Made by a program: the position numbers and the translations under genes. Below, in pieces: positions 1-64,000 of a stretch of DNA of 64,000 bases. The notes beneath the pieces were generated by a model. The model searched no databases. It had not been told where the DNA came from and saw only the letters and a program-made list of their open reading frames with translations. The stretch's first letter is position 1; each line of letters begins with the position of its first letter. Origin of the DNA: an uncultured Victivallales bacterium (GTDB lineage Bacteria > Verrucomicrobiota > Kiritimatiellia > UBA8416 > CAYSRM01); the NCBI GenBank assembly GCA_964433435.1, contig CAYSRM010000001.1:1941-65940 (forward strand). The letters run 5' to 3'.

Positions 1-384
1 ACGGGCCGGCCGAGACGATGTGGATGGTTTGATGCTGTTGTGGCCCGGTACTCAGCGATGGTTAACGGCGTGGATATGTGGGCTGTGACGAAACTCGATG
101 TACTGGACGGTCTTGAGAAAATCATGATTTGCACGGGTTACGAATGTGCAGGAGAGAAGTATTCGACGATACCGGCAAACGTCAGGATGCTTGCCAACTG
201 CAAGCCTGTTCTGGAAGAGATGGAAGGCTGGGTTGAATCGACAAGCGGTGTGCAGGAGTATGAGAAGCTTCCCCGACAGGCAAAGGATTATGTTGCCAGG
301 ATCTGCGAGCTTACCGGTGTGCCGATAAGGTTTGTTTCGACGGGTCCGGGCAGGGAGAGCACGATTTCGTTGAGCATTGGTTGA
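1..384 (+). CDS. purA: Adenylosuccinate synthetase, C-terminal fragment; the 5' end lies upstream of the window
   Basis: Frame 1 reads through from position 1 (…[25 protein letters not shown]…[10 protein letters not shown]…), matching the conserved PurA C-terminal region. The listed ORF (40..384) is only the Met-initiated part. Confidence 0.85.
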   Translation, partial: [127 protein letters not shown]

Positions 385-407
385 CATGGGGAAGGGGTCA
401 TTGGCAG

Positions 408-705
408 CGCCCGACGAAGCTACCTGAGCGAAGGCGGGTCATTGGTCATTAGTCATTGGTTATTGGTGGGGAGGGGAGAATATTCAATATCCAACACGGA
501 ATTTCCAATGATGAAGGGGGAGAAGAAGAAAAACTACGAAAGGCTCGAAAGGGCGCGAAAGGGCAGCAGGTTGGAGGACAACCTGCTGTACTGGGGGAGG
601 GAGTGAAGGCGGGAAGGAATATTCAATATCCAGCCACGCCTTCGCTCGGGTAGCTTCGGCGGGCGCGGCACGGAATGTTCAATGATGAAGGAGAAGAAGC
701 GGGGA
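408..705. repeat. Mosaic intergenic repeat element, copy 1 (purA-uppS spacer), with inverted-repeat termini. Modules A-F below
   Basis: Modules: C' (inverted) at 408-435. A = CATTGGT/CATTAGT heptad run (436-470). B = GGGGAGGGG-GAATATTCAATATCC (471-495, again at 617-634). D = CACGGAAT(G)TTCAATGATGAAGGGGGAGAAGAAG (496-535, again at 668-700). E = CGAAAGG direct repeats (536-561). F = 10-bp-stem palindrome CAGCAGGTTG-gagga-CAACCTGCTG (565-589). C = CCACGCCTTCGCTCGGGTAGCTTCGGCGGGCG (634-664). Confidence 0.7.
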
Positions 706-746
706 ATGGGTGTTTTTTTTGAGTTTGCAGGTGTGCAAGTATTTTT

Positions 747-1466
747 ATGAGTAGGGAAGAAGAAAAGAGAGTGCCGCGGCATGTTGCGGTGATTATGGAT
801 GGGAACGGGCGGTGGTCTGCCCGGCGGAATCTGCCGCGACTGCGTGGGCATGAAGAGGGCGCCGAGTCGGTAATAGCCATTGTTCGTGCGTGCAGGAATG
901 CGGGGGTGGAGTATCTGACGCTTTATGCGTTCAGCAGACAAAACTGGTCCCGTCCGCGTGCAGAAGTCCAGGGATTGATGACTCTTCTTCGGAAGTTCCT
1001 CAGGCAGAAAGAGCATGAATTGCATGATAACAGGGTGAGGCTGCGGGTTATTGGACGGATTGGAGAGCTTCCGGGGGCGGTACAGAAGGAACTGCAAAGG
1101 GTGCAGGATGCGACCAGAAATCATAAAGAGGGGACCGTGGTTTTCGCGTTGAGTTATGGAGGCAGATCCGAAATTGTGGATGCCGCCAGGCAAATTGCGG
1201 GACGTGTCAAGGCCGGCGGGATTGAACCCGATGACATAGATGAGGATATGATTACAGAGAACATGTATGCTCCTGATGTTCCTGATCCGGACCTGTTGAT
1301 CAGAACAAGCGGTGAAATGAGGGTAAGCAATTTTCTGCTCTGGCAGATTTCTTACACGGAATTATATGTGACTGATGTTTTGTGGCCGGATTTTCGTGAA
1401 GAGGAATTCAAGAAGGCGCTTGCGGACTATGCGCGAAGAGACCGGCGTTTCGGGGGAAGGAAATAA
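747..1466 (+). CDS. uppS: Undecaprenyl diphosphate synthase
   Basis: Hallmark cis-prenyltransferase N-terminus (HVAVIMDGNGRWS) and C-terminal RFG motif. Confidence 0.93.
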   Translation: MSREEEKRVPRHVAVIMDGNGRWSARRNLPRLRGHEEGAESVIAIVRACRNAGVEYLTLYAFSRQNWSRPRAEVQGLMTLLRKFLRQKEHELHDNRVRLRVIGRIGELPGAVQKELQRVQDATRNHKEGTVVFALSYGGRSEIVDAARQIAGRVKAGGIEPDDIDEDMITENMYAPDVPDPDLLIRTSGEMRVSNFLLWQISYTELYVTDVLWPDFREEEFKKALADYARRDRRFGGRK

Positions 1467-1512
1467 TGATGTCTGTTGTTTACGGGCTTAAAAAAGGGAA
1501 GAGGCCCTGTCT

Positions 1513-2385
1513 ATGTTGAAGCAGAGGATTATCAGCGGTGTTCTTTTGGCAGGCGGATTTATTCTTGTTGCCACGCTTGCCCATCCGATAGTGGCGTGGC
1601 TGCTTCTTATTGTTATTTCATCCATGGCCCAGATGGAATTTTATTCCATAATTAATGTGGCGGGCATTCCTGTTTTCCGTGGCGTGGGCACTTTGTGCGG
1701 TGCTGTTCTGATTTCGGTTACCTATTACTGTGCCGGCCCTGATTTCGAGGATATTGCACGAGCTTACAGGTGGGAACAGCTTGTTCTTACCGCCACGTTG
1801 ATAGCCATTTTTGTGAGGCAGTTTCCACAGAAGCACAACAACCGGCCACTGGCGACGGTAGCCTGCACTTTGCTGGGGGTTTGGTATGTTCCTTTTCTTT
1901 TCAATTTCTTTACCCGGCTGGCTTTTTTCTGGGATGCTGAACTGGATGGCAGGACGATAGGGACAACGGGAATAGCGCTTCTGATTTACCTGGTGGCAGT
2001 AGTCAAATTTACTGATGCGGCGGCATTTTTTACCGGAAAATTTCTTGGACGGACCAAGTTGTTTCCGAGGATATCGCCGGGCAAGACATGGGAAGGATTT
2101 GCGGGTGGGCTGGTCGGAGGTGTACTGGTTAGCGTGGTTATTGTGTGTATTGCCGGTTTCAAGATGGGGGATATATCATTCGGGCCGGGACACGCGGTGG
2201 TCTGCGGGTTGTTGCTTTCTGTTGCCGGTGTGGCTGGTGATATGTTTGAGTCTCTTCTGAAGAGGTCCGCCGGAATCAAGGATTCCGGCAAGGTGGTGCC
2301 GGGGATGGGCGGGTTTCTTGATATACTGGACAGCTTGTTGTTTGCGGCTCCTGTTCTGTATGCTTATATGAGCTTTTTTGTTTGA
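1513..2385 (+). CDS. cdsA: Phosphatidate cytidylyltransferase (CDP-diglyceride synthase)
   Basis: Polytopic membrane protein with the CTP-transferase C-terminal signature (…KRSAGIKDSGKVVPGMGGFLDILDS…). Position between uppS and dxr is conserved synteny. Confidence 0.88.
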   Translation: MLKQRIISGVLLAGGFILVATLAHPIVAWLLLIVISSMAQMEFYSIINVAGIPVFRGVGTLCGAVLISVTYYCAGPDFEDIARAYRWEQLVLTATLIAIFVRQFPQKHNNRPLATVACTLLGVWYVPFLFNFFTRLAFFWDAELDGRTIGTTGIALLIYLVAVVKFTDAAAFFTGKFLGRTKLFPRISPGKTWEGFAGGLVGGVLVSVVIVCIAGFKMGDISFGPGHAVVCGLLLSVAGVAGDMFESLLKRSAGIKDSGKVVPGMGGFLDILDSLLFAAPVLYAYMSFFV

Positions 2386-2438
2386 AAGCGGAGAGTGGGG
2401 GATGAGAGAGGGGCAGGCAAGAGGCCTGCCCGTAAGTT

Positions 2439-3614
2439 ATGGATAAAGTAAAGAAAATTGTGTTACTGGGGAGCACCGGGTCAATCGGGGAGAACGTGCT
2501 TAGTGTTGTGCGCGCTCTTGAAGGGCGCATTGTTGTCAAGGCTTTGGCTGCCAACAGTAACTGGGAGCGCGTTCTTGAGCAGGCCCGGGAATTCGGGGTT
2601 GAAGAAGTAGGGTTGAGCGACCAGGAGAGCGCGCGGGCCTGTTTGCAAAGCGGGGACGGGTTTGTGGTGCGGAGCGGATCTGACGGTGTGGCTGAGCTGG
2701 CTGCGAGTGAGGATGTTGATCTTGTAGTTTGCGCGATAGTGGGCATTGCAAGTCTCAAGCCTGTGCTTGCCGCGTTGCAGGCTGGAACGGACGTGGCGTT
2801 ATCGTCGAAGGAGGCGTTGGTCACCGGCGGGCGGATAGTGAGGCGGGCGTGCATGGAAAGTGGAGCCAAGCTGTTGCCGGTTGATAGCGAGCACAGCGCG
2901 ATTTTTCAGTGTCTGCCTGGCAATGCAGGAGGTTTGGAAAGCGATACCATAAGCAAAGTTGTAAAGCGGTTGATTCTGACTGCTTCCGGCGGGCCGTTTG
3001 GGTCGGTGTCGGATGTGGATCTGGAAAAGGTTTCGATTGAACAGGTTTTGAAGCACCCGAATTGGGATATGGGAGACAAAGTTACTGTTGATTCCGCAAC
3101 GCTTATGAACAAGGGACTGGAAATCATGGAAGCCCAGTGGTTGTTCGACATGCCGTTATCCAGGATCAGTGTTGTGATTCACCCGGAGAGCATTGTTCAT
3201 TCGCTTGTGGAATTTGTGGACGGGAATATGCTGGCGCAATTGTGTCGGCCTGATATGCGTTATGCTATTCAGTATGCGCTTACATTTCCGGAACGCGTCA
3301 ATGCGGGGCTTCAGGGGCTTGATCTTGCGGATATAGGAAAACTGACTTTTACTGAGCCTGACAATGGAAGGTTTCCGTGTCTTGATCTTGCCAGGCGGGC
3401 CGCCGGGACTGGGGGGACGATGCCGACTGTTCTGAACGCCGCAAATGAAGTTGCAGTGGATAAATTTCTGGCTGGCCGGATCAGGTTTCCTGAGATATGG
3501 GAAATGGTGGAAAAAGTGATGGACAGTCACCAGCAGGTTGAAGAACCTGATCTTGACGGCATAATGGAAGCAGACGCGTGGGCGCGAAATTTTCTGAACA
3601 ATAAGGGGGTTTAA
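2439..3614 (+). CDS. dxr: 1-deoxy-D-xylulose 5-phosphate reductoisomerase
   Basis: N-terminal NADPH motif LGSTGSIGENVL and conserved Dxr core. uppS-cdsA-dxr-rseP synteny. Confidence 0.95.
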   Translation: MDKVKKIVLLGSTGSIGENVLSVVRALEGRIVVKALAANSNWERVLEQAREFGVEEVGLSDQESARACLQSGDGFVVRSGSDGVAELAASEDVDLVVCAIVGIASLKPVLAALQAGTDVALSSKEALVTGGRIVRRACMESGAKLLPVDSEHSAIFQCLPGNAGGLESDTISKVVKRLILTASGGPFGSVSDVDLEKVSIEQVLKHPNWDMGDKVTVDSATLMNKGLEIMEAQWLFDMPLSRISVVIHPESIVHSLVEFVDGNMLAQLCRPDMRYAIQYALTFPERVNAGLQGLDLADIGKLTFTEPDNGRFPCLDLARRAAGTGGTMPTVLNAANEVAVDKFLAGRIRFPEIWEMVEKVMDSHQQVEEPDLDGIMEADAWARNFLNNKGV

Positions 3615-3615
3615 A

Positions 3616-5268
3616 TTGGGAGTTATTCAAAGTATTTGGGATGTGCTTATTCTGGTGGTGCTTTTTAGCGCCACGATATTTGTGCATGAGTTTGGACATT
3701 TTCTGGTGGCTAGAAAGCTCGGGATGGTTGTGGACGTGTTTTCCATTGGGTTTGGCCCGGCTATCTGGAAGAAAAAGCACAAGGGAGTCACGTACAAGAT
3801 ATCCATGATTCCACTTGGTGGCTACGTAGCGTTACCCCAGCTTGACCCGGCTGCAATGTCGGGTGTGCAGGGAAAGAACAAGGGCGAGGGCCAGTCTGAG
3901 GGAGGAAACGAAGAGCAGGAGCGTGTGCTTCCTCCTGTTTCGCCCTGGAGCAAGATTCTGGTTTCTTTGGCTGGCTCCATGGGCAACATAGTTTTTGCGA
4001 TTATTTTCGCCTTGATTATATATGCGAATCCCGGTTCGGTCACTGGCTCTGAAACTACCCGCATAGGCAGTGTGGCCACAAACAGCCTGGCTTATCAGAA
4101 GGGTATTCGACCGGGTGACCGGATCAACGCTGTGAATGGAACGGAAGTAAACAGCTGGTATCGTTTCCAGGAGGAGACAGTTCTTGGAGTCGGCAAAGAC
4201 GGTGAGGTGACGGTTACACTGGAATCTGGCGGTTCGGTTCGCGAAGTGCGGGTGCCTGTTGCAACCAATGAACTTGCTGCTGGCGTGATACCAGGGATTG
4301 AAACGGCGAGGCAATGCGCAGTGACTAATGTGGCCGGGGGCGGCAGTGCGGCTCGCGCCGGGCTTAGAGAAGGCGATGTTATAGAGGCTGTGGATGGGAA
4401 TGAGGTGGTAAGCTGCCAACATCTTCAGCATGTCACTGAAGGCAGAGATGGTGAAACTGCGCAGGTTACCGTGAGGAGAGGTGAGGAGGAATTAATTCTT
4501 CATCTTGAGTTGCCGATAGAAGGAACCGCTCCGAAGGGCAAGTGCCTGATAGGAGGAATAATCGGAGGTACATCCGCGGACAAGGCAGGATTGAAGGCCG
4601 GGGATGTAATCATTGAACTTGCCGGGGTGCCCATTGTCAACTGGCGACAGTTTATAGAGAAGGTGAACGAGCATAAAGGTGAGACGCTTCCGATAGTTGT
4701 GCTTCGCGGTGATGATCTGGTTGAGACGGAAGTGACTCCCGAATATGACGAGGAGCGGGAGCGTGCTTTGATCGGAATAGTACTGGGAGTCAGGCCTACC
4801 CTTCCCTGGATGAGATACAGGAGCCCTGCCAGGCAATTGACCAATGATGCATTGGCGATTGTACGGGTGTTGAGCGCCCTGGTTAATCCTTCGAGTTCCG
4901 GCAACGCCGCCAAAGCGATTGGCGGACCTCTTATGATCATCATGACTTTGTGGGCATCAATAAAAATAAGTGTGCTGAATGCTGTAGGGTTTCTCAGGTT
5001 TCTTAACATCAATCTGGCTGTATTGAATCTTCTGCCTATTCCTGTTCTTGACGGGGGGCACATCATGTTTTCTTTGTGGGAAGGGATCACGAAGAAGCGT
5101 ATTAACCCCAGATTCATCAATATACTGGTGAATATCTTTATGGTTCTGTTGCTTGGGCTTTTTCTGCTTATAACCTTCAGGGATATTGAGAGGGGTTTCA
5201 GGAGCGGCAAAGAGGTGAAAAAGGAAGAACGGCAGGCGGATGGGGAGAAGAGTGGGGATGGGGAGTGA
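3616..5268 (+). CDS. rseP: Regulated intramembrane metalloprotease RseP (site-2 protease, M50) with PDZ domains; TTG start
   Basis: HEFGHFLVAR HExxH motif in the first TM helix, PDZ-like segments, C-terminal LDGGH motif. Contains a Gly/Glu-rich low-complexity insertion. Confidence 0.88.
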   Translation: MGVIQSIWDVLILVVLFSATIFVHEFGHFLVARKLGMVVDVFSIGFGPAIWKKKHKGVTYKISMIPLGGYVALPQLDPAAMSGVQGKNKGEGQSEGGNEEQERVLPPVSPWSKILVSLAGSMGNIVFAIIFALIIYANPGSVTGSETTRIGSVATNSLAYQKGIRPGDRINAVNGTEVNSWYRFQEETVLGVGKDGEVTVTLESGGSVREVRVPVATNELAAGVIPGIETARQCAVTNVAGGGSAARAGLREGDVIEAVDGNEVVSCQHLQHVTEGRDGETAQVTVRRGEEELILHLELPIEGTAPKGKCLIGGIIGGTSADKAGLKAGDVIIELAGVPIVNWRQFIEKVNEHKGETLPIVVLRGDDLVETEVTPEYDEERERALIGIVLGVRPTLPWMRYRSPARQLTNDALAIVRVLSALVNPSSSGNAAKAIGGPLMIIMTLWASIKISVLNAVGFLRFLNINLAVLNLLPIPVLDGGHIMFSLWEGITKKRINPRFINILVNIFMVLLLGLFLLITFRDIERGFRSGKEVKKEERQADGEKSGDGE

Positions 5269-5296
5269 GTGTGTGGGTTGCGACCGGGGGCCGTGT

Positions 5297-5378
5297 TATT
5301 GGTTGACAGGGGGAATGTTCAATGATCAAGGGGGAGAAGAAGAAAAGACTACGAAAGGCGCGAAAGGGCGCGAAATTG
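5297..5378. repeat. Mosaic intergenic repeat, copy 2 (rseP-ispG spacer). A-remnant plus D plus E modules
   Basis: ttattggttgacaggggGAATGTTCAATGATCAAGGGGGAGAAGAAGAAAAgaCTACGAAAGGCGCGAAAGGGCGCGAAA. Confidence 0.6.
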
Positions 5379-5408
5379 CGTTAATTTGATTCGATCGTTT
5401 TGCGATAG

Positions 5409-6524
5409 ATGTCAAATTTCTACAGGGAGTTGATGAAAGTTTTATCTATAGAGCGCAGAAAGACCAGGCGGATTTATGTTGGCTCAGTGGCTGTGGGCGG
5501 TGGGGCGCCTGTTTCGGTTCAGAGCATGACAAAGACCGACACTCGCGATGTCGACGCAACGCTTTGCCAGATTGACGGCCTCGCTGCTGCGGGTTGTGAT
5601 ATTATCCGTGTTGCCGTGCCTGATGACGAGGCGGCGCAGGCGCTGGGGCGAATTTGCAGGGAATCGGCTTTGCCCGTGGTTGCCGACGTTCATTTCCGGC
5701 ATGATCTTGCCATAAAATCTGTAGACGCAGGCGCTGCGGGGTTAAGGATAAATCCGGGCAATATAGGGGACAAGGCCAAGGTAGCCGAGGTGGTTAAAGC
5801 TGCCGCAGGCAGGAAGGTGCCGATACGCGTGGGTGTCAACAGCGGTTCGCTTCAGAAGGACCTGATCGAGAAATATGGCGGGCCGGGTGTCGAGGCTCTT
5901 GTAGAAAGCGCCTTAAGATCGGTTTCGCTTGTAGAGCAGCTCGGGTGCCGGGATATCAAGATTTCAGCGAAGAGTTCAAATCCCATGGTTACTGTTGAGG
6001 TATACCGCAAGCTTTCCGAGCGCACAGATTATCCGTTACATCTTGGAGTTACCGAGGCTGGTACCCTGCAGGCCGGAACTATCCGTTCTTGTGCGGCGTT
6101 GTCGGTGCTTCTTTATCAAGGTATTGGCGACACTATAAGGATTTCGTTGACTGCAGATCCTATAAAGGAGGTTCAGACAGGTCTTGAATTGTTGCGCTGT
6201 TTCGGGCATCGGGACGTGGGGCCGAGTGTCATATCATGTCCCACGTGCGGAAGAACGCAGGTGGATGTGGCCGCTGTAGCCGCAGCAGTTGAGGCTGAAC
6301 TTGAGAAGATTTATCGGCTTAATCCCTCATTGAGGCGGCCAGTAGTTGCGGTGATGGGTTGTGTGGTGAACGGACCTGGCGAGGCGAGAGAAGCGGATAT
6401 AGCCGCAGCGGGCGGGCGCGGGCAGTTTGCGCTTTATGTGGCAGGGAAGCATGTCAGGACGGTTTCTGAGGGGCGGATTGTTGAGGAATTGGTTGCGGAA
6501 GTCGAGAGATGGGGGAAGGGGTGA
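5409..6524 (+). CDS. ispG: 4-hydroxy-3-methylbut-2-enyl diphosphate synthase
   Basis: Conserved IspG N-terminus (RRKTRRIYVGSVAVGGGAPVSVQSMTKT) and C-terminal Cys cluster (CPTCGRT…). Confidence 0.95.
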   Translation: MSNFYRELMKVLSIERRKTRRIYVGSVAVGGGAPVSVQSMTKTDTRDVDATLCQIDGLAAAGCDIIRVAVPDDEAAQALGRICRESALPVVADVHFRHDLAIKSVDAGAAGLRINPGNIGDKAKVAEVVKAAAGRKVPIRVGVNSGSLQKDLIEKYGGPGVEALVESALRSVSLVEQLGCRDIKISAKSSNPMVTVEVYRKLSERTDYPLHLGVTEAGTLQAGTIRSCAALSVLLYQGIGDTIRISLTADPIKEVQTGLELLRCFGHRDVGPSVISCPTCGRTQVDVAAVAAAVEAELEKIYRLNPSLRRPVVAVMGCVVNGPGEAREADIAAAGGRGQFALYVAGKHVRTVSEGRIVEELVAEVERWGKG

Positions 6525-6672
6525 GCCGAAAGCAGGGGGATTTTTTTTTTGAAAAATCGGGGGTTGCAGTGTGGGGCAGTCTTTAATAGTATAAATTTTG
6601 GTGTTGCATGCCCCGGAACTGGTGGTATAGTGGCCCGACTTTTCGAAAAGGAGGATTTGTCAGAGAAATAAC

Positions 6673-8487
6673 ATGGAAGACACAGCAACAGAACAGACAA
6701 CGCAGAAGAAGAAGATCGAGTTTGATTTGTCAGAGTTTACGGGAGACGACCGTGAACAGATGGCGCAGATGTACGAGGAGACGTTAAAAGACTTTGAACC
6801 CGGCTCTATAGTAACCGGAAAGGTCATGGAAGTTCATAATAACGAAGTCCTTGTAGATATCGGATATAAATCCGAGGGCCTTATTCCGTCAAATGAATTC
6901 GAGGAATTGAACGAAGTAAACGCCGGTGATGAGATATACGTGCTGTTATCGCAGATTGAAGATGATGACGGCATGGTTGTTCTCAGCAAGCAGAAGGCAG
7001 ACGAACAGATGCGCTGGGAGCGTATCAGGGAACAGCACGACGAAGGAACCGTAATAAAGGGCACTGTGAAAAGGCGGGTTAAAGGCGGTTTGATTGTCAG
7101 TGTAGAAGGTGTGGATGCATTTCTGCCTGGTTCGCACATTGATGTAACGCCTGTGCGGGATATGGATGGATGCATTGGCGAGACCTACGATTTCAAGATA
7201 ATCAAGATGAATCCGGAGCGGAAGAACATTATTGTTTCGCGTCGGCAGCTTATAGAGGACAGTCGCAAGGAGAAACGACAGCATCTGCTTTCCACGATAG
7301 AGCCGGAACAGACACGCACAGGTATTGTAAAGAATATCACTGATTTCGGGGTTTTTGTGGATCTGGACGGTCTGGACGGGTTGTTGCATATCACTGATAT
7401 GAGCTGGGGCAGGGTAAAGCATCCATCGGACATGGTTTCTGTGGGCGATACTCTTGAAGTTCGGATTCTTGACGTTGATTTTGAGCGCGAGCGTGTTTCG
7501 CTTGGCCTGAAGCAGAAGGACGCTAATCCATGGAAGGATGTGGCTTCCAAGTATCCTGTAGGAAGCCGGCTTCGTGGGAAGGTTGTGAACATAGTGCCTT
7601 ATGGCGCTTTTGTTGAACTTGAGGAGGGTGTTGAAGGGCTGGTTCACGTATCCGAGATTTCCTGGACCAAGCGTATAGTGAGGGCTTCGGATGTTCTTTC
7701 GCTCGGCGATGAAGTGGATGTTGTTGTGCTGGACATCAACGAGCAGGATCAGAAGATTGCCCTTGGAATGCGTCAGACGGAGGAAAATCCGTGGGATACG
7801 GTACAGGCGCGATATCCTGTTGGAACGCGTGTGAAGGGTGTGGTTCGCAACTTTACAACGTACGGAGCGTTCCTTGAGTTGGAAGACGGGATTGACGGTA
7901 TGATTCATGTATCGGATATGTCGTGGACCCGCAAGGTCAATCATCCTTCCGAGGTGCTTGAAAAGGGCCAGGAGGTTCAGGCTGTTGTTCTGGAAGTGGA
8001 CTCGGATAACAAGCGTATCAGTCTGGGTTTGAAGCAGGCGCATGATGACCCGTGGGCCACCATAGCCGACAAATACAAACCTGGTGATATTGTGAAGGGC
8101 GTGGTTTCCAAGATAGCTTCGTTTGGCGCTTTTGTTGAGCTTGAGGAAGGCGTTGACGGGCTTGTACATATATCACAGATAAGCGATGGGCATGTTGAGA
8201 AAGTTCAGGATGCTTTGCAGGTTGGCCAGGAGTTAGAGGCCCGGATAGTGAGAATTGACCGTGATGAGCGAAGGATCGGCCTGAGCATAAAAGCGGTATC
8301 TCTGCCTGATGAAGAGTTCCAGATGAAGCAGGAAGAGCTGATGGAAGGCTTGAAGCCGGGCGAGGATATGGTTGATCTTGCCGGAGCTTTTGAGGACGCT
8401 TTTGATGGTTTGATTGCCGAGGAACAGAGAGAGGAAGAAGAGCAGGAATGGCGTCCGGGTCGGCATAGCGACGAGGATTCGGAGTAA
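6673..8487 (+). CDS. rpsA: 30S ribosomal protein S1
   Basis: Six tandem S1 domains (repeated GxV.G.V…GAFV…G…GL.H.S). Acidic C-terminal tail. Confidence 0.95.
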   Translation: MEDTATEQTTQKKKIEFDLSEFTGDDREQMAQMYEETLKDFEPGSIVTGKVMEVHNNEVLVDIGYKSEGLIPSNEFEELNEVNAGDEIYVLLSQIEDDDGMVVLSKQKADEQMRWERIREQHDEGTVIKGTVKRRVKGGLIVSVEGVDAFLPGSHIDVTPVRDMDGCIGETYDFKIIKMNPERKNIIVSRRQLIEDSRKEKRQHLLSTIEPEQTRTGIVKNITDFGVFVDLDGLDGLLHITDMSWGRVKHPSDMVSVGDTLEVRILDVDFERERVSLGLKQKDANPWKDVASKYPVGSRLRGKVVNIVPYGAFVELEEGVEGLVHVSEISWTKRIVRASDVLSLGDEVDVVVLDINEQDQKIALGMRQTEENPWDTVQARYPVGTRVKGVVRNFTTYGAFLELEDGIDGMIHVSDMSWTRKVNHPSEVLEKGQEVQAVVLEVDSDNKRISLGLKQAHDDPWATIADKYKPGDIVKGVVSKIASFGAFVELEEGVDGLVHISQISDGHVEKVQDALQVGQELEARIVRIDRDERRIGLSIKAVSLPDEEFQMKQEELMEGLKPGEDMVDLAGAFEDAFDGLIAEEQREEEEQEWRPGRHSDEDSE

Positions 8488-8736
8488 AAGAAGTTTTGGG
8501 TCAGCGGGTGTCTACAACGGGGGTACTGATATGCCGCGTGACGAGTATCAACCCGCATTTCTTACAAGGAACCTGTTGTAGAGTGTGTGATGCGGGCTAG
8601 GGCGTTGTTTCTTCCGGAGACTTTGGATCTGCCTGTGCATGATAACGTGCCGTTGCCAGCCGAACATTGGAAAAGCATGTGACTCGCCGCAAGCTGCGCA
8701 CACTCTAAACGAAGTCTTGTGAGAAATTCGGGTCAG

Positions 8737-8773
8737 GTCAGGCGCATCGTTTATGATGCGCCTGACTTTTCTT
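8737..8773 (+). terminator. Intrinsic-terminator-like hairpin inside the tyrS leader, immediately upstream of the tyrS RBS: a candidate attenuator
   Basis: GTCAGGCGCATC-gtttat-GATGCGCCTGAC perfect 12-bp stem (8737-8766) followed by TTTTCTT. AGGAG RBS and ATG follow at 8791. Confidence 0.65.
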
Positions 8774-8790
8774 ATGCAGGAGCAGGGACA

Positions 8791-10059
8791 ATGGGTAATG
8801 TAATTGACGAACTGAAATGGCGAGGCCTGCTCGAAGAATTCAGCAGCGAAGAAATCGCAGACAGGCTTGATTCGCCGGTTACGGTATATGCCGGATTTGA
8901 TCCGACCAGTGACAGTCTTCAGGTTGGCAACTATGTGACGATCAAGGTTCTCTCGCATTTTCAGCAGCATGGCCACAAGGTTATTGCTTTGGTGGGCGGG
9001 GCAACCGGATTGATTGGCGATCCTTCTGGAAAGAGTTCTGAACGTGTTTTTCTTTCTCCTGAACAGATCCGAAAGAACGTGGAAGGTATACGTGAGAACC
9101 TTGCAAGGTTGATTGACTTTGATGATCCCCTGGCACCTGCCGTCATGGTTGACAATAACGAATGGCTCGGGGATTTCCGCATGATCGAATTTCTCCGGGA
9201 TGTGGGCAAGCATTTTCGGATGGGCGCTATGCTGGGAAAAGAGAGTGTTCGGGCGCGACTTAACAGTGAGGCTGGAATGAGTTTCGCAGAGTTCACCTAT
9301 CAGATTCTGCAGGCCTATGATTTTCTGAAGCTTTATGATAACTATAATTGTCTTATACAGCTTGGCGGTTCTGATCAGTGGGGTAACATTGTAGCCGGTA
9401 TAGATCTTGTGCGAAAGCTCAGGGGCTCGGAGGTATTTGGTGTTACTATGCCCCTGGTGTGCGACAGTGCAGGCAGAAAATTCGGCAAGAGCGAGGGTAA
9501 TGCTATATACCTTGCCTCAGACAAGACATCTTACTACGACTTTTACCAGTTTTTTGTGAGAACAGATGATGCGGATGTTATCCGGTTTCTGAAGATATTC
9601 ACTTTTCTTTCTAAAGCCGAAATAGAAGAGCTTGAAAGCGGTCTTAAGGCTGAACCGGAGAAACGGGAGGCTCAGAAGCGTCTGGCCGTGGAGATGACCC
9701 GTATAATGCACGGTGAGAAAGGCTTGAGAGCCGCACAGCAGGCGACGGATGTATTATTCGGGAGTTCGATGAAGGGGTTGAATGCTGATGAATTGCTGAG
9801 CATTTTTTCGCATGTGCAGTCTCAGAAGCTGTCCGCGGACCGGGTTGCCGGGTCGTCCGTGATTGATGTTGCCGCGGAGTCGGGATTCTGTAAGAGCAAG
9901 GGCCAGGCAAGAAGGCTTATATCAAGCGGCGGTTTTTACATTAACAATGAAAAAGTCGAATCGATAGATGCAAAGCTTGATGCGTCGGATGTAATAGACG
10001 ATCGCATTGTTGTTTTCCGGTCCGGGAAGAAGAATTTCTTTCTTGTTCATGTCACCTGA
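8791..10059 (+). CDS. tyrS: Tyrosine--tRNA ligase
   Basis: Class I motifs (…VYAGFDPTSDSLQVGNY… and KFGKS) and a C-terminal S4-like domain. Start moved to the ATG at 8791, because the listed ORF (8719) would translate the terminator hairpin. AGGAG lies 8 nt upstream. Confidence 0.93.
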   Translation: MGNVIDELKWRGLLEEFSSEEIADRLDSPVTVYAGFDPTSDSLQVGNYVTIKVLSHFQQHGHKVIALVGGATGLIGDPSGKSSERVFLSPEQIRKNVEGIRENLARLIDFDDPLAPAVMVDNNEWLGDFRMIEFLRDVGKHFRMGAMLGKESVRARLNSEAGMSFAEFTYQILQAYDFLKLYDNYNCLIQLGGSDQWGNIVAGIDLVRKLRGSEVFGVTMPLVCDSAGRKFGKSEGNAIYLASDKTSYYDFYQFFVRTDDADVIRFLKIFTFLSKAEIEELESGLKAEPEKREAQKRLAVEMTRIMHGEKGLRAAQQATDVLFGSSMKGLNADELLSIFSHVQSQKLSADRVAGSSVIDVAAESGFCKSKGQARRLISSGGFYINNEKVESIDAKLDASDVIDDRIVVFRSGKKNFFLVHVT

Positions 10060-10075
10060 CTATTGGCATCTTATA

Positions 10076-10094
10076 GGAACATCCGCCGTGTTCC
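10076..10094. promoter_or_regulatory. Palindrome GGAACA-N7-TGTTCC between tyrS and uvrA. Candidate operator (SOS-type?) or tyrS 3' stem-loop
   Basis: Read directly: ggaaca tccgccg tgttcc, 17 nt after the tyrS stop and about 180 nt before uvrA. Confidence 0.35.
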
Positions 10095-10273
10095 GGCGAG
10101 TTGGCTGTGGATTACACTCAAGCAGCAGTGTCTTGTATCCGGGGCAAACCCGGAGTGCGAATAGAGCAGGCTGATTTCGAGTTATGAATAAGGTACACAA
10201 GGTTGTGTCTTATTGATACAATTCTCAAAAGGCGCGCTTACCTGATTGGTTTTTTCAACATTCTGGAGATAAG

Positions 10274-13117
10274 ATGAGCGAGAGCAGCATTCTTGTTGCG
10301 GGTGCCAGAGAACACAATCTGAGGAACATTACTGTAGAAATTCCACGCAGCCGCATGACGGTAATTACGGGGCTCAGCGGTTCAGGAAAGTCCTCTCTGG
10401 CTTTTGACACTCTTTATGCGGAAGGTCAGCGGAAGTATGTGGAGAGTCTTTCCGCATATGCGCGGCAGTTTCTGAACCAGCTTCAGAAACCAGATGTGGA
10501 TCATATTCGCGGGCTTTCGCCTGCCATTGCCATTGAGCAGCGTACTGCGGGGACCAATCCGCGTTCTATTGTGGCCACTTCCACTGAAATTCACGATTAT
10601 CTCAGACTTCTTTTCTCGGCTATAGGCAAGCAGCATTGCCCTGTTTGCGGGCGTCTGGTTGGAAGGCAGAGTGTGGACCAGATAGTGAACTTGCTTGCTT
10701 CGTTACCGGACCGGTCCCGCCTTTTTCTTCTTGCCCCGGTGGTTGTCGGCAAAAAGGGCCGGCACGAATCTCTTATTGAGGGTATTAAGAAGCAGGGTTT
10801 TGTTCGTGTTCGTATTAACGGTGAGATTTACGAGGTTGAAGAGGCGCCGGCGCTGGCAAAAAACAGAAAGCATACAATAGAGATAGTTGTTGATCGCATG
10901 ATTGTCACCAGCAGGATAAGGCCCAGGCTTACTGACTCTGTGGAGCTTGCCTTGAAGCATGGCAACGGCACAATGAAGGTTCTCAGTGAAAAATCCAAGG
11001 GCAAGTGGGATGAGTTCTTTTATTCAGAAAAGCATGCCTGTCCGGTTTGCGGGATCAGTTTTGAAGAGTTCAGCCCCCGCCACTTTTCTTTCAACAGTCC
11101 TTACGGAGCCTGTCCGGGTTGTTCAGGTATTGGCGCGCAGCTTGTATTTGATGAGGATCTGATTGTTCCAGATCCGTCTATTTCTATAGATGACGGGGCT
11201 ATAACGGCGTGGCGCCGTGGCGGCCGCAGGCTGATAATTTACTACAAGCGTCTGCTGAGGTCGTTGTCAAAGCATTACGGGTTCAGCACATCGACCCCGT
11301 ACAAAAAGCTGAGTCCACGCATCCGGAAAATAATAATGTATGGTTCCGGTGACGAAGAGGTTGAGCAGGGGTTCTGGCGTTCCGGGTCTTACAGGAGGCG
11401 CAAGAAGCCATTTGAGGGGGTGATTCCGAATCTTCAGAGGCGGTACGATACCACAGACAGCGACTACACCCGGCAGCGTCTGCGACGTTACATGAGCCGT
11501 CAGCATTGTCCTGAATGTAAAGGAAAGCGGCTTAAGCCAGAGGTGCTCGCGTGTACTATCAACGGGAAGTCAATTCATGATGTGGCTGTACTTTCGATCA
11601 AGCATGCGGCGGTTTTTTTTGCGGCTTTGAAGCTTAACCGGCAGGAGGATGAGATTGCGCGCGAGTTACTCAAGGAGATACGGGCGCGGCTGGGGTTTCT
11701 GAAGGAGGTAGGTCTGGGTTATCTGACCCTGGACCGGGAAAGCGGGACCCTTTCCGGTGGCGAGGCGCAGCGCATCAGGCTGGCTACACAGATTGGGTCG
11801 GGGCTGGTTGGTGTGTTGTATGTTCTTGACGAGCCGACGATAGGTTTACACAGGAGGGATAATGCCCGGTTGATCAAAATGTTGAAGCGGCTTCGTGATC
11901 TGGGCAACACTGTAGTGCTTGTTGAGCATGACGATCTTACCATAAAGGAAGCCGATCATATTATAGATCTTGGTCCCGGCGCTGGACGGCATGGTGGCAG
12001 GGTGATATTTGAGGGCACTGTATCGGAGTTGATGAAAAGCCGGGATTCGCTGACCGCCAAATATTTAAACGGTGAGATAGAGGTGTCTGTGCCGGGGAAA
12101 CGCCGCAAGCGGGGCAGGAAGGCCCTCAGGGTTCTTGGGGCAAGGGAGAACAATCTCAAGAACATAGATGTTTCTTTTCCTGTTGGAGTTCTAACCTGTG
12201 TTACCGGGGTTTCCGGCAGCGGCAAGAGCACGTTGGTGGATGAAATTCTCAGGAGGGCGTTATTCAGGAAGTTTTACGGTTCAAAAGAGCGTCCCGGCCT
12301 TCACAGGCGCATTACCGGCACTGGGAATTTCGACAAGGTTATAGTTATCGATCAGTCTCCGATCGGCCGGACACCCAGAAGTAATCCTGCGACCTACACC
12401 GGCGCATTTGGCGAAATCAGAAAACTTTTTGCTTCGACCCGTTCATCGAAGGTGCGCGGATACGGTCCGGGAAGGTTCAGTTTTAATGTTAAGGGTGGCA
12501 GGTGTGAAGCCTGTAAAGGGGACGGTCTGCTGCGGCTCGAGATGCATTTTCTTCCCGATGTTTATGTTACCTGTGAGCAGTGTGGCGGAGAAAGGTACAA
12601 CAGTGAGACACTGGAAATAGACTACAAAGGCATGAATATAGCCCAGGTGTTATCGATGACCATTGATGATGCGCTTGATTTTTTTGGTAAGATTCCTGCC
12701 GTACAGCGCCGGTTCAAGACCTTGTCCGAAGTTGGACTGGGCTACCTGCAACTCGGGCAGCCTGCGACTCAATTGTCCGGCGGGGAGGCGCAGCGTGTAA
12801 AACTGGCTACTGAGTTGAGCAAGATGTCGACTGGAAGCACTCTGTACATGCTTGATGAGCCCACCACAGGACTGCATTTTGCTGACACGCATCGACTGCT
12901 GGATGTTCTTGGGCGTTTACGAGACGCTGGAAATACGGTAATAGTTATAGAGCATAATCCGGACGTTATCAAATATGCCGATCATATTATTGATTTAGGT
13001 CCGGAAGGCGGGGACAACGGGGGTCGTGTTGTTGTAGCCGGTTCGCCCGAGGAGGTTGCTGAAAGCATGGAATCGCACACCGGGAAAGTGCTCAGGGAGA
13101 TATTTGTAAAGACATGA
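10274..13117 (+). CDS. uvrA: Excinuclease ABC subunit A
   Basis: Two ABC ATPase modules ([11 protein letters not shown] / [10 protein letters not shown]), zinc-finger Cys clusters, LSGGE signature motifs. 947 aa. Confidence 0.97.
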
Positions 13118-15768
13118 GACGCATATCAGAAACATTTGCGCCCTTTCCGGCGTGTTCATCGGCGCTGATCCGGATAATCGGTGTATGGTGTTTTGCTGCA
13201 CAGTTTTCTGTTTTGGCCGTTAAGGCTGTGGAACGGGAAGGCGGAGAACCCGTTTCTCCGGAAGCGGCCGCAGAGAGCGACGATGTTTCCGTCCGGATGA
13301 AGCACATCAGGGCCGCGGTTCAAGATAATCTTTTCGACCTTTCTTTGCGGATGCTTGAGCGTGCTTTTCGTGAAAAGGCTTTGAGCGAGAAGGATAGACA
13401 GGAGGCGGTTATCCTGTTGATGCAATCGTTTTACGAGCAGGGCCGTTACGAGGAGCTCATCGAGACACTGAAATCCAGGGAGTATCGGGCTTATTTTGAT
13501 GATGAGGCTGAATATAAGTTCTGGATGGCAATGGCACATTACAAGCTGGGCGATTGTTCCATGGCGTTATCGCTGACGGAGGATTTTAGCGAATCCTATC
13601 CGGAGAGCCGCCGCCATGGAGATGTTATTCGTTTAAAATCGTGGTGTTACCTGAAGCAGGACCGTAGAGAAAAGGCTGTACAGACCTTTGCAAACTATGC
13701 CAGCGGTTTCAAGGAGGACTCGGACTACAGCGCTGACATGCTGGAATGGGCCAAAATGTTGATTGAAACAGACATGAAAGAGCCGGCCAGGCGGATCCTT
13801 TCCATGATTCAGGAATCTGGGTCTACCGGATGTGCTGTCTATGAGGGCAAGTACTGGTTGAGCAAAATATTAATTGACGAGGGAGAACTTGCCAAAGCGT
13901 CGGAATATCTGGATCAGGTGGCTACTGACGATGTTGCCGGAAGAGACATTCGGGCCATGGCCTTGTATTCGAAAGCGATTATTCACGGGATCAGGGCCGA
14001 AAACGAGAAGGCTGAACGGGCTTTGCGGGAGGGGAACAAGCTTGCGCGGGATGAGGATCTCAAGAGGAAGGGGCATTATGAACTGGGAGCCATGTTGCTT
14101 CGTCTGAACCGGGTTGAGGAAGCTACGCCGCTGCTGCGCGCCTACATTTCGGCCTATCCGGAGAAAGAGATGTCACGAATTACACAGCTTGAGTTAGCCA
14201 ATGCCCTGGCTTCTGATGGTAAGAATAAAGATGCTGTTGACGAGTTCACCACATATCTTGAAACATTCACCAATACTGTCGGCCGCGCCCGCGCCTATGA
14301 AGGCAAGGGGTGGTCTTTGCTGGAGATGGGACGCCAGGGAGAAGCGGCAACGTCTTTCGAGAAAGCCTCCGGGATTTATACTCAAAGGCAGGACAAGGCC
14401 CGGTGTGTGTTTAAGATGAGCGACTCATACATGGCAAACGGCCAGTATGAGCTTGCGTGCGAGGGTTATTCCCGGATCATGGATGAATTCCCTGGCAGCG
14501 AACTTGAACCACGTGCCCGATTCCAGATTGCCCAGGCACTGTTCATGGAGGGGCAGGTCAAAGAGGCGGAGGAGGCATTTCGCATTCTTGTTGAGAAATT
14601 TCCTGAGCATCATGTTGCTGCAGAAGCCTCTTTGAGGCTGCCTGAATTGAAACTGAGAATTGCCAGAAAGGCCGAGGAAGAAGGCCGAAGCGCTGATGCG
14701 ACCAGGGGTTATAATGAAGCTATCGAGGGCTTTGAGGCTTTTATGAACTCTTACACCAATAAATCTCTTTATGCCGCTGCATTGCACGGTCGGGGGGTTG
14801 CGAGATACAGGCTCTTCTGGTTCAGGAAGGCGCTCGATGATTTTGAGAGAGTAGTTGCTGATTTTCCTGATCGGGATGTTGTGGAGCAATCATTTTACAT
14901 GCGTGGCATGTGCTGGTACGGGATGGTGCAGGATGAAAAGGCGTTGAATGTATGGCATGAGTTTGTAGAGAAATATCCCGAATCTGTGCATGGTCCCGAG
15001 GTATTATTCTGGGCGGCGAAGGCGGAGTATAACAGAGGGGATTTCCAGGAAGCTCAGGAGGATTTTGTGAAGATTGCCGAAAAGTACGGCAGATCGGTGC
15101 TGGCCGATGACGCCTTGTTATGGGCGGGGCGTGCGGCGGTGGAGGAACAGGAATTTGTGAGGGCCAATGAACTTCTGACCCGGTTGATCAAGGAATATCC
15201 GGAGAGCCGACGGGTTGCAGAGGCCAGATTTGAGCAGGCGGACACCCTGTCCGCGCTCGGGGAATTTGGTGATGCGATTCTGGTCTTTGATGAAATCATA
15301 AACAAGTTTCCCGAGAGCGAGCTGCTTCCCGCTGCCTGGGGCCGGAAAGGAGATTGTCAATTTACGCTTGGGGGTAAGAATCCGAAGCGCTATGAAGAAA
15401 GTATTGAGTCTTTTCGGGTTGCGGCCAATAGTCCGGGTGCAAACCGGGGTCTGGTGTTGCAGGCCGAATACAAAATTGGACGCAGTCTTGAGAAACTCGG
15501 GTTTAAGGGAAAAGCCTTTGAACAATATTATTTAAAGGTTATTCTTCCTTATCTTGAAGAACGTGAAAATGGGGTATGGCACGGGGAGTCGCCCAAAGTG
15601 TGGTTTTCCCGGGCAGCCTTCAACGCTGCGGAGATACTTGAGGAAGAGGAGCAGTGGCAGCGTGCGATATCGGTGCTTGAGCGGGTTGTAGATGCAGGTG
15701 TCCCTACGGCAGATGATGCGCAGAAGAGAATTCAAGAAATTAAAGACAAGCACTGGTGGCTTTTCTAA
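13114..15768 (+). CDS. Large TPR-repeat protein; probably secreted or periplasmic
   Basis: Many TPR-like helical repeats (A..Y..G.....) across 884 aa. N-terminal hydrophobic segment. Start overlaps the uvrA stop by 4 nt. Sits upstream of exbB/exbD/tonB-like. Confidence 0.65.
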   Translation: MRRISETFAPFPACSSALIRIIGVWCFAAQFSVLAVKAVEREGGEPVSPEAAAESDDVSVRMKHIRAAVQDNLFDLSLRMLERAFREKALSEKDRQEAVILLMQSFYEQGRYEELIETLKSREYRAYFDDEAEYKFWMAMAHYKLGDCSMALSLTEDFSESYPESRRHGDVIRLKSWCYLKQDRREKAVQTFANYASGFKEDSDYSADMLEWAKMLIETDMKEPARRILSMIQESGSTGCAVYEGKYWLSKILIDEGELAKASEYLDQVATDDVAGRDIRAMALYSKAIIHGIRAENEKAERALREGNKLARDEDLKRKGHYELGAMLLRLNRVEEATPLLRAYISAYPEKEMSRITQLELANALASDGKNKDAVDEFTTYLETFTNTVGRARAYEGKGWSLLEMGRQGEAATSFEKASGIYTQRQDKARCVFKMSDSYMANGQYELACEGYSRIMDEFPGSELEPRARFQIAQALFMEGQVKEAEEAFRILVEKFPEHHVAAEASLRLPELKLRIARKAEEEGRSADATRGYNEAIEGFEAFMNSYTNKSLYAAALHGRGVARYRLFWFRKALDDFERVVADFPDRDVVEQSFYMRGMCWYGMVQDEKALNVWHEFVEKYPESVHGPEVLFWAAKAEYNRGDFQEAQEDFVKIAEKYGRSVLADDALLWAGRAAVEEQEFVRANELLTRLIKEYPESRRVAEARFEQADTLSALGEFGDAILVFDEIINKFPESELLPAAWGRKGDCQFTLGGKNPKRYEESIESFRVAANSPGANRGLVLQAEYKIGRSLEKLGFKGKAFEQYYLKVILPYLEERENGVWHGESPKVWFSRAAFNAAEILEEEEQWQRAISVLERVVDAGVPTADDAQKRIQEIKDKHWWLF

Positions 15769-15794
15769 AAGGGAGGTCGAAGGGAGCAGATCTG

Positions 15795-16433
15795 ATGTTT
15801 ATTGAAATGGTTAAACAGGGCGGGCCGGTGCTGTGGGTTATCATGGCTGCCGGCCTTCTGGCATTTATTGTTTTTCTTGAGAGGGCGCTTCATCTGCATC
15901 GCGCCAGGATCAAATCCGAAGATTTTCTCAAGGGTATCATGAATATTCTGAGTCGAGGGAATGTGACTGAGGCGCTGACCATATGCGAGGAGACTCCTGG
16001 ACCGGTGGCGTATCTTGTTAGGACTGCCATTCTGCATCGCAAGGACGACAAAGACGGCATTCGTTCGGCGTTGGATGACGCGAGCATGGCGGAGACTTCC
16101 CGTATGGAGCGGAGGCTGGTAGTTGTGGCAACAGTGGCGCAGATAGCGCCTTTGCTGGGGCTTCTGGGGACTGTGCTGGGTATAGTGGAGGCAGTATTGA
16201 TTATGCAGGCGCAGGCTCCGCTGATACATTCTGCGGATATACTTGGCGGTGTTTTCCGGGCGCTGATTTCAACCGCTGCCGGGCTTACTGTGGCGATCCC
16301 CTGTTATGCGGCGTTTAATCTCCTTATAGTTAAAATAGACAGGATTGTTCTTGATATGGAAAGGTGCGCTTCGGAGATTGTGGCTTTTATTACCGGTACT
16401 TTCGGGAACGGCTCGGGAGGGGAAGAGCAATGA
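15795..16433 (+). CDS. exbB: MotA/TolQ/ExbB-family proton channel
   Basis: Three TM helices plus a conserved C-terminal TolQ/ExbB segment (…IAPLLGLLGTVLGI…). Start chosen at the ATG at 15795 with an upstream GGGAG. Confidence 0.8.
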   Translation: MFIEMVKQGGPVLWVIMAAGLLAFIVFLERALHLHRARIKSEDFLKGIMNILSRGNVTEALTICEETPGPVAYLVRTAILHRKDDKDGIRSALDDASMAETSRMERRLVVVATVAQIAPLLGLLGTVLGIVEAVLIMQAQAPLIHSADILGGVFRALISTAAGLTVAIPCYAAFNLLIVKIDRIVLDMERCASEIVAFITGTFGNGSGGEEQ

Positions 16434-16945
16434 CCACTGCAGTCGCCAGATCGAATGGACGGTTTAACATAACAGGATTAAGGACGCGATTCTTTCCAAA
16501 GAGCCGGATTGGCCATGGCTTGGTAAGTGTTGCTCCCTGGCTTGATGTTTTACTTCTTTTGTTTTTCTTTGTTCTGTTGCAGTCAAGTTCGTCTTTTATT
16601 CTTCAGCCTGGGATTACAGTGGAGCTTCCGCGGGCTGAATTTACGGCTGGGTCTCATCCTGATTTGATTGCCGTTGTGCTTTATGTGGGAGGTGTTGGCG
16701 AAATGCCCGGGCAGGAGGTTCTTTTTTTTGATGACGAGCGTTTCGTGTTGGGCAATGAGGGCGAGATAGAGAGATTCAGAGATGTACTAGCGTCCAGAGC
16801 CAGGGGTGGAAAGAAAGTGGAGCTTGTTTTTGAGGCAGACAAGCGTGTCAAGCATGGCACCATGGTTAAACTGATGAACACGGCTATAGAAGTTGGGGTA
16901 GACAGGGTGAATTTCGCCCAGAAACCGGAGCCTGCGACACAATGA
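16430..16945 (+). CDS. exbD: ExbD/TolR-family biopolymer transport protein
   Basis: Single N-terminal TM helix followed by the ExbD fold. ATG at 16430 overlaps the exbB stop (ATGA). Confidence 0.72.
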   Translation: MTTAVARSNGRFNITGLRTRFFPKSRIGHGLVSVAPWLDVLLLLFFFVLLQSSSSFILQPGITVELPRAEFTAGSHPDLIAVVLYVGGVGEMPGQEVLFFDDERFVLGNEGEIERFRDVLASRARGGKKVELVFEADKRVKHGTMVKLMNTAIEVGVDRVNFAQKPEPATQ

Positions 16946-17658
16946 AAAGGCGTTTCTTCAAGCGAATTCCGGGGCGGGGCGGAGCATTGATGGGTATGCC
17001 GACGTTGTTGATTGCTGCGGGTTGGATCGGGCTATGGTTTCTTTGGCCTTCGGGTGCCTTGCCTGTGCGTATGGGGCCGAAGCGGTTGGTCAGCCCTGAC
17101 ATCAGGTATATCCAGATTGATTATAGTCGTGAACATATATACAAGGATCCCACGGCGATGTTGCTTCCGTTTCGCTATGGTTTTGTGCATGACACTGCGG
17201 AGGGCAGCTCTGTGCCTGAGCCTGTGGGTCTGCGACGGATCACCGAACCGCTCTACCTTGAAGATTCCGGCGCAAGCCGTGTTGCCATATCCAATGATAT
17301 ATGGGTTATAAAGCCTGAGAACACGCGGTTCGATTGTGGATTTGATACACCGTCTGTTTTTGAGCAGCAGGTTTCTTCTGAGATGAGGCTTAACGTGAGG
17401 GTTTCTCGTGGTCTGAAAGAGAGGGGGTTTACTATTTCTCCTGATGAATTTAATGAAATTCAAGGTGAGAGGGCCTGGTCTGCGGAGGCGACCGTGGAAG
17501 TTGGTTCTGCCGGGCGAGTTGAGCATGTTTTTCTTGAAAGGGCTCCAACTGCAGAGGGCCTGGGCGCCAGGTTGATCAGGATTCTCAGGAAGGCATATGT
17601 AAAGAAACCCGGGCCGGAAGCAACGGGCAGGGTAATTGTTAATTATGGTCCGAGGTAA
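16942..17658 (+). CDS. Membrane-anchored protein with a weak TonB-C-like terminal domain (divergent TonB candidate)
   Basis: N-terminal TM anchor. The C-terminal approximately 60 aa (…VEVGSAGRVEHVFLERAPTAEGLGARLIRILRKAYVKKPGPEATGRVIVNY) resembles a TonB C-terminal fold. Start overlaps the exbD stop. No Pro-rich linker. Confidence 0.4.
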   Translation: MKRRFFKRIPGRGGALMGMPTLLIAAGWIGLWFLWPSGALPVRMGPKRLVSPDIRYIQIDYSREHIYKDPTAMLLPFRYGFVHDTAEGSSVPEPVGLRRITEPLYLEDSGASRVAISNDIWVIKPENTRFDCGFDTPSVFEQQVSSEMRLNVRVSRGLKERGFTISPDEFNEIQGERAWSAEATVEVGSAGRVEHVFLERAPTAEGLGARLIRILRKAYVKKPGPEATGRVIVNYGPR

Positions 17659-17664
17659 ACTGTT

Positions 17665-18966
17665 GTGGGCAAAATACCGATAATCAGATGGAATTTGAAG
17701 AGCCGGTCCAAAGTTATGGATCGCCTTATTAATCGTGAAACAGTCAATTGCCGGGCGGAAGAAGCGGCGGACAGAATTCTGAAGGATGTTGCGCGCCGGG
17801 GCGATGTGGCGGTGTGCGAGTATGCTGCAAAATTTGACGGGGTTTCTCTTGAGCCGGGCCAGCTTGAGTTGCCGGAGGAACAGTTAAAGAATTCTAAAGG
17901 CGCAACCGGCGGTGATTTTCGTAAGGCTGCCAGGGCCGCACACGGCAGGATTCGGGAATTTTCCCGCGCCGGGATGCGGCCGGACTGGAGCATGAAGGGT
18001 GAAGCCGGGGAGCTGATGGGCGAGAAAATGACCCCTTTTGAGAGAGTGGGGATATATGTTCCCGGTGGGACAGCGCCGCTGGCTTCAACGGTTCTTATGA
18101 CAGTCACGCTGGCCAGGGTGGCGGGCGTTCGTGAGATTGTTGTTTGCACACCTTGTGATTCCGTCGGGCGAGTTGATCCGCATATAGTTTATGCCATGAA
18201 GATATGCGGCGCAACCGAGATTTACCGTGTTGGCGGTGTTCAGGCTATAGGCATGCTTGCATACGGGACGGAATCTGTCCGGAAGGTTCAGAAAATTGCA
18301 GGCCCCGGCAATGCCTACGTAACAGCCGCAAAACGTCAGGTATACGGGCATGTGGCTTTGGATCTTGTTGCCGGCCCCAGCGAAATTGCGATTCTTGCGG
18401 ATGATTCCGCTTCTGCTGCTCACGTTGCGGCTGATCTTCTTTCGCAGGCGGAGCATGGGACAGGAGAGGAAAAGGCGCTGCTTGTTACCGATTCGGAGGA
18501 GCTGGCGCACGCGGTCAGGCGGGAGCTGGCGGAGCAGAGCGCAACATTAACTCGAAGCGGGCCGGTGGCGAGAGTTATGGAGAATGGCATGGCAGTGGCG
18601 ATTGTAAAGAATATTGAGGATGGAATGGAATTGTGTAATCGTTTTGCTCCTGAGCACTTTGAGATTCAGGTGAAGAATTCTTCAAGGTGGCTTAAGCATG
18701 TGACTGCTGCAGGCGCTGTTTTTCTTGGCCGTTGGACTCCTGAAACCGTCGGTGATTTCATAGCGGGTCCGAGCCATGTGTTGCCTACCGGCGGGGCGGC
18801 ATCGAGTTTTTCGGGGCTGACCGTCGACGATTTTCGCCGTCGGACAAGTTTTGTGAAGTACACTCGCAAGGCGTTAAAGGAGGCCATGCCGCATCTTCAG
18901 GCTTTTTCCCGCGTGGAAGGCCTTGATGCCCATGGCCGTTCTGCTGAAATCAGGTTCGAGGACTAA
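17665..18966 (+). CDS. hisD: Histidinol dehydrogenase (GTG start as listed)
   Basis: Conserved HisD core (…IYVPGGTAPLASTVLM…, …SQAEHG…, …GDF.AGPSHVLPT…). Confidence 0.93.
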   Translation: MGKIPIIRWNLKSRSKVMDRLINRETVNCRAEEAADRILKDVARRGDVAVCEYAAKFDGVSLEPGQLELPEEQLKNSKGATGGDFRKAARAAHGRIREFSRAGMRPDWSMKGEAGELMGEKMTPFERVGIYVPGGTAPLASTVLMTVTLARVAGVREIVVCTPCDSVGRVDPHIVYAMKICGATEIYRVGGVQAIGMLAYGTESVRKVQKIAGPGNAYVTAAKRQVYGHVALDLVAGPSEIAILADDSASAAHVAADLLSQAEHGTGEEKALLVTDSEELAHAVRRELAEQSATLTRSGPVARVMENGMAVAIVKNIEDGMELCNRFAPEHFEIQVKNSSRWLKHVTAAGAVFLGRWTPETVGDFIAGPSHVLPTGGAASSFSGLTVDDFRRRTSFVKYTRKALKEAMPHLQAFSRVEGLDAHGRSAEIRFED

Positions 18967-18968
18967 GC

Positions 18969-20012
18969 ATGAGAGGGTTTATACGAAAGTCTGTCAGTGA
19001 TATGGATGGGTATGTTCCCGGCGAACAGCCGAAGGATGCTGATTTTATAAAGCTCAATACCAACGAGAATCCTTATTCTCCTTCGCCGCAGGTTCAACTG
19101 GTGTTGAGGGAATTCAGCGCCGGGGAGTTGCGGCGATATCCCGATCCGGTATGTGCTGAGCTCAGGGATGCCATAGCATACATTCACAATTGCCGCATGG
19201 AGCAGGTTTTTGTGGGCAACGGGTCTGACGAGATTCTTTCGCTTTGCACAAGGGCTTTTGTGGAAAGCGGTCAGACGGTTAGTTATTTTGAACCTTCATA
19301 TTCTCTTTATCCTGTGCTGGCGGCAATTCGTGATGTTGATACTGAACCCGTTGAGCTTGGTGATGATTTTCAGTGGCGTTTTCCGGATCCGGCCAGCGCA
19401 GGTGTTTTTTTTCTGACAAATCCAAATGCTCCGACCGGGCTACTGTATCCGCGAGACCAGGTCGCAGAGTTCTGCCGGTCGTTTCAGGGTGTTGTTGTAT
19501 TGGACGAAGCCTACGTGCATTTCGCGTCATGCGACTGTATGGAGCTTGCTCTTCAGTTTGAAAATGTGGTTTGTATGAGGACCTTTTCTAAATCCTTTTC
19601 GCTTGCGGGTATCCGTGTGGGGTATGCTGTGGGCAGTCCCGCACTGATGGAAGCTTTGTTCAAGATCAAGGATTCCTACAATGTTAATGTTTTATCTCAG
19701 TCCCTTGCTCTTGCGGCTATCCGGGACATTGATTATATGCGTAGGAATGTGGAACGCATTAAGAAAAGCAGGCTGTATATGTGTGACGAGTTGAACAGTA
19801 TGGGTTTTGCTGTATTCCCTTCAGAAACAAATTTTTTATGGGTTCGTCATAATTCTTTTGAGGCAGCCGTACTTTTTGAGAAACTCAAGCAGAGCCGTAT
19901 CCTGGTGAGACATTTTGCGGGCCGAAGGACTGGTGAGTATCTGAGGATTACAGTAGGGGCGGAAGACGAAGTGGAGCAACTTGTCAGGACCCTGCGGAAG
20001 ATTTGCCGGTGA
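18969..20012 (+). CDS. hisC: Histidinol-phosphate aminotransferase
   Basis: Class II aminotransferase fold with the PLP-lysine region (…FSKSFSLAGIRVGY…). Adjacent to hisD and hisB. Confidence 0.9.
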   Translation: MRGFIRKSVSDMDGYVPGEQPKDADFIKLNTNENPYSPSPQVQLVLREFSAGELRRYPDPVCAELRDAIAYIHNCRMEQVFVGNGSDEILSLCTRAFVESGQTVSYFEPSYSLYPVLAAIRDVDTEPVELGDDFQWRFPDPASAGVFFLTNPNAPTGLLYPRDQVAEFCRSFQGVVVLDEAYVHFASCDCMELALQFENVVCMRTFSKSFSLAGIRVGYAVGSPALMEALFKIKDSYNVNVLSQSLALAAIRDIDYMRRNVERIKKSRLYMCDELNSMGFAVFPSETNFLWVRHNSFEAAVLFEKLKQSRILVRHFAGRRTGEYLRITVGAEDEVEQLVRTLRKICR

Positions 20013-20053
20013 TTAACGTAAGCGTGTATTGCGCTGCATAACGGAGAAAAGTC

Positions 20054-20665
20054 ATGAGCAACACAGGAAAGCAGAGCAGATTGCGGAATGCAGAAGTGAA
20101 GCGAAAGACAAGAGAGACGGATATTCGAGTGGCACTTTCTATTGACGGGGGAGGCAAATGTGCCGTGGAAACCGGCATACCTTTCATGGACCATATGCTT
20201 GAGTTATTGGGCAGGCATTCTCTGATGGATTTAACCGTGAAGGCATCCGGCGACCTTGAGGTGGACTATCATCATACCGTTGAGGACCTTGGACTGGTCT
20301 TTGGGGAGGCTCTTGATAATGCGCTGGGTCAGCGGCGCGGGATAAAGCGGTTTGGTTGGAGCATGGTTCCGATGGATGAATCGCTTAGCAGGGTTGTGAT
20401 TGATCTTGGAGGGCGGCCGTTTCTGGTTTATGAAATGGCATGCCGGAAAAGAAAGATCAGGGACTTTGATTTGAATCTTCTTAAGGAGTTTTTCCGGGCG
20501 TTTTGCACTAATGCGAGGTTAAATCTGCATATCTGCCAGTTGTACGGCAATGAGCCGCACCATGCGCACGAATCGGTTTTCAAGGCAGTTGCCAGGGCGT
20601 TGCGGATGGCATGTGCGGTTGATGAAGATGCGTTGGGGGTTCCTTCCACGAAGGGGAAGATATAG
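20054..20665 (+). CDS. hisB: Imidazoleglycerol-phosphate dehydratase
   Basis: IGPD Mn-binding motifs (…DHHHTVEDLG…, …GNEPHHAHES…). Confidence 0.93.
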   Translation: MSNTGKQSRLRNAEVKRKTRETDIRVALSIDGGGKCAVETGIPFMDHMLELLGRHSLMDLTVKASGDLEVDYHHTVEDLGLVFGEALDNALGQRRGIKRFGWSMVPMDESLSRVVIDLGGRPFLVYEMACRKRKIRDFDLNLLKEFFRAFCTNARLNLHICQLYGNEPHHAHESVFKAVARALRMACAVDEDALGVPSTKGKI

Positions 20666-20671
20666 GGTCAT

Positions 20672-20930
20672 TTGCTCGCTGCGCGAGGGGCATTGGTCAT
20701 TGGTCATTAGTCATTGGTGGGGGAGGGGGGAATATTCAATATCCAACCACGCCTTCGCTCGGGTAGCTTCGGCGGGCGCTGCCACGCCTTCGCTCAGATA
20801 GCTTCGGCGGGCGCAGCACGGAATGGTTAATGATGAAGGGTGGGAAAGAAGAAGATTGTAACCACAGAGAGCACAGAGAAGAGGAAGAAGAGATAGACTG
20901 CGAAAAGTGCGAAAGGGCGCGAAATTGGGG
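20672..20930. repeat. Mosaic intergenic repeat, copy 3 (hisB-hisA spacer). Order is A-B-C-C-D-…-E with a tandem C duplication
   Basis: A at 20688-20718, B at 20719-20746, C at 20747-20778, second C at 20781-20816, D at 20817-20856, E-like at 20898-20927. Confidence 0.7.
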
Positions 20931-20995
20931 GAGGTTGGGATGTTTGCAGGGAGCAGGCACGAGGCATGCTCTTACGGATGGGGAGGAGAGTTGAT

Positions 20996-21718
20996 ATGTT
21001 TACGGTTATTCCGGCGATTGATATTAAAGATGGCAAATGTGTGCGTTTGATTCAGGGGAAGCCGGATGAGGTTACGGTTTATTCCGACAATCCTGTTGAC
21101 ATGGCCCTTCGGTGGGAATCTGAGGGAGCCGGAAGGCTCCATGTTGTTGATCTTGATGGGGCGTTTAAGGGCGCTGGCGTGCATAATGATATAATTGAGC
21201 AGATATGCGCGGCCATAGATATACCGGTGCAGCTTGGCGGGGGATTGAGGAGTGAAAGCGATGTACAGCGTGCGCTTGATTCCGGTGTTGACACGGCAAT
21301 TGTCGGCACCAAAGCCGCGACTGATCCTGATTCGATCAAGGGGTTGGCTGAGCGTTTTGGAGCTTCGCTTGGAGTGGGGATTGATGCCATGGACGGAGAG
21401 GTGATGGTAAAGGGATGGGCCGAGGGTTCTGGCGTCAGCGCTGTGGAAATTGCAAGGAAGATGGATGCTTATGGCGTCGGCAGGATTATATACACGGACA
21501 TATCCCGGGACGGTATGCTGACAGGTGTTAACCTTGAGGCCGTGAAAGAGCTTTGTGTTTCTGTCGGGTGTGAAGTCATTGCATCCGGCGGGGTCGGCAG
21601 TATTAAAGACTTAGACAGTCTTAAGGCATTGGAGTGTCGGAACCTTGCGGGTGTAATAGTCGGGAAAGCGCTTTATGAAGGAAAGATATCGCTGGAAAGG
21701 AGCAGCAGTCAATGTTGA
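20996..21718 (+). CDS. hisA: ProFAR isomerase HisA
   Basis: …VIPAIDIKDGKCVRL… N-terminus and (βα)8 barrel signature. Start set to the ATG at 20996 with a GGAGGAG RBS. Separated from hisB by a 330-bp repeat-bearing spacer. Confidence 0.88.
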   Translation: MFTVIPAIDIKDGKCVRLIQGKPDEVTVYSDNPVDMALRWESEGAGRLHVVDLDGAFKGAGVHNDIIEQICAAIDIPVQLGGGLRSESDVQRALDSGVDTAIVGTKAATDPDSIKGLAERFGASLGVGIDAMDGEVMVKGWAEGSGVSAVEIARKMDAYGVGRIIYTDISRDGMLTGVNLEAVKELCVSVGCEVIASGGVGSIKDLDSLKALECRNLAGVIVGKALYEGKISLERSSSQC

Positions 21719-22998
21719 TGGAGGTTCAAGAGAGTAAGCTTGAGAATGGTATCAGGGTGGTAAGTTCCCGGATACCGAGAGTGGAAAGCGTATCTATTGG
21801 TGTGTGGGTTGGTATAGGAGCGAGGCACGAGAGCGCAAAGGTTTCCGGCATAAGCCATTTTATTGAACACCTGTTGTTCAAAGGCACCGGCAGGAGGACG
21901 GCAGGGGAAATTTCCCGTTCTATAGAGGGGCGGGGCGGTTATCTGAATGCGTTTACTCAAGAGGAGAACACCTGCTATTACGCGCGTGTGCCCAGCGACA
22001 GGATATGGTCTACGCTGGACGTTCTGCTTGACATGTACACGAATGCTTCCCTTGCGGAAGCAGAGATTGAAAAAGAGAAGAACGTGATCATTGAAGAGAT
22101 AATGATGTATCGGGATCAGCCGCAACACGTGGTTCAGGACAATCTTTCTGTTGCTTTATGGAAGAACCACCCGCTGGGCCGGCCTATTATCGGAAATACT
22201 GAAAGTGTAAAAAACATTGGCCGAAGCGACGTGGTTTCTTTTCGCGAGGGCAAGTATGTTTCAGGGAATACAGTGGTTGCATTTGCCGGGTGTCTTGAAC
22301 ATGACAAATGTGTTGAGAAGGTGCGGCAGTTGACACAAGGAGCCCGGCCGGGCAGGCGTTCAACCTGCAGAAAGGCCACGCCTCAAGTTAAGCAAAAGGA
22401 GCTTATCAGGGAAAACCGCGACATTGAACAGGTTCATGCCGCCATTGGAATCAGGCTTTTCGGGTACAGGGATGAACGCCGGTATGTTTTGAAGGTTCTT
22501 AGCGCTGTTCTGGGTGAGAATATGAGTTCGCGTTTATTTCAGAGGATTCGCGAGAAGCACGGGCTTGCCTATTCGATTCATTCGGGCTCACATTTGTACA
22601 GAGACACAGGCGCTCTTATTATTGCCGGAGGGCTGGTAAGGAGCAGATATGGCAAGGCAATCGAGCTTACCGCGGGAGAATTGCGCAAGTTGAAGGACAA
22701 AGACGTATCCCGGGCGGAGCTGCGGCGGGCAAAGGATTACGCAACGGGCCAACTCAAGCTGGGCATGGAGAGCACCAGTCACCAGATGATAAGAGCTGGT
22801 GAGAATCTTCTTTCCCATGGCCGCTTTCTGGAACCGGAAGACACTATCGCTTCTATAGAGAAAGTCACTGCCGGGGACATCCGTGAGCTTGCATGCGACG
22901 TGCTTACTCCTTCGAGGATCAGCATATCGCTGGTTGGTAAGGAACTTAGCGAGATGGACGACAGGCTGACTATGGATTGTATGAGTATTCTGGGTTAG
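21712..22998 (+). CDS. M16-family zinc peptidase (pitrilysin-like)
   Basis: Inverted zinc motif HFIEHLLFKGT plus downstream Glu. 428 aa. Confidence 0.85.
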   Translation: MLMEVQESKLENGIRVVSSRIPRVESVSIGVWVGIGARHESAKVSGISHFIEHLLFKGTGRRTAGEISRSIEGRGGYLNAFTQEENTCYYARVPSDRIWSTLDVLLDMYTNASLAEAEIEKEKNVIIEEIMMYRDQPQHVVQDNLSVALWKNHPLGRPIIGNTESVKNIGRSDVVSFREGKYVSGNTVVAFAGCLEHDKCVEKVRQLTQGARPGRRSTCRKATPQVKQKELIRENRDIEQVHAAIGIRLFGYRDERRYVLKVLSAVLGENMSSRLFQRIREKHGLAYSIHSGSHLYRDTGALIIAGGLVRSRYGKAIELTAGELRKLKDKDVSRAELRRAKDYATGQLKLGMESTSHQMIRAGENLLSHGRFLEPEDTIASIEKVTAGDIRELACDVLTPSRISISLVGKELSEMDDRLTMDCMSILG

Positions 22999-23063
22999 TC
23001 CGCATAGGTTTGCCCTGTGCTGGATTGAGAAAGCGCTGAATACAGGTTAAAGAGGTCGCTATA

Positions 23064-24737
23064 ATGCGAGTCGAGCAGAGACGGCCACTTGTGGGAATAG
23101 TTCTGGCCTTTATGTCGGGTATTCTTTCTGCGCATATCGCGGGTGGAATGTTCCTGGCCACCTGGATGCCTGTGGTTGCTTGTGTATCCGCAGGTTGGCT
23201 GGCTTTTCTGGTTCAGCGCTGCTTTTCGGGGGTGCGCTGGATTGCTTCGGTGGCGTCTTGTTTCTCTATTTTTCTTTCTGTGTTTTTTTTCGGGTATGCC
23301 ATGGATCCGGGTGCAGAGAGCGCAGCCCGGCGTACGTCTATGGTTTCGATCCTGCAACTGGCGCAATCCGGCGAGACAGTCCGGATCAGCGGGACTGTTT
23401 CAAGTCATCCGGAAATGCGAGATCTGGAAGATTCAGGCCGCAGGATATGTACGTTTAAATTGTCTCCCTGCGGCCTTCAGGCCGGCGCTGAGGCCAGGAC
23501 GCTTAACGGCGTAACTATCCGGTGCAATCTTTTCGGATTGCCTGGCGCTCGAAATCCGCGTTACGGTGAGCGTTGGGAATTTACAGGAAGGCTTCGGGCG
23601 TTTCCACCGTTAAACATTGATGAAATTGAATTTCTGAAAAAAGACGGTGTTTCAAGGCATGGCAGGAAGCTTGCTCGACTTGCAGATCGTTTTTATGTCA
23701 GCGGCGGCATGAAGAGCGCCAGGTTTATGGGCAGAAGCGTCGGTTCGGGCTTGAAGCAGCGAATTTACGCAGCCAGGGCGGCAGGATCCGATTTGCTTGG
23801 CCTCGGTGTGGACGATTTTCCTCTGTCCGTATCGATCACCCGCGCTTTGCTTCTGGGTTATCGTTCCGGTGTGCCTCCGGAAGTCCGTTCCCTTTTTGCT
23901 GAGACCGGCACTTTGCATGTCTTTGCTATATCCGGCCTTCATGTGGGGATAGTCGCTGCGATTATTGTTTTCGTGATGAGCGCTGCAAAGATTCCAAGAA
24001 CTCGCTGGTTTTTTGTTCTCGCTCCTTCGCTTGGCCTTTATATTGTGTCGACCGGGGCGAGTCCAAGCGCTGTGCGCGCGGGAATTATGGCTCTTGCGTA
24101 CTTTGCCGCCTATTTGATAGGGAGGAAAGGCGACACCTTATCGGCTCTTGCGTTGTCAGCTCTTGTGATTCTGGTGATTTCGCCGGGGCGGATGACTTCG
24201 CCCGGTTTTATTTTTTCCTTTGTAGTAGTTTCGGGACTTCTTGCTATCTACCCGTTGTTTCATGTTAGGATTCGACATATTGTAAGCCCGGACCCGTTGC
24301 GGCTTGAGCCTGAGCGATGGTGGAAGCGCGCTTTGAGTGTTGGATGCGGGTATTGTCTTTCCGTAGCAGGGCTTTCGGTTTCTGCCTGGCTGGTGTCAGC
24401 TCCGCTGAGTGCGGTCTTCTTTCAAACGATAAGCCCTGTTGCATTGCTTGGAAACGTGTTTGTTACTCCTCTTACTTTTCTTATAGTGCTTACTGCTTCT
24501 CTTTCCGTCGTATGCGGTTCTGTTGCGGGATTTATTGGCAGCATATTGAATCATGCAAATGTTGCTTTCACGTCGGTATTGATATGGCTAACAGGCGGTA
24601 TTCACAGTCTTCCGCTGGCGACGTTGAAAGTTGACAGGCCGCCGATCGGGATAGTGGTCGGGTGGTATTTGCTGCTTGCTGTTGTGGTTGCTTACATGCG
24701 AGGGAAATCAGATCCTGGGCCGGTGGGGAAGCGGTAG
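23064..24737 (+). CDS. comEC: ComEC/Rec2-family competence channel. Competence domain only; no metallo-beta-lactamase domain
   Basis: DUF4131-like N-terminus plus polytopic competence domain (…GTLHVFAISGLHVGIV…). 557 aa. Confidence 0.78.
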   Translation: MRVEQRRPLVGIVLAFMSGILSAHIAGGMFLATWMPVVACVSAGWLAFLVQRCFSGVRWIASVASCFSIFLSVFFFGYAMDPGAESAARRTSMVSILQLAQSGETVRISGTVSSHPEMRDLEDSGRRICTFKLSPCGLQAGAEARTLNGVTIRCNLFGLPGARNPRYGERWEFTGRLRAFPPLNIDEIEFLKKDGVSRHGRKLARLADRFYVSGGMKSARFMGRSVGSGLKQRIYAARAAGSDLLGLGVDDFPLSVSITRALLLGYRSGVPPEVRSLFAETGTLHVFAISGLHVGIVAAIIVFVMSAAKIPRTRWFFVLAPSLGLYIVSTGASPSAVRAGIMALAYFAAYLIGRKGDTLSALALSALVILVISPGRMTSPGFIFSFVVVSGLLAIYPLFHVRIRHIVSPDPLRLEPERWWKRALSVGCGYCLSVAGLSVSAWLVSAPLSAVFFQTISPVALLGNVFVTPLTFLIVLTASLSVVCGSVAGFIGSILNHANVAFTSVLIWLTGGIHSLPLATLKVDRPPIGIVVGWYLLLAVVVAYMRGKSDPGPVGKR

Positions 24738-24747
24738 GCGGCAAGGG

Positions 24748-24813
24748 TGAGAGGGTGGCGCAGGGGGGGCGAGAGGGTGGCGCAGGGGGGGCGGAGAGGG
24801 TGGCAGTACGGGG
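24748..24813. repeat. 22-bp G-rich tandem repeat x3 between convergent comEC and the PAP2 gene
   Basis: GAGAGGGTGGCGCAGGGGGGGC twice exactly, then a degenerate third unit. The comEC ORF terminates at 24737. Confidence 0.7.
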
Positions 24814-24814
24814 G

Positions 24815-25912
24815 CTAATGATGGGGAAAGGCGGGCTGGATTTTTTCTATTAGTCCTTTGTTGTTGATGGTTACAGTTGTTTCTCTCGGGCGTCTTCGAC
24901 CTATGGCAAGGAGTTTGAAGTCCCGGCATATTCTTCTTTTTCTGTCTGAAATGAAGTCGAGAGAGAGGTTATGTTTTTTCTTTATTTCTGCCTGGAGGTC
25001 TTCGGAATCCGGGCTGATTATGATGGTTGTAAAGCTATCCCTTGTGTTTTTAAGGGCCAAGTCCAGTTGCTGCAATTTGTTTATGTTAGCTGGAGCTTTT
25101 ATGCAAGGTGCGAAGATGAGTCTGTAGTTGTGGTGCTCGGTTCGGTCTGAGGATATGGTTTTGCCTTCGATCGTGACCGCGCTGAAGGAGGGGCATTTAT
25201 TTCCTTTTTTCAAACCTGTGCTGTTGTCGGGCCAGAATCCCTGTTGCATTGCATATGGAAGCCGTTTGCGGATTGCATCTTCTATTGAGAAGTAGTGTGT
25301 TTTGATCAGGCTGGTCAGGCCGTAGCCCGTGAGCATGCCCCCGTAGACATCGGATATCCAGTGCGCTTCGTGGACCACCCGCGACAATCCTGTAAGGGTC
25401 GCAACAGCATAGAAGAGCCAGTGCATTCTGGGATAGAGTCCAGCCAGAAAGGTGGCGAAAACAAAAGCGAATGTTGTATGTCCTGAAGGGAAGCAGACAG
25501 AATGGCCCTGTTCCCACCCTGACAGGAACGGCACAAAGGTCATCTCGTAACCGCAACGGGAGGGCCTTATTCTGCCGACCGTGTGTTGTAAAATCCAGAC
25601 CAGAAAATATGAAGCTGCCAGCGAAAGAACCAGCCAGATGATGTATTTTCTTTTGTCCGGGTCGTATTCCCATAGAAACATGCATATCAGAAGAGCGCTG
25701 AAAACCACCCCGAATTGTTCAAAGAACACCCAGAAAGTGCTGTCGGTCAGGTAGTAGAAAAACATGTATGCAAAGTTTTTTTTCGGATTACGGATATGTC
25801 GGACCTGGACCATTGTTTCGGGCCCTACCTCCAACGTCTCGGTGGCCACTGTCTTGGAGTCTTTATGAAGACGCAGGCTTACGCTGTCGCCCGCTTCTTT
25901 CTTGTATTCCAT
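24815..25912 (-). CDS. PAP2 (acid phosphatase/phosphoesterase) membrane domain fused to a C-terminal peroxiredoxin/Bcp-like thioredoxin-fold domain
   Basis: PAP2 motifs K..GRIRPSR, PSGHT and SRVVHEAHWISDV. C-terminal approximately 140 aa align to a PrxQ/Bcp scaffold (…RLIFAPCIKAP…ISPDS…KKKHNLSLDFISD…CRDF.LLA…TTVTINNKGLI), but the canonical T-x-x-C peroxidatic motif is altered. Confidence 0.7.
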   Translation of the reverse strand: MEYKKEAGDSVSLRLHKDSKTVATETLEVGPETMVQVRHIRNPKKNFAYMFFYYLTDSTFWVFFEQFGVVFSALLICMFLWEYDPDKRKYIIWLVLSLAASYFLVWILQHTVGRIRPSRCGYEMTFVPFLSGWEQGHSVCFPSGHTTFAFVFATFLAGLYPRMHWLFYAVATLTGLSRVVHEAHWISDVYGGMLTGYGLTSLIKTHYFSIEDAIRKRLPYAMQQGFWPDNSTGLKKGNKCPSFSAVTIEGKTISSDRTEHHNYRLIFAPCIKAPANINKLQQLDLALKNTRDSFTTIIISPDSEDLQAEIKKKHNLSLDFISDRKRRICRDFKLLAIGRRRPRETTVTINNKGLIEKIQPAFPHH

Positions 25913-26455
25913 AATTCTCTGTTCGCCGCCGCGGTGTATATCCCTGAAGAACCTGTGGTATTGCTGGGCAAGCGGTTCATCAAAGAAAAAGAGTCCGACG
26001 AGGATTGCTGAATTAAAGAGAAAAAGACGGATAAGTCGGTTGTGAATGAAGATTTTGATAATGCGTTTCCAAAAGCTGATGGTTATTATCCCGTTTTTTT
26101 TCCGAATCAGTTAATGCCCGGGTTCTGATTGTATTTTTTCATTTTTATGGGATGGTCTGTTGTTTTTTTCATAATTCATGCCACGGCATTGTAAGGACAA
26201 CTGTCTGACTTGGCAACACGAGAAAGAGGGGGGAATACGCATTATGACACCATGGCTTCAATAGAGTCGGCCAGGAATGGCCGACTTACTGGAGTAAGGC
26301 GGGTCATTCCTGCCTGTCCTTTTATGTGAGAATGGCCATAATGAGAATCGCTGGAGCGGAGGCGGAGGATTAGAATTGCTGTTTATATGGTGAAAGTTGT
26401 AGGGTTATGCGGTTAAGCGGAACACTCGAATTCTTAAGGGAGGAATGGATCAACT

Positions 26456-27775
26456 ATGCGTATTGAATTTCAAGATGATTTTTTATCTTGTTGTAAGTTT
26501 GTGCGGCTTTTGTCCTGTTTTGGTTTGTTGATATTTGCGGTGTCGACGGTTTGTTTTGCTTCTAAAGCTGAGGTTGTCTCAGGGGAAGTTGATGTTAGCA
26601 ACGAAAGCGACATTGCATACCGCAAAATAAAGCAGCTTGTCGAAGTCATGATACACATACGGGAGCATTATGTAAAAGAAGTCGGGTATGATGAGATTGT
26701 TGAAGGAGCCCTTCAAGGGATGCTTAGATCCATTGACAGATACAGTGGTTTTCTTGAGAAGAAGGCGTTTGACGAAATACGGATGGAGACAACCGGACAG
26801 TATAGCGGAATTGGCATTCATGTGGGTGTTCGCGATAATCTTCTTACCGTTATTGCTCCTATCGAGGACAGTCCCGGGTTCAGGGCGGGTCTGCAATCGG
26901 GTGATAAAATTCTTGAGATTGACGGGGAAGAGATGATTGATCCTTCCCTGGAAGAAGCAGTCAAAAAGATGCGGGGCAAAAAAGGGGTTCCGGTAACGCT
27001 GATGATCAGGAGAGAAGATGAGAATGAGGCCAGGGAAATCACAATAGTGAGGGATGACATAGAGGTTCCTTCCGTTAAAGGGCAGCGAATGGTTCGTGAC
27101 AACATAGGGTACGTTCGGATTACCACTTTTGCCGAGACGACCCCGGACCATCTGGAGTCGGTTCTGGAGTCTCTGAAAACGAATAATCTTGAAGCCCTGA
27201 TCCTTGATTTGCGAAGCAATCCGGGCGGACTTTTGTCGGCGGCTCATCAAGTGGCCCAGAAATTTCTTAAGCGGGGTGCTCTGATTGTGACGACGAAGGG
27301 GCGGACTGGGGTGCATGAACCTAGAGAGTTTAAAGCAGGAGGAAATTATGTCCTGGGCGACATGCCGATTGCGGTACTGATTAACGGAGGCAGCGCAAGC
27401 GCTTCGGAAATTGTTGCCGGCGCTTTGCATGCTCACAACAAGGCCATCCTGGTCGGTGACACCAGTTTCGGTAAGGGGTCCGTGCAGAGTGTGGTGCCGT
27501 TGCGCAGCGAAGAGGGCACAGCGATACGACTTACTACGGCTTACTATTACACGCCGGACGGGCGGAAGATACACGAAAAGGGCCTTGAACCTGATGTGCG
27601 GGTGTATGTTTCCGCCGGGGAATGGCGCCGGATTCAGCTTGACAGGGCTCGAATTGAAACGAGGGAAACTTCTGCTGAGGGCGAGGGTATAAACGGGGAG
27701 GTAAATGATTCTCAGCTTGAAAGGGCTGCAGATATTCTGCAGGCCGTGATTAAATTCGAGGCTATGGGCCTATGA
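26456..27775 (+). CDS. ctpA: S41 C-terminal processing peptidase (tail-specific protease family) with PDZ domain and signal peptide
   Basis: PDZ segment (…GLQSGDKILEIDGEE…) and an S41 catalytic region (…NGGSASASEIVAGAL…GDTSFGKGSVQ…). Confidence 0.85.
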   Translation: MRIEFQDDFLSCCKFVRLLSCFGLLIFAVSTVCFASKAEVVSGEVDVSNESDIAYRKIKQLVEVMIHIREHYVKEVGYDEIVEGALQGMLRSIDRYSGFLEKKAFDEIRMETTGQYSGIGIHVGVRDNLLTVIAPIEDSPGFRAGLQSGDKILEIDGEEMIDPSLEEAVKKMRGKKGVPVTLMIRREDENEAREITIVRDDIEVPSVKGQRMVRDNIGYVRITTFAETTPDHLESVLESLKTNNLEALILDLRSNPGGLLSAAHQVAQKFLKRGALIVTTKGRTGVHEPREFKAGGNYVLGDMPIAVLINGGSASASEIVAGALHAHNKAILVGDTSFGKGSVQSVVPLRSEEGTAIRLTTAYYYTPDGRKIHEKGLEPDVRVYVSAGEWRRIQLDRARIETRETSAEGEGINGEVNDSQLERAADILQAVIKFEAMGL

Positions 27776-28809
27776 TAATTCTGGGAATTGAGACATCCTG
27801 TGATGAGACGGCTGCTGCGGTAGTTGAGGATGGGGCCCGGGTTCTTTCCAGTACCGTGTTCAGCCAGGTTAAGCTCCACGAACCGTATGGGGGGGTGGTG
27901 CCGGAGATTGCATCGCGCAGTCATGTGGAATGTCTGCCGGATGTCGTGTGCAGTGCTATGGAAGAATCGGGGTGCAGCTGGGAGAATATTGATCGCATTG
28001 CTGTTACCTCCGGTCCCGGGCTGGCCAGTTCTTTACTCGTAGGGATTTCCTTTGCAAAAGGTCTAAGTATGCGCCTTGGGCGGCCGTTGTATGGTATCAA
28101 CCATATCAGAGCCCATGTTTACTCAGCGTTTCTAGGTGAGGACACGCCTGCAATTTGGGATATAGGTCCGTTTATTGCTCTGGTTGTTTCCGGTGGTCAT
28201 ACGTCGCTCATCAGGTTTTGCAGTCCTGATGAATACAGGGTTTTAGGCGAGACCATAGACGATGCTGCTGGCGAAGCCTTTGACAAAGGGGCCAAGCTGC
28301 TCGGGCTCGGGTATCCTGGAGGGCCTGTTATTGATCGTGTTTCCAGGGATGGAGATCCGGAGATGATTCGTTTTCCGCGAGGGAAGCAACAAAAGACAGA
28401 TTTTTGCGGTGATTTTGATCCTGAATTATGTTTCAGCTTCAGCGGGTTGAAGACTTCTCTTTTGTACTATCTTAAAAAGCACTCCGCCGAAGTCATTCCT
28501 GAAAGAACAGCATCTATTGCCGCCAGTTACCAGGAGGCTATTGTTGATTCGATCGTTCAAAGATGTGAAAAAGTTTTGTCTGGTGAGCGTACTCTTCTGG
28601 TAGCCGGCGGGGTTTCCTTGAACAGCCGGTTGAGGACTGCTTTGGCGAAACTTTGTGAACGCAGGGACGTTAAGTTATTGCTGCCCGGACCGAATTATTG
28701 CACGGACAATGCTGCTATGATTGCAGGCGCATGCTGGATGGACGGGAGTGTTGTTGAGGCCGAAGCAGGCGTGCTGGATGCGGAGCCGGGGCGTTCGTTT
28801 TCCGGCTGA
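27772..28809 (+). CDS. tsaD: tRNA N6-adenosine threonylcarbamoyltransferase
   Basis: Kae1/TsaD signature (MIILGIETSCDETAAAVV…, …VSGGHTSL…, …GVSLNSRLR…). Confidence 0.95.
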   Translation: MIILGIETSCDETAAAVVEDGARVLSSTVFSQVKLHEPYGGVVPEIASRSHVECLPDVVCSAMEESGCSWENIDRIAVTSGPGLASSLLVGISFAKGLSMRLGRPLYGINHIRAHVYSAFLGEDTPAIWDIGPFIALVVSGGHTSLIRFCSPDEYRVLGETIDDAAGEAFDKGAKLLGLGYPGGPVIDRVSRDGDPEMIRFPRGKQQKTDFCGDFDPELCFSFSGLKTSLLYYLKKHSAEVIPERTASIAASYQEAIVDSIVQRCEKVLSGERTLLVAGGVSLNSRLRTALAKLCERRDVKLLLPGPNYCTDNAAMIAGACWMDGSVVEAEAGVLDAEPGRSFSG

Positions 28810-28877
28810 CATAGGTTGCGCGGCGTCGGGTGAGAGAGGGGTCCTGTCGGAAGTTTTGATTTTTTTTCGCGGCAACT

Positions 28878-28915
28878 TGACTTTTGGCCGCGATCGGGAC
28901 ATTATATGCGCCGAC
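28878..28915 (+). promoter_or_regulatory. Candidate sigma70-type promoter for the tRNA locus
   Basis: TTGACT, a 17-bp spacer and CATTAT(AT) about 15-20 nt upstream of the tRNA-like sequence. Confidence 0.45.
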
Positions 28916-28927
28916 TTCCGGAGGAAT

Positions 28928-28980
28928 GCGGGTGTAGCTTAGTGGTAAAGCTTCCGCCTTCGTCCGGAGGCTACGGCGAG
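28928..28980 (+). pseudogene. 5' fragment of a tRNA-Gly-like gene. It has the acceptor 5' strand and D-arm but no T-arm or 3' acceptor strand
   Basis: The first 25 nt (gcgggtgtagcttagtggtaaagct) are identical to the intact tRNA-Gly 130 nt downstream. The following arm is degenerate and no ttcgattcc or cacccgc follows. Confidence 0.6.
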
Positions 28981-29057
28981 ACAAGCCAGCCAAAGCTCTC
29001 GCGTATGTGATTAATGATCAGGGTCTCCGGGTGTGTATGTGTGAGGTTTATATGGTT

Positions 29058-29131
29058 GCGGGTGTAGCTTAGTGGTAAAGCTCCAGCCTTCCAAGCTGGC
29101 TACGCGGGTTCGATTCCCGCCACCCGCTCCA
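29058..29131 (+). tRNA. tRNA-Gly (anticodon TCC), CCA encoded
   Basis: Manual fold: acceptor gcgggtg/cacccgc, D-arm gctt-agtggta-aagc, anticodon stem ccagc/gctgg with loop cttccaa, T-arm gcggg-ttcgatt-cccgc, discriminator t, cca. Confidence 0.9.
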
Positions 29132-29188
29132 AAGAAAGTCTTGTCTCTATCTTGACATCTGGCTATCCGGTATGGTACTTCGCACGTC

Positions 29189-30202
29189 ATGTCAATTCAC
29201 GAAGATAAGAGCGCCGGATGCGGGGCGCATGGTTTCAGCGGCGGAAAACCGGAGAAAGCTGTTGTAACCGTCAAGGCTCCGGCCAAGGTTAATCTTTTTC
29301 TTAAGGTTCTTGGCATGCGCGCGGACGGCTATCATGACATTGAAAGCCTTTTGTGTCCTGTTTCTCTTTGGGATATTTTAGACATTGAATTGCGCGATGA
29401 CGGACGGATTGAGCTGGATATGCAGGTTGAGGACGTGCCCGGCAGCCGCAAACTTGAAAAAACCGGACCGGGGGAGAATCTTGCTGTCAGGGCTGCCTGT
29501 CTTTTGCGTGACAGGGCAGGGTGTATTGACGGTGCGGACATCAGGCTGAAAAAACGGATACCGGTTGGCGGAGGTCTGGGTGGGGGCAGTTCTGACGCTG
29601 CCGCTGTATTGATGGGGCTGAACGCATTGTGGGATTTGAATATTGAGAAGCGGGAACTGATGGATCTGGGGTGTGAAATTGGTTGTGATGTGCCTGCTTT
29701 GGTGCATGGGGGGATGGTTCTGGTGGAAGGTATGGGGGAGAGAGTCAGGCGTCCGGATATTGATCTATCGGGTTCGACCGGGAAGATGAACCTGGTTCTG
29801 GCTAATCCGGGTTTTTCGGTTTCGACCGGTGATATATATTCACGCTACAACGGGGGCTTGACCGCAGGGGATGGTGAAGTTAGTATGTTGCTTTTGTCCA
29901 TGGTTCAAGGCGAAGCTGGTGAAGCAGCGGGCCGATTGCGCAATGATTTACAGGAAGTGGTTTTCAGGAAGTACCCGCTTATTGAGATTCTGGCGGAGCA
30001 TTTAAAAGCTGCCGGGGCTATTGACGTATTGTTATCTGGGAGCGGATCTACCGTTTTCGGGCTTGCCGAGAGCGAAAGGCATGCCATGTTGATAGCCGGG
30101 GGCCTGGTGGAACGGTCGGGTTTTCCTGTGTGGACAAAAGTTGTGCAGACGGTGCCCGATGGTGTAATGGTAGCACACGGCCCTTTGGAGGCCAGAGTCT
30201 AG
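29189..30202 (+). CDS. ispE: 4-diphosphocytidyl-2-C-methyl-D-erythritol kinase. The ORF's last approximately 50 nt run into tRNA-Gln
   Basis: GHMP kinase motifs (…KAPAKVNLFLKV.G.R.DGYH…, …PVGGGLGGGSSDAAA…). N-terminal 25 aa may not be translated. Confidence 0.88.
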   Translation: MSIHEDKSAGCGAHGFSGGKPEKAVVTVKAPAKVNLFLKVLGMRADGYHDIESLLCPVSLWDILDIELRDDGRIELDMQVEDVPGSRKLEKTGPGENLAVRAACLLRDRAGCIDGADIRLKKRIPVGGGLGGGSSDAAAVLMGLNALWDLNIEKRELMDLGCEIGCDVPALVHGGMVLVEGMGERVRRPDIDLSGSTGKMNLVLANPGFSVSTGDIYSRYNGGLTAGDGEVSMLLLSMVQGEAGEAAGRLRNDLQEVVFRKYPLIEILAEHLKAAGAIDVLLSGSGSTVFGLAESERHAMLIAGGLVERSGFPVWTKVVQTVPDGVMVAHGPLEARV

Positions 30203-30226
30203 GTTCGAATCCTAGTCGGGCAACCA
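30153..30226 (+). tRNA. tRNA-Gln (anticodon TTG), CCA encoded
   Basis: Manual fold: acceptor tgcccga/tcgggca (U1-A72, typical of Gln), anticodon stem cggcc/ggcca with loop ctttgga, T-arm ctagg-ttcgaat-cctag, discriminator a, cca. Confidence 0.8.
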
Positions 30227-30295
30227 TGGGTCGCAGAGAGAAAATATGCGAACAGCAAGAGGAATCGAGAGAACATGATAGAGGATAATCATGTG

Positions 30296-31225
30296 ATGAG
30301 AGTTTTTGCAGGAAATGTTAACCGTCCTCTGGCGGATAAAATTGCGAGGCACCTGGACATTGATCTGGGCGAGGTCGACATTAACCGGTTCCCTGACGGG
30401 GAGATATTCGTCAAGATCAAGGAGAACGTCAGGGGTACGGATGTTTTTATTGTGCAGCCGCTCTGCAGTCCGCCAAATGAAGCGCTGATGGAGCTTCTGT
30501 TGATGATAGATGCCGCCAAGCGGGCGTCTTCGACGAGAATAACTGCGGTAATTCCGTATTACGGGTATGCCAGGCAGGATCGCAAGGATCAACCGCGGGT
30601 GCCGATTTCGGCCAAGCTTGTGGCTAATCTGCTTGTGGCTGCTGGAGCCACTCGTATACTTACAATGGATTTGCATGCTCAACAGATACAGGGTTTTTTC
30701 GATATACCTGTAGACCATCTTTATGCAATGCCTGTAATGGTGCGGCACCTCAAGAGCATTGGCATTGCGGATGATATTGTTGTGGTTTCGCCGGATTCAG
30801 GCGGGGTCAAGATGGCTGTTGCCTATGCCGACATGCTTCATGCGGGGCTGGCTCTTGGCGCGAAGTTCAGAAAGTCCGCAAACAAGGTAGTTGCAATGAA
30901 CATAGTGGGAGAAGTAGAGGGTAAGACTGTTGTAATGGTTGACGATCTGACTTCGACGGCGGGGACTTTGTGCGAATCGGCCAAAATATTGAAGCAGCAT
31001 GGAGCTGGAGAGATTTATGCGGTGGTATCTCATGCTATGATCAGCGACCAGGGCGGAAAGCGGCTGGAGGAATCCGAGATAAAAGAGCTTATCACCACCG
31101 ACAGTGTTCCCATGAAATACAAGGGAGATTTCCCTATTACGATTTTGACCTGTGCCGAACTGCTTGGTGAAGCTATTTTGAGGATACATGAGAACAGATC
31201 GGTCACGTCTTTGTTTAAACCGTAA
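30296..31225 (+). CDS. prs: Ribose-phosphate pyrophosphokinase
   Basis: MRVFAGNVNRPLA… N-terminus, PRPP-binding loop (…VMVDDLTSTAGTL…). Start set to the ATG at 30296. Confidence 0.95.
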   Translation: MRVFAGNVNRPLADKIARHLDIDLGEVDINRFPDGEIFVKIKENVRGTDVFIVQPLCSPPNEALMELLLMIDAAKRASSTRITAVIPYYGYARQDRKDQPRVPISAKLVANLLVAAGATRILTMDLHAQQIQGFFDIPVDHLYAMPVMVRHLKSIGIADDIVVVSPDSGGVKMAVAYADMLHAGLALGAKFRKSANKVVAMNIVGEVEGKTVVMVDDLTSTAGTLCESAKILKQHGAGEIYAVVSHAMISDQGGKRLEESEIKELITTDSVPMKYKGDFPITILTCAELLGEAILRIHENRSVTSLFKP

Positions 31226-31244
31226 ATAAGTGAGGCATAACCAA

Positions 31245-31913
31245 ATGGCAAAGAAAATAGAATTCAATGTACAGAAAAGAGAAGCGACAGGGAAAAACTC
31301 AGCTAAGCGGTTGCGGTATGCCGGGATGGTTCCTGGTGTATTCAATCTCAGGAACGGAGATTCGCGTCTGATAAAGATGAACCAGCATGATTTTGAACTT
31401 TTGCTGGCGCATCATGCGAGTGAAAGCCTGATAATGGATATCCAGATAGACGGCAGCAGCGCAAGAAAAGCGTTTTTGAAGGAAGTCCAGCATGATCCCA
31501 TTACTGACAATGTGTTGCATGCGGATTTTCTGGAGATATCAATGACACAGAAAATGACCGTCCACATCCCGGTCAACTTTGTTGGCGAGCCAATAGGTGT
31601 GACCGATGAGGGCGGGGTTATCGAGCATCATATCCGCGAACTTGAAGTGGAATGTCTTCCCAATGATCTGGTAGAGTCAATTGATGTGGATGTGTCGGGA
31701 TTAAAGCTTGGTGATACATTGATGGTTGAGAACGTGAAGGTCGACCCGTCTCTGACAATTCTTACGCCCGGGGATGTGGCCGTGGTAAGTGTTGCGACGC
31801 CTCATGTTGAGGTTGAAGAGGAGGAAGAGGCCGAGGCTGAGGAGGGAGTTGAGCCGGAAGTTATCGGCGAAGAGAAAACCGCAGAGGAGAGTGAGGAAGC
31901 GACTACAGGCTGA
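31245..31913 (+). CDS. rplY: 50S ribosomal protein L25 / general stress protein Ctc, with an acidic C-terminal tail
   Basis: L25 N-domain (…REATGKNSAKRLRYAGMVPGVFN…) and Ctc-type beta-barrel C-domain. Start at the ATG at 31245 is a best guess. Confidence 0.82.
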   Translation: MAKKIEFNVQKREATGKNSAKRLRYAGMVPGVFNLRNGDSRLIKMNQHDFELLLAHHASESLIMDIQIDGSSARKAFLKEVQHDPITDNVLHADFLEISMTQKMTVHIPVNFVGEPIGVTDEGGVIEHHIRELEVECLPNDLVESIDVDVSGLKLGDTLMVENVKVDPSLTILTPGDVAVVSVATPHVEVEEEEEAEAEEGVEPEVIGEEKTAEESEEATTG

Positions 31914-31996
31914 ACATTCCGCGGATAAGTGTTCTTGTGTTCCGGTTGTCTTAGCTTGTAGAGTCTGTTTCGGGGCAAGGGGAATGCTTCCTATAG

Positions 31997-32644
31997 TTGA
32001 CAGGCATGGATGGCCAACGTTATACAGGTGGAATAAGGGTAGTTGCGGGTCTGGGCAACCCTGGCAGGAGGTATATATCGACGCCTCATAATGTCGGGTT
32101 TATGGTTGTGGATGCTTTAGCAGCCGCAGAAAGGGTAAAGCTTCGAAGAAGCTACCGGACGAATTCGAGGGCTGCGCAGATTCATCTGTCTGGCAGGAAT
32201 CTGTTCCTTGTAGAGCCTCAGACTTACATGAACAGGAGCGGTGTATCTTTAAATGCGCTGCTGCGGAAGAAGGGATTGCCTGCATCGGCTTTACTTGTGG
32301 TGGTAGACGATGTTAACCTCGAAAAGGGTCGACTTCGAATCAGGAGCGGTGGCAGCAGTGGAGGACATCGTGGCCTGGATTCAGTTATCAGGGAACTGGG
32401 CACAAAAGACTTTGTGAGATTGAGGATTGGAGTAGGCGGGGGCAATGTAAAAGGCGATATTACTGATTATGTAATCAAGCCTTTTACAGGAAAAAAAAAG
32501 GAAGAGCTTGAAAAGATGGCGGAACATGCAACGGAAGTTGTCAGACACATTATTGACAGCGGCGTTGAAAGCGCTATGAACGAGTATAACGGGGCTATGG
32601 CTTTGGTGAAAGGCAGTGACAATGGAGACAGCAACAATGAGTGA
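31997..32644 (+). CDS. pth: Peptidyl-tRNA hydrolase
   Basis: …VVAGLGNPG..Y..T.HNVGF… signature, catalytic His/Asp region. Conserved prs-rplY-pth order. Confidence 0.9.
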   Translation: MTGMDGQRYTGGIRVVAGLGNPGRRYISTPHNVGFMVVDALAAAERVKLRRSYRTNSRAAQIHLSGRNLFLVEPQTYMNRSGVSLNALLRKKGLPASALLVVVDDVNLEKGRLRIRSGGSSGGHRGLDSVIRELGTKDFVRLRIGVGGGNVKGDITDYVIKPFTGKKKEELEKMAEHATEVVRHIIDSGVESAMNEYNGAMALVKGSDNGDSNNE

Positions 32645-32999
32645 TACCGCTTTAAGGCAATATGAAGGACTATTTATTTTTTCGAGCAGGCTGGAAGACG
32701 ATGAAGTCGAGAAGGTGGTTGAAAAGGTCGGCAGCGATATTTCCGCCCACGGCGGGAATGTTGAGAAGGTGGTTTCTCTAGGCAAACGCCGTTTTGCCCG
32801 TCCTCTGGCGAAGCATGGATCCGGGCATTACCGCAGGGTGTATTTTGACTTGTCCCCGGAGCAGGTGGACGATCTGCGAAGCAGGTTTAAATTTGTAGAG
32901 GGGATTCTCAGGGTCCAGATTGTTCATCGGACCGAGGAGGTTGAAAGCAAAGCTGCGGGCACAGAAGATGAATCACCGCAAGAAGAAGGAGGAAAGTGA
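32637..32999 (+). CDS. rpsF: 30S ribosomal protein S6
   Basis: …RQYEGLFIFSS…EKVVSLGKRRFA… S6 fold. rpsF-ssb-rpsR-rplI cluster. Start approximate (32616 or 32637). Confidence 0.85.
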   Translation: MSDTALRQYEGLFIFSSRLEDDEVEKVVEKVGSDISAHGGNVEKVVSLGKRRFARPLAKHGSGHYRRVYFDLSPEQVDDLRSRFKFVEGILRVQIVHRTEEVESKAAGTEDESPQEEGGK

Positions 33000-33445
33000 T
33001 GGTTTCTGTAAATCGTGTAATGCTGGCGGGAAATCTGACCAGGGATCCTGAGGTTAAGTATACGGCTTCGGGCAGGGCGGTGTCGGCTTTGGGACTGGCG
33101 GTGAACCGGAGATATCGTACTGCCGAGGGCGAGGACAAGGAAGAAGTCTGTTTTGTTGACATTGATGTGTGGGGCAGACAGGCGGAAACCTGCGGGGAGT
33201 ATCTTGGAAAGGGTGCACCGGTTCTAGTGGAGGGGCGCCTACGGCTTGATCAATGGGAGAAGGACGGTCAGAAGAACAGCAAGTTGAAAGTTGTAGCAGA
33301 CAGAGTTCAGTTTCTGGGGTCTCCTCGGGCGTCTTCGTTCGGCGATGGAGAAAGGTCGGGCGGCCAGGAAAAGGAGCAAATCGCGGTGGCTGATAGCGGA
33401 GGTTCCGGTGATGAACTGGCGGATGATGATAATCTGCCTTTTTAG
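32996..33445 (+). CDS. ssb: Single-stranded DNA-binding protein
   Basis: OB-fold N-domain (…VNRVMLAGNLTRDPEVKYT.SG…), Gly-rich tail ending in the acidic tip DDDNLPF. Confidence 0.92.
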   Translation: MMVSVNRVMLAGNLTRDPEVKYTASGRAVSALGLAVNRRYRTAEGEDKEEVCFVDIDVWGRQAETCGEYLGKGAPVLVEGRLRLDQWEKDGQKNSKLKVVADRVQFLGSPRASSFGDGERSGGQEKEQIAVADSGGSGDELADDDNLPF

Positions 33446-33458
33446 TTAAGGAGACAGA

Positions 33459-33677
33459 ATGGAAGAAAGAGGACATAAAGGAAAATTCAGTAGAAGGAAG
33501 CGTTACACTCTGAAAGGGGTCGAAAAGATCAACCCGGACGATTATGAATTTCTCAACAACTTTGTAACGCCGCACGGCAAGATTCTGCCTGCCCGTCTGA
33601 CCGGCGCCAACTCGAAACAGCAAAGGCAGATTAAGCGGGCTGTGCGCAGGGCCAGGGTTGTCGGAATGATTCCTTAA
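33459..33677 (+). CDS. rpsR: 30S ribosomal protein S18
   Basis: …INPDDYEFLNNFVTPHGKILPARLTG…QRQIKRAVRRAR… signature. Confidence 0.92.
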   Translation: MEERGHKGKFSRRKRYTLKGVEKINPDDYEFLNNFVTPHGKILPARLTGANSKQQRQIKRAVRRARVVGMIP

Positions 33678-33710
33678 CTGCCGGAAGCGGCAAGGATTTT
33701 AGACGGAGGT

Positions 33711-34169
33711 TTGTTGATGTCTGTTGAAGTGATACTTATGAAAGAAGTGCCCGAGCTTGGCGTTGAAGGCGACGTGGTGAAGGTTTCAGAGGGTTTTGCC
33801 CGCAATTATCTTTTACCGAGGAAAGTTGCCGCGCCGGTAACTGACGTGACCCGGAGGCAACTGGCCAGGCTTAGAGAGCAGAGAGAAGCCAAGGCGGGAG
33901 AAGAACTTGCACGAGCCAGGGAACTGGCTAATCGGCTTGCATCTGTGTCCTGCACTGTTGTGGCGAAAGTTGGCGAAGACGAGAAGCTTTACGGTTCCGT
34001 TTCTCCCTCTGATATTGTTGATTCACTGAAATCCCAGGGAATTGAAGATGTTGACAAGAACGATGTCGTGCTGGATAAACCGATTAAAGAGCTTGGAGTC
34101 TATGACGTTCCTCTCAAATTGCACGCCGATGTTGAGACATCGGTAAAAATATGGGTTGTTGAGGAATAG
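33711..34169 (+). CDS. rplI: 50S ribosomal protein L9
   Basis: …VILMKEVPELG.EGDVVKVSEGFARNYLLP… N-domain and L9 C-domain. Confidence 0.9.
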   Translation: MLMSVEVILMKEVPELGVEGDVVKVSEGFARNYLLPRKVAAPVTDVTRRQLARLREQREAKAGEELARARELANRLASVSCTVVAKVGEDEKLYGSVSPSDIVDSLKSQGIEDVDKNDVVLDKPIKELGVYDVPLKLHADVETSVKIWVVEE

Positions 34170-34174
34170 ATCTC

Positions 34175-35626
34175 ATGGCGAATCAGTCCGTGTCCTCTGT
34201 GCGAGCCATAAGCACGGATAGATTGCCCCCTTACAGCGAGGAAGCTGAGAGGGGGGTGCTTGGTTCCATCATGCTGGATTCTTCGCGCGTGATGGATCTT
34301 TGCATAGAGAACCAGATTTCCCCGGAATCGTTTTACGTTCCTGCTCATCGTACGGTTTATGAATGCATGCTCGAGGTTTTCAAGGCAGGTTCAGCGGTTG
34401 ATCTGGTGACCCTCAGCGAAGCTCTCAGGGCAGCTTCTCGACTGGAAGACATTGGCGGAGTAGGGTTCCTTGAAAGAATGGTGGATTCGACGCCGACTTC
34501 GGCTCATGCGGAATACTACATTGATATTGTTCGTCAGCGTCATCTTTTGCGTTGTATTATTGCCTGTGCCAGGGATGCAGAGCAGGCCTGTTATCGTGGT
34601 GAAGAAAGCGCGGACCATGTTCTGGGGCAGACCGAACAGGCGTTTATGGAGATTACTGAACGCCAGCACGGTTTTATGCTTCCGTGGCAGACGGCTGTCA
34701 AGGAAACTATGGAGCATGTTGAGGAAATTCTCAACACGCACCGCGGACTCAGTGGAATATCAACAGGTTTTGTAAATCTTGACAGTAAAATTCACGGCTT
34801 AAGGCCGGGTGAGATGATTGTTCTCGCCGCCCGTCCATCTATGGGCAAGACGTCGCTAGCCATGAATATAGCCGAGCGGGTGGCTCTGGGACTCAAGGAT
34901 CCGGACAAAAAGCCCAGGCCGGTCGGCATATTCAGTCTAGAGATGGCCCACGAAGCCCTTGTGCTGCGCATGTTATGTTCTCATGCCAGGGTTTCCGCAT
35001 TCAAACTTTCCAGTGGTTATGTTTCCGCGACCGTGGCGCATCCCAAACTGACTACGGCCGCATCTGTATTGTCGAAGGCGCCGATATATCTGGATGACAC
35101 CGGTGGCCTTGATGTTGTTGAGCTGCGGGCAAGGGCGCGGAGAATGAAAAAGAAGTATAATATTGAATTTATAATGATTGATTATCTTCAACTTCTTCAT
35201 GCCAAGGAATACGCCAGACAGGGACGGCAGATTGAAACTGCTAATATATCTGGAAACCTGAAGGCCATGGCCAAGGAGTTGAGGATTCCGGTTCTTGTTT
35301 TAAGTCAACTGAGCCGAGCGCCGGAGCAGAGGGATAAAGTCGCGCGTCCGAAGCTATCTGACCTGAGGGATTCCGGAGCTATCGAGCAGGATGCTGATGT
35401 AGTATGTATGTTGCGTAGGCCTTCCAAGTATCCCGATGATGAGGAAAGGGATGACGAGACGCTTTCCATTGTTGATGTGGTTAAACAGCGAAACGGCCCT
35501 ACTGGCGAGATTCGTCTGAATTTTGAAGAGGAATATGTGAGATTCGAAGATAGAGAAACAGGAGTAGATGGCGCCGCAGAGGAACTTGCCGGCGGCGTTG
35601 AAGATACAGATGTGGTTATGGGATGA
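34175..35626 (+). CDS. dnaB: Replicative DNA helicase
   Basis: DnaB N-domain, Walker A (…AARPSMGKTSLA…) and the H4 motif region. Follows rplI as in many bacteria. Confidence 0.95.
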   Translation: MANQSVSSVRAISTDRLPPYSEEAERGVLGSIMLDSSRVMDLCIENQISPESFYVPAHRTVYECMLEVFKAGSAVDLVTLSEALRAASRLEDIGGVGFLERMVDSTPTSAHAEYYIDIVRQRHLLRCIIACARDAEQACYRGEESADHVLGQTEQAFMEITERQHGFMLPWQTAVKETMEHVEEILNTHRGLSGISTGFVNLDSKIHGLRPGEMIVLAARPSMGKTSLAMNIAERVALGLKDPDKKPRPVGIFSLEMAHEALVLRMLCSHARVSAFKLSSGYVSATVAHPKLTTAASVLSKAPIYLDDTGGLDVVELRARARRMKKKYNIEFIMIDYLQLLHAKEYARQGRQIETANISGNLKAMAKELRIPVLVLSQLSRAPEQRDKVARPKLSDLRDSGAIEQDADVVCMLRRPSKYPDDEERDDETLSIVDVVKQRNGPTGEIRLNFEEEYVRFEDRETGVDGAAEELAGGVEDTDVVMG

Positions 35627-37974
35627 GATTGAAATTCAGGGTATTTATATGGATTGTTTTTCTTGCTACTTCGGTTGTTTGTCCGGCGCCTGGGGTTACG
35701 ATAGGTGAAATTGCCGTTGAAAACCGCGGCACTGGCAAGATTGACCGGCCTTTTATTATTTCTCATATCGGCGCTGAAAAAGGCGGGGAACTCGACCGTT
35801 TCAGAATATCCCGTGACGTTAAATCACTTCTGAAAACCGGCAGATTTACACACGTCAATGTCCAGATCCAGCCGCTTACGGAAGAGACGGTCCGGGTTAT
35901 TTTCAGTGTAAAAAACAGGCTGAAGCTTGCGCGTCGTGCACAGGTTGAGGGCGGGCACCATTTTGATGCTTCCAAAGTCCGGGAAATCATGGATCTGTGG
36001 ACAGGCGACCTGATCGACAACCAGGTGGTGGGGTTGGCTGTTAAGAAGCTCAAGGATAAGTATGAGGAAGACTACTACACGGAAGTCCGGGTTGACTGGG
36101 AAATTGATGTAATCGATCATGCGAAAGGGTTGGCCAGGTTGAGTATCCGCATTGATGAGGGAGATCCTCGGCCGATAGAAAGGATAGTGTTCAAGGGTAA
36201 CACTCATTTATCCCGCAATCAGCTTCGCAAACCGTTTGATCAGCCTGCCTGGTACAATCCTTTCAAGTGGTTCAGAAAGAAACGATTCGATGCCGATGAG
36301 CTTGAAACCGCGCGCCTTACCATTGAACAGATGTATGGTTTTGAAGGTTATTTAAGGGCGGAAGTTCAGATGCCCAGGCGAAAAATTGACAGCGATGGGC
36401 GTGTTGTGATTGAGGTGCGAATTGAGGAAGGCGAACGTTACAGTATAGGCAAAGTCGGTATAGATGGCGCGGAACTGTTTCCAGAGGATGTGCTGCTTGA
36501 AAGCGCTGGTATAGATACCGGTGATGTTGCTTCGCTGTATACTATTCGACAATCGGCCTCCGCTATAATGAACTATTACGGCAAGAGGGGGTATATCGAC
36601 ACTCTGGTGCGGCCGGCAATGGAAGTGGGAAAGGCAGCCAATACGGTAGATGTAGTTTTTGAAGTGTCGGAAGGGGAGAAGGCCTGGATTCAGAACGTTG
36701 AGATAAGCGGGAACAGCAAGACCAGGGACAAGGTCATTCGCAGGGAACTGCTTGTTTATCCAGGGGATCTATATGATGAGGTTTCCATAGAGCGCAGTGA
36801 AAAACGGTTGATGAATCTGGGCTTTTTCTCCAGCGTCAGGAGTTATCCCGAGAGAACGGGCAAAGAGAAAGAACGCAATGTGATTTTTGAAGTGGAAGAA
36901 AAGCCTACCGGCCAGTTTATGGTGGGGGCAGGATTTTCCAGTGTGGAGAATCTTATTGGTTTCGTGCAGGTTCAGCAGGGAAATTTTGACCTGACAGGCT
37001 GGCCGTATTTTACCGGCGGCGGGCAGAAACTCAAGCTAGCTGCTGAATTCGGATCGACCACGGAAAGTTATGAACTTTCTTTTGTTGAGCCCTGGTTTAT
37101 GGACCGTAAATTGTCGCTGGGAGTCGATCTCTACAACAAGACTTTATCCTATGATGACTACGACCTTGAGCAGACGGGCGGGGCGGTGAACCTCCGGAAA
37201 GGTCTTGCCGGACCGAACAGTATCCAGGCCCGATACAGGCTTGAAAAAACTTTTGTCAGCGATGTAACCGACACAAATGAGTATTTTTATGTTGACCAAA
37301 CCGGCGAAGGATATTTTTTCACCCGAGAGAAAGACGTGTTGCAAAGTTCTTTGCGGCTTAGCCTGATACATGACACCAGGAACAGTCCGTTTGTGCCTAC
37401 GAAGGGGACGAGGGCTGTTGCTTTCGCTGAAATTACCGGCGGGATACTGGGTTTTGACACCGATATTTATGAACTTGGCTTACGCGTGAACAACTATATT
37501 CCGGTTTGGCTGGATCATGTGTTTGCCCTGAGCGCTCGCGCCGAGGTTGTGGAAGCTTACGGCGAGACCGACGAGGTTACAATCAGTGACAGGCTTTTTC
37601 TTGGCGGTGGGCGCACAATCAGGGGTTTTGAATATCGGGATGTAGGACCCAAGGTTGTGAGGGAGGAGGATTTGGGTGTTGATGGCGATGTGCCCCATCG
37701 AACGGTTGGCGGCAACAGCCTGGCTCTTGCTTCCGCTGAGTACTGGGTGCCTGTTCTTCCAAATATACGGCTTGCAGCGTTTGTAGACGTCGGCAATGTG
37801 TGGAGAGATTCGTATGAGTTCAGACTTGAGGAACTTGCCGCTACCTACGGAGCCGGGGTCAGGCTTGATGTGCCCGGTTTCCCTATACGCATAGACTGGG
37901 CGTGGCCTTTATGGAGAGATGATGATCTCACGGATACCGAAAGGTTTGTTTTCTGGATTGGCTATGAGAGGTGA
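35623..37974 (+). CDS. bamA: Outer membrane protein assembly factor BamA (Omp85)
   Basis: Signal peptide, POTRA repeats, C-terminal 16-strand barrel ending in an aromatic residue. Start overlaps the dnaB stop. Followed by skp-lpxD as in the canonical cluster. Confidence 0.9.
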   Translation: MRLKFRVFIWIVFLATSVVCPAPGVTIGEIAVENRGTGKIDRPFIISHIGAEKGGELDRFRISRDVKSLLKTGRFTHVNVQIQPLTEETVRVIFSVKNRLKLARRAQVEGGHHFDASKVREIMDLWTGDLIDNQVVGLAVKKLKDKYEEDYYTEVRVDWEIDVIDHAKGLARLSIRIDEGDPRPIERIVFKGNTHLSRNQLRKPFDQPAWYNPFKWFRKKRFDADELETARLTIEQMYGFEGYLRAEVQMPRRKIDSDGRVVIEVRIEEGERYSIGKVGIDGAELFPEDVLLESAGIDTGDVASLYTIRQSASAIMNYYGKRGYIDTLVRPAMEVGKAANTVDVVFEVSEGEKAWIQNVEISGNSKTRDKVIRRELLVYPGDLYDEVSIERSEKRLMNLGFFSSVRSYPERTGKEKERNVIFEVEEKPTGQFMVGAGFSSVENLIGFVQVQQGNFDLTGWPYFTGGGQKLKLAAEFGSTTESYELSFVEPWFMDRKLSLGVDLYNKTLSYDDYDLEQTGGAVNLRKGLAGPNSIQARYRLEKTFVSDVTDTNEYFYVDQTGEGYFFTREKDVLQSSLRLSLIHDTRNSPFVPTKGTRAVAFAEITGGILGFDTDIYELGLRVNNYIPVWLDHVFALSARAEVVEAYGETDEVTISDRLFLGGGRTIRGFEYRDVGPKVVREEDLGVDGDVPHRTVGGNSLALASAEYWVPVLPNIRLAAFVDVGNVWRDSYEFRLEELAATYGAGVRLDVPGFPIRIDWAWPLWRDDDLTDTERFVFWIGYER

Positions 37975-38185
37975 GGGAGCCTTTGGGTGGGTCGCTGGTA
38001 ATTTGCGCCTGGCGGCGCGTCATTTGTCCCGAGGCGCTTGAGCGCTCGGGAAGTTATTGGTTGTCAGGAAGTCTGAAGAGGGGAAAAGAATTTGGGCTGG
38101 ATTAACAGGATTTAGTGATGTGGGAGGGGTGAACAAGAATGCGTGTTGTCAGTTTTGACAGTAGAATAGAAGAGAAGAGGAGACG

Positions 38186-38794
38186 ATGATGAAAAAAGGT
38201 CTGTTTGTTTTGGTAATTGTGGCTGTATGTATTAGCGCTTCTTCAGTGTTTGCTGAACAGCGTATTGCCGTGGTGAATATGAAGAGAATCATGGAAGTGT
38301 CGCCTGAGGTTGACAGTGTTGAGAAATTTGTGGACAAGCAGGAAATGGAGTTCGAATCTGAACGGGACGCGATGATGGAGAAGCGCAGAAAGCTCGTGGG
38401 TGAATTCGAGGAAGCCAAGAACGAGGCCAGGAACCAGGCACTCAGTGAGAAGGGCAAAAGCGAGAAAATTGCAACAGCCGAGGAAAAACTCGCCGAACTC
38501 CAGGATTACCAGGAAAAGATACAGAGCATTCTAAGGGAGCGGCGCAGCCAGCTTAGAGAACAGAAAGTCCGGGCTCACAGGCAGATGATTGCAAAGCTCC
38601 GCGAGAAAATAGGGGAATATGCGGGAAAAAAGGGTTACGAGCTGGTTGTCAATGCCAGCGGACTGGGGGTTGACGGCATTGAAGTCCTTGTTTACAGCGA
38701 CTCGCGGTTGGACATTACTGACGAGGTTATAAAAAACGTTATTGAAGCAGGAGCCGGGAAATCGGTGGAGGATTCCGAAGATAAATCGGAATAG
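38186..38794 (+). CDS. skp: Skp/OmpH-family periplasmic chaperone
   Basis: Signal peptide plus a long coiled-coil Lys/Glu-rich body. Position between bamA and lpxD. Confidence 0.7.
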   Translation: MMKKGLFVLVIVAVCISASSVFAEQRIAVVNMKRIMEVSPEVDSVEKFVDKQEMEFESERDAMMEKRRKLVGEFEEAKNEARNQALSEKGKSEKIATAEEKLAELQDYQEKIQSILRERRSQLREQKVRAHRQMIAKLREKIGEYAGKKGYELVVNASGLGVDGIEVLVYSDSRLDITDEVIKNVIEAGAGKSVEDSEDKSE

Positions 38795-38813
38795 GATGCG
38801 GGGCGGGTCACTT

Positions 38814-39863
38814 ATGACTGCACAGGAGATAGCCGAGAAGATAGGAGGCAGGGTTGATGGGGATGGCTCTGTTGAGATAATCGGTATGGCCGGTCTGGAC
38901 GAGGCCGGCGAAGGGGATATAACGTTTTTATCAAGTGCCAAATATGTTTCCCGAGTCCGGAATTCCCGCGCATCCGCCATAGTCGCGGATGAGAAGACGG
39001 ATATTTGTGCCGACTGTACGGTAATTCGTGTGTCGGACCCAGACAAAGGTTTTGCATCTGTTGCTGCGTTATTGTTTCCCGAAGAGCGTTTTGAACCCGG
39101 CATAGATGCCACTGCTTTCATTGCCGAGGACGTCAAACTGGGTAAAGGTGTGAGTGTTGGTCCCTATTGCGTTATCGGCCGGGGGTGTTCTATAGGTGGA
39201 GGCACACTTATTGGTGCGTCAAGCTACATCGGGCAGCAGAGCCGTTTAGGGGCTAATTGCAGGGTTCATCCTGGGGTCAGTATTCGCGAGAATGTTGAAA
39301 TCGGTGACAGGACCATAATTCATTGCGGGGCGGTGATTGGAAGCGACGGCTTCGGGTATTACCGTGAAGCTGGCCATTGGCATAAGATTCCGCAAGTCGG
39401 TATGGTACAGATTGGCGATGATGTTGAAATAGGGGCCAATGTAACAATTGACAGGGCCAGGGTGGGCGCGACAAGCATTGGCAACGGTGTCAAGATAGAC
39501 AACCTGGTTCAGATAGCTCATAATGTTAAAATTGGAGACGATACTGCTATTGCGGCGTTAGTGGGTATATCTGGAAGCACAGTGATAGGCAGTAATGTCC
39601 AGATGGCAGGTCAGGCAGGCGCGGCAGGACACTTGCGGGTGGGCGACAATTCGGTCGTGTTTGGCAAGGCTGGTGTAACAAAAGATTTGCCTGACGGTTC
39701 TTTTGTTTCTGGTTTTCCAGCTGAAGATCACAGGAAGCAGATGAAATTAAATGGAGAATACAGGCGGCTTCTCAAGCGTAGAGACAGTATTAGATGTCTG
39801 GAGGAAAGGATCAGGGTATTGGAGAAGCGTGTTTCCGGTGATGGCGAGTGTGAAAAGGAGTAA
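38814..39863 (+). CDS. lpxD: UDP-3-O-acylglucosamine N-acyltransferase
   Basis: Left-handed beta-helix hexapeptide repeats (…IGDDVEIGANVTIDRA…IGNGVKIDNLVQIAHNVKIGD…). Start at the ATG at 38814. Confidence 0.9.
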   Translation: MTAQEIAEKIGGRVDGDGSVEIIGMAGLDEAGEGDITFLSSAKYVSRVRNSRASAIVADEKTDICADCTVIRVSDPDKGFASVAALLFPEERFEPGIDATAFIAEDVKLGKGVSVGPYCVIGRGCSIGGGTLIGASSYIGQQSRLGANCRVHPGVSIRENVEIGDRTIIHCGAVIGSDGFGYYREAGHWHKIPQVGMVQIGDDVEIGANVTIDRARVGATSIGNGVKIDNLVQIAHNVKIGDDTAIAALVGISGSTVIGSNVQMAGQAGAAGHLRVGDNSVVFGKAGVTKDLPDGSFVSGFPAEDHRKQMKLNGEYRRLLKRRDSIRCLEERIRVLEKRVSGDGECEKE

Positions 39864-40850
39864 GTGGCTGATATGAAGGCGCTGATTACAGGTGGAGCCG
39901 GATATATCGGGAGTGTGACCTCTGAGTTATTCCTTGATGAGGGACACGAGGTTGTAGTATTTGACAATCTTGAGAGAGGCCATAAAGAGGCTGTTGACGG
40001 GCGAGCGACTTTTGTTGAAGGCGACTTACGCGACCGTGACGCTATTTGCCGGGTTATGAAAGAGTTTTCGCCGGACGCGGTGGTGCATTTTGCCGCGTAT
40101 GCGCTGGTGGGCGAATCCATGCAGCGGCCTGGCCTGTATTTCAGAAACAATGTTGGAGGCGGCCAGAATCTTGTCGATGCAATGCTTGAAGAGGGTGTTC
40201 GTAAGATAGTGTTTTCTTCAACTTGCGCGACTTACGGTGAGCCGCGGGAAATTCCGATGACTGAGGATCTGCCGCAGAATCCTGCCAATCCTTATGGTGA
40301 GTCGAAGTTAATGCTGGAACGGATACTTTCGTGGTACAACCGGTTATGCGGAATTAGACCGGTGTTTCTTCGCTATTTCAACGCATGTGGCGCAACGGAG
40401 AAGTTTGGAGAGGACCATGAACCTGAGACGCATCTGATCCCGAACGTTCTGGCTGTTGCGGCAGGGGAGAAGGATTGCGTGCAGATTTTCGGTGATGATT
40501 ATGATACACCCGACGGCACATGCATTCGGGACTATATTCATGTGTCGGATCTGGCGCTGGCGCATTTGAATGCTTTAGAAAGAGAAGTTACGGGAGCTTT
40601 CAATCTGGGAACGGGCCGGGGTTCTTCCGTTAACGAGGTTGTGATGACTGCAAGGGAAGTAACGGACCGCGATATACCTTCCAGGACGGCGCCAAGGAGG
40701 CCGGGAGATCCGGCGCGTCTTGTTGCCGGCAATGAGAAGGCTTGCGGAGAGCTTGATTGGCATTTGCATCACAGTGATCTGAAAAGCATAATACGCAGTG
40801 CGTGGGAGTGGCTTCAAAAGCATCCCGGCGGTTATGGTGTGCAGGCGTAG
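39864..40850 (+). CDS. galE: UDP-glucose 4-epimerase
   Basis: TGGAGYIGS Rossmann motif, YGESK catalytic motif. The ATG at 39873 is an alternative start. Confidence 0.9.
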   Translation: MADMKALITGGAGYIGSVTSELFLDEGHEVVVFDNLERGHKEAVDGRATFVEGDLRDRDAICRVMKEFSPDAVVHFAAYALVGESMQRPGLYFRNNVGGGQNLVDAMLEEGVRKIVFSSTCATYGEPREIPMTEDLPQNPANPYGESKLMLERILSWYNRLCGIRPVFLRYFNACGATEKFGEDHEPETHLIPNVLAVAAGEKDCVQIFGDDYDTPDGTCIRDYIHVSDLALAHLNALEREVTGAFNLGTGRGSSVNEVVMTAREVTDRDIPSRTAPRRPGDPARLVAGNEKACGELDWHLHHSDLKSIIRSAWEWLQKHPGGYGVQA

Positions 40851-40879
40851 GTTGTGGACGCCTGTTTTGAGGGCGGGAA

Positions 40880-41404
40880 ATGGAAGAGGAATATCTTGAA
40901 GTAGAGAAAGAGGCTGGTTCACTGCTTACCCGCCTGGGGTGGAAATTGTCAACGGCGGAGTCATGCACTGGTGGACTGCTGGGTCATTTTATTACTAGAG
41001 CGCCGGGGAGTTCCTCGTATTTTGCGGGAGGTGTAATCGCATATTCAAATGAAGTGAAGAGCCGACTGCTGGGCGTCAATAAAGAGTCAATCAAGTCAGA
41101 GGGAGCGGTGAGCGATGTTGTGGCGGCGGAGATGGCTGTTGGTGTTCGCGGCAAGTTTGGCACTGAGATTGCGGTTGCGCTTACAGGCATTGCCGGGCCT
41201 GGAGGAGGCACGGCGGAGAAACCTGTCGGGCTGGTTTATACGGCTTTGAACACGAGCGAGGATAACATTGTATGCCGCTCGGTATTCAGCGGCGGCCGGG
41301 ACAGTGTCAAGAAACAGGCGGCGCGCGGTGCGCTGGAAATGATTGTGGAGCATTTGCGCAGAGTTGAGGAAGCTGGACAAATGGCTGATCCGAAGCGAAA
41401 TTAA
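40880..41404 (+). CDS. CinA C-terminal-domain protein (nicotinamide-nucleotide amidohydrolase PncC-like)
   Basis: …[12 protein letters not shown]…[10 protein letters not shown]… CinA_C signature. Immediately upstream of recA, the classical cinA-recA arrangement. Confidence 0.8.
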
Positions 41405-41445
41405 GCGAATTTTTGAATCGAAAGAAAAGAACCAAGGAGTTGGTT

Positions 41446-42459
41446 ATGGCTAAGAAACAGAAAGTTCAGAAGGAATATCCAAAGGACCTGGATGCGGTAC
41501 TGTTGCAAATCAGGAAGGAATACGGCGATGGCGCCATCATGCGAATGGGCGAAGGCGGTGTTATTGCAGACGTAGCCAGTGTATCGACGGGATCTTTCTC
41601 TCTGGACCTTGCTCTGGGCATAGGAGGCCTGCCCAGGGGAAGAGTTGTGGAGATTTTCGGGCCTGAGGCTTCGGGCAAGACTACATTGACTTTGCACATT
41701 GTAGCCAACGCCCAGAAAAACAATGGACTTGCGGCGTTTATTGATGCTGAGCATGCTATGGACCCTGGTTATGCAAAACGCATAGGGGTAAATGTTGATG
41801 AACTTCTTGTTTCTCAGCCGGCATCCGGAGAAGAGGCGTTGAACATTGCCGAGACGTTGGTGCGAAGCAACGCGCTGGATGTAGTGGTGATAGATTCGGT
41901 TGCCGCTCTAGCTCCGCGGGCGGAGCTAGAGGGCGAAATGGGTGATACGCATGTTGGACTTCAGGCCAGGCTCATGTCGCAGGCGTTGAGAAAGCTGACA
42001 GGCGCCATTTCCCAGTCCAGAACCCTTTGTATTTTTACAAACCAGATACGGGAAAAGATCGGAGTCATGTTCGGCAATCCTGAAACGACACCTGGTGGCA
42101 GGGCTCTTAAATTCTACACCTCCGTGCGTCTTGATATCAGGCGCATTGGAGCAATCAAGGATTCGAGCGGGAAGATGCTGGGTAACCGCACCAGGGTTAA
42201 GGTTGTAAAGAACAAGGTTGCCCCTCCATTTACCGAGGCAGAATTTGACATTTTGTATGCCCGTGGAATTTCATGGGAAGGGTCGGTTCTCGATGCGGCT
42301 ATAAAGTACGATGTTGTGGAAAAGAGAGGTTCCTGGTTTTCTTTCGAGGGCGAACAGCTTGGACAGGGACATGAAGGGGCAAGGACTGTTATGGAAGAGA
42401 ATTCGGAGCTTACTGCCAAAATTGTCGATAAGGTCAAGGAAAAAGCCGCCGCTGAGTAG
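41446..42459 (+). CDS. recA: Recombinase RecA
   Basis: Walker [12 protein letters not shown]1/L2 loops, …[15 protein letters not shown]…. Start at the ATG at 41446 with AAGGAG 6 nt upstream. Confidence 0.97.
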
Positions 42460-42548
42460 TTGCCTGCTCCGGGAGTGTTTCAATGGGGCATCCAGCCTTG
42501 TTGAAGGAGAAATGTTATCCATTTTCTGAGAGGGAGAATTGTTTATAT

Positions 42549-44336
42549 ATGACTGCTGATGATTTGCGAAAGATGTATCTCGAATTTTTCGAGAGCAAAG
42601 GACATGCGGTGATTTCGGGCGGATCGTTGATACCGGAAAACGATCCTTCTGTTCTTTTTACTACCGCGGGGATGCATCCCCTCGTGCCTTACCTGCTGGG
42701 CGAGCCGCATCCGGCGGGCAGGCGGCTGTGCAATTGTCAAAAGTGCATACGTACCGGTGACATAGATGAGGTCGGGGATTCCACTCATCTTACTTTTTTT
42801 GAGATGCTTGGCAACTGGTCCCTGGGGGACTATTTCAAGGAAGAAGCTATCGAGTGGTCGTATGAGTTTCTTACCTCCGGCAGTTGCCTGGGCTTTGATC
42901 CTTCCAGGCTGTTTATAACGGTTTTCAGGGGAGACGATGCTGTGCCCCTGGATGAGGAATCGATTAGCGTGTGGAAGAAACTGGGCATTGCTGAAGAACG
43001 GATTTTTCCGCTTCCGCGTTCAGATAACTGGTGGGGGTTGCCTGGTGATTCAGGGCCTTGCGGGCCTGATACAGAGATGTTTATTGACACCGGGCGCAAA
43101 GCATGCGGGGCGGATTGCAAACCGGGTTGTTCGTGCGGCAAATATTTCGAAATATGGAATGATGTATTTATGCAATATGAGAAGAAACCCGATGGTTCTT
43201 TTCGTCCATTGAAACAGCACAATGTTGATACCGGTATGGGAGTAGAGAGAACTGTTGCCATGCTACAGGGCAAGGACAGTGTTTATGATACGGAGCTTTT
43301 CGCCCCTATAATAGAGGCAATCAAAGAAAGCGCCGGCCTGGCCAGTATGGATAGTGAGAAGGATATTAAATCTGTGCGCATAATATCGGATCATGTGCGT
43401 AGCGCAGTATTCATACTTGGTGACGAATGTGGCGTGTTGCCTGGAAATCTGGGGCAGGGTTACGTATTACGTCGCCTGATTCGTCGTGCGGTGCGGTATG
43501 CCAAGCAGCTTGGGATCGCAGAGGGTTCTCTGGGTAGAATGGCCGAAGGCGTTATAGCCGGATACAAGAAAATATATCCGGAGATGGAAAAGAACAGCGC
43601 GCATATTCGCAGCGAACTTTCAGAAGAAGAGCAGAAATTTGAAAAGACTTTAAACAAGGGTATGGCTGAGCTGGACAAAGTTGTGAAATCGCTTAAAGAT
43701 CATAATCAGGGTGCAATGTCCGGCAGGGTTGCTTTCAATCTCTACGATACCTACGGCTTTCCGCTTGAGTTTACAGAAGAAATCTGCGGAGAGCACGGGG
43801 TTCAGGTGGACAGAAAAGGCTTTGATAAGGCTTTCAGCAAGCATCGGGAAGTGTCCAGGAAAGGCGCGGAGAAGGCATTCAAAGGGGGTCTGGCGGATTC
43901 CTCAGAAGCTACAAAACGTTTACATACGGCCACACATCTTTTGCACAGGAGTTTACAGCTTGAGCTTGGCGAACACGTGAAACAAAAGGGCTCGAATATA
44001 ACGCCAGAGCGGTTACGTTTTGATTTCTCGCATCCGTCCAAAATGACGCCGGAGCAGATCAAAGCGGTAGAGGACAAGGTTAACGAAATCATTCAACAGG
44101 ATTTGCCGGTGAAAATGGAAGTCATGTCTCTTGAGGAGGCGAAAATGAGCGGCGCCACAGCATTGTTTGAAGGCAAGTACGGGGAGCAGGTGAAGATCTA
44201 TTCTGCCGGAGATTTTTCAAAAGAGGTATGCGGCGGCCCGCATGTTGGTCGAACCGGTGAACTTGGCCATTTTCGTATTAAGAAGGAAGAATCTTCAAGC
44301 GCCGGTGTGAGACGTATACGAGCTGTCCTGGAATAG
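42549..44336 (+). CDS. alaS: Alanine--tRNA ligase, short form (catalytic + tRNA-recognition + editing domains; no C-Ala domain)
   Basis: Class II AlaRS N-terminus (MTADDLRKMYLEFFESKGH…FTTAGMHP…), editing-domain HTATHLL and CGGPHV motifs. Ends approximately 260 aa short of canonical bacterial AlaRS. Confidence 0.88.
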   Translation: MTADDLRKMYLEFFESKGHAVISGGSLIPENDPSVLFTTAGMHPLVPYLLGEPHPAGRRLCNCQKCIRTGDIDEVGDSTHLTFFEMLGNWSLGDYFKEEAIEWSYEFLTSGSCLGFDPSRLFITVFRGDDAVPLDEESISVWKKLGIAEERIFPLPRSDNWWGLPGDSGPCGPDTEMFIDTGRKACGADCKPGCSCGKYFEIWNDVFMQYEKKPDGSFRPLKQHNVDTGMGVERTVAMLQGKDSVYDTELFAPIIEAIKESAGLASMDSEKDIKSVRIISDHVRSAVFILGDECGVLPGNLGQGYVLRRLIRRAVRYAKQLGIAEGSLGRMAEGVIAGYKKIYPEMEKNSAHIRSELSEEEQKFEKTLNKGMAELDKVVKSLKDHNQGAMSGRVAFNLYDTYGFPLEFTEEICGEHGVQVDRKGFDKAFSKHREVSRKGAEKAFKGGLADSSEATKRLHTATHLLHRSLQLELGEHVKQKGSNITPERLRFDFSHPSKMTPEQIKAVEDKVNEIIQQDLPVKMEVMSLEEAKMSGATALFEGKYGEQVKIYSAGDFSKEVCGGPHVGRTGELGHFRIKKEESSSAGVRRIRAVLE

Positions 44337-44393
44337 GCCAGACTTGCGGAGCGAGTTTTCCTGCTGCGGTTTATATTGTGCGAACTGCTGTAG

Positions 44394-44735
44394 TTATTCC
44401 TGAGACACTACTGCGGCGACCGAGTTAGATTCAGCGTCGGTTACTGTTACGAAATTCTGACCGGCGTTGGTTGTGCTGGAATAGATGGCTGTAGGGCCTG
44501 AGGCTGTAACCGATCCCAGCGAGTTATCGCTCACCTTCCAACTGAATGACGGGACACCGTTTATCGCTTCGAAAACAATGTTAGTTGTTGTTCCTGCCGG
44601 GATTGACGCTGAACCGGGTGATATATCCAGGTTGGGACTGTCGCTGCTGCTTGTCTCGCACCCAGCTAGAATTGCAATGCACAATAATGTTGCTACGATT
44701 AAACTGGGAAGATAAACTACGCTGTTATTTTTCAC
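44394..44735 (-). CDS. Small Ser/Thr-rich lipoprotein, unknown function
   Basis: Lipobox LAGC. Weak pairwise similarity to the neighbouring ORF (…SW.VSDNSLGSV… vs …SWSLENETLGRL…). Confidence 0.5.
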   Translation of the reverse strand: MKNNSVVYLPSLIVATLLCIAILAGCETSSSDSPNLDISPGSASIPAGTTTNIVFEAINGVPSFSWKVSDNSLGSVTASGPTAIYSSTTNAGQNFVTVTDAESNSVAAVVSQE

Positions 44736-44898
44736 AGCACCCTCCTTTTAGTTGTTATAAAACGCATTCTGGCAGGCCCGTTGTGTTTTTTCAAGCAATT
44801 TATGGCCAGTGTTGGAGTTTTGGATGGGCGGGAGAGTGGTATGGGTGGGGAGCATGACAGAGGGCGGAAGCAAAGTCTACAATGAGCGGATTTTCTAC

Positions 44899-45276
44899 TT
44901 ATTTTGCGGTGTGAGTGACAAATGCTTCGGCGGTCTTTGTGAGGGTATCGTTTGTTCCTGTTGAAGATATAGTGGATGTGAGTTTGACAACCTGGACCAC
45001 TGCATTGCTTTGCGGGGCAAATTGGCTGGTGTATGTGGTGGATTTTCCTGATCTTGACGATAGTCTGCCCAGTGTTTCGTTCTCAAGGCTCCAGCTATAT
45101 TCGTAGCCTTCATGCGCGGTAAAGGAGACCGTGTCACCTTTTTTGTTGACGGTTGCGCTGTCAGGGGTTATCAAAGGCGATTCAGACGCAGGCTCCAACT
45201 CGCAACTGCAGAACAGGGCTATTGTGCAAACAAATGCGGTTACAGTAAATAAGGTTTTATACTGAAAGAGTTTCAT
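44899..45276 (-). CDS. Small Ser/Thr-rich lipoprotein, paralog of 44394..44735
   Basis: Signal peptide plus lipobox (…ALFCSCE…). Start at the internal Met (MKLFQYK…) rather than the listed ORF start. Confidence 0.5.
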   Translation of the reverse strand: MKLFQYKTLFTVTAFVCTIALFCSCELEPASESPLITPDSATVNKKGDTVSFTAHEGYEYSWSLENETLGRLSSRSGKSTTYTSQFAPQSNAVVQVVKLTSTISSTGTNDTLTKTAEAFVTHTAK

Positions 45277-45462
45277 GCCTGAAGCATATTGCACAATCCG
45301 GCGGGTTGTCAAGCAGGGTCTTCAGAGGTGATTTGTTATGGCTTGGTCCCCTGCCGTCCCACAAATTCTAAGGCATTGCGTAATTGGTGTGAAACCCTTA
45401 CTATTCAGGCAAATGGTAGTGTTAAAAATTGAATGAAAACGGCTGAGACGGGGAATGGGTGG

Positions 45463-45514
45463 ACGATGACGGGCGATCCCGACTCTCTTCGAGGTCGGGA
45501 TCGCCCGTCATCGT
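45463..45514. repeat. Near-perfect 50-bp palindrome (21-bp perfect arms plus inner ctc/gag)
   Basis: ACGATGACGGGCGATCCCGAC tctcttcgag GTCGGGATCGCCCGTCATCGT; read directly. Confidence 0.9.
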
Positions 45515-45641
45515 TAGCCGAAATAAACTGAAAAAAGGGGGAGAATCGGGTATCCGCTCTAACCACCGGCCAAATGGTCAGTTAGACAGATAAGAGTCCG
45601 GATTTCTTACCAGAACCAGGCAAATCTTGAGGAGAGACAGA

Positions 45642-46649
45642 ATGATATTAACAGAGAAGGTATATATGGCTGCTATTACATGCGCCCTGGTTGTTTTTGA
45701 GGCAATCGGCGTGTCTGCTGCGGTGGTCGATGAAGGTGATCAGAAAGAGGCGCAGTTGATAGACGGGCTGGTAGCGCAGGTTAACGAAAGTTATATCACG
45801 GTCAGCGATGTGTTGGCTCAACTTGAGCCGTTGCGAAACCGAATGGCCCGTCTTCACAGTGGTCGGGAACTTAAAGAGAGACTTAGAAGCGCATTTGAGC
45901 AAATCACGGAAGAACTCATTGACAGGGAGCTTGTCCTCGATGCTTATGAAAAGCAGGACAGGCAGCTGCCTGAGGTCCTTATTGATGAGAGGGCTCATGA
46001 GATTATACGCGAAGTTTTCGAGGGAGATCGCAACGAGCTGATGAATGAACTTGCTGCCGCTCATATGACCTATGAACAATGGCGCGAAAGCATTCGCGAA
46101 CAAATGATAATTTCCTTCATGCAAAGAATGAAGATAGATCAAAACATCAATGTTTCTCCGTTGGAGGTAGAAGAGTTTTACAATGAAAACAGGGAACAGT
46201 TCACAGAAGATCGCAGGGCTGATGTCAGCATGATTTTTCTTCAGGGCCGCAGTGAGGAGTCATTGGATTCCAGGATTAAGTCGGTCAAAAAAGCCATTGA
46301 GTCGGGCAGGAGTTTTGCCGAAGTCGCCAGGGAATATTCCGATGGAAGTAGAGCTGATAGTGGCGGGGATTGGGGTCGGGTTGAACTTGAGAACCTGAGA
46401 AGCGAACTGCAATCGGCTATTGAGGCGCTTGAACCAGGAGAAGTCAGTGAACCTGTGCGCCTTGAAAATGGGGTTTTCTTTGTAAAGCTTAAGCAATTAA
46501 TAGGCGGTGAGCCGCTTTTGCTGACCGAAGTCCGCGATCAGATCCGGGAACGTATTGAACGTGATAAGAGGAAGCGTCTCTACGATGCATGGATTTCGTC
46601 GCTAAAAGAGAAGGCCGTAATTAAAAAGTGGAATGTCAACCTTTTCTGA
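45642..46649 (+). CDS. SurA/PpiD-like periplasmic chaperone with a degenerate parvulin PPIase domain
   Basis: Signal peptide, SurA N-terminal helical domain, parvulin-like segment (…FAEVAREYSDGS.ADSGGDWG…). Start at the ATG at 45642 preceded by GAGGAG. Confidence 0.68.
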   Translation: MILTEKVYMAAITCALVVFEAIGVSAAVVDEGDQKEAQLIDGLVAQVNESYITVSDVLAQLEPLRNRMARLHSGRELKERLRSAFEQITEELIDRELVLDAYEKQDRQLPEVLIDERAHEIIREVFEGDRNELMNELAAAHMTYEQWRESIREQMIISFMQRMKIDQNINVSPLEVEEFYNENREQFTEDRRADVSMIFLQGRSEESLDSRIKSVKKAIESGRSFAEVAREYSDGSRADSGGDWGRVELENLRSELQSAIEALEPGEVSEPVRLENGVFFVKLKQLIGGEPLLLTEVRDQIRERIERDKRKRLYDAWISSLKEKAVIKKWNVNLF

Positions 46650-47513
46650 TTGTTTATGATGCGTCTCTCTGAAGTTCGGAATACGCTTGAGCGCATAGAT
46701 TTTCATCCGAGCCGGAGGCTCGGGCAGAATTTTCTTATAGACAGCAATATCCTGGGCATATTGATAGATGTTCTGGATGTTCACGGGGATGAAAGCATAC
46801 TGGAGATAGGTCCGGGGCTTGGCGCTGCCACTGAGCGGCTTCTCTGCTGCGGCGGCAGTGTTACGGCTGTGGAAAAGGACCGGACTCTGTATCGTTTTCT
46901 CAGGGACCGTTTTGCGGGCGCTGCTGATTTTGAGCTTATCAATGCAGACGTACTGGACCTTGATCTTGAGAACCTGTTTAATGAAAGGCGGATTCAGAAG
47001 GTTTTCTCCAATCTCCCCTATTCTGTCGGATCCCGTATTCTGGTGGAACTTGTTAAGCTTGACAGCCCGCCTGTGGATTTGGTTGTGACCGTTCAGAGCG
47101 AGGTTGCGCAGAGGATGGCCGCCGGCCCTTCACAAAAAGGGAGATCTGTTCTGGGGATCCTGGTACAGGCGGTGTATGATGTCAAACTTGTCAGGAAAAT
47201 CAGTCCGTCTTGTTTCTGGCCTGTGCCGGAAGTTGAATCCGCAATAGTGCATCTGACCCGTCGCCCTGACTTATTTACAGGAACGGCAGCGAAAAGCGAT
47301 TTCATTAAGTTCAGTAAGATGATATTCCGGCACAGGCGCAAACAGATGGCAGCGATACTGCGTCGTTGTCTTCCTGGCAGCGGGAAGTACGCGGAGCATA
47401 TTGAACAGATACTTAAGGTGTGCAGCATCAGCCCGCAATCTCGTCCGGGTGATTTGTCGCTTGAGCAATGGATACTCTTGACATCGCAGCTCAAGGATGA
47501 TGAATCTTTGTGA
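46650..47513 (+). CDS. rsmA: 16S rRNA (adenine1518/1519-N6)-dimethyltransferase
   Basis: …RLGQNFLID…, SAM motif …LEIGPGLGAAT…, …FSNLPYS…. Confidence 0.9.
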   Translation: MFMMRLSEVRNTLERIDFHPSRRLGQNFLIDSNILGILIDVLDVHGDESILEIGPGLGAATERLLCCGGSVTAVEKDRTLYRFLRDRFAGAADFELINADVLDLDLENLFNERRIQKVFSNLPYSVGSRILVELVKLDSPPVDLVVTVQSEVAQRMAAGPSQKGRSVLGILVQAVYDVKLVRKISPSCFWPVPEVESAIVHLTRRPDLFTGTAAKSDFIKFSKMIFRHRRKQMAAILRRCLPGSGKYAEHIEQILKVCSISPQSRPGDLSLEQWILLTSQLKDDESL

Positions 47514-47520
47514 AGGCGGC

Positions 47521-47618
47521 GGTGAAACGGGCGTGAAAGGAATGTGGGACGTGGAACGCGGGAGCGTTGCAATCTACGGGAAGGGGGGGCAGCAGGTTGG
47601 AGAACAACCTGCTGTACT
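47521..47618. repeat. Mosaic intergenic repeat, copy 4 (rsmA-mutS spacer). Degenerate E plus the F palindrome
   Basis: …gaaacgggcgtgaaagg…ctacgggaaggggggg then CAGCAGGTTG-gagaa-CAACCTGCTG (47590-47614), 10/10 bp identical stem to 565-589. Confidence 0.55.
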
Positions 47619-47794
47619 TGTAGACAATGTTTTTGCGTCCTTCTTAGCGCACTCGGGCTCTTGAGGCGGTGATTCAGGGAAGGAAACAACAGGTTAAAGG
47701 GACAACTTTAAATCAGGACTTGACCGAGACAGCGTTAACTCCGCCATATGCTGTCCGGGTTGATAACGTGTAAGGTTCAGAGAGGGAACGGTAA

Positions 47795-50278
47795 ATGTCT
47801 CAGAATACAACTCCTATGATGCGCCAGTACATGCGCATTCGAGAGAAGATGTCCGATAATGTGGTTCTTCTTTTCCGGCTTGGTGATTTTTATGAGATGT
47901 TTTTTGAGGATGCCAGACGTGCGGCGCCGATACTTGATGTTGCATTGACCAGGCGCAACAACGTGCCGATGTGCGGTGTGCCTTATCATTCGGTTGACAG
48001 TTACCTGGCGAGACTTTTGAAATCGGGGGTGAAGGTAGCTGTCTGTGAGCAGGTGGAGGATGCTGCTTCGGCCAAGGGTATTGTCAAGCGGGAAGTCACC
48101 CGGATCATTACTCCGGGTACGGCTACAGAGGAGGGCGTACTTGAAGCAAAGTGTAACAACTATCTCGCTACCGTATGCTTGTTGAACGGCACGCATGGTC
48201 TGGTTATGCTTGATCTTTCCACCGGGGCATTCTGGGGGGAAGCTGTAAGCAGGGAGTTGCTTGCAGAAGAGATCAGGCGGTATGCTCCCAGCGAATGTGT
48301 TGTGCCATCTCAGCAAGCGTATATATTCAAAGAAATGGGCAATGAGATCGTGCCGGAAGTGACGGAATGCGACGACTGGGTTTTTGATCTGGAAGCTTCC
48401 AGGGAGAGGTTGATCCGGCATTTCGGGGTTCATTCTCTTGAAGGTTTCGGGTGCGAAGATAAGCCGGCTATAGTTGCTGCGGCTGGCGGGGCGCTGCATT
48501 ATGTCCAGGAAGATCTCTGTCGGCCAGTCGGGCATATTCAAAATTTCCGAGTAGTGGACAATAGCGCATATCTTGCTCTAGACCAGGCCACATGCTCGAA
48601 CCTGGAACTTGCCTCTTTCCCTGGCAGAAAGGTTCCGATGAGTCTTCTTGATGTTCTTGACGCCACAGGAACATCAATGGGCGGGCGGATGCTGCGGAAC
48701 TGGCTTTTACGGCCGCTGGCATCGATGGAGGATATAAGGGCCAGGCATGAAGCGGTGGACTTGATTCAGAAGGACAGATTTCTGTTACATGACATTCGTT
48801 TGGCGCTTGGTAATATTCGTGATATTGAACGGCTTATTGCTAAGATCGGGGAGGGCAGGGGCAATGCCAGGGATGTCAGGTCGCTGGGGCAGTCTCTCTC
48901 TTTTATGCCCGGTGTGCGGCAGCTCATTTCGGGTTTGCCGTGCCGGATGCTGGAGGAACTTAAGAATTCGATCTGCGAACATCCTGATCTTGTTGACTTG
49001 ATTGAAAGGGCCATAGACCCTGAGCCTTCGGCGTTATTGAAGGAAGGCGGCATAATTCGGGGTGGTTATAATTCGGAACTTGACGAGCTTAGAGAAGCAT
49101 CTTCGCGGGGTAAGCAGTGGCTGGCCGAGTACCAGGCTTCCGAGCAGAAAAAGACCGGAATAAAGAATCTTAAGGTCAGGCATAACAAGATCTTCGGTTT
49201 TTACATAGAGGTGTCAAAAGGCCAGCTTGACAACGTGCCGGACAGTTATGTTCGCAAGCAGACCCTTGTTAATGCCGAGAGGTATGTGACTCCGGAGCTC
49301 AAGGAGTACGAGAACAGGGTTATCGGCGCACAGGAAAGGAGCAGGGAACTTGAGTACCATCTTTTTCTGGATATCCGGGAAGCCGCTGTAAACGGGACAT
49401 CGACGATACAGCAGACAGCCGGCGCCATTGCAAAGCTTGATGCGCTGGTTTCTCTGGCGGACAGAGCGTCCACCTATGGATATGTGAAGCCTGAAATAGA
49501 CGATTCTGACAGGATAGACATAAAAGAGAGCAGGCACCCGGTGGTGGAGCGGATGTCGGATACTGAGGCGTTTATACCTAATGACATTAAGCTGGACAGG
49601 CAGTCAAACCAGCTTCTGATCATAACAGGGCCCAACATGGCGGGAAAGTCCACTTATATTCGACAGGTTGCCTTAAATGTGATAATGGCGCAGATGGGTT
49701 CTTTTGTTCCGGCTGCATCTGCACGGATCGGGATTGTCGACAGGGTTTTTACCCGTGTGGGGGCCAGCGACGACCTGTCCGGGGGCCGGAGCACTTTCAT
49801 GGTAGAAATGCAGGAGACCGCGAATATTTTGAATAATGCGACTCCCCGGAGTCTTATCGTGCTCGATGAGATTGGCCGCGGGACAAGTACCTTCGATGGA
49901 ATAAGCATAGCCTGGGCTGTGGCCGAGTATCTTCATAATAACAATGAGGTAAAGGCACGAACGGTGTTTGCCACGCATTACCATGAGCTGACCGACCTGG
50001 CATTTGAGATGAAGGGGGTGAAGAACTACAACGTGCTCGTAAAGGAAAAAAATGACGAGATTGTTTTTTTACGAAAGATAGCCGCAGGAGGCTCGGACAA
50101 GAGTTATGGCATTCATGTTGCCCGCCTGGCCGGTATGCCGGAGAAGGTTATACAGAGATCCAGGGAGATACTTGGAAACCTTGAGGAGGGTGAATTCGGG
50201 GAAACTGGTACGCCTAAGATCGCAAGGCGACGGTCTTCGATCAAACAGGTAGATTCTGATCAGATGACTCTGTTATGA
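47795..50278 (+). CDS. mutS: DNA mismatch repair protein MutS
   Basis: Mismatch-binding N-domain (…TPMMRQYM…), Walker A GPNMAGKST, …DEIGRGTSTFDG…. 827 aa. Confidence 0.97.
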   Translation: MSQNTTPMMRQYMRIREKMSDNVVLLFRLGDFYEMFFEDARRAAPILDVALTRRNNVPMCGVPYHSVDSYLARLLKSGVKVAVCEQVEDAASAKGIVKREVTRIITPGTATEEGVLEAKCNNYLATVCLLNGTHGLVMLDLSTGAFWGEAVSRELLAEEIRRYAPSECVVPSQQAYIFKEMGNEIVPEVTECDDWVFDLEASRERLIRHFGVHSLEGFGCEDKPAIVAAAGGALHYVQEDLCRPVGHIQNFRVVDNSAYLALDQATCSNLELASFPGRKVPMSLLDVLDATGTSMGGRMLRNWLLRPLASMEDIRARHEAVDLIQKDRFLLHDIRLALGNIRDIERLIAKIGEGRGNARDVRSLGQSLSFMPGVRQLISGLPCRMLEELKNSICEHPDLVDLIERAIDPEPSALLKEGGIIRGGYNSELDELREASSRGKQWLAEYQASEQKKTGIKNLKVRHNKIFGFYIEVSKGQLDNVPDSYVRKQTLVNAERYVTPELKEYENRVIGAQERSRELEYHLFLDIREAAVNGTSTIQQTAGAIAKLDALVSLADRASTYGYVKPEIDDSDRIDIKESRHPVVERMSDTEAFIPNDIKLDRQSNQLLIITGPNMAGKSTYIRQVALNVIMAQMGSFVPAASARIGIVDRVFTRVGASDDLSGGRSTFMVEMQETANILNNATPRSLIVLDEIGRGTSTFDGISIAWAVAEYLHNNNEVKARTVFATHYHELTDLAFEMKGVKNYNVLVKEKNDEIVFLRKIAAGGSDKSYGIHVARLAGMPEKVIQRSREILGNLEEGEFGETGTPKIARRRSSIKQVDSDQMTLL

Positions 50279-50283
50279 ACCTC

Positions 50284-50895
50284 TTATGTGGTGTTGACGG
50301 ATTTTCTTAGAGACGGCCAGTATCTTCTGGTGTAGATGTAAAGTGACATACCGTTGACTATGAACACCAGCGCCTCGATCGGGTACAGGACCAGGTTGGG
50401 TATTAATTGCAGGGGGGAGGCCTCTATGAAATATATGATGCAGATTGCCGGAAAGTTAAGCATTGTCCTGAGTTTGCCTGCCCAGTTTGCCTTACCGCTC
50501 ATGTTATCTGCGGCCCCGATTGAACGCAGAAACGTAACCCACAGGTCGCGCGACAGAAGGAAGATGGACAGGACAACCAGCACTACGCCGTGAGTTATGT
50601 GGCTGTTAAATGTTGCAACAAAGATGAGCAGGGGCAGCGTAGTGACATAGAAAAACTTGTCGATCAGGGGGTCCGCATGGGCGCCGAACGCTGTTTCCAC
50701 CTGGAATCGTCTTGCAAAATAGCCGTCGAGCAGGTCTGTTATTGCCGAGGCTGCAAGAGAGACGAAAGAGACCCAGAATATCCATGAGGCTTGATGGAAT
50801 TCAAAGATCAGCGCTCCTGTCAGAAAGGCCAGCACAAGCGGCAGACGCACCACTGTGAGAAGAGTTACGAATCCCAGTTTGTAATGACGCTGCAT
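50284..50895 (-). CDS. CDP-alcohol phosphatidyltransferase (phosphatidylglycerophosphate synthase-like)
   Basis: D-G-x2-A-R…G…D-x3-D motif (…DLLDGYFARRFQVETAFGAHADPLIDK…). Polytopic. Confidence 0.78.
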   Translation of the reverse strand: MQRHYKLGFVTLLTVVRLPLVLAFLTGALIFEFHQASWIFWVSFVSLAASAITDLLDGYFARRFQVETAFGAHADPLIDKFFYVTTLPLLIFVATFNSHITHGVVLVVLSIFLLSRDLWVTFLRSIGAADNMSGKANWAGKLRTMLNFPAICIIYFIEASPLQLIPNLVLYPIEALVFIVNGMSLYIYTRRYWPSLRKSVNTT

Positions 50896-50921
50896 GATTC
50901 CTGCGCAGTTCGTTGTGACAG

Positions 50922-51758
50922 CTATTCGCCGAGCTGGTATCTGAGGAATCGGCGGATCACAATGGTGTCATCAATTTCCTTGCTTTTCGATTCAAGCAAT
51001 GCGCTTATCGACATTTTTGGTTCTTTGACAAAACCCTGTTGCAGCAGGCATATTTCTTCATAGAATTTGCCAAGCTTGCCCTCGACAATTTTGTCGATAA
51101 TATTCTCGGGCTTATCTTTAACTTGTTCCGCGTAAATTTTACGCTCCTCTTCAAGGACATCCTGCGGAACTTCCTCGGGTTTCAGATACTGGGGATTTGC
51201 CGCGGCTACGTGCAGAGTGAGGTCTTTAACAAGGTCGGTAAAAGCTTGAGATGACACTGAAGCCTCCTTTTCGCAACCGACTTCGATGAGCACTCCGACC
51301 TTCCCGCCAAGGTGGATGTACGAACCAATTTTGCCTGTGCCCTGAAGCTGGAATTTGTCATAGCGCTTCAGAACGGTATTTTCGCCAAGCTCCGTTATCT
51401 TCTGGGTGATCTCGTCTTTTATTTCTTCTTTAAGGTCGCCTTCTGTGGAGCAGGCGCGGCGGCTCAGGTCATCCACGAACTGACGGAAGACTTCATTTCT
51501 AGCTACGAAATCAGTTTCGCAGTTAACCTCGACCATCGAGCCGATTTTGCCGTCATCGGTAATTGCGGAACCGATAAGTCCCTGGTTTGCTGACCGGGAA
51601 GCCTTTTTTGACGCTATAGCTACGCCGCGTTTTCTCAATATTGTGGTAGCCTGCTCGACGTTTCCTTCGGCTTCCTGCAAAGCCTTTTTGCATTCCATCA
51701 TGCTTACTCCGGTAGCATCTCGGAGTTCTTTTACCAGTTTTGCGGTTATTTCGGCCAT
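50922..51758 (-). CDS. tsf: Elongation factor Ts
   Basis: UBA-like N-terminus (…ITAKLVKELRDATGVSMMECKKAL…) and EF-Ts dimerisation core. Downstream of rpsB. Confidence 0.95.
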   Translation of the reverse strand: MAEITAKLVKELRDATGVSMMECKKALQEAEGNVEQATTILRKRGVAIASKKASRSANQGLIGSAITDDGKIGSMVEVNCETDFVARNEVFRQFVDDLSRRACSTEGDLKEEIKDEITQKITELGENTVLKRYDKFQLQGTGKIGSYIHLGGKVGVLIEVGCEKEASVSSQAFTDLVKDLTLHVAAANPQYLKPEEVPQDVLEEERKIYAEQVKDKPENIIDKIVEGKLGKFYEEICLLQQGFVKEPKMSISALLESKSKEIDDTIVIRRFLRYQLGE

Positions 51759-51843
51759 CTTCTTATTCTCCTTGAATTCTCAATTATATTTTTTTCTGAT
51801 GTGCAGATCTATGGAAGACGTTGCATTCGGTTCAAGCAGGGGG

Positions 51844-52764
51844 CTAGACCTTTTCTTCAGCCTGCGCTGGTTCTTCCACAGCCGGTGAGGTTTCCACGGG
51901 TTGAGCTTCGGTGGTTTTCTTCTCTGTGGTTTCACTGCCCGGCTCGGATTGTTCTTCTGTTTGCTTAGGCTGTTGTTGTGAAGCCTTTGCTTTCTCTTTT
52001 TCTTCCTGCTCTTTTGCTTTTGCTTTTGCTTCCATTTCTGCTTCCGCGGCGATTCTAGCGTAATCCGCTGAAGCCTTTATCACTGTATCTGCAACGAGTC
52101 CGCTGATCAGACGGATAGCTCTGATAGCGTCATCGTTGCCAGGGATCGGATAGTCTACTGGAGTTGGATCGCAGTTGGTGTCGACTAGAGCAACTACAGG
52201 AATACCGAGGCGGTTGGCTTCGGCGACCGCAATGGATTCTTTGGCTATATCGACTACGAACATAATGCCGGGAAATTCGGTCATGCCGGCAATACCGGTA
52301 AGATTGCGATGTAGCTTATCAAGCTCGTTATGCAGCCTTGACGCCTCCTTTTTGCTTAGATTTTCCATTTCTCCGGACTGTTCCAGACGGTCCAGTTCCA
52401 GCATCCGGTTGACACTGTTTCGGATGGTTTTGTTGTTGGTAAGAGTTCCGCCGAGCCAACGGTGTGTTACGTAGTGTTGTCCGCATCTTTCCGCAGCCTC
52501 TTGAACAGCATCCTGGGCCTGCTTTTTGGTTCCGACAAAAAGCACGGAGCTTCCCTGGGAAACAACCTCATATACGAAGTTGAGCGCTTCCTTGAGGCAT
52601 GTCAGGCTTTTTGCCAGGTCGATGATGTGGATGCCGCTGCGTTTGTCGAAGATGAATTTCTTCATCTTCGGATTCCAGCGTTTTGTCTGGTGTCCGAAAT
52701 GCACACCGGCTTCGAGCAATGTCTTTACGTTTACTTCCTGTTCAGTTTCTTCTGCAACGGGCAT
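51844..52764 (-). CDS. rpsB: 30S ribosomal protein S2, with an approximately 90-aa acidic/Lys-rich C-terminal extension
   Basis: …[19 protein letters not shown]… signature. AAGGAGAG RBS upstream. Confidence 0.95.
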
Positions 52765-52952
52765 AACCCTCTCCTTTTATTAAGGCCGTTTTCCGAGTTA
52801 TTTTCGGAAAGAGCGGCAATCCGCTTTGACCTCCCCGGAGACAGGGAGGTACTCGCTTCCGTTCCTGACGGCGTGGCAGAATAGGTCTGTTGCGCGGCCG
52901 GAACCCGACAATGGGAAGTAATCTAGCAGATACGTGCGGCTATACAAGCGGA

Positions 52953-52982
52953 AAATGAATTTGTGATGAATTTATTCATTGT
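52953..52982. promoter_or_regulatory. AT-rich palindrome ATGAATTTATTCAT with a flanking direct repeat AATGAATTT. Fur-box-like candidate operator
   Basis: Read directly, about 190 nt upstream of rpsB (minus strand) within the large ORF-free region. Confidence 0.3.
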
Positions 52983-53172
52983 TTTGATCGTCGTCTGCGA
53001 AGATCGGGACAATGATGATGGACAATGTATCCAAAAGAGGGAAGGAAAGACTGTGCCGGCGCGTGATTTGTAGTTCTGGCTGGATTTAACCTGGCTGATT
53101 CATTTACATTAATGAACAAGACCCCATCCGAAAAGGGTCGGAGAGCAATAAGACCGGCAATGCCGGAGAAAA

Positions 53173-53340
53173 GCGCGCTCGCACACTTGCTTGTACGCGC
53201 GTATTAGCGAGCGGTTAAGTAAGTCGGGTAAGGGTATACGGTTAGGGGTGGCGGTTAAGAATTGCGTTTAAGTGTCTGAATCCGTACACTTAACCGCTCC
53301 TCTTACTGGGATACACTTACCCGACCTGCTTACCCGGTCT
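53173..53340. other. Candidate structured non-coding element (nested long inverted repeats) in an ORF-free region of about 680 bp
   Basis: No ORF of 60 aa or more in any frame across 52885-53443. Outer arms cggttaagtaagtcgggtaagg (53212-53233) and acttacccgacctgcttacccgg (53315-53337). Inner 9-bp perfect stem ggcggttaag / cttaaccgc (53250-53259 / 53290-53298). Confidence 0.45.
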
Positions 53341-53524
53341 GGGGTGTGCGAGTATGGATAAGAAAACATGCGGCATTGCAACGGTCTGTTTTGAGACACC
53401 TTTTCGGATAGGGACTAACTAAAGATAACACGGGTTATACAGATTGCATGGATGGGGAAGATGTGTCTTCAGTAAATCAGTTGTTTTCAGACAACAATTT
53501 CAGATTGAAAAAGAGGGTTTAATT

Positions 53525-55168
53525 ATGGTGGACAAATATGATTTATGCGCGTCGCACGAATGGAAGCGGTTAGAGCGCCATTATCAGGGTATTAAGAACT
53601 ATCATCTCAGGGATCTTTTTGCGAAGGATTCAGCAAGGGCGCAGAGCTTTTCTATAAAGGCGGCGGGCCTGTATCTTGATTATTCCAGGAATCGGGTTAC
53701 CGGCCAGACCATGCCGCTGCTGTACGAGCTGGCGGAGGCGGCGGGATTGCAGGCGGAAATAGAGCGAATGTTTGCTGGTGAGAAAATTAATTTCACAGAA
53801 GACAGGCCGGCGCTACATGTGGCTTTAAGAAACCGCGAAGGCAAGCCGGTGATGGTGGATGGCAGGGATGTGATGCCGGAAGTACACGCTGTGCTGGACA
53901 GGATGAAGGGTCTGAGCAGTCGGGTCCGGTTGGGGGACTGGAAGGGTTATACGGGCAGGAGGATTGTGAACGTTGTAAATATCGGCATAGGCGGTTCTGA
54001 TCTTGGTATCGCCATGGCCTGTGAAGCGCTTGAAGCTTACAGTGACCGTGAACTTACGGTTAGGTTTGTATCAAATGTTGACAGCGCTGATTTTGTGGAG
54101 AAAACGCGAGATCTTGAAGCGGACGAAACGCTTTTCGTGGTTTGCAGTAAATCTTTTACGACTCAGGAGACCATGACTAATGCCGGCACTGCAAAGGCAT
54201 GGCTGGTGGAACAGTTAGGGTCTGAGGAGAGCGTCAGCTCTCATTTTGTTGCTGTATCCAGCAACCCCGGGAAAGCAGTGGAATTCGGCATTGCTGAAGA
54301 AAACGTCTTTCGTATGTGGGACTGGGTCGGCGGAAGGTATTCATTATGTTCTGCGGTAGGGTTGTCTCTAATGATTGCTATTGGGCCGGAGAATTTTGTG
54401 AGGATGCTGGACGGTTTTCATCGGATGGACAGACATTTCCGGAATTCCGATTTTGAGTCGAACATACCAGTGATACTTGCGCTGCTGGGGATATGGTATA
54501 ATAACTTTTATGGTTGCCAGACTCATGCTGTCCTGCCTTATGAACAGTACCTTGCCAGGTTTCCTGCCCATTTGCAGCAGCTTGATATGGAAAGCAACGG
54601 CAAATCTGTGAACAAGAGTGGGGAGGCTGTTGGCTACCAGACCGGTCCAATCGTGTGGGGACAGCCAGGCACCAACGGTCAGCATGCCTTTTATCAGCTT
54701 ATCCACCAGGGTAAAAAGATTGTGCCTTTGGATTTTATTGGTTTCCTGGAATCCTGTGAACCGTGCGGGGACCATCACGATAAACTGATCGCCAACATGA
54801 TTGCGCAGACCGAGGCTCTTGCTTTCGGCAAGACCCGGGAGCAGGTCTGCCGGGACGGTGTGGAAGATGAACTGGTAATGCACAAAGTATTTGAGGGGAA
54901 CCGGCCTTCAAATGTAATACTGGCACAGAAGCTTACACCCGAGACGCTTGGCGCTCTGGTTGCTCTGTATGAGCACAAAGTCTTTGTACAGGGCGTAATC
55001 TGGCGTATCAATTCGTTCGACCAGTGGGGTGTTGAGCTTGGCAAAGTTCTCGCTACAAGGGTGCTCGAGGAAATCAAAGATAGTAACAAGCCTCTCTTGC
55101 ACGACCCATCGACCAACCGGCTTGTGAAGGCTTACCGTTCCGGACGGCTGCCGGGAGACAGTGCTTGA
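53525..55168 (+). CDS. pgi: Glucose-6-phosphate isomerase
   Basis: PGI signatures (…[10 protein letters not shown]…, …[11 protein letters not shown]…, …[12 protein letters not shown]…). Start at the ATG at 53525. Confidence 0.95.
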
Positions 55169-56034
55169 TGGTAAAGCATCATTTTCAGTCCAAGTCTGGC
55201 GGCTGTGTATTCACTTACATGGGAGCCGGGAACAGGTGATGTCTCCACTATATCGACTCCGACAACGGTTTGAGATTTAAAAGTTGACCGCAATATTTGC
55301 AGCAGGCTGTACCATGAAAGGCCGCCTGGTTCCGGAGTTCCGGTTCCGGCCACCAGAGAGGGATCCAGGGCGTCTATGTCCACGGTGATATAGGTGTGTG
55401 CCGAGCCGGATAGGATTTCTTTTATTTTTTCAAGGGGTTGACCGATTGGATTCTCTGCCAGGGTTTTTGCATACACGATCCGGTGCAGAGTGTTGTTTTG
55501 CTTCATGTGCCTGTATTCCTCGGCGGAAAAACTTCTTATTCCTGCTGAAACAAAGGCAAGGCCCATTTCCTCCACTCTCCGCATGACGCAGGCGTGTGAG
55601 TTTGCTGAGCCCTGGTATTCTTTTCGCAGGTCGGCGTGTGCGTCAATGTGCAGAACCGCAATATCTTTCCACTCCTTTCTCGCAGCGTTTATAAGCGGCA
55701 CGGAGACTGAGTGTTCTCCGCCGAGCGAAAGTAGAAACTTTTTTTCGGCAAAGACAGGCTGTGCGAGTGATTCAATCATAGAGAGACAGGTTTGCGGGTC
55801 CATGTCTTTGAACTCAGGCGCGGGCAGAGTCTGGACGCGGATGTTGATCGGCGTCATAAGTTCTTCGTCGAAATCCTCTGTTTCCCGGCTTGCGCGCAGT
55901 ATAGCGTCAGGTGCTGTTGATGTTCCGCTGCCGTAGCTGACTGTGCGTTCGTAGGGCAATGGCAGAACTACGTAGGGTGCGGAAGCATCTGTTGCTTCCT
56001 CTTTCGTTTTGTCTAGAAAACCAGTATTATTCAT
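55132..56034 (-). CDS. speB: Agmatinase (ureohydrolase family)
   Basis: Mn-binding motifs …GGEHS…, …DAHADL…, …VDIDALDP…. Immediately downstream of speA. Confidence 0.85.
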
Positions 56035-57938
56035 CAGCGCTCGAAATATGTATAACCGTCCAGAGCTTCGATGAACGCATTCATTATGGCGTCTTTGTCC
56101 GTTTGCCCGTTTATTTCGTCGGCATTGACAAGGGACCGGAGGCTGTTTTCCACCTGGTTGCGATTGTATCCCACATCTTCGAGTACAGCGCCGACTACAG
56201 CGCCGGGGAGTTCGCGGTTATAGGTAACTCGTCCATCTTTGTCAGCGGAGACATGCACAACATTGATCTCTCCGAGCAGGTTATGCAGGTCGCCGAGCGT
56301 TTCCTGGTATGCGCCGACGAGGAATATGCCGAGGTAGTATTCCTCGTCATTAAGTTCATGAAGTTTGAGCGTGGATGAGCGCCTGCCGGCCATGGCGAAG
56401 CGATTGAGTATGCCGTCGGAATCACATGTGATATCTGCAATCACCGCGTTCCTTTCCGGTTTTTCCTGAAGGCGATGTACAGGCATAACCGGGAAGACCT
56501 GATCGATTGCCCAGGAATCCGGCAGAGATTGAAAGAGGCTGAAGTTTCCGTAGTAAACGTCGGGGAGGGCGGGTTCAAGTTTTCTCAGAGCTTGCGGCAC
56601 GTATTCCTGTTCGCCGGACGCGGTGGAGATTCTCTGTATTATGTTCCAGAAAGTGTCTTCTGCATACGCCTTTTCTTCCATTGATATTTCACCGAGGATA
56701 AACTGTTCCCTGACCTGGTCTCTGTAATAGACGGCATCGTTGAATGCTTCCTGCAGGTGTCCGGGCCTGATATATTCAAAGGCTTCGAAGAGGCTTTCTG
56801 TTGCGCGGGAACATCGGAAGGCCGGATGTTCGTTCCGGGTGCGGGGTTTAAAGCTTCTGGTATGAAGAACATTGAAAACCAGCACTGAATGGGATGCCAC
56901 TGTAGCTCTTCCTGATTCGCTCACGATGTCGGGATGTTCTATTCCAGCTGTTTCCGAGACATTTTTTATGATGTCTACGACATCCGCGGCATACTCTATT
57001 AATGAGTAGTTTCTGCTTCCCGGGTCGTTGGCTTTTGCGCCGGTGTAGTCTACCGCCAGGCCGCCGCCAACATTTATCACCTGCATATGAGCCCCCATGC
57101 GGGCCATCTCGGCGTAGAACCGGACGGCTTCTTTAAGGGCGGTGCGAATTCGTGTAATGTCTGATATCTGGCTACCAATGTGATAGTGGAGCATCTTGAG
57201 GTTGTTGAGCATTGCTGCCGACCTGAGTTTTTCTACGGCTTCTATGATCTGCGACGCGGTCATTCCGAACTTGCCTTCGTCGCCAGAGGACTTGTCCCAG
57301 TGTCCTCCTGAAGTGCTGGAGAGCTTGACCCGGATTCCCAGATTGGGTTGAACATCAAGCTGTTTGGACCTGTTGATTATGGTGTGCAATTCCGCAGGCA
57401 TTTCGACAATTATGAAGACGCGCAATCCGAGAGATGTTGCATAAAGTGCAAGATCTATAAATTCCTGGTCTTTGTAGCCGTTGCAGATGATCATCGAATT
57501 TTTGCCGGAGACATGCGCTATAGCCGCGAGCAGTTCGGCCTTGCTTCCGGCTTCCAGTCCGTGGCTGAACGGGTGGCCGAACTCGACTATATCTTTAAGT
57601 ACCTGTTGCTTCTGGTTTACCTTGATCGGGTACACCGCGTGATAACTGCCATTGTATGACGCTTCGGATATGGCCATGGAGAAGCAGTTGTGCAGGCGTT
57701 TTATTTGTGCATCAAGTATATCATCGAAACGAAGCAGCATTGGCAGATTCAGGCCGCGGCCGGCAAGGTTTTTTACGGTATCGGCGATACTGATGCAGCC
57801 GCGGTTCCCGTTATCAAAGGGTTTGACTATCACATCTCCTGAAGGTGAGACATCAAAACAACCTTCTCCCCAGAGGCCGAGGCCGTAAAGCTCGGCGGAA
57901 TGTTGCGTGGACCATTCTTTGTGGGAGTAGGCAGACAT
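56034..57938 (-). CDS. speA: Biosynthetic arginine decarboxylase (PLP, fold III)
   Basis: 634 aa, …YPIKVNQ… PLP-lysine region, SpeA-type C-terminal domain. Confidence 0.9.
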   Translation of the reverse strand: MSAYSHKEWSTQHSAELYGLGLWGEGCFDVSPSGDVIVKPFDNGNRGCISIADTVKNLAGRGLNLPMLLRFDDILDAQIKRLHNCFSMAISEASYNGSYHAVYPIKVNQKQQVLKDIVEFGHPFSHGLEAGSKAELLAAIAHVSGKNSMIICNGYKDQEFIDLALYATSLGLRVFIIVEMPAELHTIINRSKQLDVQPNLGIRVKLSSTSGGHWDKSSGDEGKFGMTASQIIEAVEKLRSAAMLNNLKMLHYHIGSQISDITRIRTALKEAVRFYAEMARMGAHMQVINVGGGLAVDYTGAKANDPGSRNYSLIEYAADVVDIIKNVSETAGIEHPDIVSESGRATVASHSVLVFNVLHTRSFKPRTRNEHPAFRCSRATESLFEAFEYIRPGHLQEAFNDAVYYRDQVREQFILGEISMEEKAYAEDTFWNIIQRISTASGEQEYVPQALRKLEPALPDVYYGNFSLFQSLPDSWAIDQVFPVMPVHRLQEKPERNAVIADITCDSDGILNRFAMAGRRSSTLKLHELNDEEYYLGIFLVGAYQETLGDLHNLLGEINVVHVSADKDGRVTYNRELPGAVVGAVLEDVGYNRNQVENSLRSLVNADEINGQTDKDAIMNAFIEALDGYTYFER

Positions 57939-57939
57939 G

Positions 57940-58785
57940 TTATCTTAAGAAATTATTGAAAGGCCTGTCTTTTCTATTGGGCCTGATTCCGCTTCGTGTT
58001 CCCGGTCCGTCTTCATAAGGCGGCGGACCAATCATAACCTCATCGTCATTATTTTCGTTTTGCCGGCCATATGCCCCGATATTCCATCCGTAATGTTTAG
58101 CGGCTTCCTGCATCTGAACCATTTTATATTCGTTGCCGGCCATGATGTATACAAAGAAAGCTATTGCTATCAGTATCGGGTTGAACGGATGTATAGCATA
58201 GATTCCGAAAAGAACTGCAATGATTTTTCCCAGTTGCGCAGCTACATAAGTAGCCTTGAGCCGCCCCATTTTTCGCGATAGCAGTGAACGGAAAACCCGC
58301 CCCCCGTCCATCGGAAATGCAGGGATGAGGTTGAAGAATGCCAGAACGAGATTCAACAACCCAAGTAATTCAACTATATTGATTTTTGCAGGCGCCATTG
58401 CCTGCATGGCCGGGAGTGGCAGAAGGCTGCCTCCTAATATGCCGCAGGCGCCGAGAAACAGACTCACCAGAGGGCCTGTTACAGCCATCAGAAGCTCGTC
58501 TTTCGGACGGGTAGGGATGCTTTCCATTTGGGCGGCTCCTCCCAGAAGAAGCAATGTAATCTCTCGCACTTTGCAACCCTTTTTTATGGCTACAAAAGAG
58601 TGCCCGAGTTCATGCAGAGCTATGCTTATGACAAGCCCGGCAGCAAAGAACAGTCCGTATAAGAATCTAAATTGAATGATAGATATGGTTGCAAGTACCA
58701 CCAGGGATATGTGGACTTTCAGGGGAATGCCCATTACTGTTAAAACTCTGTATGAAGATTTAAACATACTTCTTAATTCTCTCAC
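57940..58785 (-). CDS. M50-family site-2 protease-like membrane metallopeptidase
   Basis: HELGH zinc motif in a TM helix, polytopic, downstream …FPMDGG… motif. Confidence 0.78.
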   Translation of the reverse strand: MRELRSMFKSSYRVLTVMGIPLKVHISLVVLATISIIQFRFLYGLFFAAGLVISIALHELGHSFVAIKKGCKVREITLLLLGGAAQMESIPTRPKDELLMAVTGPLVSLFLGACGILGGSLLPLPAMQAMAPAKINIVELLGLLNLVLAFFNLIPAFPMDGGRVFRSLLSRKMGRLKATYVAAQLGKIIAVLFGIYAIHPFNPILIAIAFFVYIMAGNEYKMVQMQEAAKHYGWNIGAYGRQNENNDDEVMIGPPPYEDGPGTRSGIRPNRKDRPFNNFLR

Positions 58786-59054
58786 GCGCAGATGGCTTAT
58801 GTCTAGCTTGATCTATTAGTGTTCAAGCAGTTCTCAGGTGTAGCGTGCGCTTGCAGGTCTATCTTTGGCTCATAGATCAGATGCCACAACTCTACATTTG
58901 GACGCAGCGCACATAATGCGAATTATTTGAGCTGATGCGCGCGCTTCCGCAGGCACTGTGTGTGCAGACAGTCCTTCCCTCCGAGGCACGGATGGAGGTT
59001 CTACCTGGTGGCAGTGTTATGATGTTTGTTTTGCGGTACACTGTAAAAGCTGTT

Positions 59055-59672
59055 TTACTCTGTGGGCGGAATTATCTGATGCGCTTCGAGATATTCCAGC
59101 ACTTTTTCAGCGCTTTCTTCCACCGTTTCCCTGTCGGTGTTAACGGTGATTTCCGCATGCGGGGGGGCTTCATAGGGCGCATCGACTCCGGTAAACTCTT
59201 TTATTTCGCCTGCCCTGGCTTTCTTGTACAGCCCTTTAGGGTCGCGCTCCTCGCAGACTGAAAGTGCGCAGTTGCAATAGACTTCGAGGAAGCGACCTGA
59301 CGGATTGTGTTCGCGGGCGATATTTCTGTCGCTCATGTAAGGTGAAATGAAGGCTGTCATAACGATTACGCCGGCATTTTCGAAGAGCGCGGCAATTTCG
59401 CCTATTCTGCGAATGTTTTCGTGCCTGTCTTCCGGGCTGAATCCGAGGTCTTTATTAAGACCGTGGCGCACGTTGTCGCCATCCAGAACATACGAGTGGT
59501 GGCCGCGTTCATTGAGGAGAGCATCAACCGCGTTTGCCAGCGTTGACTTTCCTGACCCTGACAGGCCGGTAAACCAAAGGACAGCGCCGTGGTGGCCTAT
59601 AACTTTTGCCCGGTCTGCGGGTGTGACTTTGCCTTCGTGCCATGTGATATTTGTAGCTTTGCGTTGAACCAT
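59055..59672 (-). CDS. cysC: Adenylyl-sulfate (APS) kinase
   Basis: P-loop GLSGSGKST, …[12 protein letters not shown]…, …FISPY…. 205 aa. Confidence 0.95.
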
Positions 59673-59687
59673 TGTTTTGCCTCGTAT

Positions 59688-60875
59688 CTACTTTGCCTTT
59701 TTGTAATAATCCATTAGAACGTCGAGTACTTCCGGCCTGCTGAATTCTGCCGGCGGCTTTTCTCCTGCAGCCAGCATTTCACGAAGGTTTGTTCCGCTAA
59801 TCATGATTCTGTCTTCCTTGGGGTGTGGACAGGTTTTGGTCGAAGCCATTCCGTAGCACTTCCTGCACCAGAAAGTCCAGTCAATCTTCAACGGTTTGAT
59901 CTGGAGTTCTGAGCTGTCGAATTCGTCAAAGATGTTCTGTGCGTCGAACGGGCCGTAGTAGTCTCCGACTCCCGCATGGTCTCTTCCGATAACAAGATGG
60001 CTGCAACCGTAGTTCTGGCGGAAAATAGCGTGCAGCACAGCTTCTCTGGGGCCTCCATATCTCATTTCCATTGGGTAGACTTTGCATACCACTCTGTCTT
60101 TGGGATAGTAGCCTTCGAGCAGCACCTCGTAGCATTTCATGCGCACTTCAGCAGGAATATCGCCTTTTTTAAGTTTACCGACAAGCGGGTGGAGGAGGAG
60201 GCCGTCGCATACCTCCATGGCGATCTTGGTGCAGTATTCGTGCGATCTGTGTAGCGGGTTCCTCGTTTGAAAAGCTGCAACAGTTTTCCATCCTTTATTT
60301 TTGAAAATCTCTCTTGTTTCAGCAGGGCGGGCATAGTAGTTGCCGTAGGTTTCGGGATACTTGCCTTCCGAAAAGGCCTTTACGGTGCCGCCGAGCAGCA
60401 CATCTCCCTGGGCATACACCTTAGCGACGCCGGGATGTTCTTTATCCGTGGTGCCGAATACGCATTGGGCTTCGGTTTTTTTGTCGTATTCATATTTCTC
60501 TTCGACTGTAAGAGACCCCATGATTTTACCTGTATCATCGTCCACAAGGGCGACTTCGCTGCCGGTTTCGATTTCATCAGCCTGTTCCTTGGAGACTGCC
60601 AGTGTTATGGGTATTGGCCAAAGCAGTCCGTCCTGCATTCGCATATCCTGGACAACGGATTTGTAATCCTGGCTGCACATGAAGCCTTTCAAGGGGCTGA
60701 ACGCTCCGCAGGCCAGCATAATCAGGTCGGAGGTTTCACGTGATGACATCCGGACTTTTTGCATTGATCCGGTTTTTTTCGTCTCAACTTCAAGTTCCTC
60801 GCCTTCGATGATAAGAGGTCGAAGTTCGCCTCCGTGCGGTGAAACTAGCATCGACTGAGTTTCTTCTGAATTCAT
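59688..60875 (-). CDS. sat: Sulfate adenylyltransferase (homo-oligomeric ATP sulfurylase, Sat type)
   Basis: [11 protein letters not shown] and GRDHAG motifs. Confidence 0.9.
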
Positions 60876-61339
60876 AAGTTAACAACTCCATTTTTTTCGT
60901 ATTTTGAAAGTCTGGAATATCCTCTTTAATGTTGGAGTATGCAAGGAAAAGTTTATGCGTCGGGCAATTGGTTTGGATGCTTGCCGCAGCGTGTAAGATT
61001 GAGCAGACTGCCGCACCTGATGCAGGTCCGCTTGAGGCGGGAAAGGCTGCTAGCCCGCATATCTCACAGAATTCCTGCTGCGAGCGCGGATAGCGCCACT
61101 GCGACGGCACGAATTGACAAAATGCCAGATTGCAGTATGTCTATACGGCTGCTCCGGCGTTTCACCAATTGGCGCCCCCGCGGCAGCGCTTTCCACGCTC
61201 TTCCGCCGGATGGCGGACAGGCTACTACGAAATCCTGTGAATGGTTGATCTTGCGGCATCGTTGTCGCGATCATTGTCTTGATTTTCGTCGACAAGGACC
61301 GGGATAAAGATTGGGACGAAGATAGGGGAGCGGTCCGTG

Positions 61340-61903
61340 TTATGTTTTATGTTTCTGGCGGTGTAGCGAGGGGGCGGTCTGGCTGGCCATGCTTTGAATA
61401 TCCAGGTCGATGTCGAGGAACTGTTGGATTTTTTCTGCCCATTTCGTGGGAGATTCCAGTATTGATAGATAGGGACAAAGCAGAACCTGCATGTTGCCTT
61501 GTTTTGCCAGCCAGGCATGCAGCCTGGCCAGATGCTGCAGGAAATGCTGTTTCATTGCCCCGTCTTGCATTGCCCTGGTTTTACCGGAACGATCAAGCAT
61601 TTGTGCCTGGGATGCCAGGATCTGATCCAGCGGTCTTTGCATAAAGATGATTCCGTACTTATGTTCCGGAGGTAATTCGTACAGAAGCGGTGAGACTATT
61701 TTCAGGGCTTTCTCTTCGGCCACGCCCAGCCAGCTGTTATTTTTACTCAGACGCTTTGCCGGTTCGTACTCGTAATACCCTCTTGGATTGTCCTCGTTTG
61801 GCTCACGGACGTTATCGGTTAGAATTTCAAGCCCTCCGGCTTTCAGCATTTGCATCATCATCGAAGTGCCCGACCGCGGCAGTCCTGAAACTATTGTTAT
61901 CAT
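61340..61903 (-). CDS. Small sulfotransferase-family protein (P-loop PAPS-binding type)
   Basis: N-terminal 5'-PSB-like loop …IVSGLPRSGTSMM… and a small α/β fold (187 aa). Adjacent to sat-cysC. Confidence 0.55.
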   Translation of the reverse strand: MITIVSGLPRSGTSMMMQMLKAGGLEILTDNVREPNEDNPRGYYEYEPAKRLSKNNSWLGVAEEKALKIVSPLLYELPPEHKYGIIFMQRPLDQILASQAQMLDRSGKTRAMQDGAMKQHFLQHLARLHAWLAKQGNMQVLLCPYLSILESPTKWAEKIQQFLDIDLDIQSMASQTAPSLHRQKHKT

Positions 61904-61939
61904 GCATCAAGTCTTACATCAGTGGCCGGAACAGGGCAA

Positions 61940-62080
61940 GATGATAAAATAGGAGGATGCTGGTTTCTGGATGCTGGTTTCTGGATGCTGGGGGCTCAGA
62001 TCTTCTGCGCAGAACTTACGAGTTCAGATTCTGATCGCAATCGACTTTCTGCGCAAAACCGATTACGATTACGAACTGCG
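61940..62080. repeat. Cluster of short direct repeats in the divergent sulfotransferase / vanZ-like intergenic region
   Basis: GATGCTGGTTTCTG x2 (+ partial), TTCTGCGCA(G/A)AAC x2, GATTACGA x2 read directly. Confidence 0.6.
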
Positions 62081-62167
62081 GTGGGGCAGATGCCATGCAT
62101 CCATTTTAAAATAGGGCTTTTTAGACGGAATCAATGATACGCGGCTGACTGGGGCGGGGAATGCTTT

Positions 62168-62578
62168 ATGAAAAGGAAAGACAAAATAGACGGCCACGGC
62201 ACAGGCGTTAACGTCAGCAGGATTGTTTCTGTTGTATATCTGATTATTATTCTGCTTGTATCTGTGCTGGAAACGCCGTCGACCGGCAGCATGCATGCTA
62301 TACCTTTTGGCGACAAGATCGCGCATTTTGTAATGTATGCGATTATGGGGATTTTATTTGTCAGGTCGCTTGAACCTGCTTCGCGATGTCGAATACGGAA
62401 CATGATATTTGTTGTGATTGTGTGTTCACTTTGCGGAGGCTTGCTGGAGGTTGTCCAGGGTGTTCTGACAATCACGCGGGAGCCTTCGTTTGGCGATGCG
62501 ATGGCAAATCTCCTTGGGGCTGCAGCCGGCGCTTTTCCGGCAGGCGGCTATGAGGGGGATAGGGCTCATATTGTGTGA
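62168..62578 (+). CDS. VanZ-like small membrane protein
   Basis: Four predicted TM helices, size and hydropathy typical of the VanZ family. Weak call. Confidence 0.45.
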   Translation: MKRKDKIDGHGTGVNVSRIVSVVYLIIILLVSVLETPSTGSMHAIPFGDKIAHFVMYAIMGILFVRSLEPASRCRIRNMIFVVIVCSLCGGLLEVVQGVLTITREPSFGDAMANLLGAAAGAFPAGGYEGDRAHIV

Positions 62579-62664
62579 AGAAATGACGGCGCGGAGCACC
62601 GTCCTACGGGGGATGGTGGGGGGATGAACGCGGAAGGTCATTTAATGAGGAGGATTGTTCTTTT

Positions 62665-63939
62665 ATGGAAGTTCTATCAGTTGTACTTATGGCGGTGACG
62701 ATTGTTTTTCTGTTGATTCTTATTTTCAGGCGCTCTTCAAACGACCTGCCGGATCTTAAAGCAAGGGTGAACTCAATCTATGAGGCTCAGGAACGCATTG
62801 CGAGAGATGTGCGCGAAGAAATCGGGCGCAACCGGGAAGAAACCCTGAGCCAGCTCAGGGGGTTCAATGACTCAATAGTCAGGAATATCGCCGAAAGCTC
62901 GGGCGCTCAGAATTCGAGAATGGAAAAACTGACCAGGTCGAATGAAGAGCGCATGGAACGGCTGGAAAGTAAAGTTGAGCAGAAACTTATGAAGCTACAG
63001 GAAGATAACGCAAAAAGACTCGAAGAGATGCGCAAGACCGTTGATGAACAACTACAGGGGACTCTCGAAAAAAGACTGGGTGAATCTTTTAAAATGGTTG
63101 GGGAACGGCTCGATCAGGTGCACAAGGGTCTCGGTGAGATGCAATCGCTGGCAAATGGGGTAGGAGATCTCAAGAAGGTTCTGGCAAACGTGAAAACCCG
63201 CGGAACGTGGGGCGAAATCCAATTAGCGAATCTTCTGGACCAGATCCTGGCTCCAGACCAGTACGCACACAACGTTCAGACAAAAGAGGGCAGTGACCAG
63301 CGCGTGGAATTTGCTATTCGTCTGCCGGGTAAAGATGAAATGGAGGACGAACATGTCTGGTTACCCATAGACGCAAAATATCCGCGCGAGGATTACGAAA
63401 GGCTTATAGATGCCTCAGACAGGGGTGATTCTGCGGCCGTTGAAAGTGCGTCTAAAAACATAGAACAGAGAATTAAAGCGGAGGCCCGGCAGATAAGGGA
63501 TAAATACCTTAATCCGCCGCAAACCACGGATTTCGCGATAATGTTTCTTCCAATAGAAGGCTTGTACGGTGAAGCGCTCCGCCGACCCGGTCTTGTAGAA
63601 CACCTTCAGAAAGAGTACAAGGTCAACATTGCGGGGCCTACTACTCTGGCAGCGTTGCTCAACAGCTTGCAAATGGGATTCAGAACTCTGGCCATCCAGA
63701 AACGCAGCAGCGAAGTATGGACGTTGCTCGGAGCTGTCAAAACGCAGTTCGGCAAATTTGAAGAAGTGATAAGCAAAGTCCAGAAGAAACTTAATGAAGC
63801 AAGCAATGCCATAGAAAGCGATATCGCACGCCGTACCAGGGCAATTGAACGGCGCCTTCGTAGTGTTGACGCCATGCCCGCGCCGGAAACAGACAAATTT
63901 CTCGATTCCGGCGAAGAAGGATACGAAGAAAAAAAATGA
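62665..63939 (+). CDS. rmuC: DNA recombination protein RmuC
   Basis: N-terminal TM anchor, long coiled coil, C-terminal RmuC nuclease-like domain (…TDFAIMFLPIEGLY…). Confidence 0.82.
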   Translation: MEVLSVVLMAVTIVFLLILIFRRSSNDLPDLKARVNSIYEAQERIARDVREEIGRNREETLSQLRGFNDSIVRNIAESSGAQNSRMEKLTRSNEERMERLESKVEQKLMKLQEDNAKRLEEMRKTVDEQLQGTLEKRLGESFKMVGERLDQVHKGLGEMQSLANGVGDLKKVLANVKTRGTWGEIQLANLLDQILAPDQYAHNVQTKEGSDQRVEFAIRLPGKDEMEDEHVWLPIDAKYPREDYERLIDASDRGDSAAVESASKNIEQRIKAEARQIRDKYLNPPQTTDFAIMFLPIEGLYGEALRRPGLVEHLQKEYKVNIAGPTTLAALLNSLQMGFRTLAIQKRSSEVWTLLGAVKTQFGKFEEVISKVQKKLNEASNAIESDIARRTRAIERRLRSVDAMPAPETDKFLDSGEEGYEEKK

Positions 63940-64000
63940 GTATAAACAATACACAACCAGCGGCAGAATCTCCCTTCTATCCCGTGGACATTGACAGGTT

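Follow-up and report, generated by a model that had tools for sequence, protein, structure and literature searches.

The pgi–rpsB spacer and its genes

In the window, by which we mean the whole 64-kb stretch of DNA that was analysed, the divergent genes rpsB and pgi are separated by a spacer of 760 nt, counted from the ATG of rpsB (52764) to the ATG of pgi (53525). The features of the two genes are as follows.

51844–52764, minus strand: rpsB, with its ATG at 52764
52765–52944, minus strand: predicted rpsB promoter (TTGTAT-N17-TAGATT, ~52944–52916) and rpsB 5' leader of ~145 nt, from alignments
53525–55168, plus strand: pgi, whose conserved protein begins at the ATG at 53525

The reading frame listed for pgi opens with a TTG at 53444, and the conserved Pgi protein corresponds to the ATG given above. 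The first-pass annotation had singled out the spacer as the longest stretch of the window free of ORFs, that is, with no ORF of 60 aa or more. The stretch 52885–53443 is the longest in the window, and its measured length is 559 nt, so that the original figure of “about 680 bp” was imprecise. The next-longest stretches are 26012–26455 (444 nt), which holds a fragment of the mosaic repeat family described below, and 45313–45626 (314 nt).

Three genomes make up the close clade: the source of the window, GCA_964475205.1 (contig L083 and the Logan contig L084), and GCA_964543205.1 (contigs L085/L100 and L086/L101). The closest named relatives by RpsB are Verrucomicrobia/Spartobacteria with ~65% identity, which places this uncultured lineage probably in the PVC group. 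A Pgi search of genome contigs reached no relative above 64% identity, its matches being spread over many phyla and uninformative for synteny. The contigs of five assemblies end within the pgi–rpsB spacer, and these breaks fit the presence of repeated or polymorphic DNA. In addition, both L083 (at ~3600–3680) and L084 carry ~64 extra nucleotides, CACTCACATACCCACATACAAGG..., as compared with AATCACGCGCCGGCA in the window (~53040–53060) and in L085; L084 begins within this extra segment. Structural variation has a hot spot in this spacer.

The region upstream of rpsB is strongly conserved in five genomes, the most distant of which has an RpsB identity of 73%. Its predicted leader contains stem-loops, e.g., TCTCCCTGTCTCCGGGGAGA, for which few compensatory changes are available, and it has no match in Rfam; it is a candidate for the S2 autoregulatory leader of this lineage. 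Just upstream of the rpsB promoter, within 52950–53015, two features are conserved in L083 and L085: the palindrome ATGAATTTATTCAT and, at 52976–52993/52998–53015, an imperfect inverted repeat of 18 nt. They may function as an operator or as a divergent-promoter element. Contig L082, from the relative whose RpsB is 73% identical, has tandem arrays of CTTTCTG... and GCAACGACTGAAACGG... upstream of rpsB (~40–300), and these reach to ~30 nt from the promoter.

The core hairpin and the 296-bp unit around it

The spacer had been reported to contain a long imperfect hairpin with repeated motifs in its arms and with several possible pairings, and all three of these statements hold. The segment 53209–53339 folds at −64.1 kcal/mol, compared with −38.3 ± 3.5 kcal/mol for dinucleotide shuffles (z = −7.5; none of 200 shuffles was equally stable), and its two arms of 51 nt each are 75% complementary and include the perfect 12-nt pair GAGCGGTTAAGT/ACTTAACCGCTC. 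Exact copies of the motif GCGGTTAAG are found at 53211 and 53251 on the plus strand and at 53289 on the minus strand. When the motif is relaxed to the looser box GGKTARG, seven copies are packed into the 123 nt of 53213–53335: four in the left arm (53213, 53226, 53240, and 53253, at a spacing of 13–14 nt, with a degenerate fifth at 53266) and three complements in the right arm (53289, 53316, and 53329). Elsewhere in the 64-kb window, the box occurs 15 times, as expected by chance. Because the arms consist of boxes with a 13-nt period, alternative pairing registers exist; TRF did not call this degenerate periodicity.

This core hairpin is the centre of a larger, nested, rod-like inverted repeat of 296 nt (53120–53415), which the first-pass annotation had overlooked. 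Its parts are listed below; where no strand is given, none is assigned.

53114–53119: left copy of a 6-bp duplication, GAACAA in the window and GAACTA in a sister genome (L085/L100)
53120–53415: whole foldback element, GACCCC...GGGAC, non-coding, corresponding to an indel relative to L083
53120–53136, plus strand: left terminal inverted repeat, GACCCCATCCGAAAAGG, with the same terminus on contigs L098 and L099
53157–53186: left halves of the outer stems, GCAATGCCG (53157–53165) and CTCGCACAC (53178–53186), pairing with 53371–53379 and 53344–53352
53209–53339: core hairpin, defined by its fold and its arrays of GGKTARG boxes
53245–53300: apex module, with a reverse-oriented copy elsewhere in a sister genome, at a non-syntenic locus (L101)
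53399–53415, minus strand: right terminal inverted repeat, reading GTCCCTATCCGAAAAGG on the minus strand, with the same ends on L098 and L099
53416–53421: right copy of the 6-bp duplication, TAACTA, from the junction comparison

The outer arms pair at 53119–53136/53399–53416, 53157–53165/53371–53379, and 53178–53186/53344–53352. As RNA, the 296-nt unit folds at −148.5 kcal/mol on the plus strand (z = −9.3) and at −121.6 kcal/mol on the minus strand (z = −7.5), and as DNA it folds at −70.3 kcal/mol (z = −7.2). Its ends are inverted copies of GWCCCYATCCGAAAAGG; in other words, it is bounded by 17-nt terminal inverted repeats of the form G(A/T)CCC(C/T)ATCCGAAAAGG, and the two ends differ at two positions. 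The longest reading frame within the element has 47 aa, and a concatenated six-frame query against 5.8 billion protein sequences found no homologue. The right end lies 109 nt from the ATG of pgi.

Filled and empty sites in the sister genomes

In GCA_964475205.1, the RpsB protein is more than 90% identical to that of the window and the divergent arrangement of pgi and rpsB is the same, with a spacer of only 509 nt. What is missing from L083 is exactly 53120–53415 plus one copy of the 6-mer, and the alignment at the junction is ungapped. In the window, the junction reads ...ATTAAT GAACAA [GACCCC...GGGAC] TAACTA AAGATAAC, or, over a longer span, CATTTACATTAAT GAACAA [element] TAACTA AAGATAACACGG. 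The empty site in L083, which has a single copy of the 6-mer, reads ...ATTAAT TAACCA TAGATAAG, or, over a longer span, CATTTATATTAAT TAACCA TAGATAAGACGG. Conservation of the hairpin in relatives had been set beforehand as a test of the RNA reading, and in this relative, with the same pgi–rpsB arrangement, the whole structure is absent.

The other sister genome, GCA_964543205.1, has a filled left junction on L085/L100, GAACTA|GACCCC, and the next 54 nt are the same as in the window; L085 ends there, and the partner contig L086 begins 20 nt past the right end of the element. We infer that the stop of L085 54–55 nt into the element is what would be expected from a k = 55 de Bruijn assembly at a repeat boundary. 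The element is therefore present at one site in two genomes of the clade and absent from the third. A presence/absence polymorphism with a precise empty site, as seen in L083, is one of the marks by which MITEs are recognized.

Elements with the same ends in unrelated contigs

A scan of metagenomes with the pattern CATCCGAAAAGG-N(247–277)-CCTTTTCGGATR, which consists of two 12-nt cores of the terminal repeats and for which fewer than ~1 chance match was estimated, returned two loci.

L098 2–287: element of 286 nt; the contig starts at the left junction, and the visible right flank is TAGATA
L099 2399–2688: element of 290 nt, with a perfect flanking duplication, TAGCTA/TAGCTA

The same paired-end pattern, run at three spacings, had no match in the viral collection, and chance matches are therefore rare. 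The lengths of these two elements, the only relatives found outside the clade (n = 2), were imposed by the search pattern. Agreement is also seen outside the pattern: G is the first base in six of six ends and is equally far from the core in each, and TA adjoins the element in every visible flank of the window, L098, and L099. The L099 element lies between convergent genes, and that of L098 upstream of an HTH gene. The two convergent genes beside the L099 element keep their stop codons, as these are provided by the two copies of TAGCTA.

The interiors of the three elements have no detectable similarity, with global scores equal to those of shuffled sequences. Each of the three folds better than its shuffles (z = −4 to −9), and in all three, element-specific boxes are repeated on one arm and their complements on the other. 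The boxes are GGKTARG in the window, TAGTTyACGACrAAG in L098, and GAATATTCAATATCCAAC or the (G)AATATCCAA type in L099.

A target-site duplication, another mark of MITEs, flanks the element in the window (GAAC(A/T)A/TAACTA) and in L099 (TAGCTA/TAGCTA), with TAGATA as the right flank in L098. Under a 6-bp reading, 11 of 12 additional flank positions match (L099 and the window taken together), and only under this reading does the L083 empty site align without a gap; the 4-bp and 2-bp readings need a gap of 4 nt. A duplication of 6 bp (TANNTA) thus appears to fit best, whereas a 4-bp YTAR duplication (CTAG/CTAA, IS5-like) or a 2-bp TA duplication would fit the junctions less well statistically.

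Copy number and a second locus

Neither the 64-kb window nor the fetched loci, ~0.9 Mb in total, contain a second full copy of the element. The apex module is the only part seen again elsewhere, at a second locus of the sister genome GCA_964543205.1. The copy occupies L101 8242–8256 and 8437–8485, in reverse orientation and 8.4 kb from pgi, and the contig ends inside it; its local alignment score against 53245–53300 of the window is 76, compared with a shuffle maximum of 30. It is split by a nested MITE of another family (175 nt, L101 8257–8431, terminal repeat CCYGCATATCTCACAC), which duplicated TTAA within a GGTTAAG box; one copy of this duplication lies with the MITE between the two parts. 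Within L101 8141–8485, the 106 nt in front of the apex copy bear no relation to the window element. The site in the window that corresponds to this segment (~61991) holds unrelated sequence. The continuation of the second locus was sought through the 90% protein clusters of RmuC and of a VanZ-like protein, which contained no other members.

No autonomous element or transposase with matching ends was found in the window, the fetched loci, plasmids, phages, or viral contigs. Plasmids and phages gave no blastn match to the element, nor did plasmids to the six terminal repeats, and a scan of viral contigs with the 17-mer gave only chance matches from which the similarity did not extend (one of them a coding repeat in L092). 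A literature search on the terminal-repeat and box sequences, and on MITEs in Verrucomicrobia, returned nothing relevant.

Other repeats in the window

Two further groups of repeats were recorded in the same stretch.

400–706, 5312–5389, 20700–20940, 26226–26259, and 47587–47618: mosaic intergenic repeat family, made of shuffled modules
8552–8732 and 61054–~61200: window copies of a second MITE family, with the terminal repeat CCCGCATATCTCACA
L100 7416–7566 and 8024–8057, L101 8257–8431, and L082 3086–3236: copies of the second MITE family at other loci

The modules of the mosaic family are GGGGAGGGGAGAATATTCAATATCCAAC; CCACGCCTTCGCTCGGGTAGCTTCGGCGGGCG; GGAATGTTCAATGATGAAGG...; CTACGAAAGGCGCGAAAGGGCGCGAAA; and the hairpin GGGCAGCAGGTTGG...CCTGCTGTACT. 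The first of these, GGGGAGGGGAGAATATTCAATATCCAAC, is the same as the internal box of the L099 element; L099 is a contig of 61% GC from another organism. The L099 box and the mosaic module GGGAGAATATTCAATATCCAACA agree at 21/23, 14/14, and 16/17 positions, with z up to 7.7.

Members of the second MITE family are ~175–185 bp long and are flanked by CTAG, CTAA, or TTAA; like the main element, they combine conserved ends with interiors that are in part unrelated to one another. Between genomes whose RpsB identity is only 73%, copies of one subfamily (window 61054, L082, and L100) are ~92% identical, which points to recent spread or to constraint.

A tandem GGATGCTGG(TT) microsatellite lies at 61955–61990, downstream of a sulfotransferase-like gene, and is expanded about threefold in a sister genome (L101 8030–8140). 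The 5' half of tRNA-Gly(tcc) is present twice: besides the intact gene at 29058–29131, a 35-nt copy with 94% identity lies 130 nt further upstream, at 28927–28961. Neither Rfam nor ARAGORN called a tRNA at this half-copy, which may be a remnant of rearrangement or integration.

Is there an RNA gene in the spacer?

The first-pass annotation had proposed “sRNA or structured regulatory DNA”. The stable DNA and RNA folds agree with structured DNA, and the sRNA or riboswitch-like part of the proposal is not sustained: no Rfam family matches the region, no promoter, tRNA, or tmRNA was found, and the structure is absent from a close relative. With Rfam 15 at gathering thresholds, cmscan reported only two tRNAs in the entire window, and a permissive scan (E ≤ 10) of 52600–53700 reported only generic miRNA-precursor models, the best with E = 0.17; the L098 and L099 elements gave nothing in Rfam. 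ARAGORN placed no tRNA or tmRNA in the region, and a consensus scan of the spacer did not find a promoter. The terminator-like matches in the spacer are only pieces of the outer stem of the element, with poor T tails.

The minimum-free-energy structures contain 13 G-U pairs on the plus strand and three on the minus strand, a bias that might be taken as a sign of a functional RNA. We discarded this argument, as the difference shrinks to 10 versus 8 in a structure-neutral alignment of the arms, and the region has a positive GC skew.

Two known classes of structure were also considered and set aside. A 6S-like RNA is contradicted by the lack of a model match and by a sister genome without the element. 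Integron attC sites carry the core sites RYYYAAC ... GTTRRRY in that order on a hairpin of 57–141 nt; here, GTTAAGT precedes ACTTAAC, i.e., the order is reversed, the structure has 296 nt, and there is no integrase nearby.

Origin of the element

We put at about three in four the probability that the hairpin forms the inner part of a MITE-like foldback element of 296 bp, a non-autonomous DNA transposon that lies in the pgi–rpsB spacer. Because the hairpin is the core of a foldback element that a sister genome lacks, it is likely to be an ordinary insertion of mobile DNA rather than a riboswitch or sRNA gene in its own right. The MITE-like family to which it belongs is undescribed.

The insertion would have taken place in the common ancestor of the window genome and one sister genome. 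A transposase encoded elsewhere would recognize the G(A/T)NNN(C/T)ATCCGAAAAGG ends and mobilize the element in trans, making cuts staggered by 6 bp at TANNTA-like target sites. The rod shape would then come from the inverted-repeat build and not from selection for a local regulatory RNA, and the short tandem boxes of the arms may be former subterminal binding sites.

The same rod could be viewed as a structured regulatory RNA, either a cis-leader of pgi with a promoter upstream of 53120 or an independent plus-strand sRNA. The fold is very stable, it is oriented like pgi and ends 109 nt upstream of its ATG, and its plus strand folds better than the minus strand by 27 kcal/mol, with the 13 versus 3 G-U pairs that could hint at selection at the RNA level. 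We nevertheless regard this as improbable. The G-U bias vanishes in the neutral arm alignment, no Rfam family, promoter, or convincing terminator accompanies the fold, L083 has the same gene arrangement without the element, and the same termini enclose unrelated interiors in the unrelated contexts of L098 and L099. It should be mentioned that MITEs are frequently co-transcribed.

It is about equally doubtful that the structure is a BIME/REP-like mosaic of hairpin modules spread by recombination or gene conversion, with the termini and the 6-mers being incidental. The second locus in the sister genome shares the apex module without the outer arms, the window does contain a modular mosaic repeat family, and one box of that family is the internal box of L099, all of which such a mosaic would accommodate; it accounts poorly for the entire 296-bp unit being an indel relative to L083 and for termini, size (as set by the search pattern), and flanking 6-mers common to three elements, with a duplication in L099 that is perfect at 6/6 positions. 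Least probable of all, and in our opinion very unlikely, is an ancestral local palindrome that was never mobile and that the L083 lineage lost through slippage between the 6-bp repeats. Long palindromes are prone to deletion, deletion between short direct repeats (microhomology) leaves one copy, as in L083, and the outgroup contigs that were fetched (73–79% RpsB identity) stop short of the site; even so, such a history leaves unexplained the 17-nt termini and 6-mers in two unrelated contigs, as well as the apex module at the second locus.

As a MITE-like insertion, the element may have an effect on the expression of pgi or rpsB. If transcribed, it would form a long duplex of the RNase III type 109 nt upstream of the pgi ATG, and it would also displace upstream AT-rich DNA from the promoter region of pgi. 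Most likely, the element is neutral at this locus, or at most a by-product modulator of pgi.

Relation to known elements

Among the hairpin-folding bacterial MITEs, Correia/NEMIS of Neisseria and ERIC/IRU of enterobacteria are ~100–155 bp long and duplicate TA; they fold into long hairpins if co-transcribed and can change the expression of neighbouring genes. Our element resembles them in being short, non-coding, and intergenic, with terminal inverted repeats, a target duplication, and strain-variable presence. It differs from them in having no sequence similarity, a length of 296 bp, a duplication that is apparently of 6 bp (TANNTA), and arms built of 13-nt tandem boxes.

BIMEs are spread by RAYT-type enzymes and are without terminal inverted repeats or such a target duplication. 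The likeness to BIME/REP lies in modular, short palindromic motifs in intergenic DNA and in an apex module that recurs without the outer arms, whereas no REP-like tetranucleotide heads were seen in the element.

The GA/GG-type ends, the CTAG/CTAA-like insertion site, and a size of 200–300 bp recall the IS5-derived MITEs and the Tn3-derived TIMEs. Duplications are 2–4 bp (or 8–9 bp) in the IS5 family and 5 bp in Tn3, as against the 6 bp that fits best here, and no parent IS was found; an assignment to either group is speculative. The long imperfect rod with internal loops is also reminiscent of 6S RNA (RF00013) and other rod-like bacterial RNAs, but the element is ~100 nt longer than 6S RNA, is without its central bubble, and matches no covariance model of this kind even at E ≤ 10.

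Implications

The most striking candidate for a structured RNA in the window is thus best read as mobile DNA, and annotation as a riboswitch or sRNA should be avoided. Two MITE-like families are now documented in a single window of an uncultured lineage, and the main one is unnamed. Such elements account for the contig breaks of several assemblies in this spacer, and they can alter the expression of neighbouring housekeeping genes. We also entertain, as a long shot, that the three elements belong to a widely distributed class of ~290-bp mobile hairpins, each keeping the 17-nt termini and the architecture with boxes of its own, and acting as mobile regulatory cassettes instead of inert MITEs. 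If this were true, hairpins of ~290 bp would spread sites for DNA- or RNA-binding proteins, or structured RNA modules, beside genes like pgi. The combination of conserved termini with unrelated, box-built interiors may inform how such elements arise.
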